A stretch of DNA of 64,000 nt, taken from the NCBI GenBank assembly GCA_963666975.2, contig CAXVYR010000004.1:96001-160000 (forward strand). The letters run 5' to 3'. The stretch is from Terriglobia bacterium. Lineage in GTDB: Bacteria; Acidobacteriota; Terriglobia; 2-12-FULL-54-10. Below, in pieces: positions 1 through 64,000 of the stretch (position 1 is its first letter; the number at the start of each line of letters is the position of its first letter). The notes beneath the pieces are model-generated. The model worked only from the letters and a program-made list of their open reading frames with translations, made no database searches and was not told the origin of the DNA. The translations under genes and the position numbers were made by a program.

Positions 1-492
1 CGCCAAGCTTCTTGCCAGAAAATAAAGAAGATACGGAATCGCCCGGCAGGCCAATCGAAGTGGTTGTCCCAACAATGGGGATAAAACAGTAATCAAATTC
101 CTTTTTTGCCATTTACAGCAGGTTGAAAAGGAAAAACCGGAATGAACCCTTGAGCACGCTCAGGATGGGCACACTTTGCAGGGGAAGGGGCTGCAAAGTG
201 AAAAAGGAAGCGATACTCCCGAAAGTTGGCATTGTCAAGTTAACGGCGCGAAGGCGGTTTTGCCCTGGAGATCGTCCGAGGTTTCTCCTTTTCAGCAGGC
301 ACACGTCGCCGTCTTCCAGTCAGTGAAAGCTCGCTCCCGCAGGAGTCGATGATGGATCGCTTTGAGATGATGACGTGCGACCCGGAACAGGTTGTGAATC
401 GGGCCGTGGACCGAGAGGAATCGTTGAAGCTGTGCCGCTGATTGGAATCGACGCATCTGGCGTTCCTGCGGTGCTTCCGCAATCCGGTGTTG

Positions 493-1563
493 TTAAGCAG
501 CCATGGAGGTGACCAAGGCTTCCCGCCTCGGAGGATTCGTGTGAACGATGAGCACACAGACGATTCTGACCAAGGACAAAAAGTTCGGGATGGACGTGAA
601 AACATCACGGAACGTCAGCCTCTTTTTGGTCAGGCCTGCCTGCATTGCCGGCGTTCTGACTTCGCGCCCGAACTTCAGAGCCTGATGGGGTCTGAGGAAA
701 TTGTAATGGCATCGCAGCAGCTCCAGATGATCTTCCAGCCGCTGCGTTCGCCGAGCGTGACTGAGGGTCCGACGCCCGAGGTAGGCCGATAGCTGTCGGA
801 TCGTTAGATTCAACCGTTCGATGTAGGAAGTATTGAGCTTCCGCGAATCCTCCGAGTCGCGCCACACCTCCTTCCAACGCCAAGCCGCACCGATTCTAGC
901 TTTCCGTTGCACTTTGACCACGCGATCATTCCTTCGTTTCTTGATGACCTGGCCGTACAGGCAAGCGACGCCAAAGATTCGCCGAACAACTTGCCGATAG
1001 AACTTGAAGCCGTCCGTAGCGATCAGGGGGAGATGACTTCCCGCAGACCGAGCGCAAAGCTCTCGAAACAAGGTGAGCGTGTTGCGATAGCTCCGCCTCC
1101 CGACGACCGTAGCCGTCCAGAGACGAGACCAGACTTCAATGGAAGCGAAGATCCAAACAGGCGGACGCTCATTCCCACCGACCATTGCGCGGATCTCATC
1201 GGCCTGCAGTTCGCGGATTCGGATCCTTGTAATCCTTCGATCGTTGAATCGGCGACCGGCGGCAGCGGCTTTCTCCAGCCAGCGATCCACCGTGTTCCAA
1301 GCAATCTGCTGGACTCGGGCAATCGAGGATTTGTTCACTCCTTCGACGCTGAGAGCAGCGACTTCATCGAAGGTAGCTCGGCGATGCTGGAGCCGGTGAT
1401 AGACGGTTCCCCGGTTCCGGCAGAAGGTCCTGCGGCACATCTTGCATCGGAACCGACGGCGGCGGCCCCAGCGGGTTGGGTAGAATCCAAAACGAACGAT
1501 CATTCCCAAAGAGGGTTTTGTTCGCAGTAAACAATTCGCGTTTGGACAGCGGAGACTCTTCAT
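493..1563 (-). CDS. IS1-family-like DDE transposase (Zn ribbon + HTH + DDE)
   Basis: N-terminal CPNANC...CKMC Zn ribbon, HTH (NKSSIARVQQIAWNTVDRW), catalytic-type motifs QADE, TDG, IERLNLTIR and C-terminal YNFLRPH...RTPAMQAGL. Terminal repeats not identified. Confidence 0.8.
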   Translation of the reverse strand: MKSLRCPNANCLLRTKPSLGMIVRFGFYPTRWGRRRRFRCKMCRRTFCRNRGTVYHRLQHRRATFDEVAALSVEGVNKSSIARVQQIAWNTVDRWLEKAAAAGRRFNDRRITRIRIRELQADEIRAMVGGNERPPVWIFASIEVWSRLWTATVVGRRSYRNTLTLFRELCARSAGSHLPLIATDGFKFYRQVVRRIFGVACLYGQVIKKRRNDRVVKVQRKARIGAAWRWKEVWRDSEDSRKLNTSYIERLNLTIRQLSAYLGRRTLSHARRTQRLEDHLELLRCHYNFLRPHQALKFGREVRTPAMQAGLTKKRLTFRDVFTSIPNFLSLVRIVCVLIVHTNPPRREALVTSMAA

Positions 1564-1744
1564 GGCGTTTGGACCCGTTCGTCAGTAGAACTGATGAACT
1601 CAAAAATAGGTCTTAAACCATATCACATGAACGGGTTACAATCGCCTGAACAACAATTGTTTGCGGAAGCACCGCAATGCTGATTGCGGACTGGAAAACC
1701 AGAAGAGACAAGTGGAGGATTCTTGCTGCGTAGGAGGAGGACCC

Positions 1745-3622
1745 ATGCATAGAACATTGATAGTACTAAACCTGGTTTTGTTGTGCAGTATAGTTGGGAA
1801 GGCCCAACAGACGGACGTAGCAGCCAAGCTAGGTTATCCCCAGATGATCGTTTACAACGGCAAGATCGTAACGGTGGATGATGCCTCCTTTGAGTCACAG
1901 GTGGGGACCATAGTGCAGGCGATGGCGATCCGGGACGGTAAGATTCTGACGACGGGGAACAATGCAGAGATTCAGGCTCTGACCGGGCCGCAGACCCAAT
2001 CGATTGACCTCCAGGGTAGAACGGTGCTGCCGAGCTTCATCATGACCCACGAGCATCCCACCGACTGGGCCTTTCAGGAGCCCAAAGCCATCACGCATGT
2101 TTTGCCCAACGACGATGTGATCATCCATCGGTGGTTGCCGAACCTTCCACCCAGGGAACAATTTGCGCAGTTTGAGCCGACGTTGAGGGAGGCGGTGGCG
2201 AAGGCGAAACCCGGACAATGGATTCTGATCAGCTTCAATTGGGGGCCGGAATACCAGTGGGCCACGGAGATGCAGCCCTTTTTTCGAAGATCCGTCACCA
2301 AGGAATATCTCGATGTGGTGGCTCCGAACAACCCGCTGAAGGTAAAGAATGGGTTTATCACCTCGGTGGTAAACCAGAAAGCCATTGACGAGTTGCGCTC
2401 GGTTCATCCCACGCTGGACGCTATTTCAGCTACGCCAGAGGGTGTCGAGCAATATCTGAAAACCGGCGGTGGATTCAGCCGACCGATGGAACCGGATGCG
2501 ATGTTCAAGGGTAAGACCGCGCTGCTGGCTGATATCCTCAAGGCCGAAATGGAGTTGTGGTCCAGCCTGGGGACTACGACCTATGGTTCCTCTCCTTACG
2601 CATATCACAACTACCAGGCCTTGGACTATTTGGACAAAAAAGGGGAGATGCCGGCTCGCTTCGCCTGGGACTATACGGGGCCCGATTGGGGCATGGATAT
2701 GTTGCGGTACCTGGCAGGCTCATTGGGACACGGGACCGACCACCTCTGGTTGATTGGGGCGCGGGATGCTCCCGGGAGTAACTGTATGAGTGTTCCCATT
2801 CGGCCGGAGTGGCAAGCAGCACAGGGGCAGCAGGCCACTGGCGGGCTGTCGCGGTGCAATTTTGGCCCCGGAGGACGCGGCAGGGAAATTCTGGAGCGGA
2901 TTGTCAAGAGCGGGTTGCGGATAGGCGGGTTGCATAGCGGTGGAGACAAAGACATCGATTATCTGATGGACGTGATCGAGCAGGCCAGCCAGGAAATGGG
3001 CTTCACCCTGGAGGAAATCCGCGCCAAGCGCCATGCCTTTGACCATAGTGCGGAGGCCCCCCGGCCAGATCAGATCCCCCGCATTAAAAAGCTGGGGATG
3101 ATGGTAAGCCAGATCAATACCATTTTGTGGGAGACGCACCGCGGAGCGTCGGTGACCGCCAAGAAGTATGGGATTGAGTACACCGACTGGGTGGTGCCCC
3201 GGAAGAGTTTGACCGAGGCGGGGGTGATGACCACCTTCGAGATCGACCGGCCCTTACCCCACAAGGTGTTTTTCTTCATTACCAAAGGGATGAATCGGTA
3301 CAATGACCGGGACCAGAGGGTCTATGGGCCGAACCAGAGGACGGACCGAATTGTCCAACTGAAGGCCCTGACGGTGTGGGGAGGCTATTACGTCTTGCGG
3401 GAAAACCTGCTGGGTACGCTGGAGCCGGGTAAGTTTGCGGATTTCATCGTGCTGGATCGGGACTTCCTGACGGTCCCGGAGGCGGAAATCCCCGACACGA
3501 CGGTGTTGATGACGGTGGTGGGCGGCAAGACGGTGCATTTGGGCGCTTCGCTAGCGAGGGAGATCGGGATGCAGCCGGTGGGTCCGAGCACCTGGAAAGA
3601 AACGATCCCCGAAGGTTGGTAG
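1745..3622 (+). CDS. Secreted amidohydrolase family protein (amidohydrolase_3/YtcJ-like)
   Basis: GGAGGAGG RBS before ATG 1745; signal peptide; NGKIVTVD, IDLQGRTVLP, THEH metal motif, GTLEPGKFADFIVLDRD, VLMTVVGGK. Confidence 0.85.
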   Translation: MHRTLIVLNLVLLCSIVGKAQQTDVAAKLGYPQMIVYNGKIVTVDDASFESQVGTIVQAMAIRDGKILTTGNNAEIQALTGPQTQSIDLQGRTVLPSFIMTHEHPTDWAFQEPKAITHVLPNDDVIIHRWLPNLPPREQFAQFEPTLREAVAKAKPGQWILISFNWGPEYQWATEMQPFFRRSVTKEYLDVVAPNNPLKVKNGFITSVVNQKAIDELRSVHPTLDAISATPEGVEQYLKTGGGFSRPMEPDAMFKGKTALLADILKAEMELWSSLGTTTYGSSPYAYHNYQALDYLDKKGEMPARFAWDYTGPDWGMDMLRYLAGSLGHGTDHLWLIGARDAPGSNCMSVPIRPEWQAAQGQQATGGLSRCNFGPGGRGREILERIVKSGLRIGGLHSGGDKDIDYLMDVIEQASQEMGFTLEEIRAKRHAFDHSAEAPRPDQIPRIKKLGMMVSQINTILWETHRGASVTAKKYGIEYTDWVVPRKSLTEAGVMTTFEIDRPLPHKVFFFITKGMNRYNDRDQRVYGPNQRTDRIVQLKALTVWGGYYVLRENLLGTLEPGKFADFIVLDRDFLTVPEAEIPDTTVLMTVVGGKTVHLGASLAREIGMQPVGPSTWKETIPEGW

Positions 3623-6600
3623 AGTGTATGGAAATGCGAAGCGATTACAATTCTTGGGATAAGGTTTTATCAGTGCAAGTGCAGGACATGCGCGCGCACA
3701 GATCGGTAATGCAAAGTTTGACTCTGTCCACAACACTTCTGATCATGCTGCTTTTCTTGCCGGTAACAGGGGTGTCGGCACAGGCCACCCTGGCCACGTT
3801 GCGTGGCACGGTGCAGGATCAGTCAGGGGCTCCCCTCCCGGGAGCCACTGTGGTGACGAAAAACCTGGAGACGAGATTGAGCCGTACCGTCAGCAGCGAC
3901 GCAGAGGGACGGTTTGAAGTCCAACGATTGCTTCCTGGTACTTACGAAGTCCAGGCTTCCCAGGCTGGCTTTGTAAGCCAGTTGAAGGAAGGGTTGGAAC
4001 TAGGCGCGGAGCAATTGATGACCCTAGACTTCATGCTGGAAACAGGTTCTGGACCTCAGGAGCAGAGCACCCAAGGCATAGGCAGCGAAGCGGCAGAATC
4101 CTCCTCCGCCACCACCAATCGGATCAGTGAGAGCCAACTGGTAGGGCTCCCTCTAAACGGTCGCAGCTACACCCAGCTAGCCACGCTCGAGGCTGGCGTC
4201 AGTGATACCACCGCTGCATCTTCCTCCAGAGGCATTGGAGGAGGAGGTCTCACAATATCCGGAGGCCGTCGCACATCCAATGTTTTTTTGCTGGATGGGA
4301 CTAACATTATGAATTTGCGTAACGAAGCCCCCCGGAGTGCCGCGGGAGTTCAGCTTGGTTCGGACGCGGTGCTGCAGGTACAGGTTTTTAGCACGAACTA
4401 CTCCGCGGGATACGGCAGGAGCAGTGGCGGAATTATGAACTCCATTACCCGTTCCGGAACACCGGAGTTTCATGCCACGTTCTTTGAATATTTCCGTAAC
4501 AGCAAGCTGGACGCGCGTAATTTCTTTGATCCTGGTGCGGAGCCGCCGCCTTTCAAGCGCAACCAGTTCGGCTTCGTGCTGACGGGTCCGGTGCGGAAGG
4601 ACCGGACCTTCTTTATGGCGAGCTTCGAGGGGCTGCGCGATCGGCTGGCAGAGACAGATGTTAGCACTTTCCTTGATGCGGATGCGAGAAACGGGATCAT
4701 CACCGATGAGCATGGGGAAAAAATTGGGGAAGTAACGATCCACCCCAAGGTGGCCGAGTATTTGAAGCTTTTTCCGATTCCGAATTCCACCCGGCTGGGC
4801 GGCGGGGTAAGGGAAAACCGGACTCCTCGGTTTCTGCCGACGGATGAGGATTTTATTACCGTTCGTCTGGATCACCAGATTTCTGAGCGAGACAGTCTGT
4901 TTGGGCGCTATACCTTCGACGACGCCAACAGCATCGGTGGTGGAACCACGTTTTTGTTCCAAAGACAGCGAAATAGCCGGCAACAATATTTGACTTTGGT
5001 GGAAACCCATATTTTTAGCCCCAGCACTCTGAATTCTTTTCGTTTCGGATATACCCGACCGGTCGATGCTTCTGCTAATATTTCCTTAATTGAAATTCCT
5101 CGCGAGTTGTTTTTCGTTCCAGATGCTCCGGATTTCGGGCAGCTAGACATTCCCCGGTTAAGCACTTTTGGCCCTCAATCAGGAGGACCTCAAGCGACGA
5201 CAGTGAACACATTTCAGTTTGCCGACGACGTTGTATTACAGAGAGGGAGCCACGCGCTCAAATTCGGAGTTCAATTACATCGCTACCGTTGGGATACGTT
5301 CTCGAGCTCGAACAAGGGGGGCAGATGGTCGTTCAACAGCTTGGAGAGCTTTCTTGAACTGCGAGAGGAAGAGACTACTAACCTGACAGTAGTTCTGCCC
5401 GGCTCCGATAACAGCCAGGCGTGGCGCCAAACTTTGCTAGGTTTCTATTTTCAGGATGCCTACAACCTTAAGCCGAATCTGCAACTCGATCTAGGACTTC
5501 GGTACGAGTTCTCTACACTCATTCACGACAAGAACGGTAAATCCATCTTCGTTGCGGACCCATTTCGTGATACCGGGCCACAAATCGGTCCGTACCTGGA
5601 TCATAATCCCTCGCTGCGCAATCTTTCGCCTCGTGTGGGAATTAGTTGGACTCCCGGAAGCAGTGGGAATACGCAAATTAGAGCTGGCGGTGGTATTTAC
5701 TACGATCAATTGCTTCCGTTCGTGATCAGCTCGGCAAAAGCCACGGCTCCTTTTTACAAAAAAACTGTGCGTACTAATTTTGACGCCTCAGACGTTTTCC
5801 CGGACGCAGTAGCCGCTGTGGAGGGAGTGGCTTTGCAAGCTCAGGTCATGGATTACCACAATTTCACCACTTCCAGGATCTTCCGCTACAACTTCCAGAT
5901 CCAGCAGCAGCTACCAGGCGGTTGGCCTGTCCAGGCATCCTACGTAGGGGCTCGGGGGAACCATTTATTTCGAAAGTACGAAGCCAATCTGTATCCATTC
6001 CCAATCATTCAAGATGACGGATCGCTTTTTTTTCCTCCCGATGCAGGCCCAATCAATCCAGCTTTTTCCGGAGGGTTGACTATCGTGAGCAGCGATGCGC
6101 AGTCCTTCTACAATTCGTTTCGTCTTGCCACGAACAAGAGCTTCAACCAGGGAATCTCGCTACGAGCTAGCTACACATACAGCAAATCGGTGGACGATGG
6201 TTCTCGCGCATCAAATACCGATATGTGGCAGTATCCTTACCTGCGTACGCTAGAACGAGGTCTTTCCGACTTCGACATTCGTCACCGCTTGGTTTTCAAC
6301 TACTTTTACACTTTGCCTTTTGGAAGCAGTCAACGTTATGCGCAATCGGGCTTTCTGGCGCGCGTTTTCGGAGGCTGGCGCATGGGAGGAATCCTTCGGT
6401 TCCGCACCGGGACGCCTTTTACACCGGGAGTCAGGCTTCGCACGGCGGGCTTTCTGTTTGCTCCTACAAAACCGAATCTGCTTCCGGGTAAAAGCAAGAA
6501 CCCCGTCAATGGCGTGACCGCGGGCTGCGGCGATGCAGTACCAGCTGGCCAAGAGCTGGGAAGCCCCGATCGCTATTTCGACCCCTGCGTGTATGGTGTT

Positions 6601-6888
6601 CCGGATTCAGGCACTCTCGGCAATGCCGGTCGCAACACGATCATTAACCCTAGCGTCTTCAATATAGATGCTTCCCTTCAGAAAGAGCTTTCCTTGGGAG
6701 GTGACCGGAGTTTACAGTTTCGAGCCGAGTTCTTCAATCTACTAAACCACACCAATTTCAGCGGACCTAGGGGTTCGTCCTCCGATGTCTTTACAGGTAG
6801 TGGTCGCATTAACCGTTCCGTGGGCAGGATTAGCCGCACCGCCACCACTGCCCGGCAGATTCAGTTCGCCTTGCGATTCTCGTTTTAG
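3616..6888 (+). CDS. TonB-dependent receptor with carboxypeptidase-regulatory-like N-terminal domain (Oar-like)
   Basis: GTVQDQSGAPLPGATV, LPLNGRSY, FRNSKLDARNFF, RNQFG, FRAEFFNLLNHTNF, terminal RQIQFALRFSF. True start is probably 3688 or 3709. Confidence 0.92.
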   Translation: MVECMEMRSDYNSWDKVLSVQVQDMRAHRSVMQSLTLSTTLLIMLLFLPVTGVSAQATLATLRGTVQDQSGAPLPGATVVTKNLETRLSRTVSSDAEGRFEVQRLLPGTYEVQASQAGFVSQLKEGLELGAEQLMTLDFMLETGSGPQEQSTQGIGSEAAESSSATTNRISESQLVGLPLNGRSYTQLATLEAGVSDTTAASSSRGIGGGGLTISGGRRTSNVFLLDGTNIMNLRNEAPRSAAGVQLGSDAVLQVQVFSTNYSAGYGRSSGGIMNSITRSGTPEFHATFFEYFRNSKLDARNFFDPGAEPPPFKRNQFGFVLTGPVRKDRTFFMASFEGLRDRLAETDVSTFLDADARNGIITDEHGEKIGEVTIHPKVAEYLKLFPIPNSTRLGGGVRENRTPRFLPTDEDFITVRLDHQISERDSLFGRYTFDDANSIGGGTTFLFQRQRNSRQQYLTLVETHIFSPSTLNSFRFGYTRPVDASANISLIEIPRELFFVPDAPDFGQLDIPRLSTFGPQSGGPQATTVNTFQFADDVVLQRGSHALKFGVQLHRYRWDTFSSSNKGGRWSFNSLESFLELREEETTNLTVVLPGSDNSQAWRQTLLGFYFQDAYNLKPNLQLDLGLRYEFSTLIHDKNGKSIFVADPFRDTGPQIGPYLDHNPSLRNLSPRVGISWTPGSSGNTQIRAGGGIYYDQLLPFVISSAKATAPFYKKTVRTNFDASDVFPDAVAAVEGVALQAQVMDYHNFTTSRIFRYNFQIQQQLPGGWPVQASYVGARGNHLFRKYEANLYPFPIIQDDGSLFFPPDAGPINPAFSGGLTIVSSDAQSFYNSFRLATNKSFNQGISLRASYTYSKSVDDGSRASNTDMWQYPYLRTLERGLSDFDIRHRLVFNYFYTLPFGSSQRYAQSGFLARVFGGWRMGGILRFRTGTPFTPGVRLRTAGFLFAPTKPNLLPGKSKNPVNGVTAGCGDAVPAGQELGSPDRYFDPCVYGVPDSGTLGNAGRNTIINPSVFNIDASLQKELSLGGDRSLQFRAEFFNLLNHTNFSGPRGSSSDVFTGSGRINRSVGRISRTATTARQIQFALRFSF

Positions 6889-6965
6889 GCAGGGAAACTT
6901 TTTCTCGTGCTAGATTCATCTGATCCCGGATTTCTGACCTGACGGCTCTTCTTGCACCCAATGTC

Positions 6966-8282
6966 TCACCTTACCAGTATTGTGCGCTCACGAAGCCAGT
7001 CCAGCAGCAGAGGAGCATAGCCGGGCACAAAGCGCTTCAGCGTCGGGTATTCTTCTCTCGTGCCCGTCCGCGCTTCAAGAAGCATGTGATTGCCGCTGGG
7101 GAAAATCTTGATAGTGTAGTCGGCGACCTCTCCTTCTTGCAGGGCTACTCTCCATTTTTCGGCGTTCTGGTCAGGAAGCACGGTCTGGTCCAAACCCCCG
7201 AATAACGCCAGCACCGGCACTTGAAGTTTTGCGATAACCGGTCCGGGGGCGTAATCCATCGGGAGGCGCCGCCAATGCTCGAACATCCAGCTATTCGCCG
7301 AAGGCGGCACATGAGCGTGCGGAAACCATTTCGTCTTCCTGGATGTCTCTGCGGCTGCTTGGAAATCTTCCCAACTTAGCTTGCCGCGAGTCACTTGATC
7401 GAGAAGTTTCCTCAAAGCCAGGGCCTCCTGAACCGCATTTTCGGAGAACCCCCTGGCGTGCAGGTTGCGGGCTAGCTGCCCCAATTCCACCTCCGCCGGA
7501 CTCATGGCAGGGCCGGAAACGCTAATCACGAATGCGATGTCGTTTGACTGGGAAGCTGCCAGCGGAGCAACCCATCCTCCCTGGCTGGCGCCGAACACGC
7601 CGATCTTCTTTGAATCGATCTCCTTTCGGCTCTGCAGGAATTTGACGGCGGCTAGTGCATCCCCAGCCAGCTCTTCCAGACTGACGATGTGCCAGTCCCC
7701 CGTCGAACCTCCCACGCCGCGTTTGTCGTAGCTCAGGAGGGCTATTCCGTGGCGAACGAGGAAGTGGACGATAGGAAGCACGGTATTGCGATCCCCAGCG
7801 CCCGAGCCGTGAATGAGCACCATTGCGGGGTGGACCCCTTCCCCAGAGGGAGCAAATAAGATTCCCTCCAGAATGATCCCTCCGCTCCGGAAGCGCACTA
7901 TCTCCCGCTTGTAAGCTTCTAGCCTCCTGGCAGTCCGATCCGGAAATCCGTTTTGTTGCCGGACTAGGCTTGTAACCTCGCCTTCAGAATTCTGGACAAA
8001 GGTGATTTGCAGTTCGGTGGGAGTGAAAACAAGCAGGCCGGGACCCGCTGAGAATATACTCTCTGATATAGGAATAAGCGCTCTAAGCTGCCCCTTCTCA
8101 TCGGAATACGCCAGTTTAGTTGCATCTCCCGGCCAAGGTTGGATGTATACAAACTGTTCTGGAGAAAGCTCGTAAACCCCGGAAAACTTCTCCAAGTCCG
8201 TTAAGCGGACCTTTTCTTGGGCCCTTGCATGCACGGCCAAAATTGCCGCCGCTATTAAAACTATTGATGCAACACGTCCCAT
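6966..8282 (-). CDS. Secreted alpha/beta-fold hydrolase (S9/S15-like peptidase/esterase)
   Basis: Signal peptide from M at 8282 (ORF open to 8438); HGSG, YDKRGVGGSTGDW, nucleophile GASQGG, GGLD, GNH. Confidence 0.85.
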   Translation of the reverse strand: MGRVASIVLIAAAILAVHARAQEKVRLTDLEKFSGVYELSPEQFVYIQPWPGDATKLAYSDEKGQLRALIPISESIFSAGPGLLVFTPTELQITFVQNSEGEVTSLVRQQNGFPDRTARRLEAYKREIVRFRSGGIILEGILFAPSGEGVHPAMVLIHGSGAGDRNTVLPIVHFLVRHGIALLSYDKRGVGGSTGDWHIVSLEELAGDALAAVKFLQSRKEIDSKKIGVFGASQGGWVAPLAASQSNDIAFVISVSGPAMSPAEVELGQLARNLHARGFSENAVQEALALRKLLDQVTRGKLSWEDFQAAAETSRKTKWFPHAHVPPSANSWMFEHWRRLPMDYAPGPVIAKLQVPVLALFGGLDQTVLPDQNAEKWRVALQEGEVADYTIKIFPSGNHMLLEARTGTREEYPTLKRFVPGYAPLLLDWLRERTILVR

Positions 8283-8653
8283 CTTTCTAAGCCTCGAATA
8301 GAGGACAGCCATTGGATGCGATAACGAACCTGGAAGGATTGCCGCTTGCGACATATAAAACGGTTTCCTCAAGATACCACTCATTCTATACCGGTGGACC
8401 AGTGTTTGAATGGTTCCCGTGATTGTAGCAATTTGCATGTTCGTTCAGGCGCATATCTGTTACTGGATGGGAAGGTAAGCAATTCTTCCCATCCCATCCC
8501 CGCTTGCCGGCCGTTACCAGGGGATCGAACTGCAACAGGAAAAAGCCTTGGAGCACATGAAACGTTCCCCTGTTGAGTCTTGGAAAGAATCGCAGAAGGG
8601 CATCCGCATCACCGGCCACGCAGCACGATCCGTCACGTATCACTGATCATTAA

Positions 8654-10624
8654 TCACAGATCACTCATGACTGCTTTTCCCGGCGCATCTTTTCCCGACG
8701 CTTCCAGGGCGCGCGTAGTTTGCTCCCACTCTTTCATCATTTCATCCAAACGAGCGCGGCACTGGTCAATGCACCCGGAAAGACGTATGGATTCCTCTGA
8801 ACTCTTGAAGTGTGCGAGTTCCAGTTGGCATGCGGTGATTTCCGCTTCACAGCGGACGATCTCTTCCTCCAACTCGTCGCGGCGCTCCTTCATTTTTCGG
8901 ACCAGCAGGGGATTGAGCTTCTTCGTCCGTGTTCCCGGCTCTTTAGGTTTCTCAAACGCCCGCAATTCCCCGGTGGGCTGCGATTCGCCGATGGAAGCCG
9001 CCTGTCGGGCCGCATGGCTCTCCTTTTGCCATAGATAGTCTTCGTAATTGCCCGGATAATCTCGGAGATTGCCGCCCTCGATCTCAAAAATGCGAGTGGC
9101 CAGATGGTCAATGAAGTAACGGTCGTGGGAGACGAAGACCACCGTTCCGGTGAACTCCTGCAGCGCTTCGAGCATCACATCCTTGGCGCGCAGGTCGAGG
9201 TGATTGGTGGGTTCATCGAGCAGCAGAAAATTCTTCGGCTGCAGCAGCAGGCGCGCGAGCGCATAGCGGTTGCGCTCGCCGCCCGAAAGCACGCTGATGC
9301 GCTTGAAGACATCGTCATCGGAAAACAAGAAGCAGCCGAGCAGCGTGCGCAGTTGTGTCTGGCCGCTGAGGAGGGCGGGCGCGACGCTCGCGAGATCATC
9401 GAGCAGGCGGGCGCCGAGGTCGAGCGCTTTGTACTGGTCCTGCGCGAAATAATCCACTTCCACGTTGTGTCCCAGGCGGCATTCTCCGGCGGTTGCCGTT
9501 TCCGTGCCCGCCAGAAGCTTGATGAGCGTGGACTTTCCAGCGCCGTTGACACCCACCAGGCCCACACGGTCCCTGCGGTTGATGACGAAGTTCACATCGT
9601 CAAACACCTGCTTCCCGCCATAACTTTTGGAAACGCCGCGAAACTCGGCCACCATGCGCCCGCTCGCGGGAGGCTGGGGAAACGAGAAGTGGATGGTCTT
9701 TTCCTCTGCGGGCAACTCGATCCTTTCGATCTTCTCCAACTCCTTAACGCGGCTCTGCACCTGCTTTGCCTTGGTGGCCTGATAGCGAAAGCGATTGATG
9801 AAGGTTTCGAGATGCTGAATCCGCTTCTGCTGGTTGCGGTAGGCCGCCTCAAGCTGCGTGCGGCGCTCTGTTTTCTGTGTGAGGTACTTCTCGTAGTTGC
9901 CGCTGTAACTATAGACGCGGCGGTTCCAGATTTCGAAGATCTGATTCACCGTGGCGTCCAGAAAATAGCGGTCGTGGGAGACCAGGACAAACGCGAAGGG
10001 ATAATCCTTCAGGTACTGCTCCAGCCAGTTGCGCGCCTCCAGATCGAGGTGGTTTGTAGGCTCATCGAGCAGCAGGAGATTGGGCTTGCTCAGCAAAAGC
10101 TTGGCCAGCGCCAAACGCATCTGCCACCCGCCGGAAAGCTCTTGTGTGGGGCGGTTCGCGTCCTCGGAGGAAAAGCTCAGGCCCTGGAGCACCGCGCTGG
10201 CCTGCGCTTCCAGCGAGTAGCCTTGGCGTCCCTGGAATTCGGTCTCAATCCGGTGGTAGCGCTCAGTGACTCGCTGGAATTCATCACTCTGCGGATCCAC
10301 CTCCGCCATCCGGTGCGTGAGGGTTTCCATCTCTTTTTCCATTTCCAGCAAGTCCCCAAAAACGGAGAGACATTCTTCCAAGACCGTGCGCCCGGAGAGC
10401 GAGAGGCCATCCTGGGGAAGATAACCGGTGGCAATCGCTTTGGCGGCGGAAAGGGAGCCCTCATCGAGTGATTCGATGCCCGCCAGCACTTTCAGCAAGG
10501 TGGATTTGCCCGTCCCGTTCCCGCCCACCAGACCTACTCGATCCTTTGGGTTGACGAGCCAGTCGAGACCTTCGAAAAGGATTTTGGAGCTGAAGGATTT
10601 TCCAGCCGCAGAAAGTCGAATCAT
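8654..10624 (-). CDS. ABC-F family ATP-binding protein (YheS/Uup-like)
   Basis: Two ABC domains (GGNGTGKST, LSGGWQMR, LLLDEPTNHLD; GVNGAGKST, LSGGERNR), ABC_tran_Xtn-type linker, C-terminal coiled coil, no TM segments. Confidence 0.93.
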   Translation of the reverse strand: MIRLSAAGKSFSSKILFEGLDWLVNPKDRVGLVGGNGTGKSTLLKVLAGIESLDEGSLSAAKAIATGYLPQDGLSLSGRTVLEECLSVFGDLLEMEKEMETLTHRMAEVDPQSDEFQRVTERYHRIETEFQGRQGYSLEAQASAVLQGLSFSSEDANRPTQELSGGWQMRLALAKLLLSKPNLLLLDEPTNHLDLEARNWLEQYLKDYPFAFVLVSHDRYFLDATVNQIFEIWNRRVYSYSGNYEKYLTQKTERRTQLEAAYRNQQKRIQHLETFINRFRYQATKAKQVQSRVKELEKIERIELPAEEKTIHFSFPQPPASGRMVAEFRGVSKSYGGKQVFDDVNFVINRRDRVGLVGVNGAGKSTLIKLLAGTETATAGECRLGHNVEVDYFAQDQYKALDLGARLLDDLASVAPALLSGQTQLRTLLGCFLFSDDDVFKRISVLSGGERNRYALARLLLQPKNFLLLDEPTNHLDLRAKDVMLEALQEFTGTVVFVSHDRYFIDHLATRIFEIEGGNLRDYPGNYEDYLWQKESHAARQAASIGESQPTGELRAFEKPKEPGTRTKKLNPLLVRKMKERRDELEEEIVRCEAEITACQLELAHFKSSEESIRLSGCIDQCRARLDEMMKEWEQTTRALEASGKDAPGKAVMSDL

Positions 10625-10743
10625 ATGATGTGCCCGGTGTCTGCCAAACCGTCCAAGACGCGGAGCAGCTTGCTCGTTTCTCTCTTTTACTATAGCAGGC
10701 ATGGACGTTCATCGCGCGACAGGAGCGGCGCAGCGCAGGCTGG

Positions 10744-10874
10744 GAGATTTTTGAAAAACTGGTGTATGGGTCCGCTTGCTAACGCGCGCGGCTCGGCAAG
10801 TACAACCCAATCAGCACGCCCATTCCGAGCCGCGACCGTGAGGGAGCGGACAAATGTCGTTTTTCAACAACCTG
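10744..10874. mobile_element. MITE-like element (~131 bp) carrying a REP doublet; copy lacking the nested insert
   Basis: Ends GAGATTTTTGAAAAAC...GTTTTTCAACAACCTG followed by CTAG; interior homologous to 13940-14139 and 42613-42769. Confidence 0.75.
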
Positions 10875-10913
10875 CTAGACGGACTTTCCAGAAAAATACT
10901 ACAAATTTTTTTA

Positions 10914-11633
10914 GGGGCTGTCCTAGCTAAGGGTGATTCTGTCTCGATTTGATCCATGTCTTCAATTGGTTAAGCAGTGTCGGTGGTTACCGCCATTGAA
11001 GCGCCATTCGCACTCCTTCAGGAAGAGGTGAAAACTCTGTTTGGGCACCCCGTTGAAGCGCCGAAGATGCCGCTTTGCCTGGTTCCAGAAGTTCTCGATC
11101 CCATTGATGTGGTTCCGTTCGTCGACGAACCGTTCCGAGTGGTTGATCCGAACATGGTGGAAGTCCGACACATCCAGAGCATCGTAGCTCGAAAAGCCAT
11201 CCGTGTAGACGATGCTGTCGGGCTGGATCAGGCGCTCCATGATCGGCATCAACGTGTCCGTACGGGCATTGGGGATCATCACCGTGTAGACCCTTCCTCC
11301 ACGCTTCAAAAGCCCGAAAACCGGGACTTTCCCGCCAGCACCACGACCGCGCTTGCCCTTGCGGCGACCACCGAAGTAACTCTCGTCCACTTCGATTTCG
11401 CCGCAAACCGAAGAGGCTTTCTGGGTCTCCTCGGCAATCACCGTGCGAATCCGTGTATAGAACGAAGCGGCCGTGTTCCGATGAACCCCGACAAGCTCAG
11501 CCGCCGCCCGTGCCGTCGTCCCGGCAACGAAGTGCTCCACCAACCGATCCCGCTTCGCCTTGCTCAGCCGACTACGCCGTTCGTACATATCGCCATCCTA
11601 TCCCTAAGCAATCTGCTTAGCTAGGACAGCCCC
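10914..11633 (-). mobile_element. IS1595-family (IS1016 group) insertion sequence, 720 bp
   Basis: Perfect 18-bp TIRs GGGGCTGTCCTAGCTAAG; 8-bp direct repeat TTTTTTTA at 10906-10913 and 11634-11641. Confidence 0.95.
10962..11588 (-). CDS. IS1595/IS1016-type (ISXO2-like) transposase
   Basis: EIEVDESYFGG, GKRGRGAGGK, IVYTD, RINHS, HINGIENFWNQAKR, LKECEWRFN. A probable 1-nt frameshift near 10978 cuts off a tail (LLNQLKTWIKSRQNHP) ending in the TIR. Confidence 0.93.
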   Translation of the reverse strand: MYERRSRLSKAKRDRLVEHFVAGTTARAAAELVGVHRNTAASFYTRIRTVIAEETQKASSVCGEIEVDESYFGGRRKGKRGRGAGGKVPVFGLLKRGGRVYTVMIPNARTDTLMPIMERLIQPDSIVYTDGFSSYDALDVSDFHHVRINHSERFVDERNHINGIENFWNQAKRHLRRFNGVPKQSFHLFLKECEWRFNGGNHRHCLTN

Positions 11634-11682
11634 TTTTTTTACTGCCCTGGCGGGCAGAGTGGAATCTTAAGCCGGACGGAAG

Positions 11683-12482
11683 TTGAAACCGGAAATTTTA
11701 GAAATTGTAAAGAACGGCATTTTTCACGCCTGCAGAAATGCTTTGCCGGGAGAGGGACTGCTGGCTCATTCCAACACCCAACTGCGAAGGACCTTGGTGG
11801 ATGCCTGCCGCATCCTGGACCAGCACCGATTGGTCCATGGTTACGGTCATGTGAGCGCGCGCGCCGAGGACGGCAGCACATTTCTGATCAGCCCGCGCAA
11901 GGGACTGGCACTCGTTCGGACACCCCAAGAAGTGCTCCATCTTGACCTCGACGGCGAGCCGGTTCAGCCCAAGGGTTCCCGGCGGCAAGGCAAAGGGCGG
12001 GTAAAAAACAAAGATCAAGCGCCGCTAGAACTGTTTCTGCACGCGGAAATCTATCGTACCCGGACAGATGTGAAGGCTATTTGCCGGACGCATGGCATCT
12101 ATGCCCTGGTGCTGAGCGTGCTGCGGCGCACCGTGCTCCCCGTCCACGAGCTAGCCGTGCCCTTGGGACCGGAGGTGCCTCTGTTTGATTCCCCGGTGCT
12201 GATCTCCACCCCTGATATCGGGAAACAATTGGTCGCGGCGCTCGGCTCTGCGCGAGGCCTCTTAATGCGCGGGAACGGAGCGCTGACAGTAGGCGCCTCG
12301 GTTGAAGAAGCCGTAGTGAATGCCATTTTGCTGGAGACCTCTGCCGAGGTCCAATGGCGCGCCCTGGCCGTTGGGGAACCCGCATGGATAGTGGGGAAGG
12401 AGTATATCCGGCTTGCCCAGTTTGAGTACGGGCGGTGAACCGTCCCTGGCAATATTACCTGGCGCGCAGCCGCACCAAATAA
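11683..12482 (+). CDS. Class II aldolase/adducin family protein (probable frameshift near 12432)
   Basis: GYGHVSAR, PLELFLHAEIYRTRTDVKAICRTH, LLMRGNGALTVG. Annotated stop 12438, but another frame continues NRPWQYYLARSRTK* to 12482. Start uncertain. Confidence 0.82.
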
Positions 12483-12587
12483 CATGGAAGCCGCTGAAAA
12501 AGAACCGGGGGGAATAGCGCTCCCTGGCATCTGCCGGCAGAGATTCTCCTGTAATTCCGCTACGCGGAAATCAAATTAAGGGCTGAG

Positions 12588-13013
12588 TCAAACCGCTTCG
12601 TCGCCGGCCGATTTCCTCCTCAGCAGACCGTCGAGGCTCCATCTTCCCGGCCCGGCAGTGAACAGGAACAAATAAATGAAACAATACAAAACTGCAAACT
12701 CTCCCCCGTTCTGATTCGGCCACCAGAATTCTCTGGGGAAATGAGAAGTAAAGTACGCAACGGCCATCTCCCCGGCCAGGATGAATGCAACCGGCCGCGT
12801 GAAGAGCCCCGCCACGATTAGAATGCCTCCGGCAAACTCAAACACTCCTGCAAACCAGATCAGAGTCAAGAACTCCCGCGGATTACTGCCGAGCAAACCA
12901 AACAATTTCTGCGCTCCGTGCTGCCAAAACATCACGCCGGTAGCAATGCGAAGCAGAGTCAGTGTCACGGGATAGAACTGGGGATAGAACTGGTCCAACA
13001 TTCGGGTTATCAT
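12588..13013 (-). CDS. DoxX family membrane protein
   Basis: LLRIATG, HGAQKLFG, EFAGGILI..GLFTRPVAF, NGGE, GPGRWSLD. Confidence 0.92.
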   Translation of the reverse strand: MITRMLDQFYPQFYPVTLTLLRIATGVMFWQHGAQKLFGLLGSNPREFLTLIWFAGVFEFAGGILIVAGLFTRPVAFILAGEMAVAYFTSHFPREFWWPNQNGGEFAVLYCFIYLFLFTAGPGRWSLDGLLRRKSAGDEAV

Positions 13014-13280
13014 TTTATTTTCTCCTTATGGGCCAAGCAAGATGCTGGGCGTGTTCCCGAGCTTCTATAGTTATTGATTCTTTGATGCTAAAAACCTCGA
13101 CAGGTTGCACCGAATATGACCTGTCTGGAACAGCGCCGGCCGCGAGGGTGGCGAATGTGTGTGTGGATAGCAATTTCCGGGCAGAAATATGTGCAGGGAA
13201 AAAGATGCGCCGGGAAGGTGCTGTGGGTACGGAAAAGTTCGGCGGAAAGCTGAAATTTATTGCCGTCCAGAGCTCCGTTT

Positions 13281-13721
13281 CTAGGAACATCCGGAAGCTA
13301 CAGCAACCCTATCCCGAATTTCCAGGGGAATCGCGTGCGACTTTGGCTGGCCGTTGACGCTCTTGCAGCAGACGACATGCACTTGCCCGCGAGCCAACTC
13401 TTCGTCTTCTCTGGTAAAGGAGATTTCAAAAGCCATACTTTTATTGCCGATTTTTTTCACAAAAATATGTATCTGCAGAAGGTCGTCGAACTGCGCGGGT
13501 TTCTTAAACTCACAGGAAACGCTGACATAGGGCCAGTCAAACTCCTCCTCCCCCGTTCCTCCCCAGTACCTCGTCAGGGGGCCAGGCAGGTCCAGGGTGC
13601 GAAAGAACTCGGCCACCGCCGTATCCATATGCTTGAAGTAATTGGAAAAATGGATGATTCCAGCCCGATCCGTCTCGTGAAATTCCACTCGTCTCTGTAA
13701 AAAGTGTTCAGAAATCGACAT
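13281..13721 (-). CDS. Acyl-CoA thioesterase (4HBT/YbgC hot-dog family)
   Basis: RVEFHETDRAGIIHFSNYF and CEFKKPAQFDD motifs; AAAGGAG RBS. Confidence 0.9.
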   Translation of the reverse strand: MSISEHFLQRRVEFHETDRAGIIHFSNYFKHMDTAVAEFFRTLDLPGPLTRYWGGTGEEEFDWPYVSVSCEFKKPAQFDDLLQIHIFVKKIGNKSMAFEISFTREDEELARGQVHVVCCKSVNGQPKSHAIPLEIRDRVAVASGCS

Positions 13722-13939
13722 GGCATTTCTCCTTTGGGGTAATGAGCTTTCGATGCCATGTGTAACTAACCGCTGGCATCATAGCTTTTCGCTTCCCCTT
13801 GTTGCGCGTCATTTTGTTGCGCGTCACTGACTGGCAGGCTGTGGCGGGAGTTTCGCAGGCATGGAAGTCGGAATCCTGCACAGTGTTCATTGCAGACCGG
13901 CATTTCTTTATCTACATGCGATTGCTATTCCACTCCTAA

Positions 13940-14139
13940 CAGGTTGTTGAAAAACACCATTTGCCCGCTCCCTCACGGTCGGGCTCGGAATCGGCGTGCT
14001 GATTTGTCTGCGCTTACCGAGCCGCGCGCCTGTCCCGCCTGCCCTGCCTGCCCTGAGCGAAGTCGAAGGGAGCGGAGTCGAAGTGAGCGAAGCCGAGGGA
14101 TTAGCAAGCGGACCCATACACCAGTTTTTCAACAACCTC
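13940..14139. mobile_element. MITE-like element with REP doublet and 72-bp triple-nested insert
   Basis: TIRs CAGGTTGTTGAAAAAC / GTTTTTCAACAACCTC flanked by CTAA and TTAG; inverted relative to the 10744 copy; insert at 14029-14100. Confidence 0.85.
14029..14100 (+). repeat. Three nested copies of a 24-bp hairpin unit
   Basis: CCTGTCCCG[CCTGCCCTG[CCTGCCCTGAGCGAAGTCGAAGGG]AGCGGAGTCGAAGTG]AGCGAAGCCGAGGGA = 9+9+24+15+15. Confidence 0.9.
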
Positions 14140-14387
14140 TTAGATATGCCGCCCCAGGTATCGTCGTCAATGCCATGAAGTGGATTTTTTGAGTTCCGCC
14201 CGCCAGAATTATACGCCCCACTCTTTCATTGGGAACTAATTTCCATGCCCTTGCGCGGCTCTGCCGGAAAAAGGACCCGGGTAGCTCCCGCCACTATACT
14301 TCGATTACGCCTGCGATTACGGTGAGAGCGGTTGGAGGCCGATATGGCGTTGGGAATTATTTTCAGACAAGCTCTTCATGGTTCCGC

Positions 14388-16565
14388 TCACCTCGCGAGC
14401 GGGTCGGGGCGAAGCTGGAAGTGCACGACCTTGCTCTTCGTGCCTTTTCCGCCTTCGCTGTGAAAAGGCGCGCGTGTGGCCCAGGTGGACCACAATCCCT
14501 TGCCCTTCCAGCCGGCGTTGGGATCGTCGATCCGGCCGTCCAGCCCTTTGCCGTAGAACCCCAATGGATAGGGCACGCGAAGAACTACGAACTTCCCGTC
14601 GACCAGAGGCAGCAGGGCGTCATGCTGATTGCCGGTGGCAATCGGCACGTTGACTCCCAGCCCGAAGGTGTCGAACAGATCCACCCAGGAGAAGTAGCTG
14701 GCCTCGGCGCTGCCGGAGTCGGTAACGCCCTGCATCTGCGGTCCCGGAAACGGGTAGAGCGTCCAGCCTTCCGGACAGTGCTGCCCCGTCGCAGTTGGCC
14801 CGTTGAGGGGGCCAGTGCACTTGCGCCGGTCGAAGCTGGCAAAGTGCCCGCTCGCAAGGGGAGTCCAGACGACCCCGTTGCCGTCAACGTCCATCCCGCG
14901 CGGCGAGAATCCCTGAACGGCCGCGTTTGGGTTGTCCCACGGAAGCTCGTAGATTTCCGCCAGAGCGGTCTCCGGCGGGTTCGCCCCAGGGCTCAGCCGA
15001 ACGACCGCGCCGGGAAAGCCAAGCGACGACCCCCAGACGGAATCGTCCACCGCACTCGGCATGACGCCGTAGAAACCCGCCGATATCCGCTTGTCCTTGG
15101 CGGGATCGACCGGCTGATCCGGCTCCACCCACGCGTCCTGCTTGCCGTTGCCGTTGGTGTCTAGGATGAGCGGTGTCCAACCCTGCGATTTCTCCTCATC
15201 GCCGGTTTCGTCGAACATCTTCGTATTCAGCCAGCCGACGACTTGGCCGCCGCCGCTGGTCCACAGCGTATGGTTGTCGTCATCGTCAAAAAACAAGTGG
15301 TGCGTGCTGAAACAGGTGCTGACGAGCGTGAACTCGCCGGTTTCCGGATCGTACATGGCGAGGTTGCGCCCTGTTCTGTTTGTCGGGAAATGTTTTGCCG
15401 AGGGATGGCTCGACCCTTCCTTACAAAATGCCGGGTTGTCATTCGGACGGACTTTGGAGGTGAGCCAGACCCGCCCTTTGTGATCGAACATCGGATTATG
15501 CGCATTAGCCTGGCTGTTCCAGATGAGTTCGTCTCCCCAGTAGGGCGAGGGCTGCAGCATCGTCCGCGCCGATGAAATAGGGGTTTCCGGATCGCGCACC
15601 GGAATCGTCAATTGGCTCGCCGTGTGGCTTACCGGATCCAAGACGCTCAGGGAATTCGAGCTGTGCTCATGGACCCCGTAGATGGGGCCGTTGGCGTTGA
15701 CCGTGGGGTCCCATTTATCGGTCGCTATCTCATCGTGGAAATACTCCTGCGGGGTAGCCCAGTCCCACAGGGTAACGACGACGTTTCGCTCCACGCCTTG
15801 CGGCCGGGGCGGCACCGGAGGCAACTCTCCGGCGGCGATGCGATCGGTCCAATCCGCAAACAGCTCCAGCGCCCGCTCCCGGCCCATCTGGCCCACGCGG
15901 CTTATCATGTTACCGCCGGCTTGTCCGGACTGTAAGCGCCGGTTCCACGCGTCCACCGTCGAGTCGAAATCGCCCAGACCCGGGGGGAGCTCTCGCGTGG
16001 CCTTGTTGCCCATCTGATGGCACGTCACGCAGCCGTCCGTTTTCACGTACCGCAACCACTGGGCCTGGCTCTTCATGCTCTCCGAAATGCCGTTGCCATT
16101 GGGCCCTGTGCCGGGAAAATCGCTCTTGTCCGGCACATGGAGCAGGGAGTACCAATAACTTGCCGGGTAGTATTCCGCCGCCGCGGCTGGATTCGGCGCC
16201 ACTACCGCCGTCAGGTCAACGATGTTGCCCGGCGTGGCCTGCACTTTGGGGGAATCCACCAGCCCGTAGCCGCGCACCCACACGCTGTAGCTCGCTTCCG
16301 GAAGGTCGGGCAGCAGGTAGCGTCCCCGGTCATCGGTGACTACGATCTTGACGAACTTGGTGGGCAGATCGGTCGTTTCCGCAATGACCCAGACTCCTGC
16401 TTCCGGCCCTTCCGCGCTAGTGACTACCCCGCCGAGGTCGTCGTTGTCGATGCGGACTCCACCTCCTGTCAGTTGGCATGCGCTTGTCCCGGCCAGCAAA
16501 ACGGCCAAGAACACGGCGAAGCCGGTCCACACCATGCCTAAATACGACGCCCTTGTCGTCTCCAT
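14388..16565 (-). CDS. Exported carboxypeptidase-regulatory-like domain protein with a CxxCH heme c motif and probable beta-propeller
   Basis: AGGAGG RBS before M 16565; hydrophobic leader; GPEAGVWVIAET, VVTDDRGRYLLPDLP..YSVWVRGYGL; DGCVTCHQMG. Confidence 0.8.
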   Translation of the reverse strand: METTRASYLGMVWTGFAVFLAVLLAGTSACQLTGGGVRIDNDDLGGVVTSAEGPEAGVWVIAETTDLPTKFVKIVVTDDRGRYLLPDLPEASYSVWVRGYGLVDSPKVQATPGNIVDLTAVVAPNPAAAAEYYPASYWYSLLHVPDKSDFPGTGPNGNGISESMKSQAQWLRYVKTDGCVTCHQMGNKATRELPPGLGDFDSTVDAWNRRLQSGQAGGNMISRVGQMGRERALELFADWTDRIAAGELPPVPPRPQGVERNVVVTLWDWATPQEYFHDEIATDKWDPTVNANGPIYGVHEHSSNSLSVLDPVSHTASQLTIPVRDPETPISSARTMLQPSPYWGDELIWNSQANAHNPMFDHKGRVWLTSKVRPNDNPAFCKEGSSHPSAKHFPTNRTGRNLAMYDPETGEFTLVSTCFSTHHLFFDDDDNHTLWTSGGGQVVGWLNTKMFDETGDEEKSQGWTPLILDTNGNGKQDAWVEPDQPVDPAKDKRISAGFYGVMPSAVDDSVWGSSLGFPGAVVRLSPGANPPETALAEIYELPWDNPNAAVQGFSPRGMDVDGNGVVWTPLASGHFASFDRRKCTGPLNGPTATGQHCPEGWTLYPFPGPQMQGVTDSGSAEASYFSWVDLFDTFGLGVNVPIATGNQHDALLPLVDGKFVVLRVPYPLGFYGKGLDGRIDDPNAGWKGKGLWSTWATRAPFHSEGGKGTKSKVVHFQLRPDPLAR

Positions 16566-16926
16566 GTCCGCACCTCCTGTTCTCATCTTCATTTCCCCGC
16601 TCCTCCCATGGTGGCCTGCGCCTTGGATCACAAGATCATCGGATGACTGGACCATCCGTTAAACGCATCCTTGGAATGCACCCATTGGAATGCACCCATT
16701 CAATGCATTCGTGCCCGATTGATTACACATAATATTTGTACAGCTTCAATGGGGCCACCCCCCTTGGGTTAGTTCGCCTATTAGAACATATTTCCAAGAG
16801 GAACATTTCAGTTCTTTTTTCCGTCCAGGGATCCGGAAGATATTCCTTATCTTTGCACGGCGCTGAGAAGTGTTTCCCGGCTTTGAACTTGCTATTTCAT
16901 GTTCAATGTTTTATCTTTCGGCTTAG

Positions 16927-17056
16927 CAGCTTGTTGAAAAAAGGATTTTGAACGACGCTACGAGCACGTAAATCGTTGTAACCCATTGATTCTTCGTTCG
17001 ACGGCATTCCAGAAAAGTGGTTTTCGGGCAGGCGAAAATGATTTTTCAACAAGCTG
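16927..17056. mobile_element. MITE (130 bp) with IS5/IS1182-like ends
   Basis: Perfect 15-bp TIRs CAGCTTGTTGAAAAA / TTTTTCAACAAGCTG, flanked by TTAG and TTAA; no coding capacity. Family assignment is inference. Confidence 0.85.
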
Positions 17057-17074
17057 TTAAGGGGGGACACTCCC

Positions 17075-17572
17075 ATGCATCTTTTGCATCTTTGGCGAAA
17101 GACATTCCTGTTGGCCTTCTGGCTTATTGTTGCCGCCCTACCGGCGCTTGCCCAGCTCGAACGAGTGGTAGCTGAATCCAGAGGAATTCTCTGAGGAGAC
17201 TGCGTGGCGATCATGCAGGTCTCCTTACAACGCCTGGACGGCGTTGACCGAGTGGTTATCAGCAGAAAAAAGCAGATGTTCGCGGTGACGTTTGAGCCGG
17301 GATCCAGCTTCCGCCCCAAAGTGCTGCGCGACGCGGCTACCGAGGCTCATATTCGGGTCGTTCGCTTCCACGTTTCGGCGCTGGGCGAGGTCGAGACGGA
17401 AGGCGAAAAGCAGATATTTGTCTCCGGCGAGAACCGATATTTGCTGGTGGACTCGCCCGAGCTCCCCACCGGCATCCGCATCGGCGTGGTAGGCGTGGTG
17501 GACGACGCCACCGATCCGTTCCAGTTGAAGGTGGCAGATTTCAAGCCGTTGAACCAAGCCGCTAAAAGATGA
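17075..17572 (+). CDS. Exported HMA-like metal-binding protein with in-frame TGA (UxxC); probable selenoprotein
   Basis: ATG 17075 with AAGGGGGG upstream; signal peptide ending ALPALA-Q; RGIL-TGA-GDCVAIMQVSLQRLDGVDRVVIS matches the HMA GMxCxxC...L..LxGV..V pattern; in frame with track ORF 17204-17572. Confidence 0.78.
17195..17224 (+). promoter_or_regulatory. Candidate bacterial SECIS-like stem-loop
   Basis: Directly after TGA 17192-17194: GGAGAC-TGCGTGG-CGA-TCATGCA-G-GTCTCC (6-bp + 7-bp stems, bulged G, two G-U pairs). Confidence 0.6.
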
Positions 17573-18138
17573 GGAGTGACGAACGGACCGCAGGGAGAAT
17601 GCCTTGCGGGTCCTCTCATAAGAAGGCGGGCCACAACAAAGACAGAGTGACCACCCCGGCGGAAATAAAATCCCGCCAGGATCGCCCCGCCATCGTCCTC
17701 CGATGACTTACTCTTCTTCCTTTTCTTTCGCTGTTTTCTTCGGTCGCTGTCCTTCCGGGTAGCGAACGTTCGGATTATCCTCTATTTTTTGCTAGTTAGG
17801 CAGACGGCCAAAGCCAATTACATTTGCAGCCTTGCCTAGAAGTATACGCCAAGGCTCCTACGCCAACAAGGCCTGCCCACCGATGGTTTTAACGCGGCAG
17901 CAAAAGCAGGGAAAATTTCCCTGAAATTCCTATGCCTTGACAGTGAACTTTCTTTTGCCGTCCGTTGCAACATATTGCAACCACAAAAGGTAGCTTCTCC
18001 CCGCAAACTGGAAGCTCAATTGCCCTACTCGGATTGGTGCTTTTCAGTAAATATTTTAGTTCGAGCATGTCGCGGGAATTGATCTCCGCCTGTCCTAAGC
18101 CGGAATCTTCCGGCCTGGATTTTCGACTGGAGGAACAT

Positions 18139-18975
18139 ATGAAGCAAAAAGTGAATTGGCACAAGGCTACCGTTGCCGCGCTGTTGGCGGTGGCGACCGC
18201 CGGCTTCGCGGGCGGTTGCGCCACCAAGAACTATGTCCGCAAAGAGGTCACAGGCACCGCCCAGGACCTCTCCGCGCGGATTGAGAATACCGAACACGGC
18301 ATTGAGGCGCTCTCGCATCAAACGGAAGAACTGAATTCCTTGAACAGGGAGCACGCCCGGCAAATCGAATCCTTGGACGGCAATCTGCAGCAGGTGGATG
18401 AGAGAGCAGGCTACGCCATGGCGGTGGGAGAAGGAGCGCAGCATGCCTCCGAACGAAACGCCACTCAGGTGTTGATCCTGCAAGAAAACTTTGCAAACAG
18501 GAACCAATACGGACTGCTCTCGGAAGAGTACGTGCGATTTGCATTCGACAGCGCCAGCATAGAACCGGCTCACCACCAACTGCTGGATGACGTGGCGCGG
18601 CGGATGCTGGAGCGTCCCGATGTAATCCTCGTTTTGGAAGGGCGCACCGATGCTACAGGGAACGATTCCTACAACATCCGGCTCGGCGAACGGCGGCTCG
18701 AAACGGTGATCCGCTACCTTGTGGTGAACCAAGGCGTTCCCATACACAGGCTCTACAAGATGAGTTTCGGCGAAGCGCGGCCACTGGCCTCCAACGGCTC
18801 CGGAGAGGGGCGGGCGCTGAATCGTAGCGTGGTAATTCAGATCCTGGAACCGCAGCTCGGCAATGCACAGGATGGAAACCCAGCTGTAAGCCAGGATGAA
18901 AACAAGGATGAAATTCAGGATGAAAACCGGGCTGCGTTCATCGACGAAATCCTCTCCGAGCCCCGGACGGATTAG
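18139..18975 (+). CDS. OmpA family lipoprotein with coiled-coil N-terminus
   Basis: GGAGG RBS; lipobox AGGC-ATK; FAFDSA, LEGRTDATGNDSYNIRLGERR, SFGEARP, RALNRSV. Confidence 0.9.
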   Translation: MKQKVNWHKATVAALLAVATAGFAGGCATKNYVRKEVTGTAQDLSARIENTEHGIEALSHQTEELNSLNREHARQIESLDGNLQQVDERAGYAMAVGEGAQHASERNATQVLILQENFANRNQYGLLSEEYVRFAFDSASIEPAHHQLLDDVARRMLERPDVILVLEGRTDATGNDSYNIRLGERRLETVIRYLVVNQGVPIHRLYKMSFGEARPLASNGSGEGRALNRSVVIQILEPQLGNAQDGNPAVSQDENKDEIQDENRAAFIDEILSEPRTD

Positions 18976-18993
18976 GGATCGCAGGCATCAGCA

Positions 18994-19500
18994 TCAATCC
19001 GGGGACTGCGCGGGGAGACGGCGCATATCGATCTGCTTGAGCCTTTCCAGTTCCTGCGTGAGAGCACGGATGCGCTCCTCCCTCGTCGTGAGATCGGACC
19101 GGAGTTGGTCAACCTCAGCCTGGAGACGCAACAGAAACTCTGCTTGGGGCGCAAACGGGCTATGAGGAAACTCGCTCACAAGCTGCCCGAACCGTTCCAT
19201 AGCTTGCGGCAGGTTCCGTACTGAGCTGCCGGGAAAAGCGTGGCTCATGGCAAGGCGAAACAGGACCCTGTCCCGGTTCTCCGCGGAGGGATTGTCGCGC
19301 AGGTAGGCATTATAAGCGTCAACTGCGCTGGCGTAGTCTCCCGTCGCGAAATACTCCTCTGCCAGCTCGAAATAGTCCGGAGGCGGCGGGACCGGCGTGC
19401 TGGTCGGCCTCTTCTGGCACGACCAAGGCAGCAAAGCCAGCACCAGAAGACTGACCGACGATACACTCCGTAAAGTCTGCCGTTCATATTTCGTCATCAC
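18994..19500 (-). CDS. TPR lipoprotein with C-terminal coiled coil (QseG/YfhG-like position)
   Basis: Lipobox-like LPWSC; BamD-like TPR (YFATGDYASAVDAY...FPHSPFA); tail LTQELERLKQID. Confidence 0.7.
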   Translation of the reverse strand: MMTKYERQTLRSVSSVSLLVLALLPWSCQKRPTSTPVPPPPDYFELAEEYFATGDYASAVDAYNAYLRDNPSAENRDRVLFRLAMSHAFPGSSVRNLPQAMERFGQLVSEFPHSPFAPQAEFLLRLQAEVDQLRSDLTTREERIRALTQELERLKQIDMRRLPAQSPD

Positions 19501-19564
19501 GAGAAATATTATCGCCTATTGTTGAAGCACTGTCAGGTCAGCCCGGTCTCAGATCGGACTACTC

Positions 19565-21115
19565 TCAGATCGGAAATGAAGCGCGATGCCCGGCCCGATC
19601 CCCGGCGGTTCCTGTCCCCAGCAAAAGGTAAAACACGCTACCGCCTCCCTGCCTGTCCTCCACCCATATAGCTCCCCTGTGAGCCTCTACAATCGTCCGG
19701 CCAATGGCAAGGCCCAACCCCGTGCCCTGCCCGGGGATCAATGTTCCTTGTCTGCCCTGGTGGAACTTTTCAAAGATCTTTCCCTTTTCACCGGCGGGAA
19801 CTCCTGGGCCTGAATCGGAAATGGAAACCAGCGCAAATCCATCACCACTGGCAGCGCCGGCAACCTTGATCCGCCAGCCTTCCGGAAGGTTGTCCGGAAT
19901 CTCCGAAGCAAGCTGCAGGCACACCCCGATGACACCGCCAGGCGGCGAGAACTTCAAAGCATTTCCCAGCAGGTTGGCGATCACCTGGATGATGCGGTCT
20001 CCGTCACAATCCACCATGACGGGTTGTTCCGGAAGCTGCGCCTCCATGCGAAGCTCTTTTTCCCGCAGTTGTGTTTCAAATTCCGCCAAAACGGTCCGGA
20101 GCAAACCGGTGAGATCGTGCCTCCGGATGTCGTACTCCATCACGCCCGCCTCCATGCGAGACACGTCCAGCAGGTTGGCGATCATGGAGGAAAGGCGGCT
20201 TCCGCTTTGCAGATTGAGCTCCAGGAAACGTTTTTGCTTGTCGGTTAATGGACCAGGGATTCGGTCCAGCAACAAACGAACCGTTTCCTGCATGGAGGCC
20301 AGCGGCGTCTTGAACTCGTGAGATACGTGGGAGACGAAGTCCTTCTTCATCTTGTCCATCTCATTCAACCGGCGCGCCATGGCGTTAAAATCTCCGGCGA
20401 GCTGGGCGAACTCGTCGTTTCCCGTCGCGTCCAGTTGATAAAACAACTTTCCTTCCATCACCGCGCGGGTTCCTTCCGTCAGCTGGCCCAGCGGCTCCGA
20501 GATGGAACGAACGATCATCAACGACACCAGCAGGCTCAGCACCAGCGCCGCACCGCCCACTATCCAGGAGACACGCTCGGCTTGCTGCCCTGCCCCGGCA
20601 GACTCGTCGGCCTGCAAATCAATCGCCTGACGCGTTACTCTCACGACGGTCTGTGCCTGGGTTCTGAGTCGGGAGAAATGTTCGATTTGGTCTGAGAGCG
20701 CGACCTCGATTTGCCGTGAGTCGAGCGAGGACATTCCCTGCATCTGGCTCGAAGAGACATCTGAGAACTCATCCCACAGGCGGGAAAGGCGGCTAAGCTC
20801 TTCGCCTTCCCGTAGCGGCAAGCCTAGCGATTGCATCCGACGGAGGGACTGCACAAAAGCGTCCTTCATCTGCTTCACCTGGGAGGCGTATCCCGGATCG
20901 CCTCCCGTGGCGAAGAATTTGCGCGTGAACTCCTCCACCTGATCCAGGTCGCGGAGCAACTGCAGGGAAAGGCTGGCGGCGCGATAGTGAATTCCGGAAA
21001 GGTTCTGATTGATGGCCTGCATCCGGTGAATCGAAGAAACCTGGTAGGAAAGCACTGCGAGGATCAGAACAATGAGAACTCCATACCCGGCAGCGATCTT
21101 GGTGGCGATTTTCAT
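19565..21115 (-). CDS. HAMP-domain sensor histidine kinase
   Basis: Two TM helices, HAMP, H-box FVSHVSHEFKTPL, N-box NLLGNALKF, DSGPG, GTGLGLAI. Confidence 0.93.
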   Translation of the reverse strand: MKIATKIAAGYGVLIVLILAVLSYQVSSIHRMQAINQNLSGIHYRAASLSLQLLRDLDQVEEFTRKFFATGGDPGYASQVKQMKDAFVQSLRRMQSLGLPLREGEELSRLSRLWDEFSDVSSSQMQGMSSLDSRQIEVALSDQIEHFSRLRTQAQTVVRVTRQAIDLQADESAGAGQQAERVSWIVGGAALVLSLLVSLMIVRSISEPLGQLTEGTRAVMEGKLFYQLDATGNDEFAQLAGDFNAMARRLNEMDKMKKDFVSHVSHEFKTPLASMQETVRLLLDRIPGPLTDKQKRFLELNLQSGSRLSSMIANLLDVSRMEAGVMEYDIRRHDLTGLLRTVLAEFETQLREKELRMEAQLPEQPVMVDCDGDRIIQVIANLLGNALKFSPPGGVIGVCLQLASEIPDNLPEGWRIKVAGAASGDGFALVSISDSGPGVPAGEKGKIFEKFHQGRQGTLIPGQGTGLGLAIGRTIVEAHRGAIWVEDRQGGGSVFYLLLGTGTAGDRAGHRASFPI

Positions 21116-21203
21116 TGAATCCGCCAAGCCTCTTGCTGGCGCCAGCCGAAATTTTTGCTGGCAAGAGCGCGGAAGGCGGGGCGCAATGCAGCCGCCTCGC
21201 GAG

Positions 21204-22568
21204 TCAGGCTTTTTTGCCGTAAGACTTCAGCTTATTGCGTATTGTCTTTACATCCAGCCCGAGATGGCGCGCCGCTGCTGCTTTGTTATTTCCTGTTTTT
21301 TCCAGGGTTCGCAAGATCAGCTCTTTTTCAGCCTCGGCGGCATTGGCTCCCGGCGGCACAGTGATTTCCAGCCCCGGATCGTCCGCCGGGTTCCGGACGT
21401 AAGCAGGAAGATGCGACAGTTCGATCCATCTGCCCTTGGACAGTATCACAGCCCTCTCAATGAGATTCCTCAATTCCCGGACGTTGCCCGGCCAAGAGTA
21501 GTTTTGCAGTCTTTCCAGGACTTCCGGGCGGAGGCTTTCCACGCTGCCCTGATGCTTCCGGTTCCCTTCGCGGATGAAATGCCGAACCAATTGGGGGATG
21601 TCTTCCTTGCGTTCACGAAGCAAGGGCAGCGCCACCGTAAAGACATTCAGCCTGTAATAGAGGTCATCTCGAAGGCTGCCTTTCCGGACAGCCTCCCGGG
21701 GTTCCTGGTTCGTCGCCGCAATCACTCGCACATCAAAAGTGCTTTCCTGCCTGCCCCCCAGCCTGCGAACCCGGCCCCCTTCCAAAACCCGGAGGAGCTT
21801 GGCTTGCAGCGCCGTGGACATCTCTGCGATCTCATCCAGAAACAGGGTGCCTCCGCTGGCCATCTCGAAGCATCCGGCCCGGACGCCGATCGCTCCAGTA
21901 AAGGCTCCTTTCTCATGGCCAAAGATTTCGCTCTCCATCAGGCTTTCCGGAATAGCCGCTGCGTTGATCGCAATGAAAGGGCCCCTCGAACGCGCGCTGA
22001 GTTCATGGATGGTGAGGGCCGCAAGCTCCTTTCCGGTGCCGCTGTCTCCCGTAATGAGGGCCGAAGTATCGCTGGGAGCCAGCGTCTGGATCAGGCCGTA
22101 AACCGCTCGCATCCGTTTGCTGGTTCCGACGAAAAGTCCGAAACCCGATTCTTTGTCCTGTGGGGACGGTGGTTTCCCGGATTCCAGCCGTTGGGCGATG
22201 TCTTTCTGGGCAATATCCAGGATCGCCTTTAACTTGGCATAGTCCAGGGGCTTGGTGATGAAGTCCTCTGCTCCTTGCTTCATGGCCTCCACCGCCATGT
22301 CGATGCTCCCCTGCGCGGTGATCAGGATCACCGGGCGGGAGGGATTGCCCGCCTTCAGGGATCGCAACAGCTCCAGCCCGCTCAAGCCCGGCATCACCAC
22401 GTCGGAAACGACGATATCCGGATCGTAGGATTCCGCCCATTGCTTTCCCTCTGCCCCGTCGGAGGCAAGCCGCACGTCGAAGCCCCAGTCCCGGAGACGC
22501 ATCTCCAGCACCTCCCGCATCACCGCCTCATCATCTACGACTAGAATTTTTGTATGCGGGATGGTCAT
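21204..22568 (-). CDS. Sigma-54-dependent (NtrC-family) response regulator
   Basis: Receiver (LVVDDE, SDVVMPG), AAA+ (GDSGTGKE, ESEIFGHEKGAFTGA, WPGNVREL), Fis-type HTH. Confidence 0.95.
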   Translation of the reverse strand: MTIPHTKILVVDDEAVMREVLEMRLRDWGFDVRLASDGAEGKQWAESYDPDIVVSDVVMPGLSGLELLRSLKAGNPSRPVILITAQGSIDMAVEAMKQGAEDFITKPLDYAKLKAILDIAQKDIAQRLESGKPPSPQDKESGFGLFVGTSKRMRAVYGLIQTLAPSDTSALITGDSGTGKELAALTIHELSARSRGPFIAINAAAIPESLMESEIFGHEKGAFTGAIGVRAGCFEMASGGTLFLDEIAEMSTALQAKLLRVLEGGRVRRLGGRQESTFDVRVIAATNQEPREAVRKGSLRDDLYYRLNVFTVALPLLRERKEDIPQLVRHFIREGNRKHQGSVESLRPEVLERLQNYSWPGNVRELRNLIERAVILSKGRWIELSHLPAYVRNPADDPGLEITVPPGANAAEAEKELILRTLEKTGNNKAAAARHLGLDVKTIRNKLKSYGKKA

Positions 22569-22833
22569 AGGCAAATCAGGGGAAAAGCTTCCGGCTTTTA
22601 CGTGCACTCCTATCCCGCCGGCACTTCCACACCGGCCCGGAGCCCTGCACATATTTTATAACAGTTGGGAAATTGCGAAATTGCGGAACAGCCTGTCTTG
22701 CAGGCCAACGGAATGTGCGAAATCTCATCCCACAGTGCTGGGTTCCTGCATGGCTGGATTTCTGCAGCGCCGGGTTCGTACTCAGCCAGGTTCCGGCAGG
22801 GACCGGAAGCGGTGGAGGATGGACCACAGAGCG

Positions 22834-23439
22834 CTAGCCGCCTAACTCGCCCACTTGCCCTCCCCGACTGACCTCTATGTCATCCTCATCTTTATCTTTG
22901 GGAGCATCTTTTTTGGGCTCGTCTGTTTTGGGCTTTTCTTTTTCAGCAAGAGGTTTGGTGGATGCTTTCCCCACCGTGGGCACATCCGCACCCTGGCCGG
23001 CCGCAGCACGCCGGGCAAGCCGGTTGCTCTCAGACAATTTTGCTTCATATCCCCTGGCCGTGCTGTAAACCGTCTTTTGAAAAAATGTAATTACCGTGCT
23101 CCGGAGGCTCTCATCCACTTGCCTGTCCGTAGCACCCAAATAATCCCACAGGTGTCTTTCCGTCAGCATCAAAGCGAGAACAACTTGTCCCAGCGGAATT
23201 CCCTCTGCAAAGCGCACCTTCCCCCTTTCCTCGGCGACACTCTGGATGTGCGCGTCATCTTTTGAAACGAGCCATTGCGCCAAACGCTGAAACTGAGAGT
23301 AGATCCGCTCGAAGAACTCGTCCTCCCCCAAAACACGGTAGTAGCTGGTACCCAGGTTTGCCTTTAACTCGCTATGCAAACCTCCCACCAGTTGCTGCCC
23401 CTCGCGCTCAATTACTCGGACCAGATCTGTGGAATTCAC
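22834..23439 (-). CDS. Hypothetical protein (helical, possibly RsbRD-N/globin-like N-terminus, charged tail)
   Basis: AAAGGAG RBS; RGKVRFAEGIPLGQVV pattern; downstream of mogA. Confidence 0.6.
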   Translation of the reverse strand: MNSTDLVRVIEREGQQLVGGLHSELKANLGTSYYRVLGEDEFFERIYSQFQRLAQWLVSKDDAHIQSVAEERGKVRFAEGIPLGQVVLALMLTERHLWDYLGATDRQVDESLRSTVITFFQKTVYSTARGYEAKLSESNRLARRAAAGQGADVPTVGKASTKPLAEKEKPKTDEPKKDAPKDKDEDDIEVSRGGQVGELGG

Positions 23440-23574
23440 GACCGCTCTCCTTTAGTTTCCTGTCTGCCTCCGGTTCCTGCCCGGCGCTCTGCACTTGCTT
23501 GGAGCCACTATACCCTTGCCTGGAATAACTGTAAATGAAGAAACAATTTTCTAATCAAAGGAAATTGGCGAGGT

Positions 23575-24063
23575 TTAGTGGCCGTTCTTGCCTGTGATCA
23601 AGCCTACGGCATGCGGCAAAACGGCCAGGACAGCTTGGAGAGACTCGACCGCCCCTCGGGGGCTGCCGGGAAGATTTAGAATCAGCGAGTTGCCGCAGAT
23701 TCCCGCCAATGCGCGGGACAGAATAGCAGTCGGCGTGCCTTGAGCACCCTCCTGACGCATCCGCTCCGCCAATCCGGGAATTTCCCGCGAGATCACCTTT
23801 CGGGTCGCCTCCGGAGTGACATCCCTGGGGGAGACTCCGGTTCCGCCGGTGGTGAAAATCCCCTCCAACCCTTTTGAACTCATCTCGCGCAAGGTGGCAG
23901 AGAGGACAGCCTGATCATCCGCGATCACCTGACTATGCACCACCTTCCACCCGCTTTTTTCCAGCAACTCTTTTACGGCAGGACCGGAGCCATCCCTCCG
24001 ATGGCCCTGGAAAACCGAGTCGCTTACGGTCAGGACAGCGGCACGCAACGGCTGGGACATCAT
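23575..24063 (-). CDS. mogA: Molybdopterin adenylyltransferase (MogA/MoaB family)
   Basis: LTVSD, DGSGP, TTGGTGVSPRDVTPEAT, NLPGSP. Confidence 0.88.
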   Translation of the reverse strand: MMSQPLRAAVLTVSDSVFQGHRRDGSGPAVKELLEKSGWKVVHSQVIADDQAVLSATLREMSSKGLEGIFTTGGTGVSPRDVTPEATRKVISREIPGLAERMRQEGAQGTPTAILSRALAGICGNSLILNLPGSPRGAVESLQAVLAVLPHAVGLITGKNGH

Positions 24064-24815
24064 CCCTCCTCGGTGTCGCGCTTTTGTTCGTCCAGCAGCC
24101 GGAGTGCTTCCATCAGCAGGCCCTGCGTAGTGCGCGTGGTGGTTTGTTTATCGGACCGGGAATTAAAGTCGATCTGGAACGTGCCGTCGGTCAATTGGGC
24201 AACCCAGTAGACGGCGTCGTCCCCTTCCATTTTTCCCGACTCAGCGTGGCGAATCTGGCCTTCGGAGAAAAACATCTGGCAGCTCTTGCCGCTGCCTGAG
24301 ATCGTCAGCGCACAGGTTTTCTGGCCCAGCTCCAAGGACTGCAACAAATCGATAATGTTCATCTCTGCCAAGCGCCCGCGGATGACGCCCTCTTGCTGGC
24401 CTTGCTTCTGCATCTTTTCCCAGTAGATCCTCTCCAGCACCTTTTTCGTTCGGGAAGCCAGTTCGTGAACGTAAAAAGGCTTGGCGAAAAACTCCTCGAC
24501 GCTGTCGGCCACGGGTCTAAGTTTTTCGTTGATGTCGGATTTCACCGCCACCAAGATCACACGCACCCCCTTGGTCTCCGTCCGCGCCTTCAGCTTCTGC
24601 ACAAACTCGCCGCCGTTCAATCCCGGCATCCGGTAGTCGCAGATCACCAAGTCGGGAGGGCTTTCCACGCATTGGAGAAGCGCCTCGGTGGCGTCGGTGC
24701 AGGTCTAGATTTCGGCGTGCTGCTCGATGCCCCGCTTCATCAGGTCGAGAATCAGGCGATTGTCATCGACCAGCATGACCCTGCTTGCTTTCGTTGCGGT
24801 TGCTTTCTCTGCCAC
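24060..24815 (-). CDS. Response regulator with DUF4388 (PatA-N-like) domain; in-frame TAG at 24705-24707
   Basis: GTG 24815 gives RVMLVDDN...AEI*TCTDATEAL..PDLVICDYRMPGLNG; C-terminal GRLAEMNIIDLLQSLELGQKT...LLMEALRLLDE. Confidence 0.8.
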
Positions 24816-24824
24816 TGTGTTCCC

Positions 24825-25301
24825 TTACTCTCCGGCGCCCGGCTTGACGTAGTCGCCGCTCTTGCCGCCGGTTTTCTCCAATAAACAAATATCGGTAATT
24901 ACCATCGACTTGTCAATCGCTTTGCACATGTCATAGATGGTCAGGGCGGCCACGCTGACCGCCGTCAAGGCTTCCATTTCAACGCCGGTGGCGGCGTTGG
25001 TGGCCACGCTGGATTCGATCTTCACGCCTCCGGCATCCATCCGGATCTCAACGTCCACGTGAGTGACCGGAAGCGGGTGACAGAGAGGAATCAGCGCCGC
25101 CGTTTGTTTGGCCCCCGCGATCCCGGCGATCCGCGCAATTTCCAGCGGATTGCCCTTGGGGTTTTCCGGCAACTTGCGGAGATGTTCCGGAGCCATCTTT
25201 ACAAAACCTCCCGCGCGGGCCCGCCGTGCTGTGACCCGCTTGGAGGTGACATCCACCATGCGCACCGAACCGTCTTGGTTGAAATGAGAGAGTTCACCCA
25301 T
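24825..25301 (-). CDS. moaC: Cyclic pyranopterin monophosphate synthase
   Basis: LSHF...RMVDV, LIPLCHPL, TGVEMEALT, TIYDMCKA, KTGGKSG. Confidence 0.96.
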   Translation of the reverse strand: MGELSHFNQDGSVRMVDVTSKRVTARRARAGGFVKMAPEHLRKLPENPKGNPLEIARIAGIAGAKQTAALIPLCHPLPVTHVDVEIRMDAGGVKIESSVATNAATGVEMEALTAVSVAALTIYDMCKAIDKSMVITDICLLEKTGGKSGDYVKPGAGE

Positions 25302-25326
25302 CGGATTACCCTTCCTCTCAAGCCAC

Positions 25327-26535
25327 TCAGCGCGGCAGGACAGAGACCCATTCCCCTGCCGGAATCTCCTCCACATTTTCGGGAACGCTCAAGTAGCAGT
25401 TGGAGCGAATCAAGCTAGCCATGTCCCCTGAGCCTTTCCAAGCCACCGGGGACACCACAGGTTCATAGGCGCTGCCATGAAGCATCGCCGGCAAAAAAGC
25501 AGCCAACCCCGGCTTCCGGCGGAAATCCCTCTCCAGCCGTGCCCGCAAAAAAACCAGCGGCGCGGAGGTCTCTCCCGAAAGCAGCGCCAGCGCGGGGCGG
25601 ACAAACAGCTCAAACGTAACCATGGTCGACAATGGATTTCCCGGCAGGCCAAAAAAGAAGGTGCCCTGAACCCGTCCGAAAACCAGCGGCTTGCCCGGCT
25701 GCATGGCAACCCCGTCAAAGTGAATTTCAGCCCCCAATTCAGCGAGAACTTTTTCCACCAAGTCGAACTTGCCCATGGAGACCCCGCCGCTCAGCACCAG
25801 CAGATCAGCCTGCAGGCCTTCTTCTATCATTTTCCTCAGCGGCCCTTCCAGGTCCGGAGCAATTCCTGAAGTCACCGAAATACAGTGGGCGGCAGTCACT
25901 TGCACCTGCAACGAATAGCTGTTGCTGTTGCGAATTTGGAAAGGGCCGGGAGAAACCCCGAGTTCAACGACCTCATCGCCGGTGGGAAGGATGGCTACCC
26001 GAGGCTTTCGGTAAACCGTCACGGTCTCGGCGCCCACGGCGGCAGCCATAGCCGTTTCCGCATAGCCCATGCGGAGGCCCGCCGGCAGTAAAAGGTCGCC
26101 TTGGGTGGCCTCGCTCGCCTGCGGCACCACATTTTCACCGGGAGAGACGCTTCGACCGGGCTCGACCAGCCCGTCCTGCAGGCGCACATGCTCCACCATC
26201 ACCACGGCATCAGCCCCCTCCGGAACGGCGGCGCCCGTCATGATCTCCACGCATTCCATCTCGCAAACGGTTCCAGCAAACTCGCCGCCTGCTTTGATCT
26301 GCCCGCGCAATTTCAGCCGCACCGGCAGCCTGGCCACGTCCGCCGAACGGACCGCAAAGCCGTCACGGGTAGCGCGCCGAAACGGAGGAAAATCCCGGTC
26401 GGCATAGACCGGCTCGGCCAGCACGCGGCCTTGGCTCTGGATGAGCGGCAGCGTCTCCCGGCCGAGATCAACCGCTCCGGAACGCACTCGCTCCAGGACA
26501 GTCGCCCGCGCATCTTGGAACTTCAAAACAGCCAC
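25327..26535 (-). CDS. moeA: Molybdopterin molybdotransferase
   Basis: PPFRRATRDGFAV, IMTGAAVPEGADAVVMVE, TGDEV, SGGVSMG, QPGKP, GLPGNP. Confidence 0.96.
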   Translation of the reverse strand: MAVLKFQDARATVLERVRSGAVDLGRETLPLIQSQGRVLAEPVYADRDFPPFRRATRDGFAVRSADVARLPVRLKLRGQIKAGGEFAGTVCEMECVEIMTGAAVPEGADAVVMVEHVRLQDGLVEPGRSVSPGENVVPQASEATQGDLLLPAGLRMGYAETAMAAAVGAETVTVYRKPRVAILPTGDEVVELGVSPGPFQIRNSNSYSLQVQVTAAHCISVTSGIAPDLEGPLRKMIEEGLQADLLVLSGGVSMGKFDLVEKVLAELGAEIHFDGVAMQPGKPLVFGRVQGTFFFGLPGNPLSTMVTFELFVRPALALLSGETSAPLVFLRARLERDFRRKPGLAAFLPAMLHGSAYEPVVSPVAWKGSGDMASLIRSNCYLSVPENVEEIPAGEWVSVLPR

Positions 26536-26552
26536 AGCCTACCTTCAGTATG

Positions 26553-27926
<1,374 letters not shown>

Positions 27927-28039
27927 CTAAACCCGTTTGGCATAGCACACAATAGGAACCTGAAATGAAAAAAAGAACTCAGGAACGGTTCCACCGGCTG
28001 GCCGGTGGAAATTTTGGGAAAAAAATAAAGAGGCAGTTG

Positions 28040-28369
28040 CTAGAGATACTTCTTCAGAAGATTGGTGAGCTCATCCCGGCTCTTGACGCCGACCACTTGC
28101 TCCTGCACTTCCCCGCCTTTGAAAAGCAGCAATGTGGGAATGCTTCGTATATTGTACCGGCCAGGAGTAGAGCTGTTTTCATCCACGTTCACTTTCCCCA
28201 CCTTGGCCTTGCCTGCATATTCATCTGCTAAAGCTTCCACCGCAGGCGCAATCATCCGGCATGGACCGCACCATGCGGCCCAAAAATCCACCAGGACGGG
28301 CAGGTCTGCTTTCAGCACTTCTTGTTCAAAACTCTGGTCTGTGAACTCCATCACGTTCTTTCCAGCCAT
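28040..28369 (-). CDS. trxA: Thioredoxin
   Basis: VDFWAAWCGPC, SIPTLLLFK. Confidence 0.97.
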   Translation of the reverse strand: MAGKNVMEFTDQSFEQEVLKADLPVLVDFWAAWCGPCRMIAPAVEALADEYAGKAKVGKVNVDENSSTPGRYNIRSIPTLLLFKGGEVQEQVVGVKSRDELTNLLKKYL

Positions 28370-28813
28370 AGGAAAACCTCCCCATCTCTCCGTGTCGTTA
28401 CAACCTTCCAGTTGATTTGATTATCATCGCAGCCGTTTGGATTGAAAAAATTTTCACTCCATTGCCTCCGAGTCTGCCGGTTTCCCGCCGAGGGACTTCT
28501 CTTGGCGAAGCACTGCCACCCGATTCAAGTTATCGAAGCGGCTGGTGAAATGTCAAGTCCACGCCGCTGAATGGCGCGCCGTCGCGGACCTGCGGCGCAG
28601 CGGAAACCCCGCCCGTCCCGCCAGCCTGAACGCTTCGGCGAAGGGGCCGGTCTCTGCCACAGGGTAGCGCTCCCCAGGCGATGTGATATCATTTCCTTCC
28701 CATCCGTTTCGGCAACCGCAGACGCTCTGTTGCCACCATGCACGGCCAGCGCACTCGAAAAGGCGAGCCGGAAAGAAGAGCAGAAAGGGAAGCAAAACAG
28801 GAAAGGCGGTCCC

Positions 28814-30886
28814 GTGGCTGAAAAACTGAGCATGGAATCCAAGCCCTCTACCGAACAGGGCCGGCTGGACGAACTGTGCATCAATACGATTCGCGTCCTG
28901 GCGATGGACGCAGTGGAAAAGGCCAACTCCGGCCATCCTGGCTTGCCCATGGGGGCGGCTGCAATGGCCTATGTGCTGTGGACGCGTTTTCTGCGCCACA
29001 ATCCGGGCCATCCTCAATGGCCGAACCGCGACCGGTTTGTTCTCTCGGCCGGCCACGGCAGCATGCTTCTTTACTCACTGCTGCATCTCACCGGATATGA
29101 CCTTTCCCTGGAAGAACTGAAACAGTTCCGCCAATGGAACAGCCGAACCCCGGGCCACCCCGAGCACGGCTTGATCCCCGGCGTGGAAGCGACCACCGGC
29201 CCGCTGGGACAAGGCTTCGGCAACGGGGTAGGAATGGCGCTAGCGGAGCGCTATCTGGCGGCCACCTTCAACCGTCCGGGACATGCCATTGTGGACCACT
29301 TCACCTATGCACTGGTGAGCGATGGCGACCTGATGGAGGGCGTGGCCTCCGAGGCCGCCTCCCTGGCCGGTCATCTGAAGCTGGGCAAGCTTGTCTATCT
29401 GTACGATGACAACCACATCACCATCGAAGGCGACACCAGCCTGGCGTTTACGGAAAACGTCTCCCAGCGGTTTGAAGCCTACGGATGGCACGTGCAGGAG
29501 ATCGACGGCAATGATCTCCATGCAGTGACCCAAGCCCTGGCCACGGCGCGCGCCGAGATGGACCGCCCTTCCCTTATTCGGGCCCGCACCCACATCGCTC
29601 ACGGAAGCCCCAACAAGCAAGATACGGCCGACGCCCACGGCTCCCCCCTGGGCGCGGAAGAAGTCCGGCTCACCAAAGAAGCTCTGGGGTGGCCGCTGGA
29701 GCCCGCTTTTCATATTCCTCCGGACGCTTTGCATCATTTCCGCGAAGCCGTCAAGCGAGGGCAAGCCGGACAAGCCCAGTGGCAAACCCGTTTTGACGCC
29801 TACGCCTCGGCTTTCCCCGATCTCGCCAAAGAGTGGAACGATACCCTGCAAGGGAAGCTTCCTGTCGGCTGGGAAGAGAGTCTGCCTGCATTTAGTCCCC
29901 AGGAAAAAAGTATGGCCACCCGCCAGGCTTCAGGAAAGGTGCTGAATGCCATAGCCCCCCGCCTGCCTGTTTTAATCGGCGGATCGGCCGACCTGTCCCC
30001 TTCCAACAACACGCATCTGAAAGACTTTGAAGACTCCCATCGTTCGGCGCGGGGAAGAAACTTCCATTTTGGAATCCGCGAGCACGGCATGGGCGCCATC
30101 CTGAACGGCATGGCCCTGCACGGAGGCATCCGGCCCTATGGAGCCACGTTTCTGGTCTTCTCCGACTATATGCGGCCCTCGATCCGATTGGCTGCGCTGA
30201 CAAAATTGCCGGTTATTTTTATCTTCACACACGATAGTATAGGATTGGGAGAGGATGGACCTACGCACCAACCCATCGAACATCTGGCGGCGCTTCGCGC
30301 CATCCCTCATCTGGTCGTACTCCGTCCGGCAGACGCAACGGAAACCGCTGCCGCCTGGCGATTCGCCATGGAGGAATGGACCAGACCGGTGGCGCTGATC
30401 CTTACGCGCCAAAAGCTTCCCGTGTTGGAACGGCCCGCCTCGGGCGATTTCGTTTCCAGAGGAGCGTATGTTCTAGCCGACACAGGAACCAAACCGCTGA
30501 AAGTGATCCTCATCGCCACGGGCTCGGAGGTCAGCCTGGCTCTGGAGGGAAGAACGCTTCTCGAAGCCAAGGGAATTGGCACGCGTGTGGTCAGCATGCC
30601 GTCCTGGGAGCTGTTTGACGAGCAGTCGCAGGCCTATCGCGAAAAAGTCCTGCCTCCTGCGGTGAAGGCGCGGCTGGCCATTGAGGCGGCTTCTCCGTTC
30701 GGCTGGCGGCAATACGCGGGGGATGAAGGTGATATCCTGGGCATCGACGGCTTTGGCGCTTCCGCTCCCGGCCCCGTTGTGATGGAGCATTACAACTTTA
30801 CGGCGGAAAATGTTGCGGCACGCGCCGAAGCTCTTTTGCAACGGCGGAGCCCAAAAACGCCGAGGAAAACCAAGCAGCAGGGTTAA
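28814..30886 (+). CDS. tkt: Transketolase
   Basis: [52 protein letters not shown]. Start set at GTG 28814. Confidence 0.97.
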
Positions 30887-30935
30887 CGGTTGCGGAGACT
30901 TCCGGGAAAATTTACCGATTCTGGAGGAGTCGATA

Positions 30936-31400
30936 GTGCGCATCGCCATTGGAGCCGATCACGGCGGATTCGAACTGAAAGCCCCGGTTATTGAACAATT
31001 AAAAACCGCAGGACATATTCCGCTGGACATGGGCACGCATAGTCCGGACCCGGTGGACTATCCCGATATCACCAGGAGCGTAGCGGAGGCCATCCAGCAA
31101 GGAAAGGCCGACCTCGGGATTCTGCTCTGCGGCAGCGGCGTCGGGGCCTCGGTGGCGGCCAACAAGTTCGCGGGAATTCGCGCCGGCCTGTGTCACGATG
31201 CATTTTCCGCGCATCAGGGGCGCGAGGATGACGATGTGAACGTGCTGTGTCTGGGAAGCCGCGTCATCGGCAGGTCTCTGGCGCTGGACTTAGTGAAAAT
31301 CTGGCTGGAGGCCAGCTTCTCGGGGCTGGAACGTCACCAGCGGCGTCTGGATAAAGTGGCTGCGATTGAAAAAGAGAACAAGCTCCTGCCCCAGGGCTGA
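30936..31400 (+). CDS. rpiB: Ribose-5-phosphate isomerase B
   Basis: GGAGGAG RBS; IAIGADHGG, DYPD, CGSGVG, ANK, RHQRR. Confidence 0.95.
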   Translation: MRIAIGADHGGFELKAPVIEQLKTAGHIPLDMGTHSPDPVDYPDITRSVAEAIQQGKADLGILLCGSGVGASVAANKFAGIRAGLCHDAFSAHQGREDDDVNVLCLGSRVIGRSLALDLVKIWLEASFSGLERHQRRLDKVAAIEKENKLLPQG

Positions 31401-31581
31401 CCGGCATCGCCTGCCGGTCCGGAGCCGGCAGCTTGCGGGGATTGCAGTCCGCAGCGGCAGGGCAGCAGCAAGACAGGCTGCTTGCGCCGCCACACAACCT
31501 TTTGCTCTCTCTGTAGACGCCATATAATATCCGCCGGACTAATTCCTTTTTTATAAACCGGGACTGGAGGAAAGGCATCCG

Positions 31582-32148
31582 GTGGCCAAAATAAGCTTTG
31601 CTGCTGCCAAGCAGCGCGCCATCAAACAACGCGCCGCCCGTATCCAACTTCTCTTGATGGATGTGGATGGCGTCTGGACGGACGGCTCACTGTACTACGT
31701 CCCTTCCGTCGGGGGCGCGATGGTCGAGACCAAGGGATTTGACTCGCAGGATGGCATCGGCCTCCGCTGGGCGGTGGATGCCGGCCTCGTCACCGGCATC
31801 ATCAGCGGCAGGCTCTCCCCCGCCGTCCAGGAACGCGGACGAATGCTCGGCTTGAGCTACATCTATCAGGATCACTTGAACAAGCTCGAAATCTACGAGC
31901 AAATTCTCGCGCATGCCCGTCTCACCGATTCTCAAGTCTGCTTTATGGGCGACGACCTGACGGATCTCCCGGTCATGCGGCGAGCCGGCTTAGCTGTGGC
32001 CGTGGCCAACGGCCGTCCGGAGGTAAAAAAGCATGCCCGGTACGTCACGACTGCCCGCGGGGGACGCGGCGCGGTTCGGGAAACAGTGGAATTGCTTTTG
32101 AAGGCACAGAACAAGTGGCGGACGGTTATAGGAAAGTACGGATTATGA
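31582..32148 (+). CDS. kdsC: KDO 8-phosphate phosphatase (HAD family)
   Basis: MDVDGVWTDG, DGIG, IISGR, MGDDLTD, GGRGAVRE. Confidence 0.9.
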   Translation: MAKISFAAAKQRAIKQRAARIQLLLMDVDGVWTDGSLYYVPSVGGAMVETKGFDSQDGIGLRWAVDAGLVTGIISGRLSPAVQERGRMLGLSYIYQDHLNKLEIYEQILAHARLTDSQVCFMGDDLTDLPVMRRAGLAVAVANGRPEVKKHARYVTTARGGRGAVRETVELLLKAQNKWRTVIGKYGL

Positions 32149-32282
32149 AACCGGCCTGACAGGGAAGGATTTCTTCTGGATTGCCAGCGAAGGGGAAACC
32201 TGCTAATCTTATTCCCATCGGTGGGTCGGGTAATTCCAGTCCCTCTTATCCCAACAATTCAAATGAGCATGATCGCCAAGCT

Positions 32283-33533
32283 ATGACCATTTCCGAGCTG
32301 AAAGATAAAAGTATCATCGAGTTGACGCGCATCGCGCGAACTCTGGAACTGCCCGGCGCCTCCAGCATGAGGAAGGCCGACCTGATCTTCAAAATTTTGC
32401 AAGCACAGGCCGAAAAAGAAGGGCTGATTTTTGCCGAAGGCGTCCTGGAAATTCTCCCCGAGGGCTTCGGCTTCCTTCGCTCACCCGACTACAACTATTT
32501 GCCCGGGCCGGACGACATCTACGTCTCCCCCTCGCAGAGCCGCCGCTTTGACCTCCGCACCGGCGACACCGTCTCCGGGCAGGTCCGGCCTCCCAAAGAA
32601 GGGGAAAATTATTTCGCCCTGGTCAAAGTGCAAGCGGTGAATTTCGAGTCGCCGGAGGAGTCGCGGAACAAGATATTCTTCGACAACCTGACGCCTCTGT
32701 ATCCGCAGGACCGGCTCCGGCTGGAGACCGACAAGGGGAGCCTCTCCGGGCGGGTGATGGACCTGATGACGCCGATCGGAAAAGGCCAGCGGGGCCTGAT
32801 CGTCTCTCCGCCGCGAACCGGCAAGACCATGCTGCTGCAGTCCATCGCCAACTCCGTCACCACCAACCATCCCGAGGTCACCCTGATCGTGCTGCTGATT
32901 GACGAGCGCCCGGAGGAAGTAACCGACATGCAACGGTCGGTGCAGGGCGAGGTGATCAGCTCGACGTTTGACGAGCCGGCGGCACGTCACGTGCAAGTGG
33001 CCGAGATGGTGATGGAAAAAGCCAAGCGGCTGGTGGAGCACCGCCGGGACGTGGTGATTCTGCTGGACTCGATCACGCGGCTGGCAAGGGGCTATAACAC
33101 GATTGTGCCGCCGTCGGGCAAGATTTTGAGCGGCGGCGTGGATTCAAACGCCTTGCAGCGGCCCAAGCGCTTCTTCGGGGCGGCGCGGAACATCGAAGAA
33201 GGCGGCAGCCTGACGATCGTCGCCACGGCGCTGATTGACACCGGCAGCCGCATGGACGACGTGATCTTCGAGGAGTTCAAGGGGACGGGCAACTGCGAGA
33301 TCATCCTGGAGAGGAAGCTGGTGGACAAGCGGGTGTTTCCGGCGATCGACATCAACCGATCGGGGACGCGCAAGGAGGAGTTGCTGCTGCCCAAGGATGA
33401 ACTGAACCGTGTGTGGGTGCTGCGGAAGTTGCTGCACCAACTGTCGCCGACCGAGTCGATGGAACTGCTGCTGGACAAGCTCTCCAAAACCAAGGCCAAC
33501 TCCGACTTCCTCGCCTCCATGAGCGCCGGGTAA
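32283..33533 (+). CDS. rho: Transcription termination factor Rho
   Basis: [53 protein letters not shown]. Confidence 0.98.
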
Positions 33534-33570
33534 ACCAACTTCCTCACAATTGACGCAAGCGTCAACCGCT

Positions 33571-34596
33571 TCAGCCAGCAAAATCCAGAATCACCTTCCC
33601 GAACTGCTGGCCGCTTTCCAGATATTCATGCGCCTTGGCGACCTCTGTAAAAGGAAAGACCCGGTCCACCACGCCCTTCATTTTGCCCGCCTCGACTAAC
33701 TGCAATATCCGGAACATGTCGCCGCGAGTTCCCATGGTGGAACCCAGGATCGACTGCTGGCGGATGAAGAGAAACCGCAGGTCGAACGTCACCTCAAAAC
33801 CGGTGCTCGAGCCGCAGACGACCAGCTTGCCGCCTTTGGCGAGACTGCGCATGCTGGCTTGCCATGTGGCGGAACCGGCGTGGTCCACTACAATTTCAGC
33901 TCCCTTTCCCTGTGTGATTTTTTTCACTTCCTTCGCCACATCCTGCTTGTAATGGTCCAGCACAAACTCGGCCCCCAGCGCCTTCGCTTTTTCGAGCTTC
34001 GCGGTTCCGGCTGTCGCAATCACGCGCGCGCCGTGCGCGCGGGCAATCTGCACGGCTGCGCTTCCCACGCCGCTCGATGCGGCCACCACCAGCACCGTGT
34101 CGGTTGGCTTCACGGCGCACTTATTGACGAGCATCTCCCAGGCCGTCATATAAACCAACGGGATCGCAGCGCCCTCCTCGAAATTGATATTCGAGGGCAT
34201 TCGGATCGCCTTCGCTTCATCCAGGACCACGAACTGGGTCTGCACACCTTCGAAGTGCTCACCCACAATGCCGTACTTCGGGCAATAGTTTTCCCTGCCC
34301 CCCAGGCAGGCATGGCACGACCCGCACCCATAGCCCGGCTGAGCCAGCACGCGATCGCCCACCGCAAATTGGGTTACCTCGCTCCCTATCTCTTTCACCA
34401 CGCCGGAGCCGTCGGCGCCGAGCGTCAGCGGCAGGTGCAAGCCAGGCAACCCTTTGCGGATCCATACATCCAGACGGTTCAAAGCAGCCGCTTTGACCTC
34501 CATCAGGATTTGCCGGGGGCCGGGCTTCGGCTGCTCGACATCATCAATGCGCAGTTGTTCCACTCCGCCATGAGCGTGAATGCGAATACTTTTCAT
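33571..34596 (-). CDS. Zinc-binding alcohol dehydrogenase / quinone oxidoreductase (MDR family)
   Basis: GADGSG, structural Zn motif CGSCHAC...C, ASSGVG, QFGKVIL. Confidence 0.9.
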
Positions 34597-34678
34597 AAAA
34601 CTCCTTTAGCAAAAAGTGCGGTTGTAGCCACGATTGTGACCACAATTGTAACCACAGGTATACCGAAGAGAAATGATA

Positions 34679-36520
34679 TTACGGCGGGGAGGCGGTTTCC
34701 ATACTGACTGGAGGCAGCAGCCCCGCCCCATAGGTCGCCACTCCGGGAATCGTGACCGGCAGCCTGCCGGTCAGGCGTGTCTCTCCGAACAGCGCCCGGA
34801 CGGCGGAGCGCTCCGCCAGAGGAAACGCGTCGAAGGTCAGCAGCAAAGCCGGGGGGCGAAACGAAAGCTCGGCCAGAAAATAGGGGCTGCCGAGCGCGAC
34901 TAAGACGAGTTGTTGCTGGATGAGCCGCTGCCGGATAAGCCGATGATCGGCCCCGGCCAGTTTCTGAAGCAATTGGCTATAAACAGGCTCTAAAGCTACT
35001 GTCCCCTTGGAGGCTGCGGCATCGATGAAGACGGCGCAAACAAGCGCGTCGGCCTCGCCGGCAAGCTGGATTGCGCGCGATTCCATTGCCCCGGCAAAAT
35101 AAGGTTCCAGGCGAAGGCTCGTTGCCGAAGGAAGGCGCCGGGAAAATTCCTTCAAGAAAGTTTTTCCCTGATCGGAATTTCCCGTCTCGGCCAGGACCAG
35201 AACAAAAACTTTTTTCGTTTTCAAAGGGACCAGGTCTGCCGTCTCCTCCAGCAAAACCAGGGAGCGGGCCGATAACTCCTCCGCCAACGACAAACGCTCC
35301 GGGCGAGCCAAGGCTGCGGGCAACTGCTCCAGGTCCGCCAATTTTTCGACATGCAAACCTAAACGCGCCTTCGCTTCCAGAATGCGTTTGACGGACCGGT
35401 CAATCCGGCTCTCGTCAATACGGCCGCTCTCGATCGCGGCCACTATTGCACGAATGGCAGCTTCCGGGTCTGGGGGCAACAGGAGCACATCCGCGCCCGC
35501 CTCCACAGCACGGAGAACCACCTCGGCGGAAGAAAACTCCGCCGTCAGAGCCTGCATCTCCAGGGCATCGGTTACGATCAGGCCGTCGAAGTTCAACTGC
35601 TCTCGCAACACATCCGTCAGCACCGCTTTGGAGAGCGTTGCAGGAGGCAAGCTCTCCGGGCCTGCTGCGGCATCAGCTTCAAGCGATGGAACGACGACAT
35701 GGGCGGTCATTACGGCGTCCACGCCGGCCTCGATAGCAGCGCGGAAAGGCGGCAGATTTTCCTGCTCCAGGGTGCTTCGGCCGGAACGAACTATGGGCAG
35801 GCTGATGTGCGAATCCCGGTCGGTGCTGCCGTGGCCGGGGAAATGTTTGGCTGTGGCCAGGACGTTGGCTGCGTGCGCGCCCTGGACGAACCGGCTGACG
35901 TAACGGGATACAACTTCCGGCCTCTCTCCGAATGCGCGGACGTTGATGATCGGATTTCTCGGGTTACTGTTGACGTCGGCCACGGGCGCCAGAACCCAGT
36001 TCACTCCTGCCGCCCTGGCCTCTTCTCCTGTAGCTCGGGCCGTCTGAAAGGCGCTCTCGGGGTCCCCCGAGCCGCCCAGCGCCATCGGCGAGGGGAAACG
36101 GGTGGCTTCGGCAAGCCGCATGCCCGCTCCGCGCTCCATGTCCGCCGCCACCAGCAAAGGAATGTCTGCCGCCGATTGCATCCGATTCAGGAAGGCGGCG
36201 GTATTGGCAGCGCCAGCGGGCTGAACTGCCGTCCCATCCATGCGATTGCCCAGCACAAACCCGCCGACTTTCCAGCCGGTGACCATCTGTTCATAGTGGC
36301 GGAATTGTCCGCTGTCCCAATTCAAAAAGTCACCGTACGTGCGCACCACGATCATCTGCCCCACCTTTTCCGCGCGCGACAGCCGCGCCAAGGTGGCAGC
36401 AACCCACTTCTGCTGTTCCGGTTGAGCGCCAGGGCCGGACGGTCCTCCGCCGCAGGCCGCAGCGACCCCGAGAAGAAGCACAAACAGCCATTCACCACGA
36501 TGATGTTCGCTCCCGAACAC
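34679..36520 (-). CDS. Glycoside hydrolase family 3 lipoprotein (beta-N-acetylhexosaminidase-like)
   Basis: Lipobox AAAC; ADMERG, APVADVN, KHFPGHG..DSH, MTAH, TDALEM. Confidence 0.9.
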   Translation of the reverse strand: MFGSEHHRGEWLFVLLLGVAAACGGGPSGPGAQPEQQKWVAATLARLSRAEKVGQMIVVRTYGDFLNWDSGQFRHYEQMVTGWKVGGFVLGNRMDGTAVQPAGAANTAAFLNRMQSAADIPLLVAADMERGAGMRLAEATRFPSPMALGGSGDPESAFQTARATGEEARAAGVNWVLAPVADVNSNPRNPIINVRAFGERPEVVSRYVSRFVQGAHAANVLATAKHFPGHGSTDRDSHISLPIVRSGRSTLEQENLPPFRAAIEAGVDAVMTAHVVVPSLEADAAAGPESLPPATLSKAVLTDVLREQLNFDGLIVTDALEMQALTAEFSSAEVVLRAVEAGADVLLLPPDPEAAIRAIVAAIESGRIDESRIDRSVKRILEAKARLGLHVEKLADLEQLPAALARPERLSLAEELSARSLVLLEETADLVPLKTKKVFVLVLAETGNSDQGKTFLKEFSRRLPSATSLRLEPYFAGAMESRAIQLAGEADALVCAVFIDAAASKGTVALEPVYSQLLQKLAGADHRLIRQRLIQQQLVLVALGSPYFLAELSFRPPALLLTFDAFPLAERSAVRALFGETRLTGRLPVTIPGVATYGAGLLPPVSMETASPP

Positions 36521-36566
36521 GCCGCCCTCATCAATAGGAAAGTGGTTAGGAAAAAGGAATGCGCTA

Positions 36567-37010
36567 CTACCGGTGGGCCTGCCGGCGAGCCGGCTTTTCT
36601 TCTTTCTCTTCTGCTGATTTCATTTTGACCGAAGCAGCGGGCTTTTTCATGCTTTTTCGCAGCAGCCGCGTTACGGCGCTGATCAGCTCGGGAACCTCCC
36701 GAGGGCCTTTGTTCAAGACACAATCGGCCTCCGGCACCGCCTGCTCCAGGCCCAGAGTTTCCGCGTAGCCTGACAACAAAACGACCGGCAGTTTCGGATC
36801 GGCTTGCTTGATCTTCCGCAGCACCTGGTCTCCTTTCATCCGCGGCATTCTGTAATCTACGATCACCAAGTCCATCTTCGCTTTGTGGAATTTTTCCAGA
36901 CCTTCCTGTCCGCCGTGAGCCGTGGTGACTTTATGGCCCATCTTTTCCAGCAGCGCGCGCCTCGCTCTGAGACCGGCGGCGTTATCGTCAATGCAGAGAA
37001 TTTTTGACAT
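36567..37010 (-). CDS. Single-domain response regulator
   Basis: ILCIDD, VDYRMPRMKG, LLSG. Confidence 0.88.
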   Translation of the reverse strand: MSKILCIDDNAAGLRARRALLEKMGHKVTTAHGGQEGLEKFHKAKMDLVIVDYRMPRMKGDQVLRKIKQADPKLPVVLLSGYAETLGLEQAVPEADCVLNKGPREVPELISAVTRLLRKSMKKPAASVKMKSAEEKEEKPARRQAHR

Positions 37011-37125
37011 GAGTCTGATAGTGAAGAGAGGGATGGTAACAAACTTAAAGACAGGCTGTCAATTTCCGTAAAAACCCGGCGGCGATTTCTGATTTTCCAG
37101 CTTGACAAACAGCATAGAGATGGAT

Positions 37126-38733
37126 TCAGTGAACGCGCTTGGCCTGCCCGGCCCAATATTTCTCGCGTAACACTCTCTTCAAAATCTTGCCAGTGCCGCT
37201 TTTCGGCAATTCCGGGAGAAACTCAAAGGAACGGGGAATTTTATATACCGCCAACCGCCCTCGGAGGAAACCGGCTAACTCCTGCTCGGTGGCGGAAGCA
37301 TTTTCTTTCAGCACCACCAACGCTTTGGGCACCTCCCCCCATTTTTCATCCGGAACGGCGATGACGGCGCATTCATAGATGCAGGGGTGAGCCAGCAACG
37401 CCTTTTCGACCTCCAAGGAGGAGATGTTTTCCCCTCCGCTGATGATGATCTCCTTCTTGCGGTCCACAATCAGCAGGTAGCCTTCTTCATCCCAAACCGC
37501 CATATCGCCGGTCAGCAACCAGCCGTCGCGAAAAGCTGTCTGGGTCAGCTCCGGGCGCCGCCAGTATCCCTCCATCACACCGTCGCTGCGAGCTACGATC
37601 TCCCCCACTGTTTGCCCGTCCCGGGGAACCTCACTGCCTTTCTCATCCACGACCCGCAACTCCACGCCAACGACGGCATGGCCGGTCATCGCCTGGCGGC
37701 GCAGCCGTTCCTGGGGGCTCGCTCCTAACAGAGTGTCTTTGACATATGCAATCGTCAGGACCGGCGAGGTCTCCGTCAGCCCATAGCTCGCATAGCACTT
37801 GCAGCCGAGTTTTTGTTCGACTGATTGAATCAAATCCTCTGAAGACGCAGAGCCACCCACATTGAGCCACTCCAGGCTGCTCAAGTCGTAACGGGCCAGT
37901 TCCGGATAATGAACCAGAGCGGCGGCCATGGTGGGAACCATGGAAAAAGTGGTCACCTTTTCCTTCTGGACCAACTCGCAAACCTGTTTGGGATCAAACC
38001 GGCGTACCATCACATGCCTAGCGCCCGCCGCCGTCACCGTATGCGCGTGTCCCCAGCCGTTGGCGTGAAAAAGAGGGATCGTGTGCAACTCCACCCCGGT
38101 ATCGGGCGTCCGCAACGATGCCAGCACATTCAGCGCGTGCAGGTAGACGGTGCGATGGCTCAGCATGACTCCTTTCGGATCGCCGCTGGTGCCGCTGGTG
38201 TAAAACAGCTCGGCAAGCGAGTTCTCATCCACTCCCATAAAATCATAGGGAGCCGGAGAGGCTTCTGCCAATAACCGGTCATAGTCCCTAGTTTCAATCC
38301 AGCCGGGAGAATGTCCGGGCGCTTGTTCGTCCGCTTCTAGCAGAAAGAACCGTTCCATTCCCGGCAACCGTTGCTTGATCCCCTCGGCCAGGGGAATGAA
38401 GTCCCGGTCCAAAAACAAAAACCGGGCTCCGGAATCTTGCAGGATAAAAGCTATCTCGGGAGGCGCCAGCCGAATATTCAGCGGCAGCAACACTCCCCCG
38501 GCTTGCAAAACTCCATAGTAGGCCTCCAGCAACCGATGGCAGTTATAGCTGAGGAAAGCCACCGGCTCGCCGGACCGCAGACCCTGGCCCCGCAGCGCAC
38601 CCGCCAGCCGCATGCACCGCTCAATAAATTCCGAATAAGTGAAGCTCCGTTTCCCGCAAACGACACCTACTTTATTTCCATAGACTCTCCGGGCCCGGTC
38701 CAAAACTCGCAGCGGTGTTAAGGGCAATATCAT
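37126..38733 (-). CDS. Long-chain fatty-acid--CoA ligase (AMP-binding)
   Basis: YTSGTSGDPKG, YGLTE, TGD, DRKKEIIISGGENI, LPKSGTGK. Confidence 0.93.
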   Translation of the reverse strand: MILPLTPLRVLDRARRVYGNKVGVVCGKRSFTYSEFIERCMRLAGALRGQGLRSGEPVAFLSYNCHRLLEAYYGVLQAGGVLLPLNIRLAPPEIAFILQDSGARFLFLDRDFIPLAEGIKQRLPGMERFFLLEADEQAPGHSPGWIETRDYDRLLAEASPAPYDFMGVDENSLAELFYTSGTSGDPKGVMLSHRTVYLHALNVLASLRTPDTGVELHTIPLFHANGWGHAHTVTAAGARHVMVRRFDPKQVCELVQKEKVTTFSMVPTMAAALVHYPELARYDLSSLEWLNVGGSASSEDLIQSVEQKLGCKCYASYGLTETSPVLTIAYVKDTLLGASPQERLRRQAMTGHAVVGVELRVVDEKGSEVPRDGQTVGEIVARSDGVMEGYWRRPELTQTAFRDGWLLTGDMAVWDEEGYLLIVDRKKEIIISGGENISSLEVEKALLAHPCIYECAVIAVPDEKWGEVPKALVVLKENASATEQELAGFLRGRLAVYKIPRSFEFLPELPKSGTGKILKRVLREKYWAGQAKRVH

Positions 38734-38987
38734 GTTCCCCTGTTTTCCTCCCAGCGCGCGCTCACGTCCCCCGTACGATCCATTCGGGGAATATATCCGG
38801 GAAGAGAAATGTTCCCCGGAAACAACAAGACGAAAACACAGCCTCATTATAACGCGCCTCATTGTAACGAAGGTTACAGCCGGGTTCAATCAAGGGTGTT
38901 GTGTAGTTCCGGAAGATTCAGCGGCAAGAGAAAACAAATGCTGGAACAATCCTGAACAGCAAGCGGAAGGGGCGTGGTCCGGCAGCT

Positions 38988-39239
38988 TTAAGAAACCTCC
39001 GGAAAACTCGGCAGAATTTGTTGCGGCATCCGGCTGTGATTTCGAATCTGGCCCTGATAGGGACGCGCCATCTCTCCCAGGCAATCACTGCACAACCAGA
39101 CCCCGACCGTATTCCCCAGAATGTATTTCCGGCATTCCGAGACCCGCTGGCACCTCCAGCAGATTTCCAACGAGCCGACAACTCGGCGGACATTTTCCCT
39201 CATCTGAATCCATTCCTTGGGCGCCATGACGTCTTTCAT
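38988..39239 (-). CDS. Small putative zinc-finger protein
   Basis: GAGG RBS; CWRC...C...CSDC. Confidence 0.5.
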   Translation of the reverse strand: MKDVMAPKEWIQMRENVRRVVGSLEICWRCQRVSECRKYILGNTVGVWLCSDCLGEMARPYQGQIRNHSRMPQQILPSFPEVS

Positions 39240-39551
39240 AAGACCTCGTGAATTAATGGGGGAGTGCTCAGAGAAGAAAACTTCGGAGCCCGTATCGGCT
39301 CCCGTCTTCCCGTTCCCGGAACTGCAGGAACAACTGTAGAGTATCGGACCCTTTCAGATGCGACAATGGCTCTATGGTCACGATTTTTATGGGACCGGAC
39401 GCCTAGGCCGAACTACCCAGGCAAGAGAACGAACCCGGCGCACGAGAAAAAACCGCTATCGTGATGTTTCACTCGACAACGGAACGAAGGTCAAGGTTAA
39501 GGTCTAAGGTCTAAGGTCAAGCTGGAATTCCAAGTTCGGTGAGCGGATTCG

Positions 39552-39755
39552 CTATTTAGAGAGTTGCTTTTTACGCAGCCATTCCAGGTGCGCCCGGGTA
39601 AACCAGGCCGAGTGCAAGATGGTGGCAGCAAGCCCTGTGCAAACCTGGCAATATCCGGTATCGGAAGCAGGATAGCGCCGTGCCGACTCCTCCGACAATG
39701 GTGCACCGCAGTTCTCGCAAGTTCGCTGTCGTCCTAAGGAATCAAATCTCTCCAT
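39552..39755 (-). CDS. Small C4 zinc-finger protein (DksA/TraR-like finger spacing)
   Basis: CENCGAPL...RRYP....YCQVC. Confidence 0.55.
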   Translation of the reverse strand: MERFDSLGRQRTCENCGAPLSEESARRYPASDTGYCQVCTGLAATILHSAWFTRAHLEWLRKKQLSK

Positions 39756-39995
39756 CTTGAATTTCGCCCCTTCTACTCCCCCACAAAATCAGGAAATGAA
39801 AAACAAACTGTATTCCCTTTAGCAGCTAGAAAGCCAACCTGGCGAAACCGTATTTGCAAGATATTAAAGCACTTTCCAAACAGCCCCAAATTCCCTAATC
39901 CCCAAAAACTGAACAAAAGGGAAAATCAATTCCCTTCTGCGGGTCATAACAGGTAAAATTTATTCGCTCGGATTTGAAAACCGGAGGCATTTCCC

Positions 39996-41063
39996 ATGCG
40001 CAAGATTAACCGACTGGCAGCAGCCTTCGCAATTTTGTGGCTCTTGTATTTTGCCGCGATAACTGAGAAGCGGGTGTTGTCCGCTCCAGCCGAACTGGAC
40101 CATCCGCAGGAAACCCACCTTCGCAACCTCCGGCAGCTTACCTTCGGGGGCGAAAACGCAGAGGCCTATTTTTCCGCCGACGACCGCCTCCTGATCTTCC
40201 AGGCCCACCAAGGCGAGGGGAACTGCGACCAGATATACATTATGGATCGCGAGGGTGGCAATCCGCAGATGGTGAGCACAGGCACAGGGCGCACCACGTG
40301 CGCATATTTTTTCCCTGACGGGCAGCGGATTCTCTATGCCTCGACCCACAGGGGCAGCGCAGCCTGCCCTCCCCCGCCGGATTACTCGCGCGGTTACGTC
40401 TGGCCATTGGAAAAAAACTATGACCTCTTCACGGCAAAGCCGGACGGCAGCGACCTGCAACGGCTGACGGCGACGCCGGGCTACGATGCCGAAGCCACCA
40501 TCTCGCGCGACGGCAACAAGATCGTATTCACCTCCGTGCGCGACGGTGATCTGGAGCTTTACAGCATGGACGCCGACGGCGAAAACGTAAAACGGCTGAC
40601 CCACGAAACCGGTTATGACGGAGGAGCATTCTATTCGGCGGACGGCTCCCGGATTGTCTATCGCGCGCACCACCCCACCGACCCGCAGGAAATAGAGGAT
40701 TACCGGGCACTGTTACGGGAAGGGTTGATCCGTCCCAATGAACTGGAACTGTTCGTGATGGACGCAGACGGCGGCGACAAGCGGCAGATCACCCGCAACG
40801 GCGCCGCCAACTTCGGGCCTTTTTTTCATCCCGACGGAAAACGAATCATCTTCAGCAGCAACCTGGCCGATCCTCGCGGGCGCAACTTCGACCTCTACCT
40901 CATCAACGCGGACGGTTCGGGGCTGGAGCGGATCACTTACGACGACAACTTCGACGGCTTCCCCATGTTCACCTCCGACGGCAAGCAATTGGTTTTCGCC
41001 TCCAACCGCAACGCCCAACAGCAGGGCGACACGAACATCTTTATAGCCGATTGGACCGACTGA
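39996..41063 (+). CDS. TolB-like PD40 beta-propeller exported protein
   Basis: GGAGG RBS; leader; repeated PD40 motifs (ENAEAYFSADD, YDAEATISRDG, DGFPMFTSDGKQLVFASNR). Confidence 0.9.
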   Translation: MRKINRLAAAFAILWLLYFAAITEKRVLSAPAELDHPQETHLRNLRQLTFGGENAEAYFSADDRLLIFQAHQGEGNCDQIYIMDREGGNPQMVSTGTGRTTCAYFFPDGQRILYASTHRGSAACPPPPDYSRGYVWPLEKNYDLFTAKPDGSDLQRLTATPGYDAEATISRDGNKIVFTSVRDGDLELYSMDADGENVKRLTHETGYDGGAFYSADGSRIVYRAHHPTDPQEIEDYRALLREGLIRPNELELFVMDADGGDKRQITRNGAANFGPFFHPDGKRIIFSSNLADPRGRNFDLYLINADGSGLERITYDDNFDGFPMFTSDGKQLVFASNRNAQQQGDTNIFIADWTD

Positions 41064-41308
41064 AGCTGCCGGAGACCCCGCGGGCAGAGGGCTCCCCTGC
41101 GGCCTCCGAGTGAACCCTCATCGCAAACCCACATAGCAAACCATGACCCGCCCGGACTCGATCCATTCCCAAACCCATTGGCAGCCCTGCCGGCTCTCCT
41201 GTACACACTGAGGCATGCGCAGGCGCAGTTTTCCTCCTATGACCCGGAAGGGCAAGGTGCTATCCTTGAATTGGAAGATACTGTTAGCAATTAGGAAGTA
41301 ATTTCGTA

Positions 41309-42574
41309 ATGGAAGACCGGCTCCGAATCGCCGTTTTTATCGATTTTGACAACATCGAGATCGGCGTAAAAAACACTCTGGGAAGAGACTTCGAGGTCTC
41401 TCCCGTTTTAGAGGCCTTGAAAGAACGGGGCGACGTTCTGACGAAAATCGCCTACGCCGACTGGACCCGGCAGGGCACGCTCAGCCGCAGCATGACCCAG
41501 CACGCCGTTCAGATGGTGCAAAGACACCCCGGTCCCCGTGGCGACAAGAACGGCGCCGACATCAATCTGGCGCTCGATGCCCTGGAGATGGCGCTGACCA
41601 AACCGCACATCGACGCCTTCGCCATTGTCTCGGGCGACAGCGACTTCATTTCCCTGGTGGAAAAGCTGAAGCAATACAACAAGACCGTCTTCATCGTGGG
41701 AGGGCGGGCCTTTACCAGCACCATTCTGCAAAAGAATTGCCGGGAGTTTATCAGCTATGAAAGCCTGCTCTCGTCCGGCTCCTCCGGACGCGGACGCGGT
41801 TCTCAGCGAGCTTCCAAAGTATCTCCCGCCTTGCCTCTCTCAAACGTCGCCCCTCTGGTTACCAGGGCACTGGAAGTGCTCGCCCGGCGGGAGGTGCAGC
41901 CGCAGCTCGGGCTGCTGAAAAGCACCATGCTCCAGCTCGACTCCTCCTTTACGGAAAGGGACTACGGCACCTCTTCGTTTCGCCAGTTCGTAGAGATGCT
42001 CAACAAAGAGCGCATGGTCGAGGCCAAGAGGGTCGGCGGACAGTACCTGGTGGAGCTTCCGCAGCAAGAGCAGGCAGCCGAGGAGGCTTCGCAGGAGCTG
42101 CTCAAGCGCGAGGACGCGCTCCCGACGCTTTACAAAGCTCTGAAGGTGATTGATGAAAACGACCTTTGGGGAAAGCTCGGTTTCGGGGATGTGCGGCATT
42201 ATGTGGCGCGCCTGGAGCCTGACTTTGAGGAATCCCGCTACGGCTTCGGCCAATTTGCCGAGTTGCTAAACTATGCTCAAGACGTGGGCTTGATCCGGCT
42301 CGAACCGGACGCCCAATCCGTCTTGCGGGTCTCTCCCGGCGCGCAGTTCACTCCCACCGGGGACTCGATCCCGGCGGCTATCGAATTACCCGCCCTCTCA
42401 GCAGACCCCGCTTCAGGAGAAACGATGGAAGCTTCTTCGGAAGCGTCCGCAGATTCTCCCGCCGAGCCAGCCGCAGCGGCCCCGCCAAAACGGAAAAGGC
42501 CTTACCGCAGGCGGAGCCGAAACCCTGCCGCCAGAACGCGACAGCCGCGCAAGCCTCCATCTGCGGAATCGTAA
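41309..42574 (+). CDS. NYN (LabA/DUF88, PIN-like) domain protein with two OST-HTH/LOTUS domains
   Basis: AVFIDFDN, AYADW, KNGADINLALD, VSGDSDF; two F.E..YG...F repeats. Confidence 0.88.
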   Translation: MEDRLRIAVFIDFDNIEIGVKNTLGRDFEVSPVLEALKERGDVLTKIAYADWTRQGTLSRSMTQHAVQMVQRHPGPRGDKNGADINLALDALEMALTKPHIDAFAIVSGDSDFISLVEKLKQYNKTVFIVGGRAFTSTILQKNCREFISYESLLSSGSSGRGRGSQRASKVSPALPLSNVAPLVTRALEVLARREVQPQLGLLKSTMLQLDSSFTERDYGTSSFRQFVEMLNKERMVEAKRVGGQYLVELPQQEQAAEEASQELLKREDALPTLYKALKVIDENDLWGKLGFGDVRHYVARLEPDFEESRYGFGQFAELLNYAQDVGLIRLEPDAQSVLRVSPGAQFTPTGDSIPAAIELPALSADPASGETMEASSEASADSPAEPAAAAPPKRKRPYRRRSRNPAARTRQPRKPPSAES

Positions 42575-42612
42575 TTTTCCGACCAAGACGGTGTCTAAGG
42601 GTTTTCGTTTAA

Positions 42613-42769
42613 GAGGTTGCTGGAAAACTGCTGTATGGGTCCGCTTGCTAATCCCTCGGCTTCGCTCCCTTCGGCTATGCTCCCTTCGACTTCGCTCAGG
42701 GCAGGCAGGGCAGGCGGGACAGGCGCGCGAGGCTCGGTAAGTGCAGACAAATCAGCACGCCGATTCCGA
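42613..42769. mobile_element. Truncated MITE-like copy with 72-bp triple-nested insert (42652-42723)
   Basis: TTAA-GAGGTTGCTGGAAAAC end; homologous to the 10744 and 13940 copies; second REP and other TIR missing. Confidence 0.8.
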
Positions 42770-43098
42770 TGCCGGCAGCAAGGAATACCTCCTGGAGGCC
42801 GACATGGGGCGGTGGCGACCCGGCAATGACCCACATCACTATGCCCTCCCCAAATCGTTCCCAAAATCCAGGAGCACAGGTAAGGCAATACGGTTGTAGA
42901 ATCTATTCCGGGCCTCATCTATAATTAAGTTTTGTAATTGAGTTTTGCTATTGAGTTTCACCATCAGACCCGGAAGAGGGAGAAACCCTCAAACCTTCCC
43001 GGCGGGAGCCGATCACTATTGAAACCAGCCAGCCCCCAAACCAGATGGGGCGGCCTGAATAGAAAGCCTGAATAGAAAGAATGAGGTGGAGGTTGAAG

Positions 43099-43803
43099 AT
43101 GCGTTTCTTGCTAACCACGGTTTTAGCTCTGCTATCGGCAGGGCAACTAAACACGGCCTGGGGCGCCAGCAAACAAGAAGAGCGGCTCGCAAAATCTACA
43201 GAGGTGTTTCAGCAAATCATGGACACTCCGGACAAGGGAATCCCGACTGATTTGCTGGCGCGCGCCGCCTGCATCGGCATTATCCCCAGTGTCAAGAAGT
43301 TTGCCTTCGGCTTCGGAGGGCGTCACGGCGCCGGATTCGTCCTGTGCCGCAAGAACCGGGGCAAGGGCCCTTGGGGACCTCCCTCCGGTTTTTCCATGTC
43401 GGGCGGCAGCTTCGGCCTGCAACTGGGCTTTTCGGCCACCGACTATGTGCTGCTGTTTATGAATTCGGACGGCGTGGACAAACTTCTGTCGGATAAATTC
43501 ACGCTCGGCGCCAACGCCGCGGTGGCGGCCGGACCGGTAGGCCGCACGGCCGAGGCATCGACGGACGCGCAAATGAGCGCCAAGATTCTTGCCTACTCCC
43601 GTAGCAAGGGCCTGTTTGCCGGTTTGGCTCTGGAGGGCGCTGTGCTGAAACCCTCCGGAGGCGACAACAAGTCACTCTACGGCAGGGAAGTTGACCCCAG
43701 GGACTTGTTGCTCACGGGCAATGTGGCCGCTCCACCGAGCGCCGCCCCCTTGATCCAGATACTGTCCAAGTACTCCGGAGGAAAGAGCAAAAAAACGTTA
43801 TAG
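43099..43803 (+). CDS. Lipid-binding SYLF (Ysc84) domain protein
   Basis: Signal peptide; IP..LL.RA, GGSFGLQLG, AVAAGPVGR, YSRSKGLFAG. Confidence 0.92.
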   Translation: MRFLLTTVLALLSAGQLNTAWGASKQEERLAKSTEVFQQIMDTPDKGIPTDLLARAACIGIIPSVKKFAFGFGGRHGAGFVLCRKNRGKGPWGPPSGFSMSGGSFGLQLGFSATDYVLLFMNSDGVDKLLSDKFTLGANAAVAAGPVGRTAEASTDAQMSAKILAYSRSKGLFAGLALEGAVLKPSGGDNKSLYGREVDPRDLLLTGNVAAPPSAAPLIQILSKYSGGKSKKTL

Positions 43804-43921
43804 AGAAAAGCCCTCTGCCAATTCCCTGCTTGGAAATCAAGAGGGAGCCTCCACGTCTGGCGCGACCAGCCGGCACCCTTGTCTGTCCCGCAGATCGTGT
43901 CTGCTGCCGTTGCCTTTGCTG

Positions 43922-44842
43922 ATGCGCCACTGGATAGAATATCGCCACTGGATAGAGTATATCGGCGCTGGGGCCGTTCTGAAGCTTCTGGGCCTGCTGC
44001 CCCGCCCTGCCGCACATCAGCTTGCCACACTGCCAGCCCGCTTGTTCTATTGGGCCACGCCCCGGCTTCGCCAGACTGCTGAAAAAAACCTCGTGATGGC
44101 GTTGCCAGAGTTGAGCGCCTCCGAACGCTCCTCTCTCTGCTGGGGCACATACCGGAGCCTGGGCCGCCTGCTGGCCGAGTTCTCGCAATTCCCGCGCTTG
44201 AACCCCGCGAACGTCCGCCAAGTAGTCGCCTACGAGGGCCTTGAAAACTACCAAGCCGCCCTCGCACAAAAGCGGGGAGTCTTGTTTCTTACCGCTCATC
44301 TGGGAGCATGGGAACTGGGGGCCTTTGCCCACGGCTTGAACGGATACCGGCTCCACATTGTCCACCGCCCGCTGGACAATCCCCTGCTCAACCGCCTGGT
44401 CAACCGCTACCGTACGCTCGGCGGAAACCAGATGATCGAAAAAAAAGATTTCGCCCGCGGCATCCTGACGGCGCTAGCCAAGAACGAAACAGTGGGGATT
44501 TTAGCGGACCAAAACGCGGTCCGGGAGGAAGGAGTCTTCGTAAATTTCTTTGGAATTCCGGCCTGCACAACCGCCGGCATTGCCAAGATTGCGCTGCGCA
44601 GCGGGACCGCCGTGGTGCCGGCTTTCTGCGTCTATGATTCGAAGACCGCGCAGTTCCATATCTGCTTCGACCCGCCCCTGCGGCTTGAAACCTCCGGTAA
44701 CCCGGAAGAAGACATCCGGGCTGCCACCCAGCAGATGGCCGGCGTCATCGAGCGATTCGTGCGGCGGTATCCCGGCCAGTGGCTGTGGATTCACCGAAGA
44801 TGGAAAACCCGGCCCCCCGGAGAATCACCCCTTTACTCTTGA
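43922..44842 (+). CDS. lpxL: Lipid A biosynthesis acyltransferase (LpxL/HtrB family)
   Basis: TAHLGAWE, RPLDNP, ILADQ, FFG, PGQWLWIHRRWK. Confidence 0.85.
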   Translation: MRHWIEYRHWIEYIGAGAVLKLLGLLPRPAAHQLATLPARLFYWATPRLRQTAEKNLVMALPELSASERSSLCWGTYRSLGRLLAEFSQFPRLNPANVRQVVAYEGLENYQAALAQKRGVLFLTAHLGAWELGAFAHGLNGYRLHIVHRPLDNPLLNRLVNRYRTLGGNQMIEKKDFARGILTALAKNETVGILADQNAVREEGVFVNFFGIPACTTAGIAKIALRSGTAVVPAFCVYDSKTAQFHICFDPPLRLETSGNPEEDIRAATQQMAGVIERFVRRYPGQWLWIHRRWKTRPPGESPLYS

Positions 44843-44847
44843 GCCCT

Positions 44848-45681
44848 TTACTCTTGAGGGCTTTCAGAGCGGTCCGCGGCGGACATTGCCCTCCGGAAAT
44901 GTTTCCTCGAAGCCTCCCTGCAAAACCCCCGCTCGGAGCTCCGGACGAACTGGATCAAATGCCGGGCTTCTTCCGTCGGAACTTCGCGTTCAATGCGTTC
45001 CAGCGCCTGTCCCAAGGGCAAACGGGAGCGGTAGAGAATCCGATAGGCTTGTTTCAACCCGCGCACCGCCTCCGGGCCTATCCCGGCCCTCTTCAGCCCC
45101 ACCAAGTTGAGCCCCTTAGCAGTGATGTCAAAATCCGAGGCGAGGATAAAGGGTGGGACGTCCAGATTGACGCGCGTGTTGCCGCTGATCATCGCCAGCC
45201 GTCCGATCTTAGAAAACTGATGAACCAACACGCCGGCGGAGATATAAGCCAGCTCTCCCACCTCCACATATCCCCCCAGAGAACAATAATTGCAAACTAC
45301 AATGTTGCTTTCCAACCGGCAGTTGTGAGCCAAGTGAGTCCCGATCATAATGTAGTTGTCATCGCCGATCACGGTGGCCGATTCTGGAGGCGTCCCTCGG
45401 CTCGCCGAGGAATATTCCCGAAAGACATTGCGGTGGCCAATCCGCAGATACGATCGCTGCCCCGGAAAATTCTTATCTTCCGGGTCGGTTCCCAGCAGGA
45501 CGCCCGCATGCAGATGATTGTTCTCTCCCAGTGTGGTGTAGTTTTTGATGACGACGTGGGAATCCAGGCGCGTTCCCGCGCCGATCTCCACCTCATCCTC
45601 AATGATGCAGAATGGCCCGACAGTGACGTTTTCTGCCAGGCGGGCTTGAGGACTGACAATTGCGGTGCTCGAAATTTCCAT
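44848..45681 (-). CDS. lpxA: UDP-N-acetylglucosamine O-acyltransferase
   Basis: Hexapeptide repeats, RGT, HLAHNC, VHQF, DVPPF, GLNLVGLKR. Confidence 0.9.
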   Translation of the reverse strand: MEISSTAIVSPQARLAENVTVGPFCIIEDEVEIGAGTRLDSHVVIKNYTTLGENNHLHAGVLLGTDPEDKNFPGQRSYLRIGHRNVFREYSSASRGTPPESATVIGDDNYIMIGTHLAHNCRLESNIVVCNYCSLGGYVEVGELAYISAGVLVHQFSKIGRLAMISGNTRVNLDVPPFILASDFDITAKGLNLVGLKRAGIGPEAVRGLKQAYRILYRSRLPLGQALERIEREVPTEEARHLIQFVRSSERGFCREASRKHFRRAMSAADRSESPQE

Positions 45682-45874
45682 AGTTGTTTTGACGGTTCAG
45701 TGTCCCTGGACGCACTCTCTCGCGTTATACTCCGCCAAGACACAGCGCGAAGGCACGGCGGCAGCATCGAGATTCTTTCGGTTCCCGAAACAGACAGGGA
45801 AACCATTGTATGCAAAAACTCGCGTGGCGCCGAACATTTTGATTGCCGAAAGGCATACTCTATGAGGCTCTCAG

Positions 45875-46942
45875 ATGAAAATAGAACATACCGTAAATGA
45901 TTTGGCCCGTTCGGTGGGAGGAGAAGCGGAAGGAACCGCCACCAGAATGATTTCCGGAGTGGCGCCGCTCGAAAGCGCCGGAGAAGGAGACGCATCCTTT
46001 CTGGAGTCGGCGCGGAACCTCAAGCAAGCCATCGCCTCCCGTGCGGGCTGCCTGGTGGCCCCTCCGGGTTTGGACCTTCCGGGAAAAACGGTTATTCGGG
46101 TTCGCAATCCCCGTTATGGGTTTGCGCAGATCATTCAGGTCTTTTCCCCCCCGCCCCCTCGACGGCCGGCAATTCATCCGACGGCCCAGATCGGCGACAA
46201 CGTCACACTGGGGGCAGAGGTAGAGATTGGACCTTGCGCCGTGATCGGCGAGGGAGCCAGAATCGGGGCGCGGTCCTCCATCGGCGCCGGTTGCGTACTG
46301 GGAGAGAACATCGTCTTAGGGGAGGACTGCCTCTTGTATCCGCGCGTCACCCTGTACGCCGGCACGCGCCTCGGCTGCCGCGTGATTCTGCATAGCGGCT
46401 GCGTGGTGGGAAGTGACGGCTTCGGATATGTGATGGAGGCCGGGCAGTACCACAAATTTCCGCAGATCGGCGGCGTGGAGATCGCCGACGACGTGGAGAT
46501 CGGCTCCAACAGCACCGTCGACCGGGGAGCCTTGGAAGACACGCGGATTGGCCGGGGAACGAAGATCGATAATCTGGTCCAGGTGGGCCACACCGTCCAG
46601 ATAGGAGCAAACTGCGTGGTGGCATCGCAGACAGGCATCTCCGGAAGCTCCGTCATCGAGGATTACGTTGTCATCGCCGGGCAGGTGGGTCTCGGCGACC
46701 ATGTGCGGGTGCAGAAAGGCGCAATCCTGGGAGGCCAGTGCGGCATTCTTCCCCACAAAACCGTCCGCGCGGGCCAAACCGTTTGGGGCACCCCGGCACG
46801 GCCCATTCGAGAACAGCTAGAGCAACAGGCGCTGGTGGCGCGCCTGCCACGCCTGTTTCAGCAAATCAACTCGCTCAGGCAACAAGCACAAGTTGAAAGC
46901 AACGGCATAGATGAACCACGCAGCAAGCCATCCAAAAAATAG
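45875..46942 (+). CDS. lpxD: UDP-3-O-acyl-glucosamine N-acyltransferase
   Basis: [40 protein letters not shown]. Confidence 0.95.
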
Positions 46943-46984
46943 ACGGCGCTGGACACCCTCCCGCTCAACTATGAAAGCCCCGCG

Positions 46985-46999
46985 TGCTATACTTGCACT
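46985..46999 (+). promoter_or_regulatory. Extended -10 promoter positioned for a leaderless transcript
   Basis: TGcTATACT followed by 6 nt, then ATG 47000; no SD sequence. Confidence 0.5.
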
Positions 47000-47632
47000 A
47001 TGAAGATGGTGGTGGTAGGAGGAAACAGCCGCGAGATCGGTAAAACCTCCGTGGTGGCGGGGCTGATCCGCGCCTTGCGCCATCGTGACTGGACCGCCAT
47101 CAAGCTCACCCAGTTCGGACATGGGATTTGTTCACTGGACAGCGAGCCCTGCGACTGCGCCCCTGGCGAGCACCCCTTTGCGATGCAGGAAGAACGCGAC
47201 CGCAGCGGCAACTCCGACACCTCCCGGTTTCTCGAGGCCGGAGCGTGCCGCGCACTGTGGGTCCGCGTGCGGCAGGGGATGCTTGAAGCGGCCATCCCGG
47301 AGCTTCGGCAGGCGCTAGCCGGTGATGAAAATGCCATCCTGGAGAGCAACAGCATCCTTCAATTTTTCCAGCCTAATCTGTATCTGACGGTGCTGGACCC
47401 GGCCAAAAAAGACTTCAAAGACTCCGCCCGGCACTTTTTGGACCGCGCCGATGCCAGCCTGGTCCTGGAACCCGGCCTGGAACACTCTTTATGGGAAGGC
47501 ATTTCGCTGGAGACGATTCAGACGAAGCCGGTCTTCTCTATCCGAAAAGGCTGCTATGTAACGCCGGAAATTACGGACTTTGTGGAGTCCCGGCTGCTGG
47601 CAAGCGACCACAGCCCTGCCCTTTCCGGCTGA
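47000..47632 (+). CDS. P-loop protein (MobB-like N-terminus) of unknown function
   Basis: VVVGGNSREIGKTS, AIKL, CSLDSEPCDC, DTSRFLEAGA, ILESNS. Confidence 0.7.
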   Translation: MKMVVVGGNSREIGKTSVVAGLIRALRHRDWTAIKLTQFGHGICSLDSEPCDCAPGEHPFAMQEERDRSGNSDTSRFLEAGACRALWVRVRQGMLEAAIPELRQALAGDENAILESNSILQFFQPNLYLTVLDPAKKDFKDSARHFLDRADASLVLEPGLEHSLWEGISLETIQTKPVFSIRKGCYVTPEITDFVESRLLASDHSPALSG

Positions 47633-47668
47633 ACTGCCCCGGCGGCGATATTTTTAGCTTACACACTG

Positions 47669-48043
47669 TTATGGAGTCGGGCGGGTAACGCCTGGATAAC
47701 GCTCCAGAAGCTGCAGCAACTGAGGATCACCCAACCGAGCGGCTTCCTTCGCATGAAACCAGGCCGCCTGGTAATCTTCCCCGATGACGCACATCTGGCC
47801 CAACTCGATGTGACTCTCCGCTGAATGCGGGTCAAGCGACAAAGCTTCCTGGAACTGCTCTTGTGCCTGCGCCGTCCTTCCCTGCAACCGGTAAAGAACT
47901 CCCAGGTTGTGATGGGGCCTGGCGGCAGCCGGGTTCGCCTCAATGGCTTCCTGCTGTTCCCGAATGTGCCGCTCGGTTTCATCGTCCAGCGCAGGCTCGA
48001 TGACTTCCTTGCGGAAAAACCCCTTCTGCCCGGGCTTCTTCAT
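47669..48043 (-). CDS. Tetratricopeptide repeat protein
   Basis: HHNLGVLY...A...F..AL.LDP...H..LG. Confidence 0.8.
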   Translation of the reverse strand: MKKPGQKGFFRKEVIEPALDDETERHIREQQEAIEANPAAARPHHNLGVLYRLQGRTAQAQEQFQEALSLDPHSAESHIELGQMCVIGEDYQAAWFHAKEAARLGDPQLLQLLERYPGVTRPTP

Positions 48044-48095
48044 AAGATTTCCTGATCGCGCACTGGTTCAAATGTCAGGTTGTTCTGAAAAAATT

Positions 48096-48692
48096 TCAGC
48101 GGCGGCTGAGATCGTTGAGGAACGTCTGGCGGGTTTGATGAAAAATTCCGGGATCAGAAGATTCCGGGCTTGTCGCGCTGCCGAGAACGTTCAACACATT
48201 CAGTCCGGTTGAGGATGTGGATGAAGGTTCCTCCGCCGCCGGATCAAAGCGAGCGTGCGCCGACCGGGCTGCTTGCTGCTCCTGGGCAAGACCGTCTAGC
48301 AGGTTCAGCAGTGCCGCACCGTAACATTCCATCAGCACGGGGTCGTAGCGCTCTGCCGCGTCCAGGCGCTCATTCCATCCGGCCAAATCCTGGCAGGCCT
48401 GCTCAGCCCGTGCGCTGCTTTCACCGGATGGCAAACTCCCCGGCAAACCGTCGATACTCTGGCTGAACCGATCGTTCAGCTCCTTCCACCGCTCCAGCAC
48501 AATCAACGCGCCATAGCGCGCCTGATCCAGAGCTATCTCCCAGGCGAAAAGGGCCCCTTTTTGCTTTCCTTCCAAACGCGCCAAAAAATTTCTGGCCTGC
48601 GCGATGTGGTCGGAAAACGAAGCGACGAAAGCCGTCAGGCAACCCATATACTCCGGCTCCGAGAGAGCCTCCCTGGAAAATATTTCCTGCAT
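48096..48692 (-). CDS. Hypothetical protein
   Basis: Open frame between co-oriented genes; start assumed at M 48692. Confidence 0.5.
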   Translation of the reverse strand: MQEIFSREALSEPEYMGCLTAFVASFSDHIAQARNFLARLEGKQKGALFAWEIALDQARYGALIVLERWKELNDRFSQSIDGLPGSLPSGESSARAEQACQDLAGWNERLDAAERYDPVLMECYGAALLNLLDGLAQEQQAARSAHARFDPAAEEPSSTSSTGLNVLNVLGSATSPESSDPGIFHQTRQTFLNDLSRR

Positions 48693-48723
48693 TCGCAAAC
48701 TATTCTGGAAAAGCGATTGGATT

Positions 48724-49017
48724 CTAGGAATTGCTTGTATCGGAGGCTGGGATGAACTCGGCCAGCGCCTTCTCGACATCCTCCGGCCCGAGTTTCTCCC
48801 CTTCATTCAACCGTTCCACAATCTCCTGTATGAGAGCCTTGGCTTGTTCCTTGCGGTAGTTCTTGATGAAGCCGTCGTAAAAGTGCTCACCTTCGATGGC
48901 ACGGCTGATCTCCCATTCCTTGTTGTGATCCTGCAGCTCCGTGAAATAAACGACCTTGAATTTTCCGGAGTACTCCGTCTCGCGATAAATCTCAAACATC
49001 ACCTGATCGGATTCCAT
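48724..49017 (-). CDS. Hypothetical protein
   Basis: GAGGAG RBS; protein-like composition (FEIYRE...VVYFTEL...FYDGFI). Confidence 0.7.
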   Translation of the reverse strand: MESDQVMFEIYRETEYSGKFKVVYFTELQDHNKEWEISRAIEGEHFYDGFIKNYRKEQAKALIQEIVERLNEGEKLGPEDVEKALAEFIPASDTSNS

Positions 49018-49153
49018 TGCCGTTTGACTCCTCAACCCGCCGTATTGCCCGCTGCCCTGCCGGGCGGGATGGCACAGCGCTATTCTCGCCAGCCCTCCGC
49101 TGGATTATAGCAAACGGAAGCCCACTTTGATCCGCCTACGACTTCTACAAAAT

Positions 49154-49188
49154 AAAAAAAGGAGGCAGCAACTGTCAGCCGCCTCCTT
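49154..49188 (-). terminator. Rho-independent terminator
   Basis: Minus strand AAGGAGGCGGC-TGACAGTT-GCTGCCTCCTTTTTTT just after the 49225 stop. Confidence 0.75.
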
Positions 49189-49224
49189 CTACATGGTTCC
49201 TGGTCGATACCCCGCCCTGAGCCG

Positions 49225-52764
<3,540 letters not shown>

Positions 52765-52850
52765 TGTCTCCCTTTTCGGTAATCGTGTTGGGTTCCGAAT
52801 CAGGCCGGCATCCGCCGGCCCGCCTCCGGCAATACGTTCGTTGACCCTGC

Positions 52851-54632
52851 TTAGTTGACCCTTGCAGAAGCCTGCTCCCGGTGCATTTGCTCCGCTACAT
52901 GATGCAAGAAGTGCGCACCCAGTCCCACCACGCCTTTTACGTGCGGAACTTTGTACATGGGCCGCTTCAACTCCGAATGAGCGTCCACATACGCTTTGAT
53001 CTCATCCAGCGAATACCCCGTCTTCTCCAGCGCAGCCTTGTATTCGCTCTTGGCTTTGATCTTGGCTTCGCCCAGCGCCATCTGCACTCTGCTGTGAGCG
53101 TTAATCTCTCCCTCGCCGGAGGTTTCAACCGGCAGGAAGATCATGTCTTTGAATTGGGTAACCACAGCCGATTGGGCGCCATCGGATTGCGTGCTGGGCA
53201 TGCAACCGAACGGCTTCAGGCTGAGCACCATGTGACAGAGGTTTTTGTTGGAGTAATAGATGTTCTTGGCGACCTCAAGGTGCCCTTCCCCGCCGCCTGC
53301 CCTGGAGTTGTAGAAGGGGTGCGCCACGCGTTGCAACTCATACTGGTCCGTCAGGGCGTGCGCAATCCCTCCGAGCGCATCCTTGATGCGGTGGTACTCG
53401 CGCTTGAATATCGCCTCCGCCAGTTTCAGCTTGGCGAGCTTATTGCGATAGTTCCACCCGATGCGGGCATGCTGGTCCAGCCTCCAGAAGGCCGGCGAGG
53501 CAGCGCCTTCCTCCAACCCCTTCTTGTCGCGGATGGACTGAATGGCCTGGTGAATCATATACATAATCCACGTGCCAATCGGTTCGACCATCACATCGGC
53601 GCCTTCCCGCTCCAGGAACCGGAACATATTGAAGTTGCCGTCCCCCTCGGTCGTCTGAGCCCAAAACTCTCCGGTAACCTTGACGACAGGTCTCATGCGA
53701 GTGCGGTCCACCGGAATCTGATCAAACCGATCCCGGACGTGGTGGAGATGTTCAATGTATTCGTCGCCTAAAATCTGGTTGAGAAACTTCCCCACGTAAG
53801 TAGCCGTATCGGCGGTCTTGGGAAACCGCTCCAGATATTTGCCGAGGTTCCCGTTGAGCTTCCAGGGCCGCTTCCGGCGCATGACCTCGTGCATGTAGTC
53901 GGTTACTTCCTCCAGCACCGCATCGGTCTCGCCCGGGTTGATTTCATAGGGCCGGATCAGGTAGGCCACCTCATTGATGAGATCCCCCATGTTCATGCCG
54001 TTCAGCAGACCGAGGAAGAAATCCAGGTTCATATCCAGGCCCGCTTCGCCTTCCGACTGGTCAAGCCCCCCGGACTGCTGGAACAAGACCACCCGAAAAT
54101 CGTCGAAGCCGGAATTGCGCAACGCCAGCCGGTACTCGGCCTCGTACATGCCGAACCGGCAGGGCCCGCAGGCGCCCGCCGTCAGGAAAATATAGTTGCT
54201 CGCAATTTCCTTTTTGGAGAGCCCTTGCTCTTCGAGCTTCTGCAGATATTGAACCAGGTTGCCCACGGTGAAGTAAGTCGGATTGCACTGGCCGTTGTTG
54301 CCGTATTCCTTGCCGAGCTGAAAGGCGGCGACGTCGGGAGTCGGGACGGCCTCGCATTGGTAGCCTAAACCTTCCAGCGCTCCGTGGATCAATTTTTCGT
54401 GCTTCCAAGTCAGCCCGCCGAACAGCAGCGTGGTGTGCGACCGCTGCGACGCGTTAAAAGCATGTTCTACAGGCTTCTTGAAGTGGTTGAACTGCCGTTC
54501 CTGGATGCCTGCTTCTCTCTCCAGCCGCGCCCTCTCTTCCTCCAAGCGTTTCTGGATGGTCTTCTCAACGGAAGTAATCTGGATCAAACTCTGGTTGCCC
54601 GGTTGCAACTGCTGCCCGGAAGTGCTCATCAA
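52851..54632 (-). CDS. 2-hydroxyacyl-CoA dehydratase activator-associated protein
   Basis: GQCNPTYFTVG, GACGPCRFGMY, KPFGCMPS; directly upstream of the activase. Confidence 0.8.
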   Translation of the reverse strand: MMSTSGQQLQPGNQSLIQITSVEKTIQKRLEEERARLEREAGIQERQFNHFKKPVEHAFNASQRSHTTLLFGGLTWKHEKLIHGALEGLGYQCEAVPTPDVAAFQLGKEYGNNGQCNPTYFTVGNLVQYLQKLEEQGLSKKEIASNYIFLTAGACGPCRFGMYEAEYRLALRNSGFDDFRVVLFQQSGGLDQSEGEAGLDMNLDFFLGLLNGMNMGDLINEVAYLIRPYEINPGETDAVLEEVTDYMHEVMRRKRPWKLNGNLGKYLERFPKTADTATYVGKFLNQILGDEYIEHLHHVRDRFDQIPVDRTRMRPVVKVTGEFWAQTTEGDGNFNMFRFLEREGADVMVEPIGTWIMYMIHQAIQSIRDKKGLEEGAASPAFWRLDQHARIGWNYRNKLAKLKLAEAIFKREYHRIKDALGGIAHALTDQYELQRVAHPFYNSRAGGGEGHLEVAKNIYYSNKNLCHMVLSLKPFGCMPSTQSDGAQSAVVTQFKDMIFLPVETSGEGEINAHSRVQMALGEAKIKAKSEYKAALEKTGYSLDEIKAYVDAHSELKRPMYKVPHVKGVVGLGAHFLHHVAEQMHREQASARVN

Positions 54633-54843
54633 TCACCTCTCCATTCAAATTTAATCATTGAAATCTAATCCTGCATCGCAAAAGCAAACTTTCCAGAACC
54701 GAAATCCAACTTGCACTTTTCCATACTTCGCAGTGTCCTTCCATTCCGTTCCCTCAGTCCATCGAATCCCCTAGTGGATCAACTCTAGCTCGCCTAATTC
54801 CAGAGCAAAGTAGCGGGAATCTCAAAGCCCCGCCACAAAGAGA

Positions 54844-54875
54844 GTGACAGTTTCGTCAGTGTCACATCCATGACA
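54844..54875. promoter_or_regulatory. Candidate operator with overlapping TGAC/GTCA inverted repeats
   Basis: GTGACAGTTTCGTCAGTGTCACATCCATGACA upstream of the 54632 gene. Confidence 0.45.
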
Positions 54876-55327
54876 TTCCCGCCGACCCATAGTGGTTTCT
54901 CTTCAAGCAATATGCGCATATTCACCCACCAGCGACGAAGGGTAAATGGCTTTCCATTGAACGGCATATATTGAAAGGCGAACTGCGGTCTGTTCAGTTT
55001 ATTGGCGCAAGCGACTCAGTTTCAAATAGTTACAGAACTTGCGGGGACCTGTTGGAGAGGAAAGCAGCGGCATGGACCAAAAGCAGGATTCATGGGGGGA
55101 AACAGAGTAGCTGCACCCCTCACTCAGCGCCCGGTGGTTACGGCAAGAAATTGACAGGGAAATGCCCCTCATATTCTGGCAGCATTTTCCGATTCGCCCC
55201 GTGTGATATACTCGACACCCGTCAGGGCAGCCAGAACCATCCGGCTCGCGATAGCTTAGAATCTTCATTTTGTCCACGGCAAGTCCGAAAGTGAGTCGCC
55301 GGGGGCAAGGAACAACAACCTATAGCT

Positions 55328-55786
55328 ATGAAGTGTCCATTCTGCAGCCATCCGGAAGACAAAGTAGTCGATTCTCGCGAGAGCAAGGAAGGGCAAGCCA
55401 TCCGGCGTCGTCGCGAGTGCCTTTCCTGCGAACGGCGCTTTACCACCTACGAGCGGCTGGATGAAATCCCCTACATGATCGTCAAAAAGGACGACAGGCG
55501 GGAGAAGTTCGACCGTCAAAAAATCCTGGCCGGCCTGCTGCGGGCTTGCGAAAAACGGCCCGTGAGCATGAACCAACTGGAGGCCATCGTCAATGAAGCC
55601 GAAGGTTTTTTCGCCGAATCCCAGGACCGGGAACGTCCTTCGAGCGAGATCGGCCAGCTACTGATGGACCGGCTCCGGGAACTGGACAAGGTCGCCTACG
55701 TCCGCTTCGCTTCTGTTTACCTGGATTTCAAAGACATCAAAGAATTCATGGACGAACTGAAGGGTCTGCTGCGCCCGGGCCGCTAA
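55328..55786 (+). CDS. nrdR: Transcriptional repressor NrdR
   Basis: [32 protein letters not shown] cone, [12 protein letters not shown]. Confidence 0.98.
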
Positions 55787-55815
55787 AGCGGTTCTCCAGT
55801 TGGTATCGACCGTGT

Positions 55816-55900
55816 CCGAGCCGCGACCGTGAGGGAGCGGTTCCAAAAATGACTCAATCGACCAGCGTTTGGTGTCCGCTTGCTTACGCGCGCGGCTCGG
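55816..55900. repeat. Free-standing REP doublet (same REP family as the MITE cargo)
   Basis: CCGAGCCGCGACCGTGAGGGAGCGG ... CCGCTTGCTTACGCGCGCGGCTCGG, without TIR shell. Confidence 0.8.
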
Positions 55901-55986
55901 ATTGGCTTGGTGTCCAGTAAACCTTGGTCTACATTATCACGAGAACCGCGCTAGACCCATTTCCGAGTTGGTGTAGAGTGCTTCAC

Positions 55987-56122
55987 AGCCCTGCAAGGGC
56001 GGCAGATCCTAGCCCAGGACGTAAGCGCTGGGACAACGGGGCCGGTATTACCCCGAGCCCTGGAGGGGCGCAAGACGCTTCGGCCCTCTTCTTTCGCCCC
56101 TTCTGGCACCCCTTCCGGGGCT
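55987..56122. repeat. REP-like cluster (AGCCCTG.AGGGCG type)
   Basis: AGCCCTGCAAGGGCG, AGCCCAGGACGTAAGCGCTGGG, AGCCCTGGAGGGGCG and inverted CCCCTTCCGGGGCT. Confidence 0.65.
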
Positions 56123-56415
56123 GATCCGGCGTGGCCTTTTCCACCCACTGAGGGTGCCTCAAATCTCTACACTCTCCCAAGAGACAGTTGATATAATTCT
56201 CCAGCGCGGCCCGAAGCGCAAAGTCAGACTAAAAAGGCTCGCAATGAAACTACGTCTGTCGTTAGTGATTCTGTTGCTGTCAATCTCGACAGCTATGGAA
56301 GCACAAGGGAAGCCCCGCTTCGGGGTCGTAGCAAACGTTGGATACAGCCGCTCCAGGAGATGAGAGAAGGTGTCCCAAACTCAGTTGCAGGTTGGGACGG
56401 CGGGTTGAGTTCATA

Positions 56416-57346
56416 TTACGCCACTTTCTCCTTGTGAGAGGAAGCAGCGTTTGGACTTCGGCCGAGAATCGATGCCAAAGCCCAGAGATCGTGATAACCC
56501 ATGATCTTCCGGAAATTCTTCTCGGTCAGCAGAAACGCTCCTGCCACCCAGCGCAACGTCATCTCGCCGTCGCGCCAGCGGCAAACATTGCCAGTCTTTT
56601 TCCGCACGCCCGACTGCGGGCTCTCGATGAGGTTCGTGGTTGCCAGGCAGCGGTGGAGGCTGGGAGGAACGTCGGCTCGATTGATCGTAAAGGTCTCCTC
56701 CAACCCTTCGCGCAAGCTGGCGGCTGCTGCCGGATGATCGCACTCGATCATCCCAGCGAGCTTTTTTATGCGCACGATGCCTTCCTCGGCTTGGGGCAAT
56801 CGCCAGGCGGCGCGCATCAGCGACCGCACCTGATTCGCCAGCATTTTGTCGCCCTTTGGTAACCGCTCAGCCACGTTGCGCAGCTTATGAGTACGGCAAC
56901 GCTGCACCAGCTGATTGCTGCCGAATACTTCCTCGATCCCCGCGCGGAGCGCTTTGGCGCCGTCGATCACAAACAGATAGCGCTGATCCGTGCGCAAACC
57001 TTGCTGGCGCAGGCGGGTGAGAAGGTCTTTCACCGCAGCGGCGTTTTCGGTCGCGCCCAGTTGAATCCCCAGCACATGCTTGCGGCCCTCGCTGTCCACG
57101 CCCACGGCGCTGATGACGTGGTGGGAGCCGAACCGCATTGCGGAAAAGCGAGAAGACGTCCAGGTAAATCACCAGAATCTCGACCTCCTCCCAGCGCCGC
57201 GCCAACAGTTCTTCCAGCCGCCGCGCTCCTTGCTCGGCCGCTTCCCGGCTCACCTGAGACTTCGACACCCCAGCGCTGTTGGCCATCTCCGGGATCACCT
57301 CGCGGTAGTTCCGCGTCGAAACCCCTTTCAACAGTGCCTCGAGCAA
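56416..57346 (-). pseudogene. IS256-family transposase, 5'-truncated and frameshifted
   Basis: GVSTR, SKSQVSR, IYLD, GRKHVLG...EN, IDGAKAL, QRCRTHKLRN, TTNLIES. Confidence 0.85.
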
Positions 57347-57383
57347 GGAGCTTTTCCGCGGCTTCGTAGGCCGGACCGAACTG

Positions 57384-58161
57384 TTGCAGCGCGGCGCTGG
57401 GAGGAGTTTCGAGATTCTGGTGATTTACTCTGGACGCGAATGCGGTTCGGCTCCCACCACGTCATCAGCGCCGTGGGCGTGGACACCGCAAGCATGTGCT
57501 GGGGATTCAACTGGGCGCGACCGAAAACGCCGCTGCGGTGAAAGACCTTCTCACCCGCCTGCCGCCAGCAAGGTTTGCGCACGGATCAGCGCTATCTGTT
57601 TGTGATCGACGGCGCCAAAGCGCTCGCGCGGGGATCGAGGAAGTATTCGGCAGCAATCAGCTGGTGCAGCGTTGCCGTACTCATAAGCTGCGCAACGTGG
57701 CTGAGCGGTTACCAAAGGGCGACAAAATGCTGGCGAATCAGGTGCGGTCGCTGATGCGCGCCGCCTGGCGATTGCCCCAAGCCGAGGAAGGCATCGTGCG
57801 CATAAAGAAGCTCGCTGGGATGATCGAGTGCGATCATCCGGCAGCAGCCGCCAGCTTGCGCGAAGGGTTGGAGGAGACCTTTACGATCAATCGAGCCGAC
57901 GTTCCTCCCAGCCTCCACCGCTGCCTGGCAACCACGAACCTCATCGAGAGCCCGCAGTCGGGCGTGCGGAAAAAGACTGGCAATGTTTGCCGCTGGCGCG
58001 ACGGCGAGATGACTGTTGCGCTGGGTGGCAGGAGCGTTTCTGCTGACCGAGAAGAATTTCCGGAAGATCATGGGTTATCACGATCTCTGGGCTTTGGCAT
58101 CGATTCTCGGCCGAAGTCCAAACGCTGCTTCCTCTCACAAGGAGAAAGTGGCGAAATATGA
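57384..58161 (+). pseudogene. IS256-family transposase, inverted partial copy with multiple indels
   Basis: Same peptide segments as 56416-57346 in shifting frames. Confidence 0.8.
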
Positions 58162-58635
58162 ACTCAACCCGCCGTCCCAACCTGCATTCTGAGTTTGGGA
58201 CACCTTCTACTCCAGGAGATGAGAGGTACTTCCTGGACACGTTTTCAAATGGACAGCAACGATGCCGTGATAGAACGAATGGACAATTCGCGCGTACTGA
58301 ACTGTGTAGTGGTAGCGTATACGCCATCACAGCGGGCATGTTCGACATCAATATCATAGGCGCTACGCAGTTTCCGATATTTATCGGCGCTGGATATAGG
58401 GCAGGCCCCGCGCACGGTGCTTACCTAAATCTCGGCTATGCTCAGCCCGTCAGCAACAACAGGTCAGTGTGGTTCATTAAAAGCAGCGTCGGCAGATATA
58501 TTCTCCAAGGGCACATTGGTATTGCGGTTCATTGGCCGTGAGTTAGAGGACGATGCCTAAAATGTCTTACAAAATAAATCCCGGTGAGATTCACGGAGAT
58601 TGGTCGTTTCGGTTCGGGAGATTTGGAGGCGGCTA

Positions 58636-58800
58636 ATGAAGTTCGCTAGATGCAACTCAAACGTGCCAGAGGCAGCGAAATTCTGCCCGGAGTGCCGCAG
58701 TGCTCTTCGACCGAACGTCTTGGGGCCGCCGCTGTCGGCGGACAACCCTTCTCCCGAAGATCGGGAACCCCCTTATCAACTTCTTTGGCAAAGGAGGTAA
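58636..58800 (+). CDS. Zinc-ribbon peptide, possibly degenerate
   Basis: GGAGG RBS; RCNSNVPEAAKFCPEC resembles a zinc_ribbon with the first Cys lost. Confidence 0.4.
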   Translation: MKFARCNSNVPEAAKFCPECRSALRPNVLGPPLSADNPSPEDREPPYQLLWQRR

Positions 58801-58806
58801 ATTTCT

Positions 58807-59382
58807 ATGAGGAATTTCTTTCCACTGCTGATTGCGAGTTTAGCGTTGGGCACCGTTTCAACTCTTGCTGCTCAAGAGGCGGCGCGGCCCCAGGCCCCGA
58901 AAACAAAGATCGAAGCGTTTGATGCCCAACAGGGGACCGTAGTCATTCGCGGGTTCTCAAAGATGGGAGAACTGAAAGGCGTTTATGGTGGAGTAGTAAG
59001 CGTGGAAAGCATGGAGTTCACCCACGCGACAACTGGCCGGAAGGAATTTGGAATTGCCATCGATGTCGAGGAAACAAGCGGCCTTGAACGCGAAAGTCGG
59101 TCGTTCATTGATTACGATGAAATTGACCCGCTAGTGAAGGGAATTGATTACATCAGCAAGATAGACGCCTCAGCAACAAGACTCGCTAATTTTCAGGCTG
59201 ATTACCGAACAAAGGGCGACCTCCGGGTGTCAACTTTCAGTTCATCAAGGGGCACGATGTGTTCGATTGAGAGCGGGCAAATCGGAAGCGTCAGCCTATT
59301 TCTCAATCTCGCCGATCTCGCAAGGTTTCGTGGACTTATCATCAGTGCCAAGACAAAGCTCGACTCAATCAAGGGGAATTAG
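58807..59382 (+). CDS. Hypothetical secreted protein
   Basis: AGGAGGT RBS; signal peptide ending LAA-Q; PKTKIEAF...FIDYDEI. Confidence 0.75.
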   Translation: MRNFFPLLIASLALGTVSTLAAQEAARPQAPKTKIEAFDAQQGTVVIRGFSKMGELKGVYGGVVSVESMEFTHATTGRKEFGIAIDVEETSGLERESRSFIDYDEIDPLVKGIDYISKIDASATRLANFQADYRTKGDLRVSTFSSSRGTMCSIESGQIGSVSLFLNLADLARFRGLIISAKTKLDSIKGN

Positions 59383-59504
59383 GCGTGGTTTGGAAACCAT
59401 TATTCCTAGAAATCAAAGGACGAGTTCCGGCTTGGCTTTGGCATTGTGGGGCGGTTCTGATCCGTCCCTAAACCAAGTGAAACAACCGCAGGAGATAAGG
59501 ACTT

Positions 59505-59891
59505 ATGAGACTAATTGCCGCTCTGATGCTGTTGGTTACGGCCGCCCCAGCCGTGGCCGCTGACGATAAGCAACCAAACGAGAAGCTGTGCTCTATCAAG
59601 ACAGTTTATATCGAAGGCCACGGCTCTAACGCCAAGTGGTACAGAGACAACTTGGAAAAGCATACTTGGCTCAAGATAACGACTATCCTGGAGCAAGCAG
59701 ACGCGGTATTTGCTGTTGGGGGAGTTGGCAGCACAGTATTCCCCATAAAGGCAACGCTGACTCGGCGCAACCCTACCGAGCACCTATGGGATGGATCATC
59801 TCGCACGAATCCACTCAAGTTTTGGGGAGGCGGTCCAAGGCCGGGGCTGCTCAAGAAGCTCAACAAGGCCGCAAACTGCCAAGCGAAATAG
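59505..59891 (+). CDS. Hypothetical secreted protein
   Basis: AGGAG/AAGGA RBS; signal peptide ending AVA; IKTVYIE...EQADAVF. Confidence 0.7.
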   Translation: MRLIAALMLLVTAAPAVAADDKQPNEKLCSIKTVYIEGHGSNAKWYRDNLEKHTWLKITTILEQADAVFAVGGVGSTVFPIKATLTRRNPTEHLWDGSSRTNPLKFWGGGPRPGLLKKLNKAANCQAK

Positions 59892-59947
59892 ACAGACGGG
59901 ACGGGCTGTCTAGCATCCGTATGCCGAAAGTGGCATACCTTTCCCCA

Positions 59948-60208
59948 CTAACGCAGCTTAAACGATCCGCAGGACGGGCACACCTGCGCCCCGAAAAGCA
60001 ATTTCTGACACTCGCGTGATACCACCGCCTCGCTGACCCCCAACTCGCGGGCGATACGCGCCTGTACGCCGTGCTGAGGCCCGTATTTGCCGAGGAGCCG
60101 GGCCACATCAAGTCTGCGTAATACGGCCAAATCACGGCGCAATGCATTGTATGCCCGGCGGCCACTCGCCCGGCGAACGGCCTCCCCAAAAGACGTTGGC
60201 GGCTTCAT
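59948..60208 (-). CDS. Small HTH protein with terminal CxxC
   Basis: QARIARELGVSEAVVSRE HTH; VCPSCG. Confidence 0.55.
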   Translation of the reverse strand: MKPPTSFGEAVRRASGRRAYNALRRDLAVLRRLDVARLLGKYGPQHGVQARIARELGVSEAVVSRECQKLLFGAQVCPSCGSFKLR

Positions 60209-60390
60209 CCTCGGCGGCTTCGGAATTATCGAGATAGTTTTCTGGCCTCAGGAAGCTGCATTGAGGGAAAATCGACTCCTATGGTCGTGCGCGGAAAACC
60301 GAGAAGCGAGATTACGCGCAGGGGGCGGCGATCCAGGGGTGCTTGTGACGATTTAGAGCGGTTTCACAATAGCTATCTGGCACCCCGAGG

Positions 60391-60491
60391 TGTCATTCCG
60401 AGGGTCGAATTCTTTTCGGCCCGAGGAATCTGCTTTTCCATTCTGGCCCTTGCGGCGGAAAAGCAGATTCCTCGCTGCGCTCGGAATGACA
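60391..60491. repeat. TGTC/CGTC-tagged palindromic repeat doublet
   Basis: TGTCATTCCGAG...GAGGAATCTGCTTTTCC ... GGAAAAGCAGATTCCTCGCTGCGCTCGGAATGACA. Confidence 0.8.
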
Positions 60492-60697
60492 ACGTGTTGT
60501 GATTTACACAAACTGTGAAAACGATTTAGAGATGTGCTGGCAGAAAAATTTATTTTGCGAAACAAAGCCACTAACCATTTTGGAATCATCAGGAGGTGTT
60601 TCGGAGACAGCTATACAAACCCACCGCATCACAGTAGCTGGTGGTTTCGGATGCTGATCGGCAGACACGCGCCGCTTCAGCTTTTCAAACCAGCCAA

Positions 60698-60774
60698 GTG
60701 GGTACAGGCCTCCAGGCCTGTACTGCGACAGGCAAGCCTGCCCCGAGCGGAGTCGAGGGGAATGCTTGTCCTAC
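60698..60774. repeat. GTRG-tagged REP doublet with a single 24-bp insert (60737-60760)
   Basis: GTGGGTACAGGCCTCCAGGCCTGT ... GACAGGCAAG[CCTGCCCCGAGCGGAGTCGAGGGG]AATGCTTGTCCTAC. Confidence 0.75.
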
Positions 60775-61781
60775 TTCGGCAGCTTGAGCAGGCGGCGGGC
60801 ATTTCCTTCGTAGATTTTCGCCCGGTCCGGGGGCGCAATCGTCGCGGCCTCGATGGCGCGGATGGTCTCGCGGATAAATCCGGGCCCCTTTTCCGGGTCG
60901 AAGGGCATATCGGAGCCGAACAAAATCTGGTCCACCCCAAAAAATGCGATGCCGCACTCCAGCGGCCCCACCGCGCCGAATACCGCCGTATCAGCATAGA
61001 ACATCCGAAAGTAATCAAGCGGACGGCGCTTCAGGTTGCATTTCACCAGGTCGTTGTCGGCCTCCGGAGTGCGGGCACCCAACTGGTCCAGGCCCGGTCC
61101 TATGCGGCCTTCGAAGTAAGGCACCATGCCGCCCGTGTGATGCGTGATAATTTTCAGGTTGGGAAAGGCATCGAACAGCCCGGAGAAAACGATGCGGGCC
61201 ATCGCAATGCTGGTCTCATACGGCCATCCGAAGACCCACCACATTTCGTACTTGGACTTCTTTTCCGCTGGATAATCGGAAAAACTGGCAGGACGCGCCG
61301 GATGCAGCCAGATGGGGAGATCGTGCGCGGCCATTCGCTCAAACAGCGGACGGAACTCGGGTTCATCGAGAGGCCGTCCGTTGACGTTGCTGAATATCTG
61401 CACGCCCCGCGCCTTGAGGTCCCCGACGGCCCGGTCCACTTCCGACACGCAGGCTTCCATATTGTTCATCGGCAAGGACGCCACAAAAGCCGGGAAACGG
61501 TCCGGATGCTTGGCCACCAGTTCCGCCATCCCGTCGTTGGCAATGCGCGCCAGCTCGGGCGAAGTCTTGGGGTCTCCGAAAACCTCCAGCGGCGGCGAGG
61601 CCAGCGTGAGTATCTGCTGGTAGTCACCAAACTGATCCATTATGCGGAACCGCAGCTCCAAATCGGCGAGGACGGGAATCTCGCGAATCCGTTTCTGCAT
61701 GTAACCGGCGCGCTCGGAGAGTTTCATCATCCTTTCGTAAAAAGCGGCGGGAAATATGTGCGGGAAAATATCCAGCTTCAT
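60771..61781 (-). CDS. Amidohydrolase_2 family protein (ACMSD/LigW-like decarboxylase/hydratase)
   Basis: AAGGAGG RBS; DIFPH, AND, HPDRF, WLHP, GWPYET, ITHHTGG, FGSDMPF. Confidence 0.9.
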   Translation of the reverse strand: MKLDIFPHIFPAAFYERMMKLSERAGYMQKRIREIPVLADLELRFRIMDQFGDYQQILTLASPPLEVFGDPKTSPELARIANDGMAELVAKHPDRFPAFVASLPMNNMEACVSEVDRAVGDLKARGVQIFSNVNGRPLDEPEFRPLFERMAAHDLPIWLHPARPASFSDYPAEKKSKYEMWWVFGWPYETSIAMARIVFSGLFDAFPNLKIITHHTGGMVPYFEGRIGPGLDQLGARTPEADNDLVKCNLKRRPLDYFRMFYADTAVFGAVGPLECGIAFFGVDQILFGSDMPFDPEKGPGFIRETIRAIEAATIAPPDRAKIYEGNARRLLKLPK

Positions 61782-61908
61782 GGCGACCTCCTTAAAAATG
61801 CATTGTGCATTCCGGCGGATTTCATTGTCCGTCTCTTCATTGTCCGTATCTTCAATGTCCGGCTCTTCAGTGATTGCCGCCTGCTTACATATTCCCAAAG
61901 CTCCCGAA

Positions 61909-62961
61909 TCATGTGGCGGCCTGGGCCATGCTGCGGAGCCGTTGCCAGGTGAGTCCCTCGCGGGCGGCCAGCGGAAGGCCGGGAACGAGCACCATCATGT
62001 AGGTGAGCACCCAGAGCAAGATGGCCACGCTGGAAGCAACCTCCAAAGGAATTCCAAACAATTCCGTCAGCGCCACGACGATGGCCAACTGCGTTCCGCC
62101 CCCGATGCCGGGAAGCAGCAGCAGAGAACCAAAAACGGCAATCGCCAGCAGCAGCAAAACGGATCCCAGGTCCAGCCGGGTCATTGGCCATCCGAAGGCG
62201 CGCGTAACGCTCCAGTATGTCAGAACCACCGGGACCCACACCAGCAACGAGTAGCCCGCCGCGGCCAGGAAACTGGAAACACTTTCGATGCTCGCCAGGC
62301 CGCCCGAAAAACTCCCCAGCATCTTTCCGAGACGGTCCCGATACCGTTCCGGCAGCATCCACGCAAAGCGCAGCAAAAACCCGATGGTGGCTTTCGAGTT
62401 GGAGCGCAACAGCACGAGCAGCACCGCCACCAGGACAGACACCCCTCCAAGGAAGATTCCGCCCGTCCTCAAACGAGCCGTCGCCTGTGAGCCGTTCGCG
62501 AGGAAATCCGAGTCAGGGGAAAGCAGCAGCAGACCTACTCCCAGCAAAGCACCTACCGTGAGAGCGTCAAAGACCCGTTCCAGGGTCCAGGCAGCCAGTT
62601 GGGAAGAAAGATCAAGATTTTCTTTGCGCGCGATTAAGTAGGGCCGCACGAATTCTCCCGGACGCCCCATCAGCGCTACCGCTGAAAATCCAATCAACGT
62701 AGAAGCAAAGATATTATCCAGCCCCCCTTTCTTCATCGGCAGCAGAAAGACGCGCCATCGGAGGCTGCGAAAAAGATAGCTGGCAAAGATCATAAGGGCG
62801 GCAAGCAAAACGTAGGAAACCCGCACCTGAGCCAGGCTCTGCCAAAAGCGGGCAGCCTGAAACTGCTGCCATTCCGGGTTGGTAGCCAGTCTGTAGGCGA
62901 TGTAGGCTCCCAGAACGAGCAGGAGAAACAGCGTGCTGAAAACTTTCACTCGATACGTCAT
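61909..62961 (-). CDS. Lysylphosphatidylglycerol synthase TM-domain (UPF0104 flippase-like) protein
   Basis: Multi-TM; RSLRWR, GRPGEFVRPYL, LERVFD, PGIGGG. Confidence 0.85.
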   Translation of the reverse strand: MTYRVKVFSTLFLLLVLGAYIAYRLATNPEWQQFQAARFWQSLAQVRVSYVLLAALMIFASYLFRSLRWRVFLLPMKKGGLDNIFASTLIGFSAVALMGRPGEFVRPYLIARKENLDLSSQLAAWTLERVFDALTVGALLGVGLLLLSPDSDFLANGSQATARLRTGGIFLGGVSVLVAVLLVLLRSNSKATIGFLLRFAWMLPERYRDRLGKMLGSFSGGLASIESVSSFLAAAGYSLLVWVPVVLTYWSVTRAFGWPMTRLDLGSVLLLLAIAVFGSLLLLPGIGGGTQLAIVVALTELFGIPLEVASSVAILLWVLTYMMVLVPGLPLAAREGLTWQRLRSMAQAAT

Positions 62962-63378
62962 AAAACGGAACGGAAACGGCAGCTAACTGAGCCTTTTGCC
63001 GGTCATTTGCTTCAGCCCAGGACAAAACCCCTCAGGCGTTTTCATCAACAATCCCGGCATCACTAATCCCGGCATCACTGATGCAAACACATCAGGGAGC
63101 AAACACCCCGGGATAGAATTCCCCTCTTAATGTTTTGTTCCGTTTGAACCAGAAACAGATGGCGATGATTTGCGAAATCCCCGGTTTAAGTCGGAAGCGT
63201 CTTGAATTTAGGATGAGATTATACAATGGCTGCAAGCAGCTATCCAGTGGGTTTCTTCGGTGGGTTTCGCCGGACATCCTGCATTCGCCCTTCACAAAAG
63301 GTAAATCGTGCCGGTTTTTGGAGTGGATTATAAAAACGCTTGCAGGGTTCGCTTTCCGCAAGGGCAGACAAAGCAGCC

Positions 63379-63931
63379 TCATTCCGCTTGGTTTTGCTGA
63401 GCCTGTTTGACTCGGATTGCCTTTGCGCGGGCTTCCCAATCTGCCGCCTCGTCCTCGCGTCCCATCTCGCGAAGCAACGCGGCGTAGTTCTCGATGCTGT
63501 GGCTACGCTGGGATGTTCCGCCCCGAAGGCCTTCTCGGCGATCTCCAATGACCGCCGGTAGAGCGGCTCGGCTTCGGCATAATTTCCCTGGGCGTAGTAG
63601 AGCGAAGCCAGGTTGTCGAGGCTCGCGGCAACGTCGGGATGCTCCGCCCCCAAGGTCTTTTCCATGATCGCCAAGGAGCGCTGATAAAGTAGCTCCGCCT
63701 CGGCGTAATTGCCCTGGGCATCGTAAAGAAACGCCAAGTCGTTGAGGCTTGCGGCGACGCCGGGATGCTCCGGCCCCAGAGTCTGTTCCTGGATTGCAAG
63801 CAACCGCGGTAGAACGGCTCGGCCTCGCTGTATTCACCCTGGGCATAGTAGAGGTCCGCCAAGTTCTTGAGTGTTGCGGTCAGGCGCGGGTCTTGCGTGT
63901 CAAAGCTTTCCGCTTCCTGCAGGGCAGTCAA
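63379..63931 (-). pseudogene. Kinesin-light-chain-type TPR protein split over three frames
   Basis: Repeats LGPEHPGVAASLNDLA.LY.AQG.Y.EAE.LY.RSL continue across frameshifts near 63800 and 63498; pseudogene or sequencing error. Confidence 0.75.
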
Positions 63932-64000
63932 CCAAGTACAACTTATATGTTGTTCATAATATTAGACATACTTGATATTAACCCAACATGATCCCCTCAT

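Follow-up and report, generated by a model that had tools for sequence, protein, structure and literature searches.

A probable exported HMA-type selenoprotein with an extra C-terminal domain, split by gene callers, in a Terriglobia bacterium

A gene on the forward strand of the 64,000-nucleotide stretch of Terriglobia DNA analysed here (the window) very probably encodes an exported HMA-type protein that carries selenocysteine (Sec) at the first Cys position of its metal-binding motif, followed by an extra C-terminal domain, and that gene callers split. An earlier note made from the sequence alone had arrived at this reading, and it is supported by the TGA and Cys forms found among homologues, by the sel genes of the same genome and by a hairpin downstream of the UGA. 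All coordinates are window positions on the forward strand.

An in-frame UGA at a cysteine position

The coding sequence runs from an ATG at 17075-17077 to position 17572 and, when TGA is translated as U, comprises 165 codons and a stop, with one internal UGA at 17192-17194 (residue 40). The peptide around the site reads ...ESRGIL-U-GDC-VAIMQVSLQRLDGVDRVVIS..., in which U40 takes the first Cys position of a CxxC motif and the Cys43 codon (TGC, 17201-17203) provides the second putative ligand of the resulting UxxC. A Shine-Dalgarno-like AGGGGGG (17060-17066), which presumably guides initiation, lies 8 nt before the start codon. Start, internal TGA, open frame and peptide all agree with what the earlier note had read from the letters. 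Under translation table 11 the only ORF listed at the locus is one of 122 aa that begins with GTG (17204-17572), and the ORF track does, as had been remarked, hold just the part after the TGA. Where Sec replaces the first Cys the codon is TGA, and gene callers therefore cut the gene short. Public protein databases contain this post-TGA piece only (122 aa here), and all nine relatives found in them are pieces of 118-132 aa beginning after the TGA, in line with the expectation that ordinary gene callers would split the gene.

Homologues were found in 17 of 61 related genomes, including 10 of 13 others from the same family, and on further MAG and metagenome contigs; the 35 distinct sequences span roughly 20-80% identity. 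In their read-through translations the TGA falls in one alignment column, and in a tree of the 35 distinct rows this column holds TGA in 31 cases and Cys (TGC) in four, which is the outcome that the earlier note had suggested looking for. TGA is also present at 9/9 metagenome loci and 7/7 named-genome loci. Database listings gave at least 150 relatives, from which 23 full-length ones were taken; at this position 22 of them read CxxC and the other has just one Cys. Sec and Cys forms occur in sister genomes. Positions 40 (U or C) and 43 (C) are invariant across the family alignments, the Cys43 column being so in both A1 (the window protein with 24 relatives, 25 rows, full length) and A5; the alignment that includes the Cys forms sets the full-length window protein against 51 relatives. 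Three distant relatives, L033, L037 and L046, have the same two-domain layout with the motif UxxU. The UGA stands at a position that is elsewhere occupied by Cys, with conserved coding on both sides, as is characteristic of a selenoprotein gene. Independent data give the same reading of the codon itself, as contigs from three independent studies cover 17030-17700 and show no difference at the TGA.

Neither the HMA protein (E <= 1e-12) nor the MerT-like protein described below (E <= 1e-10) was found in 400 other sampled genomes of the phylum. It appears to be a small uncharted family from one group of uncultured Acidobacteria.

The same genome contains selA, selB, selC and selD, the set that the earlier note had proposed to search for. 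selA (563.5 bits), selB (371.8 bits), selD (349.5 bits) and tRNA-Sec (72.8 bits) all score over their cut-offs, ARAGORN confirmed the tRNA-Sec with anticodon tca, and selD carries an in-frame TGA of its own. The window's own contig also carries selB and selD, at a distance of approximately 0.9-1.2 Mb, and selA and tRNA-Sec are on a different one; the matches are therefore all outside the window, as had been said. For formate dehydrogenase, no match in this genome exceeded the cut-off or contained an in-frame stop. So far, the Sec users identified in the genome are these metal-handling proteins and selD.

Hairpins after the UGA

The earlier note had drawn a 30-nt hairpin at 17195-17224 (GGAGAC/GUCUCC plus UGCGUG/CAUGCA), beginning at the first base after the TGA. 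This structure exists and is the most stable local fold: it is the minimum free energy (MFE) fold of 17186-17250, at -32.6 kcal/mol (z = -4.5), and none of 200 shuffles was as stable. As drawn, however, it is specific to this sequence and is not conserved, with 58.0% of cells pairing in 23 distinct relatives against 33.7-52.5% in slid controls. What stands is that a hairpin downstream of the UGA covaries; the candidate is a different stem, H1, which shares the 3' arm of the 30-nt hairpin, together with a second hairpin, H2.

H1 (17206-17224) is the best SECIS candidate. It has a 7-bp stem and a 5-nt loop, AUGCA (17213-17217), with the stem starting 11 nt and the loop 18 nt after the UGA. Its geometry resembles that of the selD SECIS of this genome, which has a 7-bp stem and a loop 20 nt after its UGA. 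The loop is AUGCA here and AUGGA in most relatives; selD, with GGU, differs from both. In the window gene one C-U mismatch leaves 6/7 pairs, whereas the homologues L023 and L024 form 7/7. H2 (17228-17246) is a conserved hairpin with a 7-bp stem and the loop UGGAC (17235-17239), and it is also formed in the UxxU relatives.

Across the relatives, 91.3% of H1 cells and 91.9% of H2 cells pair; changes on both sides occur in five of the seven H1 pairs and in two H2 pairs, while three H2 pairs never vary. Taken together, 91.6% of 322 cells pair, compared with 30.7-54.0% in slid controls, and seven pairs have changed on both sides compared with two to four, in a sample of related sequences that also gave the structure. 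In a shuffle test the observed value was reached by 0/500 shuffles on four measures and by 5/500 on the fifth, and RNAalifold independently predicts the same two hairpins. As H1 and H2 lie inside the coding sequence, their conservation is partly at the level of the protein. Synonymous variation is nevertheless suppressed around them: where two sequences share a residue, the fraction that also shares the codon is 0.714 over codons +1 to +18 and 0.47-0.55 elsewhere. In the Cys forms, only 2-5 of the seven H1 pairs and 1-4 of the seven H2 pairs remain.

H1 is thus a predicted SECIS stem-loop shortly downstream of the UGA, to which SelB would bind. Based on this, SelB-GTP-Sec-tRNA(Sec) would be recruited by H1, perhaps aided by H2, as the ribosome reaches the UGA, and H2 may contribute to the recoding signal as an accessory element. 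In the window sequence the conserved structure (-19.6 kcal/mol) competes with the 66-nt MFE fold containing the 30-nt hairpin (-34.0 kcal/mol). No Rfam family matched the region after the TGA.

Domains, partner genes and alternative readings

The protein begins with a putative Sec-type signal peptide (M1-A26, 17075-17152), in which R8 and K9 precede a hydrophobic core and A-L-A is followed by Q; the signal peptide and its cleavage site were assigned by eye. A26 hardly varies over the 25 aligned rows; in the ten closest, A26 and Q27 do not vary at all and A24 almost never does, and the signal-peptide layout is common to all homologues. Export by the Sec pathway, with cleavage after A-L-A, would place the mature protein in the periplasm.

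An HMA (MerP/CopZ-like) metal-binding domain follows at 17156-17353, covering roughly residues 28-93. Near its start, where HMA domains carry G-M/x-x-C-x-x-C, it has G37-I-L-U40-G-D-C43. The window sequence alone stays below the gathering threshold of Pfam HMA (PF00403; 17.3 bits, E 0.0064, against 24.8), and so do four of ten relatives scanned singly, the other six passing with 26.8-38.9 bits. Although the single sequence falls short, homology to HMA is secure on sequence grounds, because all 25 family members match the model at E <= 1 (best 1.1e-11) and the family profile finds HMA domains among solved structures. Its matches there are HMA domains only, namely CopZ (5e-12) and MerP (1.1e-10), at profile positions of about 25-93, and the N-termini of P-type ATPases.

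The remaining approximately 70 residues (17354-17569) form a C-terminal domain that is conserved family-wide, belongs to no known family and may be beta-rich, as the earlier note supposed. It contains conserved G104 and G118 and has the consensus ...ARG....EG....FVAG.DRFLL...P..P.G....V.G.VDD...P..LKV..FKP. No Pfam model matched over the region, and the profile gave no credible solved-structure match, the best (E 0.011), to part of a polyketide synthase, being spurious. When longer proteins containing the domain were sought, just two close family pieces came up. Two candidate families were considered and set aside: DUF5818, a weak lead in the Atlas (0.89, with 'hypothetical' clusters at 0.90) and in Pfam (2/25 members at E 0.02), and DUF6286, whose matches in 10/25 members overlap the HMA region instead.

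The genome also holds a paralogue of the window gene, which lies in an operon behind a gene for a MerT-like membrane protein with TGA-TGA (Sec-Sec). At 16 of 35 distinct loci the HMA gene is immediately preceded by such a MerT-like TGA-TGA gene. It is single-copy in 8/14 genomes of the order and in all six of those that are at least 90% complete, and this genome has one copy, adjoining the paralogue. The protein matches Pfam MerT at E 7.7e-6 (26.4 bits, cut-off 32.9), merT_RC607 with 26.5 of 130 bits and NF045683 with 14.2 of 375, below every cut-off. MerT itself has Cys-Cys in its first helix, where this partner would have Sec-Sec. A single hairpin follows the two adjacent UGA codons. In public annotation, 115 of the 120 database relatives listed have been called as 83-aa proteins beginning immediately downstream of the TGA-TGA. 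The Sec-Sec motif was not found in the accessible part of the table of a 2026 review (PMC13188914), and a literature search on adjacent UGA codons returned nothing relevant. Around the paralogue, a NifU/IscU-like gene overlaps the stop codon and selA lies about 6 kb away.

Given its domain and motif, the window protein is probably a metal carrier. In the periplasm, the selenolate-thiolate pair U40/C43 would capture a soft thiophilic ion such as Hg(II), Cu(I) or Ag(I), and might do so more tightly or faster than a Cys-Cys pair. A different function for a genuine selenoprotein is that UxxC cycles between selenenylsulfide and reduced states, making the protein a periplasmic oxidoreductase on a ferredoxin-like fold. 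UxxC is the commonest motif of redox selenoproteins, the 2026 review (PMC13188914) holds that most uncharacterised selenoproteins are probably redox proteins, and the window copy has no adjacent metal-handling gene in a genome with no MerA over the family cut-off. Set against this, the family profile matches HMA metal-binding domains and nothing else, the motif sits exactly at the GMxCxxC position, and a MerT-like gene precedes the HMA gene at nearly half of the loci. Relatives of MerT are metal transporters, not redox enzymes. We therefore consider a redox role unlikely.

For a metal carrier, the MerT-like protein is a candidate recipient. The ion might tentatively be passed to the Sec-Sec membrane protein encoded beside the paralogue, and it is conceivable, at somewhat less than even confidence, that the window protein hands its metal to this single MerT-like protein of the genome; the link between the two is drawn from the paralogue's operon only. 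The nearest match to MerA in the genome scores 401 bits against a family cut-off of 454 and its ORF lacks the C-terminal Cys pair. With no MerA over the cut-off, the system is unlikely to be a classical mercury-resistance operon, and mercury detoxification is doubtful. As every high-quality genome of the order moreover carries the operon once, on the chromosome, the relay may instead serve high-affinity uptake or scavenging of a thiophilic trace element. The NifU/IscU-like gene and selA near the paralogue raise the prospect that it may be linked to sulfur or selenium trafficking. In its broadest form, the proposal is that the order runs a largely selenium-based soft-metal relay, in which one or two exported Sec-Cys MerP-like proteins deliver to a three-helix MerT-like Sec-Sec gate, the Sec-Sec pair arises from adjacent UGAs with probably a single SECIS, and the window gene supplies a second, independently transcribed capture protein. 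We offer this composite scheme as speculative and, taken whole, rather unlikely.

The setting of the window copy differs from that of the paralogue. None of its neighbours is metal-related or MerT-like, and eight neighbouring window proteins had no match at E <= 1e-5 beside 33 homologue loci. The flanks of other loci (RecN/SMC-like, LeuA, subtilase and rRNA genes) follow no pattern. A structured RNA upstream of the homologues was also considered; the region gave no Rfam or tRNA match, and the conserved stretch proved to be the MerT-like gene.

Immediately upstream of the window gene is a MITE-like dispersed repeat of approximately 138 bp (16922-17061), with perfect 15-nt terminal inverted repeats at 16927-16941 and 17042-17056. 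It has five further copies in the genome, four at 97-99% identity and one at 83%, and its terminal-repeat pattern matches five times in the window where 0.25 would be expected. Contigs of three sequencing runs end at the repeat, where depth is raised and loose ends occur. The Shine-Dalgarno-like AGGGGGG has G>C at 17066 in one run. Tentatively, we regard the window gene as an 'orphan' paralogue that has no adjacent transporter gene and carries a mobile repeat in its 5' leader.

This arrangement gives some ground for a further alternative, in which the selenoprotein family is real and the window copy itself is decaying or silent, its promoter cut off by the repeat and its SECIS weakened by a mismatch. 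The element is inserted between an upstream stretch common to the orthologues and the ribosome-binding site. L023 and L024, the same two loci in which H1 pairs in full, lack it in their orthologous upstream stretches. No sigma-70-like promoter was found in 16600-17750, and RNA support amounts to one 181-nt contig (16975-17155) from one metatranscriptome, which stops short of the TGA. That contig nevertheless runs from inside the repeat into the gene, suggesting that the repeat may supply or pass on transcription. The 165-codon frame is intact and keeps every invariant residue, the same sequence occurs in assemblies of at least three studies, and the 119 codons after the TGA differ from L023 by 20 synonymous and 19 non-synonymous codons with no indel or stop. 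Decay of this copy is an improbable account of the locus.

It could also be asked whether an altered code or near-cognate decoding places Cys, Trp or some other selenium-free residue at the TGA. Low-level UGA read-through is known in bacteria, and the gene call for one database relative of the MerT-like protein renders its TGA-TGA as W-W, presumably under a code in which TGA is Trp. In this genome, however, TGA is a normal stop: it closes 16 of 30 long ORFs in the window, more than any other stop codon, and it also ends the present gene (17570-17572), at the equivalent of the place where homologues stop with TAA or TAG. Together with the full Sec machinery, the conserved hairpins that are missing from Cys forms, and the classic Sec/Cys pattern created by Cys in the relatives without TGA, this makes selenium-free decoding very unlikely. 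Least credible of all is a genuine stop at the TGA, leaving a leader peptide of 39 codons and, as a protein of its own, the 122 aa from GTG 17204, or a pseudogene; the public gene calls, post-TGA pieces in 9/9 database relatives, agree with it, but the 39 pre-TGA codons hold a signal peptide and an A-x-A-Q-[VL]-E-x-V motif in frame in 35/35 homologues, the Cys forms are continuous proteins, and a product from GTG 17204 would lack the signal peptide, U40 and C43.

Significance and relation to known systems

As an exported HMA-type selenoprotein, the window protein adds a two-domain MerP-like family to the prokaryotic selenoprotein catalogue, and both this family and its MerT-like partner are systematically truncated in public annotation. 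The Sec and Cys forms provide a natural pair of HMA proteins in which metal affinity and exchange rate are directly comparable, and two adjacent UGAs followed by one hairpin would offer a small system for testing consecutive Sec insertion in bacteria. With few Sec users identified and no Sec formate dehydrogenase found, the genome also bears on why this lineage retains the Sec machinery.

The closest known system is MerP (TIGR02052; structures 1afi and 1osd). The window protein shares with it a cleavable signal peptide, a single HMA domain and a two-residue metal motif at the corresponding position, 24 of the 25 family members match the MerP model at E <= 0.001, and the paralogue adjoins a MerT-like gene as merP adjoins merT. 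It differs in having Sec for the first Cys and an extra C-terminal domain of about 70 residues. By score the window protein falls outside the MerP family (29 bits against 92.55), and it is not part of a mer operon with merT and merA, its neighbours being unrelated and the MerT-like gene lying at the paralogue only.

The best NCBIfam match of the window protein is NF041115, 'UxxU_metal_bind', at 36.2 bits against a cut-off of 95, which leaves it outside that family too. The best of the 25 family members reaches E 6.3e-13, so that none of them comes near the 95-bit cut-off. The UxxU family is listed as 'putative mercuric reductase' in Table 1 of the 2026 review (PMC13188914). Both are HMA-type selenoproteins with Sec in the metal-binding motif; here the motif is UxxC and not UxxU, and the 74-position model has no counterpart of the C-terminal domain.

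A P-type ATPase selenoprotein with UxxC (TIGR01525; for example ABB15669.1) appears in review tables (PMC13188914, PMC9312934). It is listed as a metal-transport selenoprotein with this motif, as the window protein is read here, but it is a large cytoplasmic-membrane pump, and the window protein is small, free-standing and exported, with an unrelated second domain. Its UxxC presumably sits in the N-terminal HMA domain.

CopZ (NF033794, NF033795) shares the HMA fold signature, and Cys-form relatives with the same two-domain layout have been named 'copper chaperone CopZ' automatically. CopZ itself is cytoplasmic, about 70 residues long, and has neither signal peptide nor second domain, whereas the window protein has both, and its 22-23 bits lie far below the CopZ cut-offs of 91-95.

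Selenoproteins of the MerT family have been described as a small group with a CU motif (preprint by Haft, 10.1101/2022.07.06.499078) and, in the review table, with 'C/SxxU' (PMC13188914). The gene upstream of the paralogue likewise encodes a small MerT-like membrane protein that would use Sec, although as Sec-Sec from an adjacent UGA pair and not as CU. For the MerT/CopZ fusion-like selenoprotein NF045683, the window protein scores 13.1 bits against 375, and unlike in that fusion the MerT-like and HMA parts here are separate genes. HMA-type selenoproteins are thus already known, and the window protein is a variant among them.

A UGA codon in the metal-binding motif of a probably exported HMA protein

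The gene occupies positions 17075-17572 of the forward strand (165 codons, closed by a TGA at 17570-17572), and an AGGGGGG stretch can be read from the sequence upstream of its start, at 17060-17066. As the earlier note had claimed, a typical signal peptide starts with the ATG at 17075 (MHLLHLWRKTFLLAFWLIVAALPALA, followed by QLERVV) and the frame continues through an in-frame TGA at 17192-17194 up to 17572. The peptide around this codon reads G-I-L-U-G-D-C, so that the TGA stands where the HMA motif G-M-x-C-x-x-C has its first Cys. The expectation that gene callers would split the gene at the TGA also held. The sole entry here in the table 11 ORF list is a 122-aa GTG ORF (17204..17572), and all nine relatives found in the public collection are post-TGA pieces of 118-132 aa; one of these nine, a 122-aa entry, is 97% identical to the window's own piece.

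A six-frame search with stop read-through gave matches in 17 of 61 related genomes, among them 10 of the 13 others in the family-level group, and the translations obtained in this way can be aligned from end to end. Among 35 distinct homologues (duplicates removed), a single column holds U in 31 and Cys in four, so the site carries one or the other; the U forms comprise 27 UxxC, three UxxU and one Ux4C. The same TGA is present in 9/9 metagenome loci and 7/7 loci of named MAGs, the latter labeled Acidobacteria or Terriglobia, with one Verrucomicrobiia. When 1.84 billion representatives were searched with a profile, 28,065 matches were obtained at E ≤ 0.001, mostly generic HMA proteins, but including full-length proteins of ~155-200 aa with the same two-domain layout. 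In 23 relatives fetched from the 150 matches listed, the site is CxxC in 22 and a single Cys in one.

The genome (98.9% complete) encodes selA (563.5 bits), selB (371.8 bits), selD (349.5 bits, itself with an in-frame TGA at the canonical Sec position) and tRNA-Sec, the product of selC (72.8 bits; ARAGORN anticodon tca). Of the 30 window ORFs that reach 300 aa, 16 end in TGA, as does the gene itself where relatives end in TAA or TAG, indicating that TGA serves as an ordinary stop codon in this genome. Runs from three studies yielded contigs that span 17030-17700 and agree at the TGA, their sole difference being G>C at 17066 in one run, so the codon is not a sequencing error. Based on the U/C column, the Sec machinery, the normal use of TGA as a stop and the agreement between contigs, the gene is very probably a real, mis-annotated selenoprotein.

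The Sec users identified so far in this genome are selD, a MerT-like protein and two HMA paralogues. No Sec-containing formate dehydrogenase alpha subunit was found in the genome: no match exceeded the cut-off, and none had an in-frame stop. A further locus (contig C3:90509-91201, reverse strand) has one in-frame TGA and matches the pyridine nucleotide-disulfide oxidoreductase fold weakly, over MerA model positions 115-355; it may be another selenoprotein.

Conserved hairpins downstream of the UGA

The earlier note assigned the recoding signal to a 30-nt hairpin starting directly after the UGA (17195-17224). This hairpin exists as the minimum-energy fold (z = -4.5), but it is not conserved: across 23 distinct Sec-form relatives only 58.0% of cells pair, where slid controls give 33.7-52.5%, and its covariation score falls inside the control range. 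Its 5′ arm takes up the 12 nt directly after the UGA, which by our reasoning would lie inside the ribosome during decoding, so that the hairpin should not exist at that moment.

Conservation and covariation are found instead in two 7-bp hairpins, H1 (17206-17224, loop 17213-17217) and H2 (17228-17246, loop 17235-17239), both on the forward strand. Together, 91.6% of their 322 cells pair (slid controls 30.7-54.0%) and seven pairs have changed on both sides (controls 2-4). The observed values were reached by 0 of 500 shuffles on four measures and by 5 of 500 on a fifth, and RNAalifold, unprompted, gives the same two hairpins. As H1 and H2 lie inside coding sequence and the sequences are akin, two additional controls were used. 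Among residue-identical pairs, the same codon is used in 71.4% of cases in the 18 codons after the TGA, compared with 47-55% in four regions elsewhere in the gene. In the four Cys-form genes only 2-5 of the seven H1 pairs and 1-4 of the seven H2 pairs form, against 5-7 of seven in five Sec forms that were compared with them.

Counted from the UGA, H1 begins at a distance of 11 nt and its loop at 18 nt. In the selD of the same genome, a 7-bp stem carries a GGU loop at a distance of 20 nt from the UGA, and the spacing in the E. coli fdhF element is similar. On this spacing H1 is likely to be the SelB site; H2 may be auxiliary. In the window, H1 carries one C-U mismatch, and the base change behind it also creates the longer hairpin, which shares its 3′ arm with H1. 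The UGA at a metal-ligand position of the exported HMA domain is followed by a conserved recoding signal, and the hairpins join the U column (31/35) and the Sec machinery in supporting the earlier selenoprotein interpretation, with the probable SECIS corrected to H1.

Two variations on the motif were seen among homologues. Three distant loci of the same class (L033, L037 and L046) have two Sec codons (G-M-T/V-U-x-x-U) with the same signal peptide, HMA and extra C-terminal domain and a nearly unchanged H2, and all fall below the cut-off of NF041115, the NCBIfam 'UxxU metal-binding (seleno)protein'. L027, from the same family-level group, reads U-E-I-S-G-C, with four residues rather than two between Sec and Cys.

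The window copy, its paralogue and a MerT-like partner

In the tree, the window gene and L023, L024 and L047 form a small clade, whose four members share the motif U-G-D/S-C and lack a MerT-like neighbor. Its neighbors are a divergent 755-aa CarboxypepD_reg protein, an OmpA-family protein, a YfiO/TPR lipoprotein and a histidine kinase, with no link to metal; nor was one found beside any homologue. The 755-aa protein (14388-16655, reverse strand) has a weak carboxypeptidase-regulatory-like domain and a C-V-T-C-H motif of the haem-binding type. Elsewhere in the window, an Acido-Lenti-1 small RNA (55987-56032, reverse strand; Rfam RF01687, 40.7 bits where the gathering score is 37) fits an acidobacterial origin.

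It is improbable that this copy is silent or decaying. A MITE-like repeat of ~138 bp (16922-17061) with perfect 15-nt terminal inverted repeats (CAGCTTGTTGAAAAA) separates the upstream stretch shared with orthologues from the ribosome-binding site, and a simple scan found no sigma-70-like promoter for this copy. Against this, the reading frame and every conserved residue are intact. One metatranscriptome contig covers 16975-17155, which is weak evidence; DNA carry-over is possible. The repeat is also seen at 13940-14139 and near 10860 in the window; the genome has five copies besides the one at 16922-17061 (four at 97-99% identity, one at 83%). In three runs the assembly contigs are interrupted at the repeat.

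When the regions upstream of the homologues were aligned, 16 of the 35 distinct loci proved to share a small, conserved gene with the same orientation. One of these loci is that of the window gene's paralogue, which lies on another contig and falls inside a clade linked to MerT; another clade that lacks the link is nested among linked ones. Directly upstream of the paralogue, and outside the window, this gene has 106 codons (L040:1123-1440, contig C3:1338044-1338361, forward strand). Its ~106-aa product has three hydrophobic helices by eye and is distantly MerT-like (Pfam MerT E 7.7e-6, 26.4 against 32.9 bits; merT_RC607 26.5 bits). In its motif P-S-U-U-V-L-P-Q-V-L-A-G-L-G, U-U stands for two adjacent in-frame TGA codons, which we take to be the position of the Cys-Cys pair in the first helix of MerT. 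The two UGAs are followed, at distances of 20 nt and 17 nt respectively, by an 8-bp hairpin with a GGC loop, which is near-invariant in the set of 14 distinct sequences that were folded. Within the order, 8 of 14 genomes have the gene, in one copy (6/6 of those at least 90% complete) and always with both TGAs. Among 120 public relatives listed, 115 are 83-aa calls from a GTG right after TGA-TGA; the single 106-aa entry has W-W there. Under stringent thresholds, neither homologues of the window gene nor the MerT-like gene were matched in 400 other genomes sampled across the phylum.

Other features were observed around this gene. At L040, TTGACA and TATAGT, 17 nt apart, can be seen by eye upstream. 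L028 and L031 have Cys at the HMA site (D-I-D-C-L-P-C) next to a MerT-like gene that keeps TGA-TGA, so the Sec/Cys states of the partners are uncoupled. The stop of the paralogue overlaps the ATG of a NifU_N/IscU-like gene (ATGA; L072:10877-11323, forward strand, outside the window; Pfam E 9.2e-24), an arrangement seen in two same-genus loci only (L039 and L040), and selA lies ~6 kb upstream of the paralogue operon on the other strand.

Sec would be inserted at the UGA, the protein exported and cleaved, and the selenolate-thiolate pair would bind a soft metal, which might then, more tentatively, be handed to the MerT-like protein with the Sec-Sec pair, whose gene lies at another place in the genome. 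A metal-carrier role seems likely, and the link to the MerT-like protein is plausible. The hallmarks of MerA are an HMA domain at the N-terminus and a Cys pair at the C-terminus. No MerA was found over the cut-off in the genome (best 401 against 454 bits, a 499-aa ORF with neither hallmark), which argues against the textbook mercury pathway.

Comparison with known metal-binding proteins

Pfam HMA is matched by 25/25 family members (best 1.1e-11), the window protein alone scoring 17.3 bits, below the 24.8 threshold. Over positions ~25-93 the family profile matches solved structures of CopZ (5e-12), MerP (1.1e-10) and P-type ATPase metal-binding domains, and these matches identify the N-terminal domain as HMA. 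The best NCBIfam matches, NF041115 (36.2 bits, cut-off 95) and MerP (29 bits, cut-off 92.55), are below cut-off, placing the protein in no curated family. Its C-terminal domain of ~70 residues (conserved G104, G118 and tail VDD...P..LKV..FKP) has no Pfam, PDB or convincing Atlas match.

Neither an exported two-domain HMA protein with UxxC nor a Sec-Sec MerT is listed in the available text of a 2026 review (PMC13188914), a 2022 review (PMC9312934), the Haft preprint (10.1101/2022.07.06.499078) or deep-Sep (PMC12013277). The preprint mentions MerT selenoproteins, few in number, whose motif is CU. A literature search for the former found none, although supplementary files may hold more; provisionally, the exported two-domain UxxC HMA protein is unreported. 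The replacement of a metal-binding Cys by Sec in mer/cop-type proteins is an established principle, so the window protein varies a known theme. Cys-form relatives are named 'copper chaperone CopZ' by their sources despite the conserved signal peptide. CopZ is cytoplasmic; the signal peptide and A-x-A-Q junction, kept across all family members, make the window protein MerP-like, that is, likewise exported.
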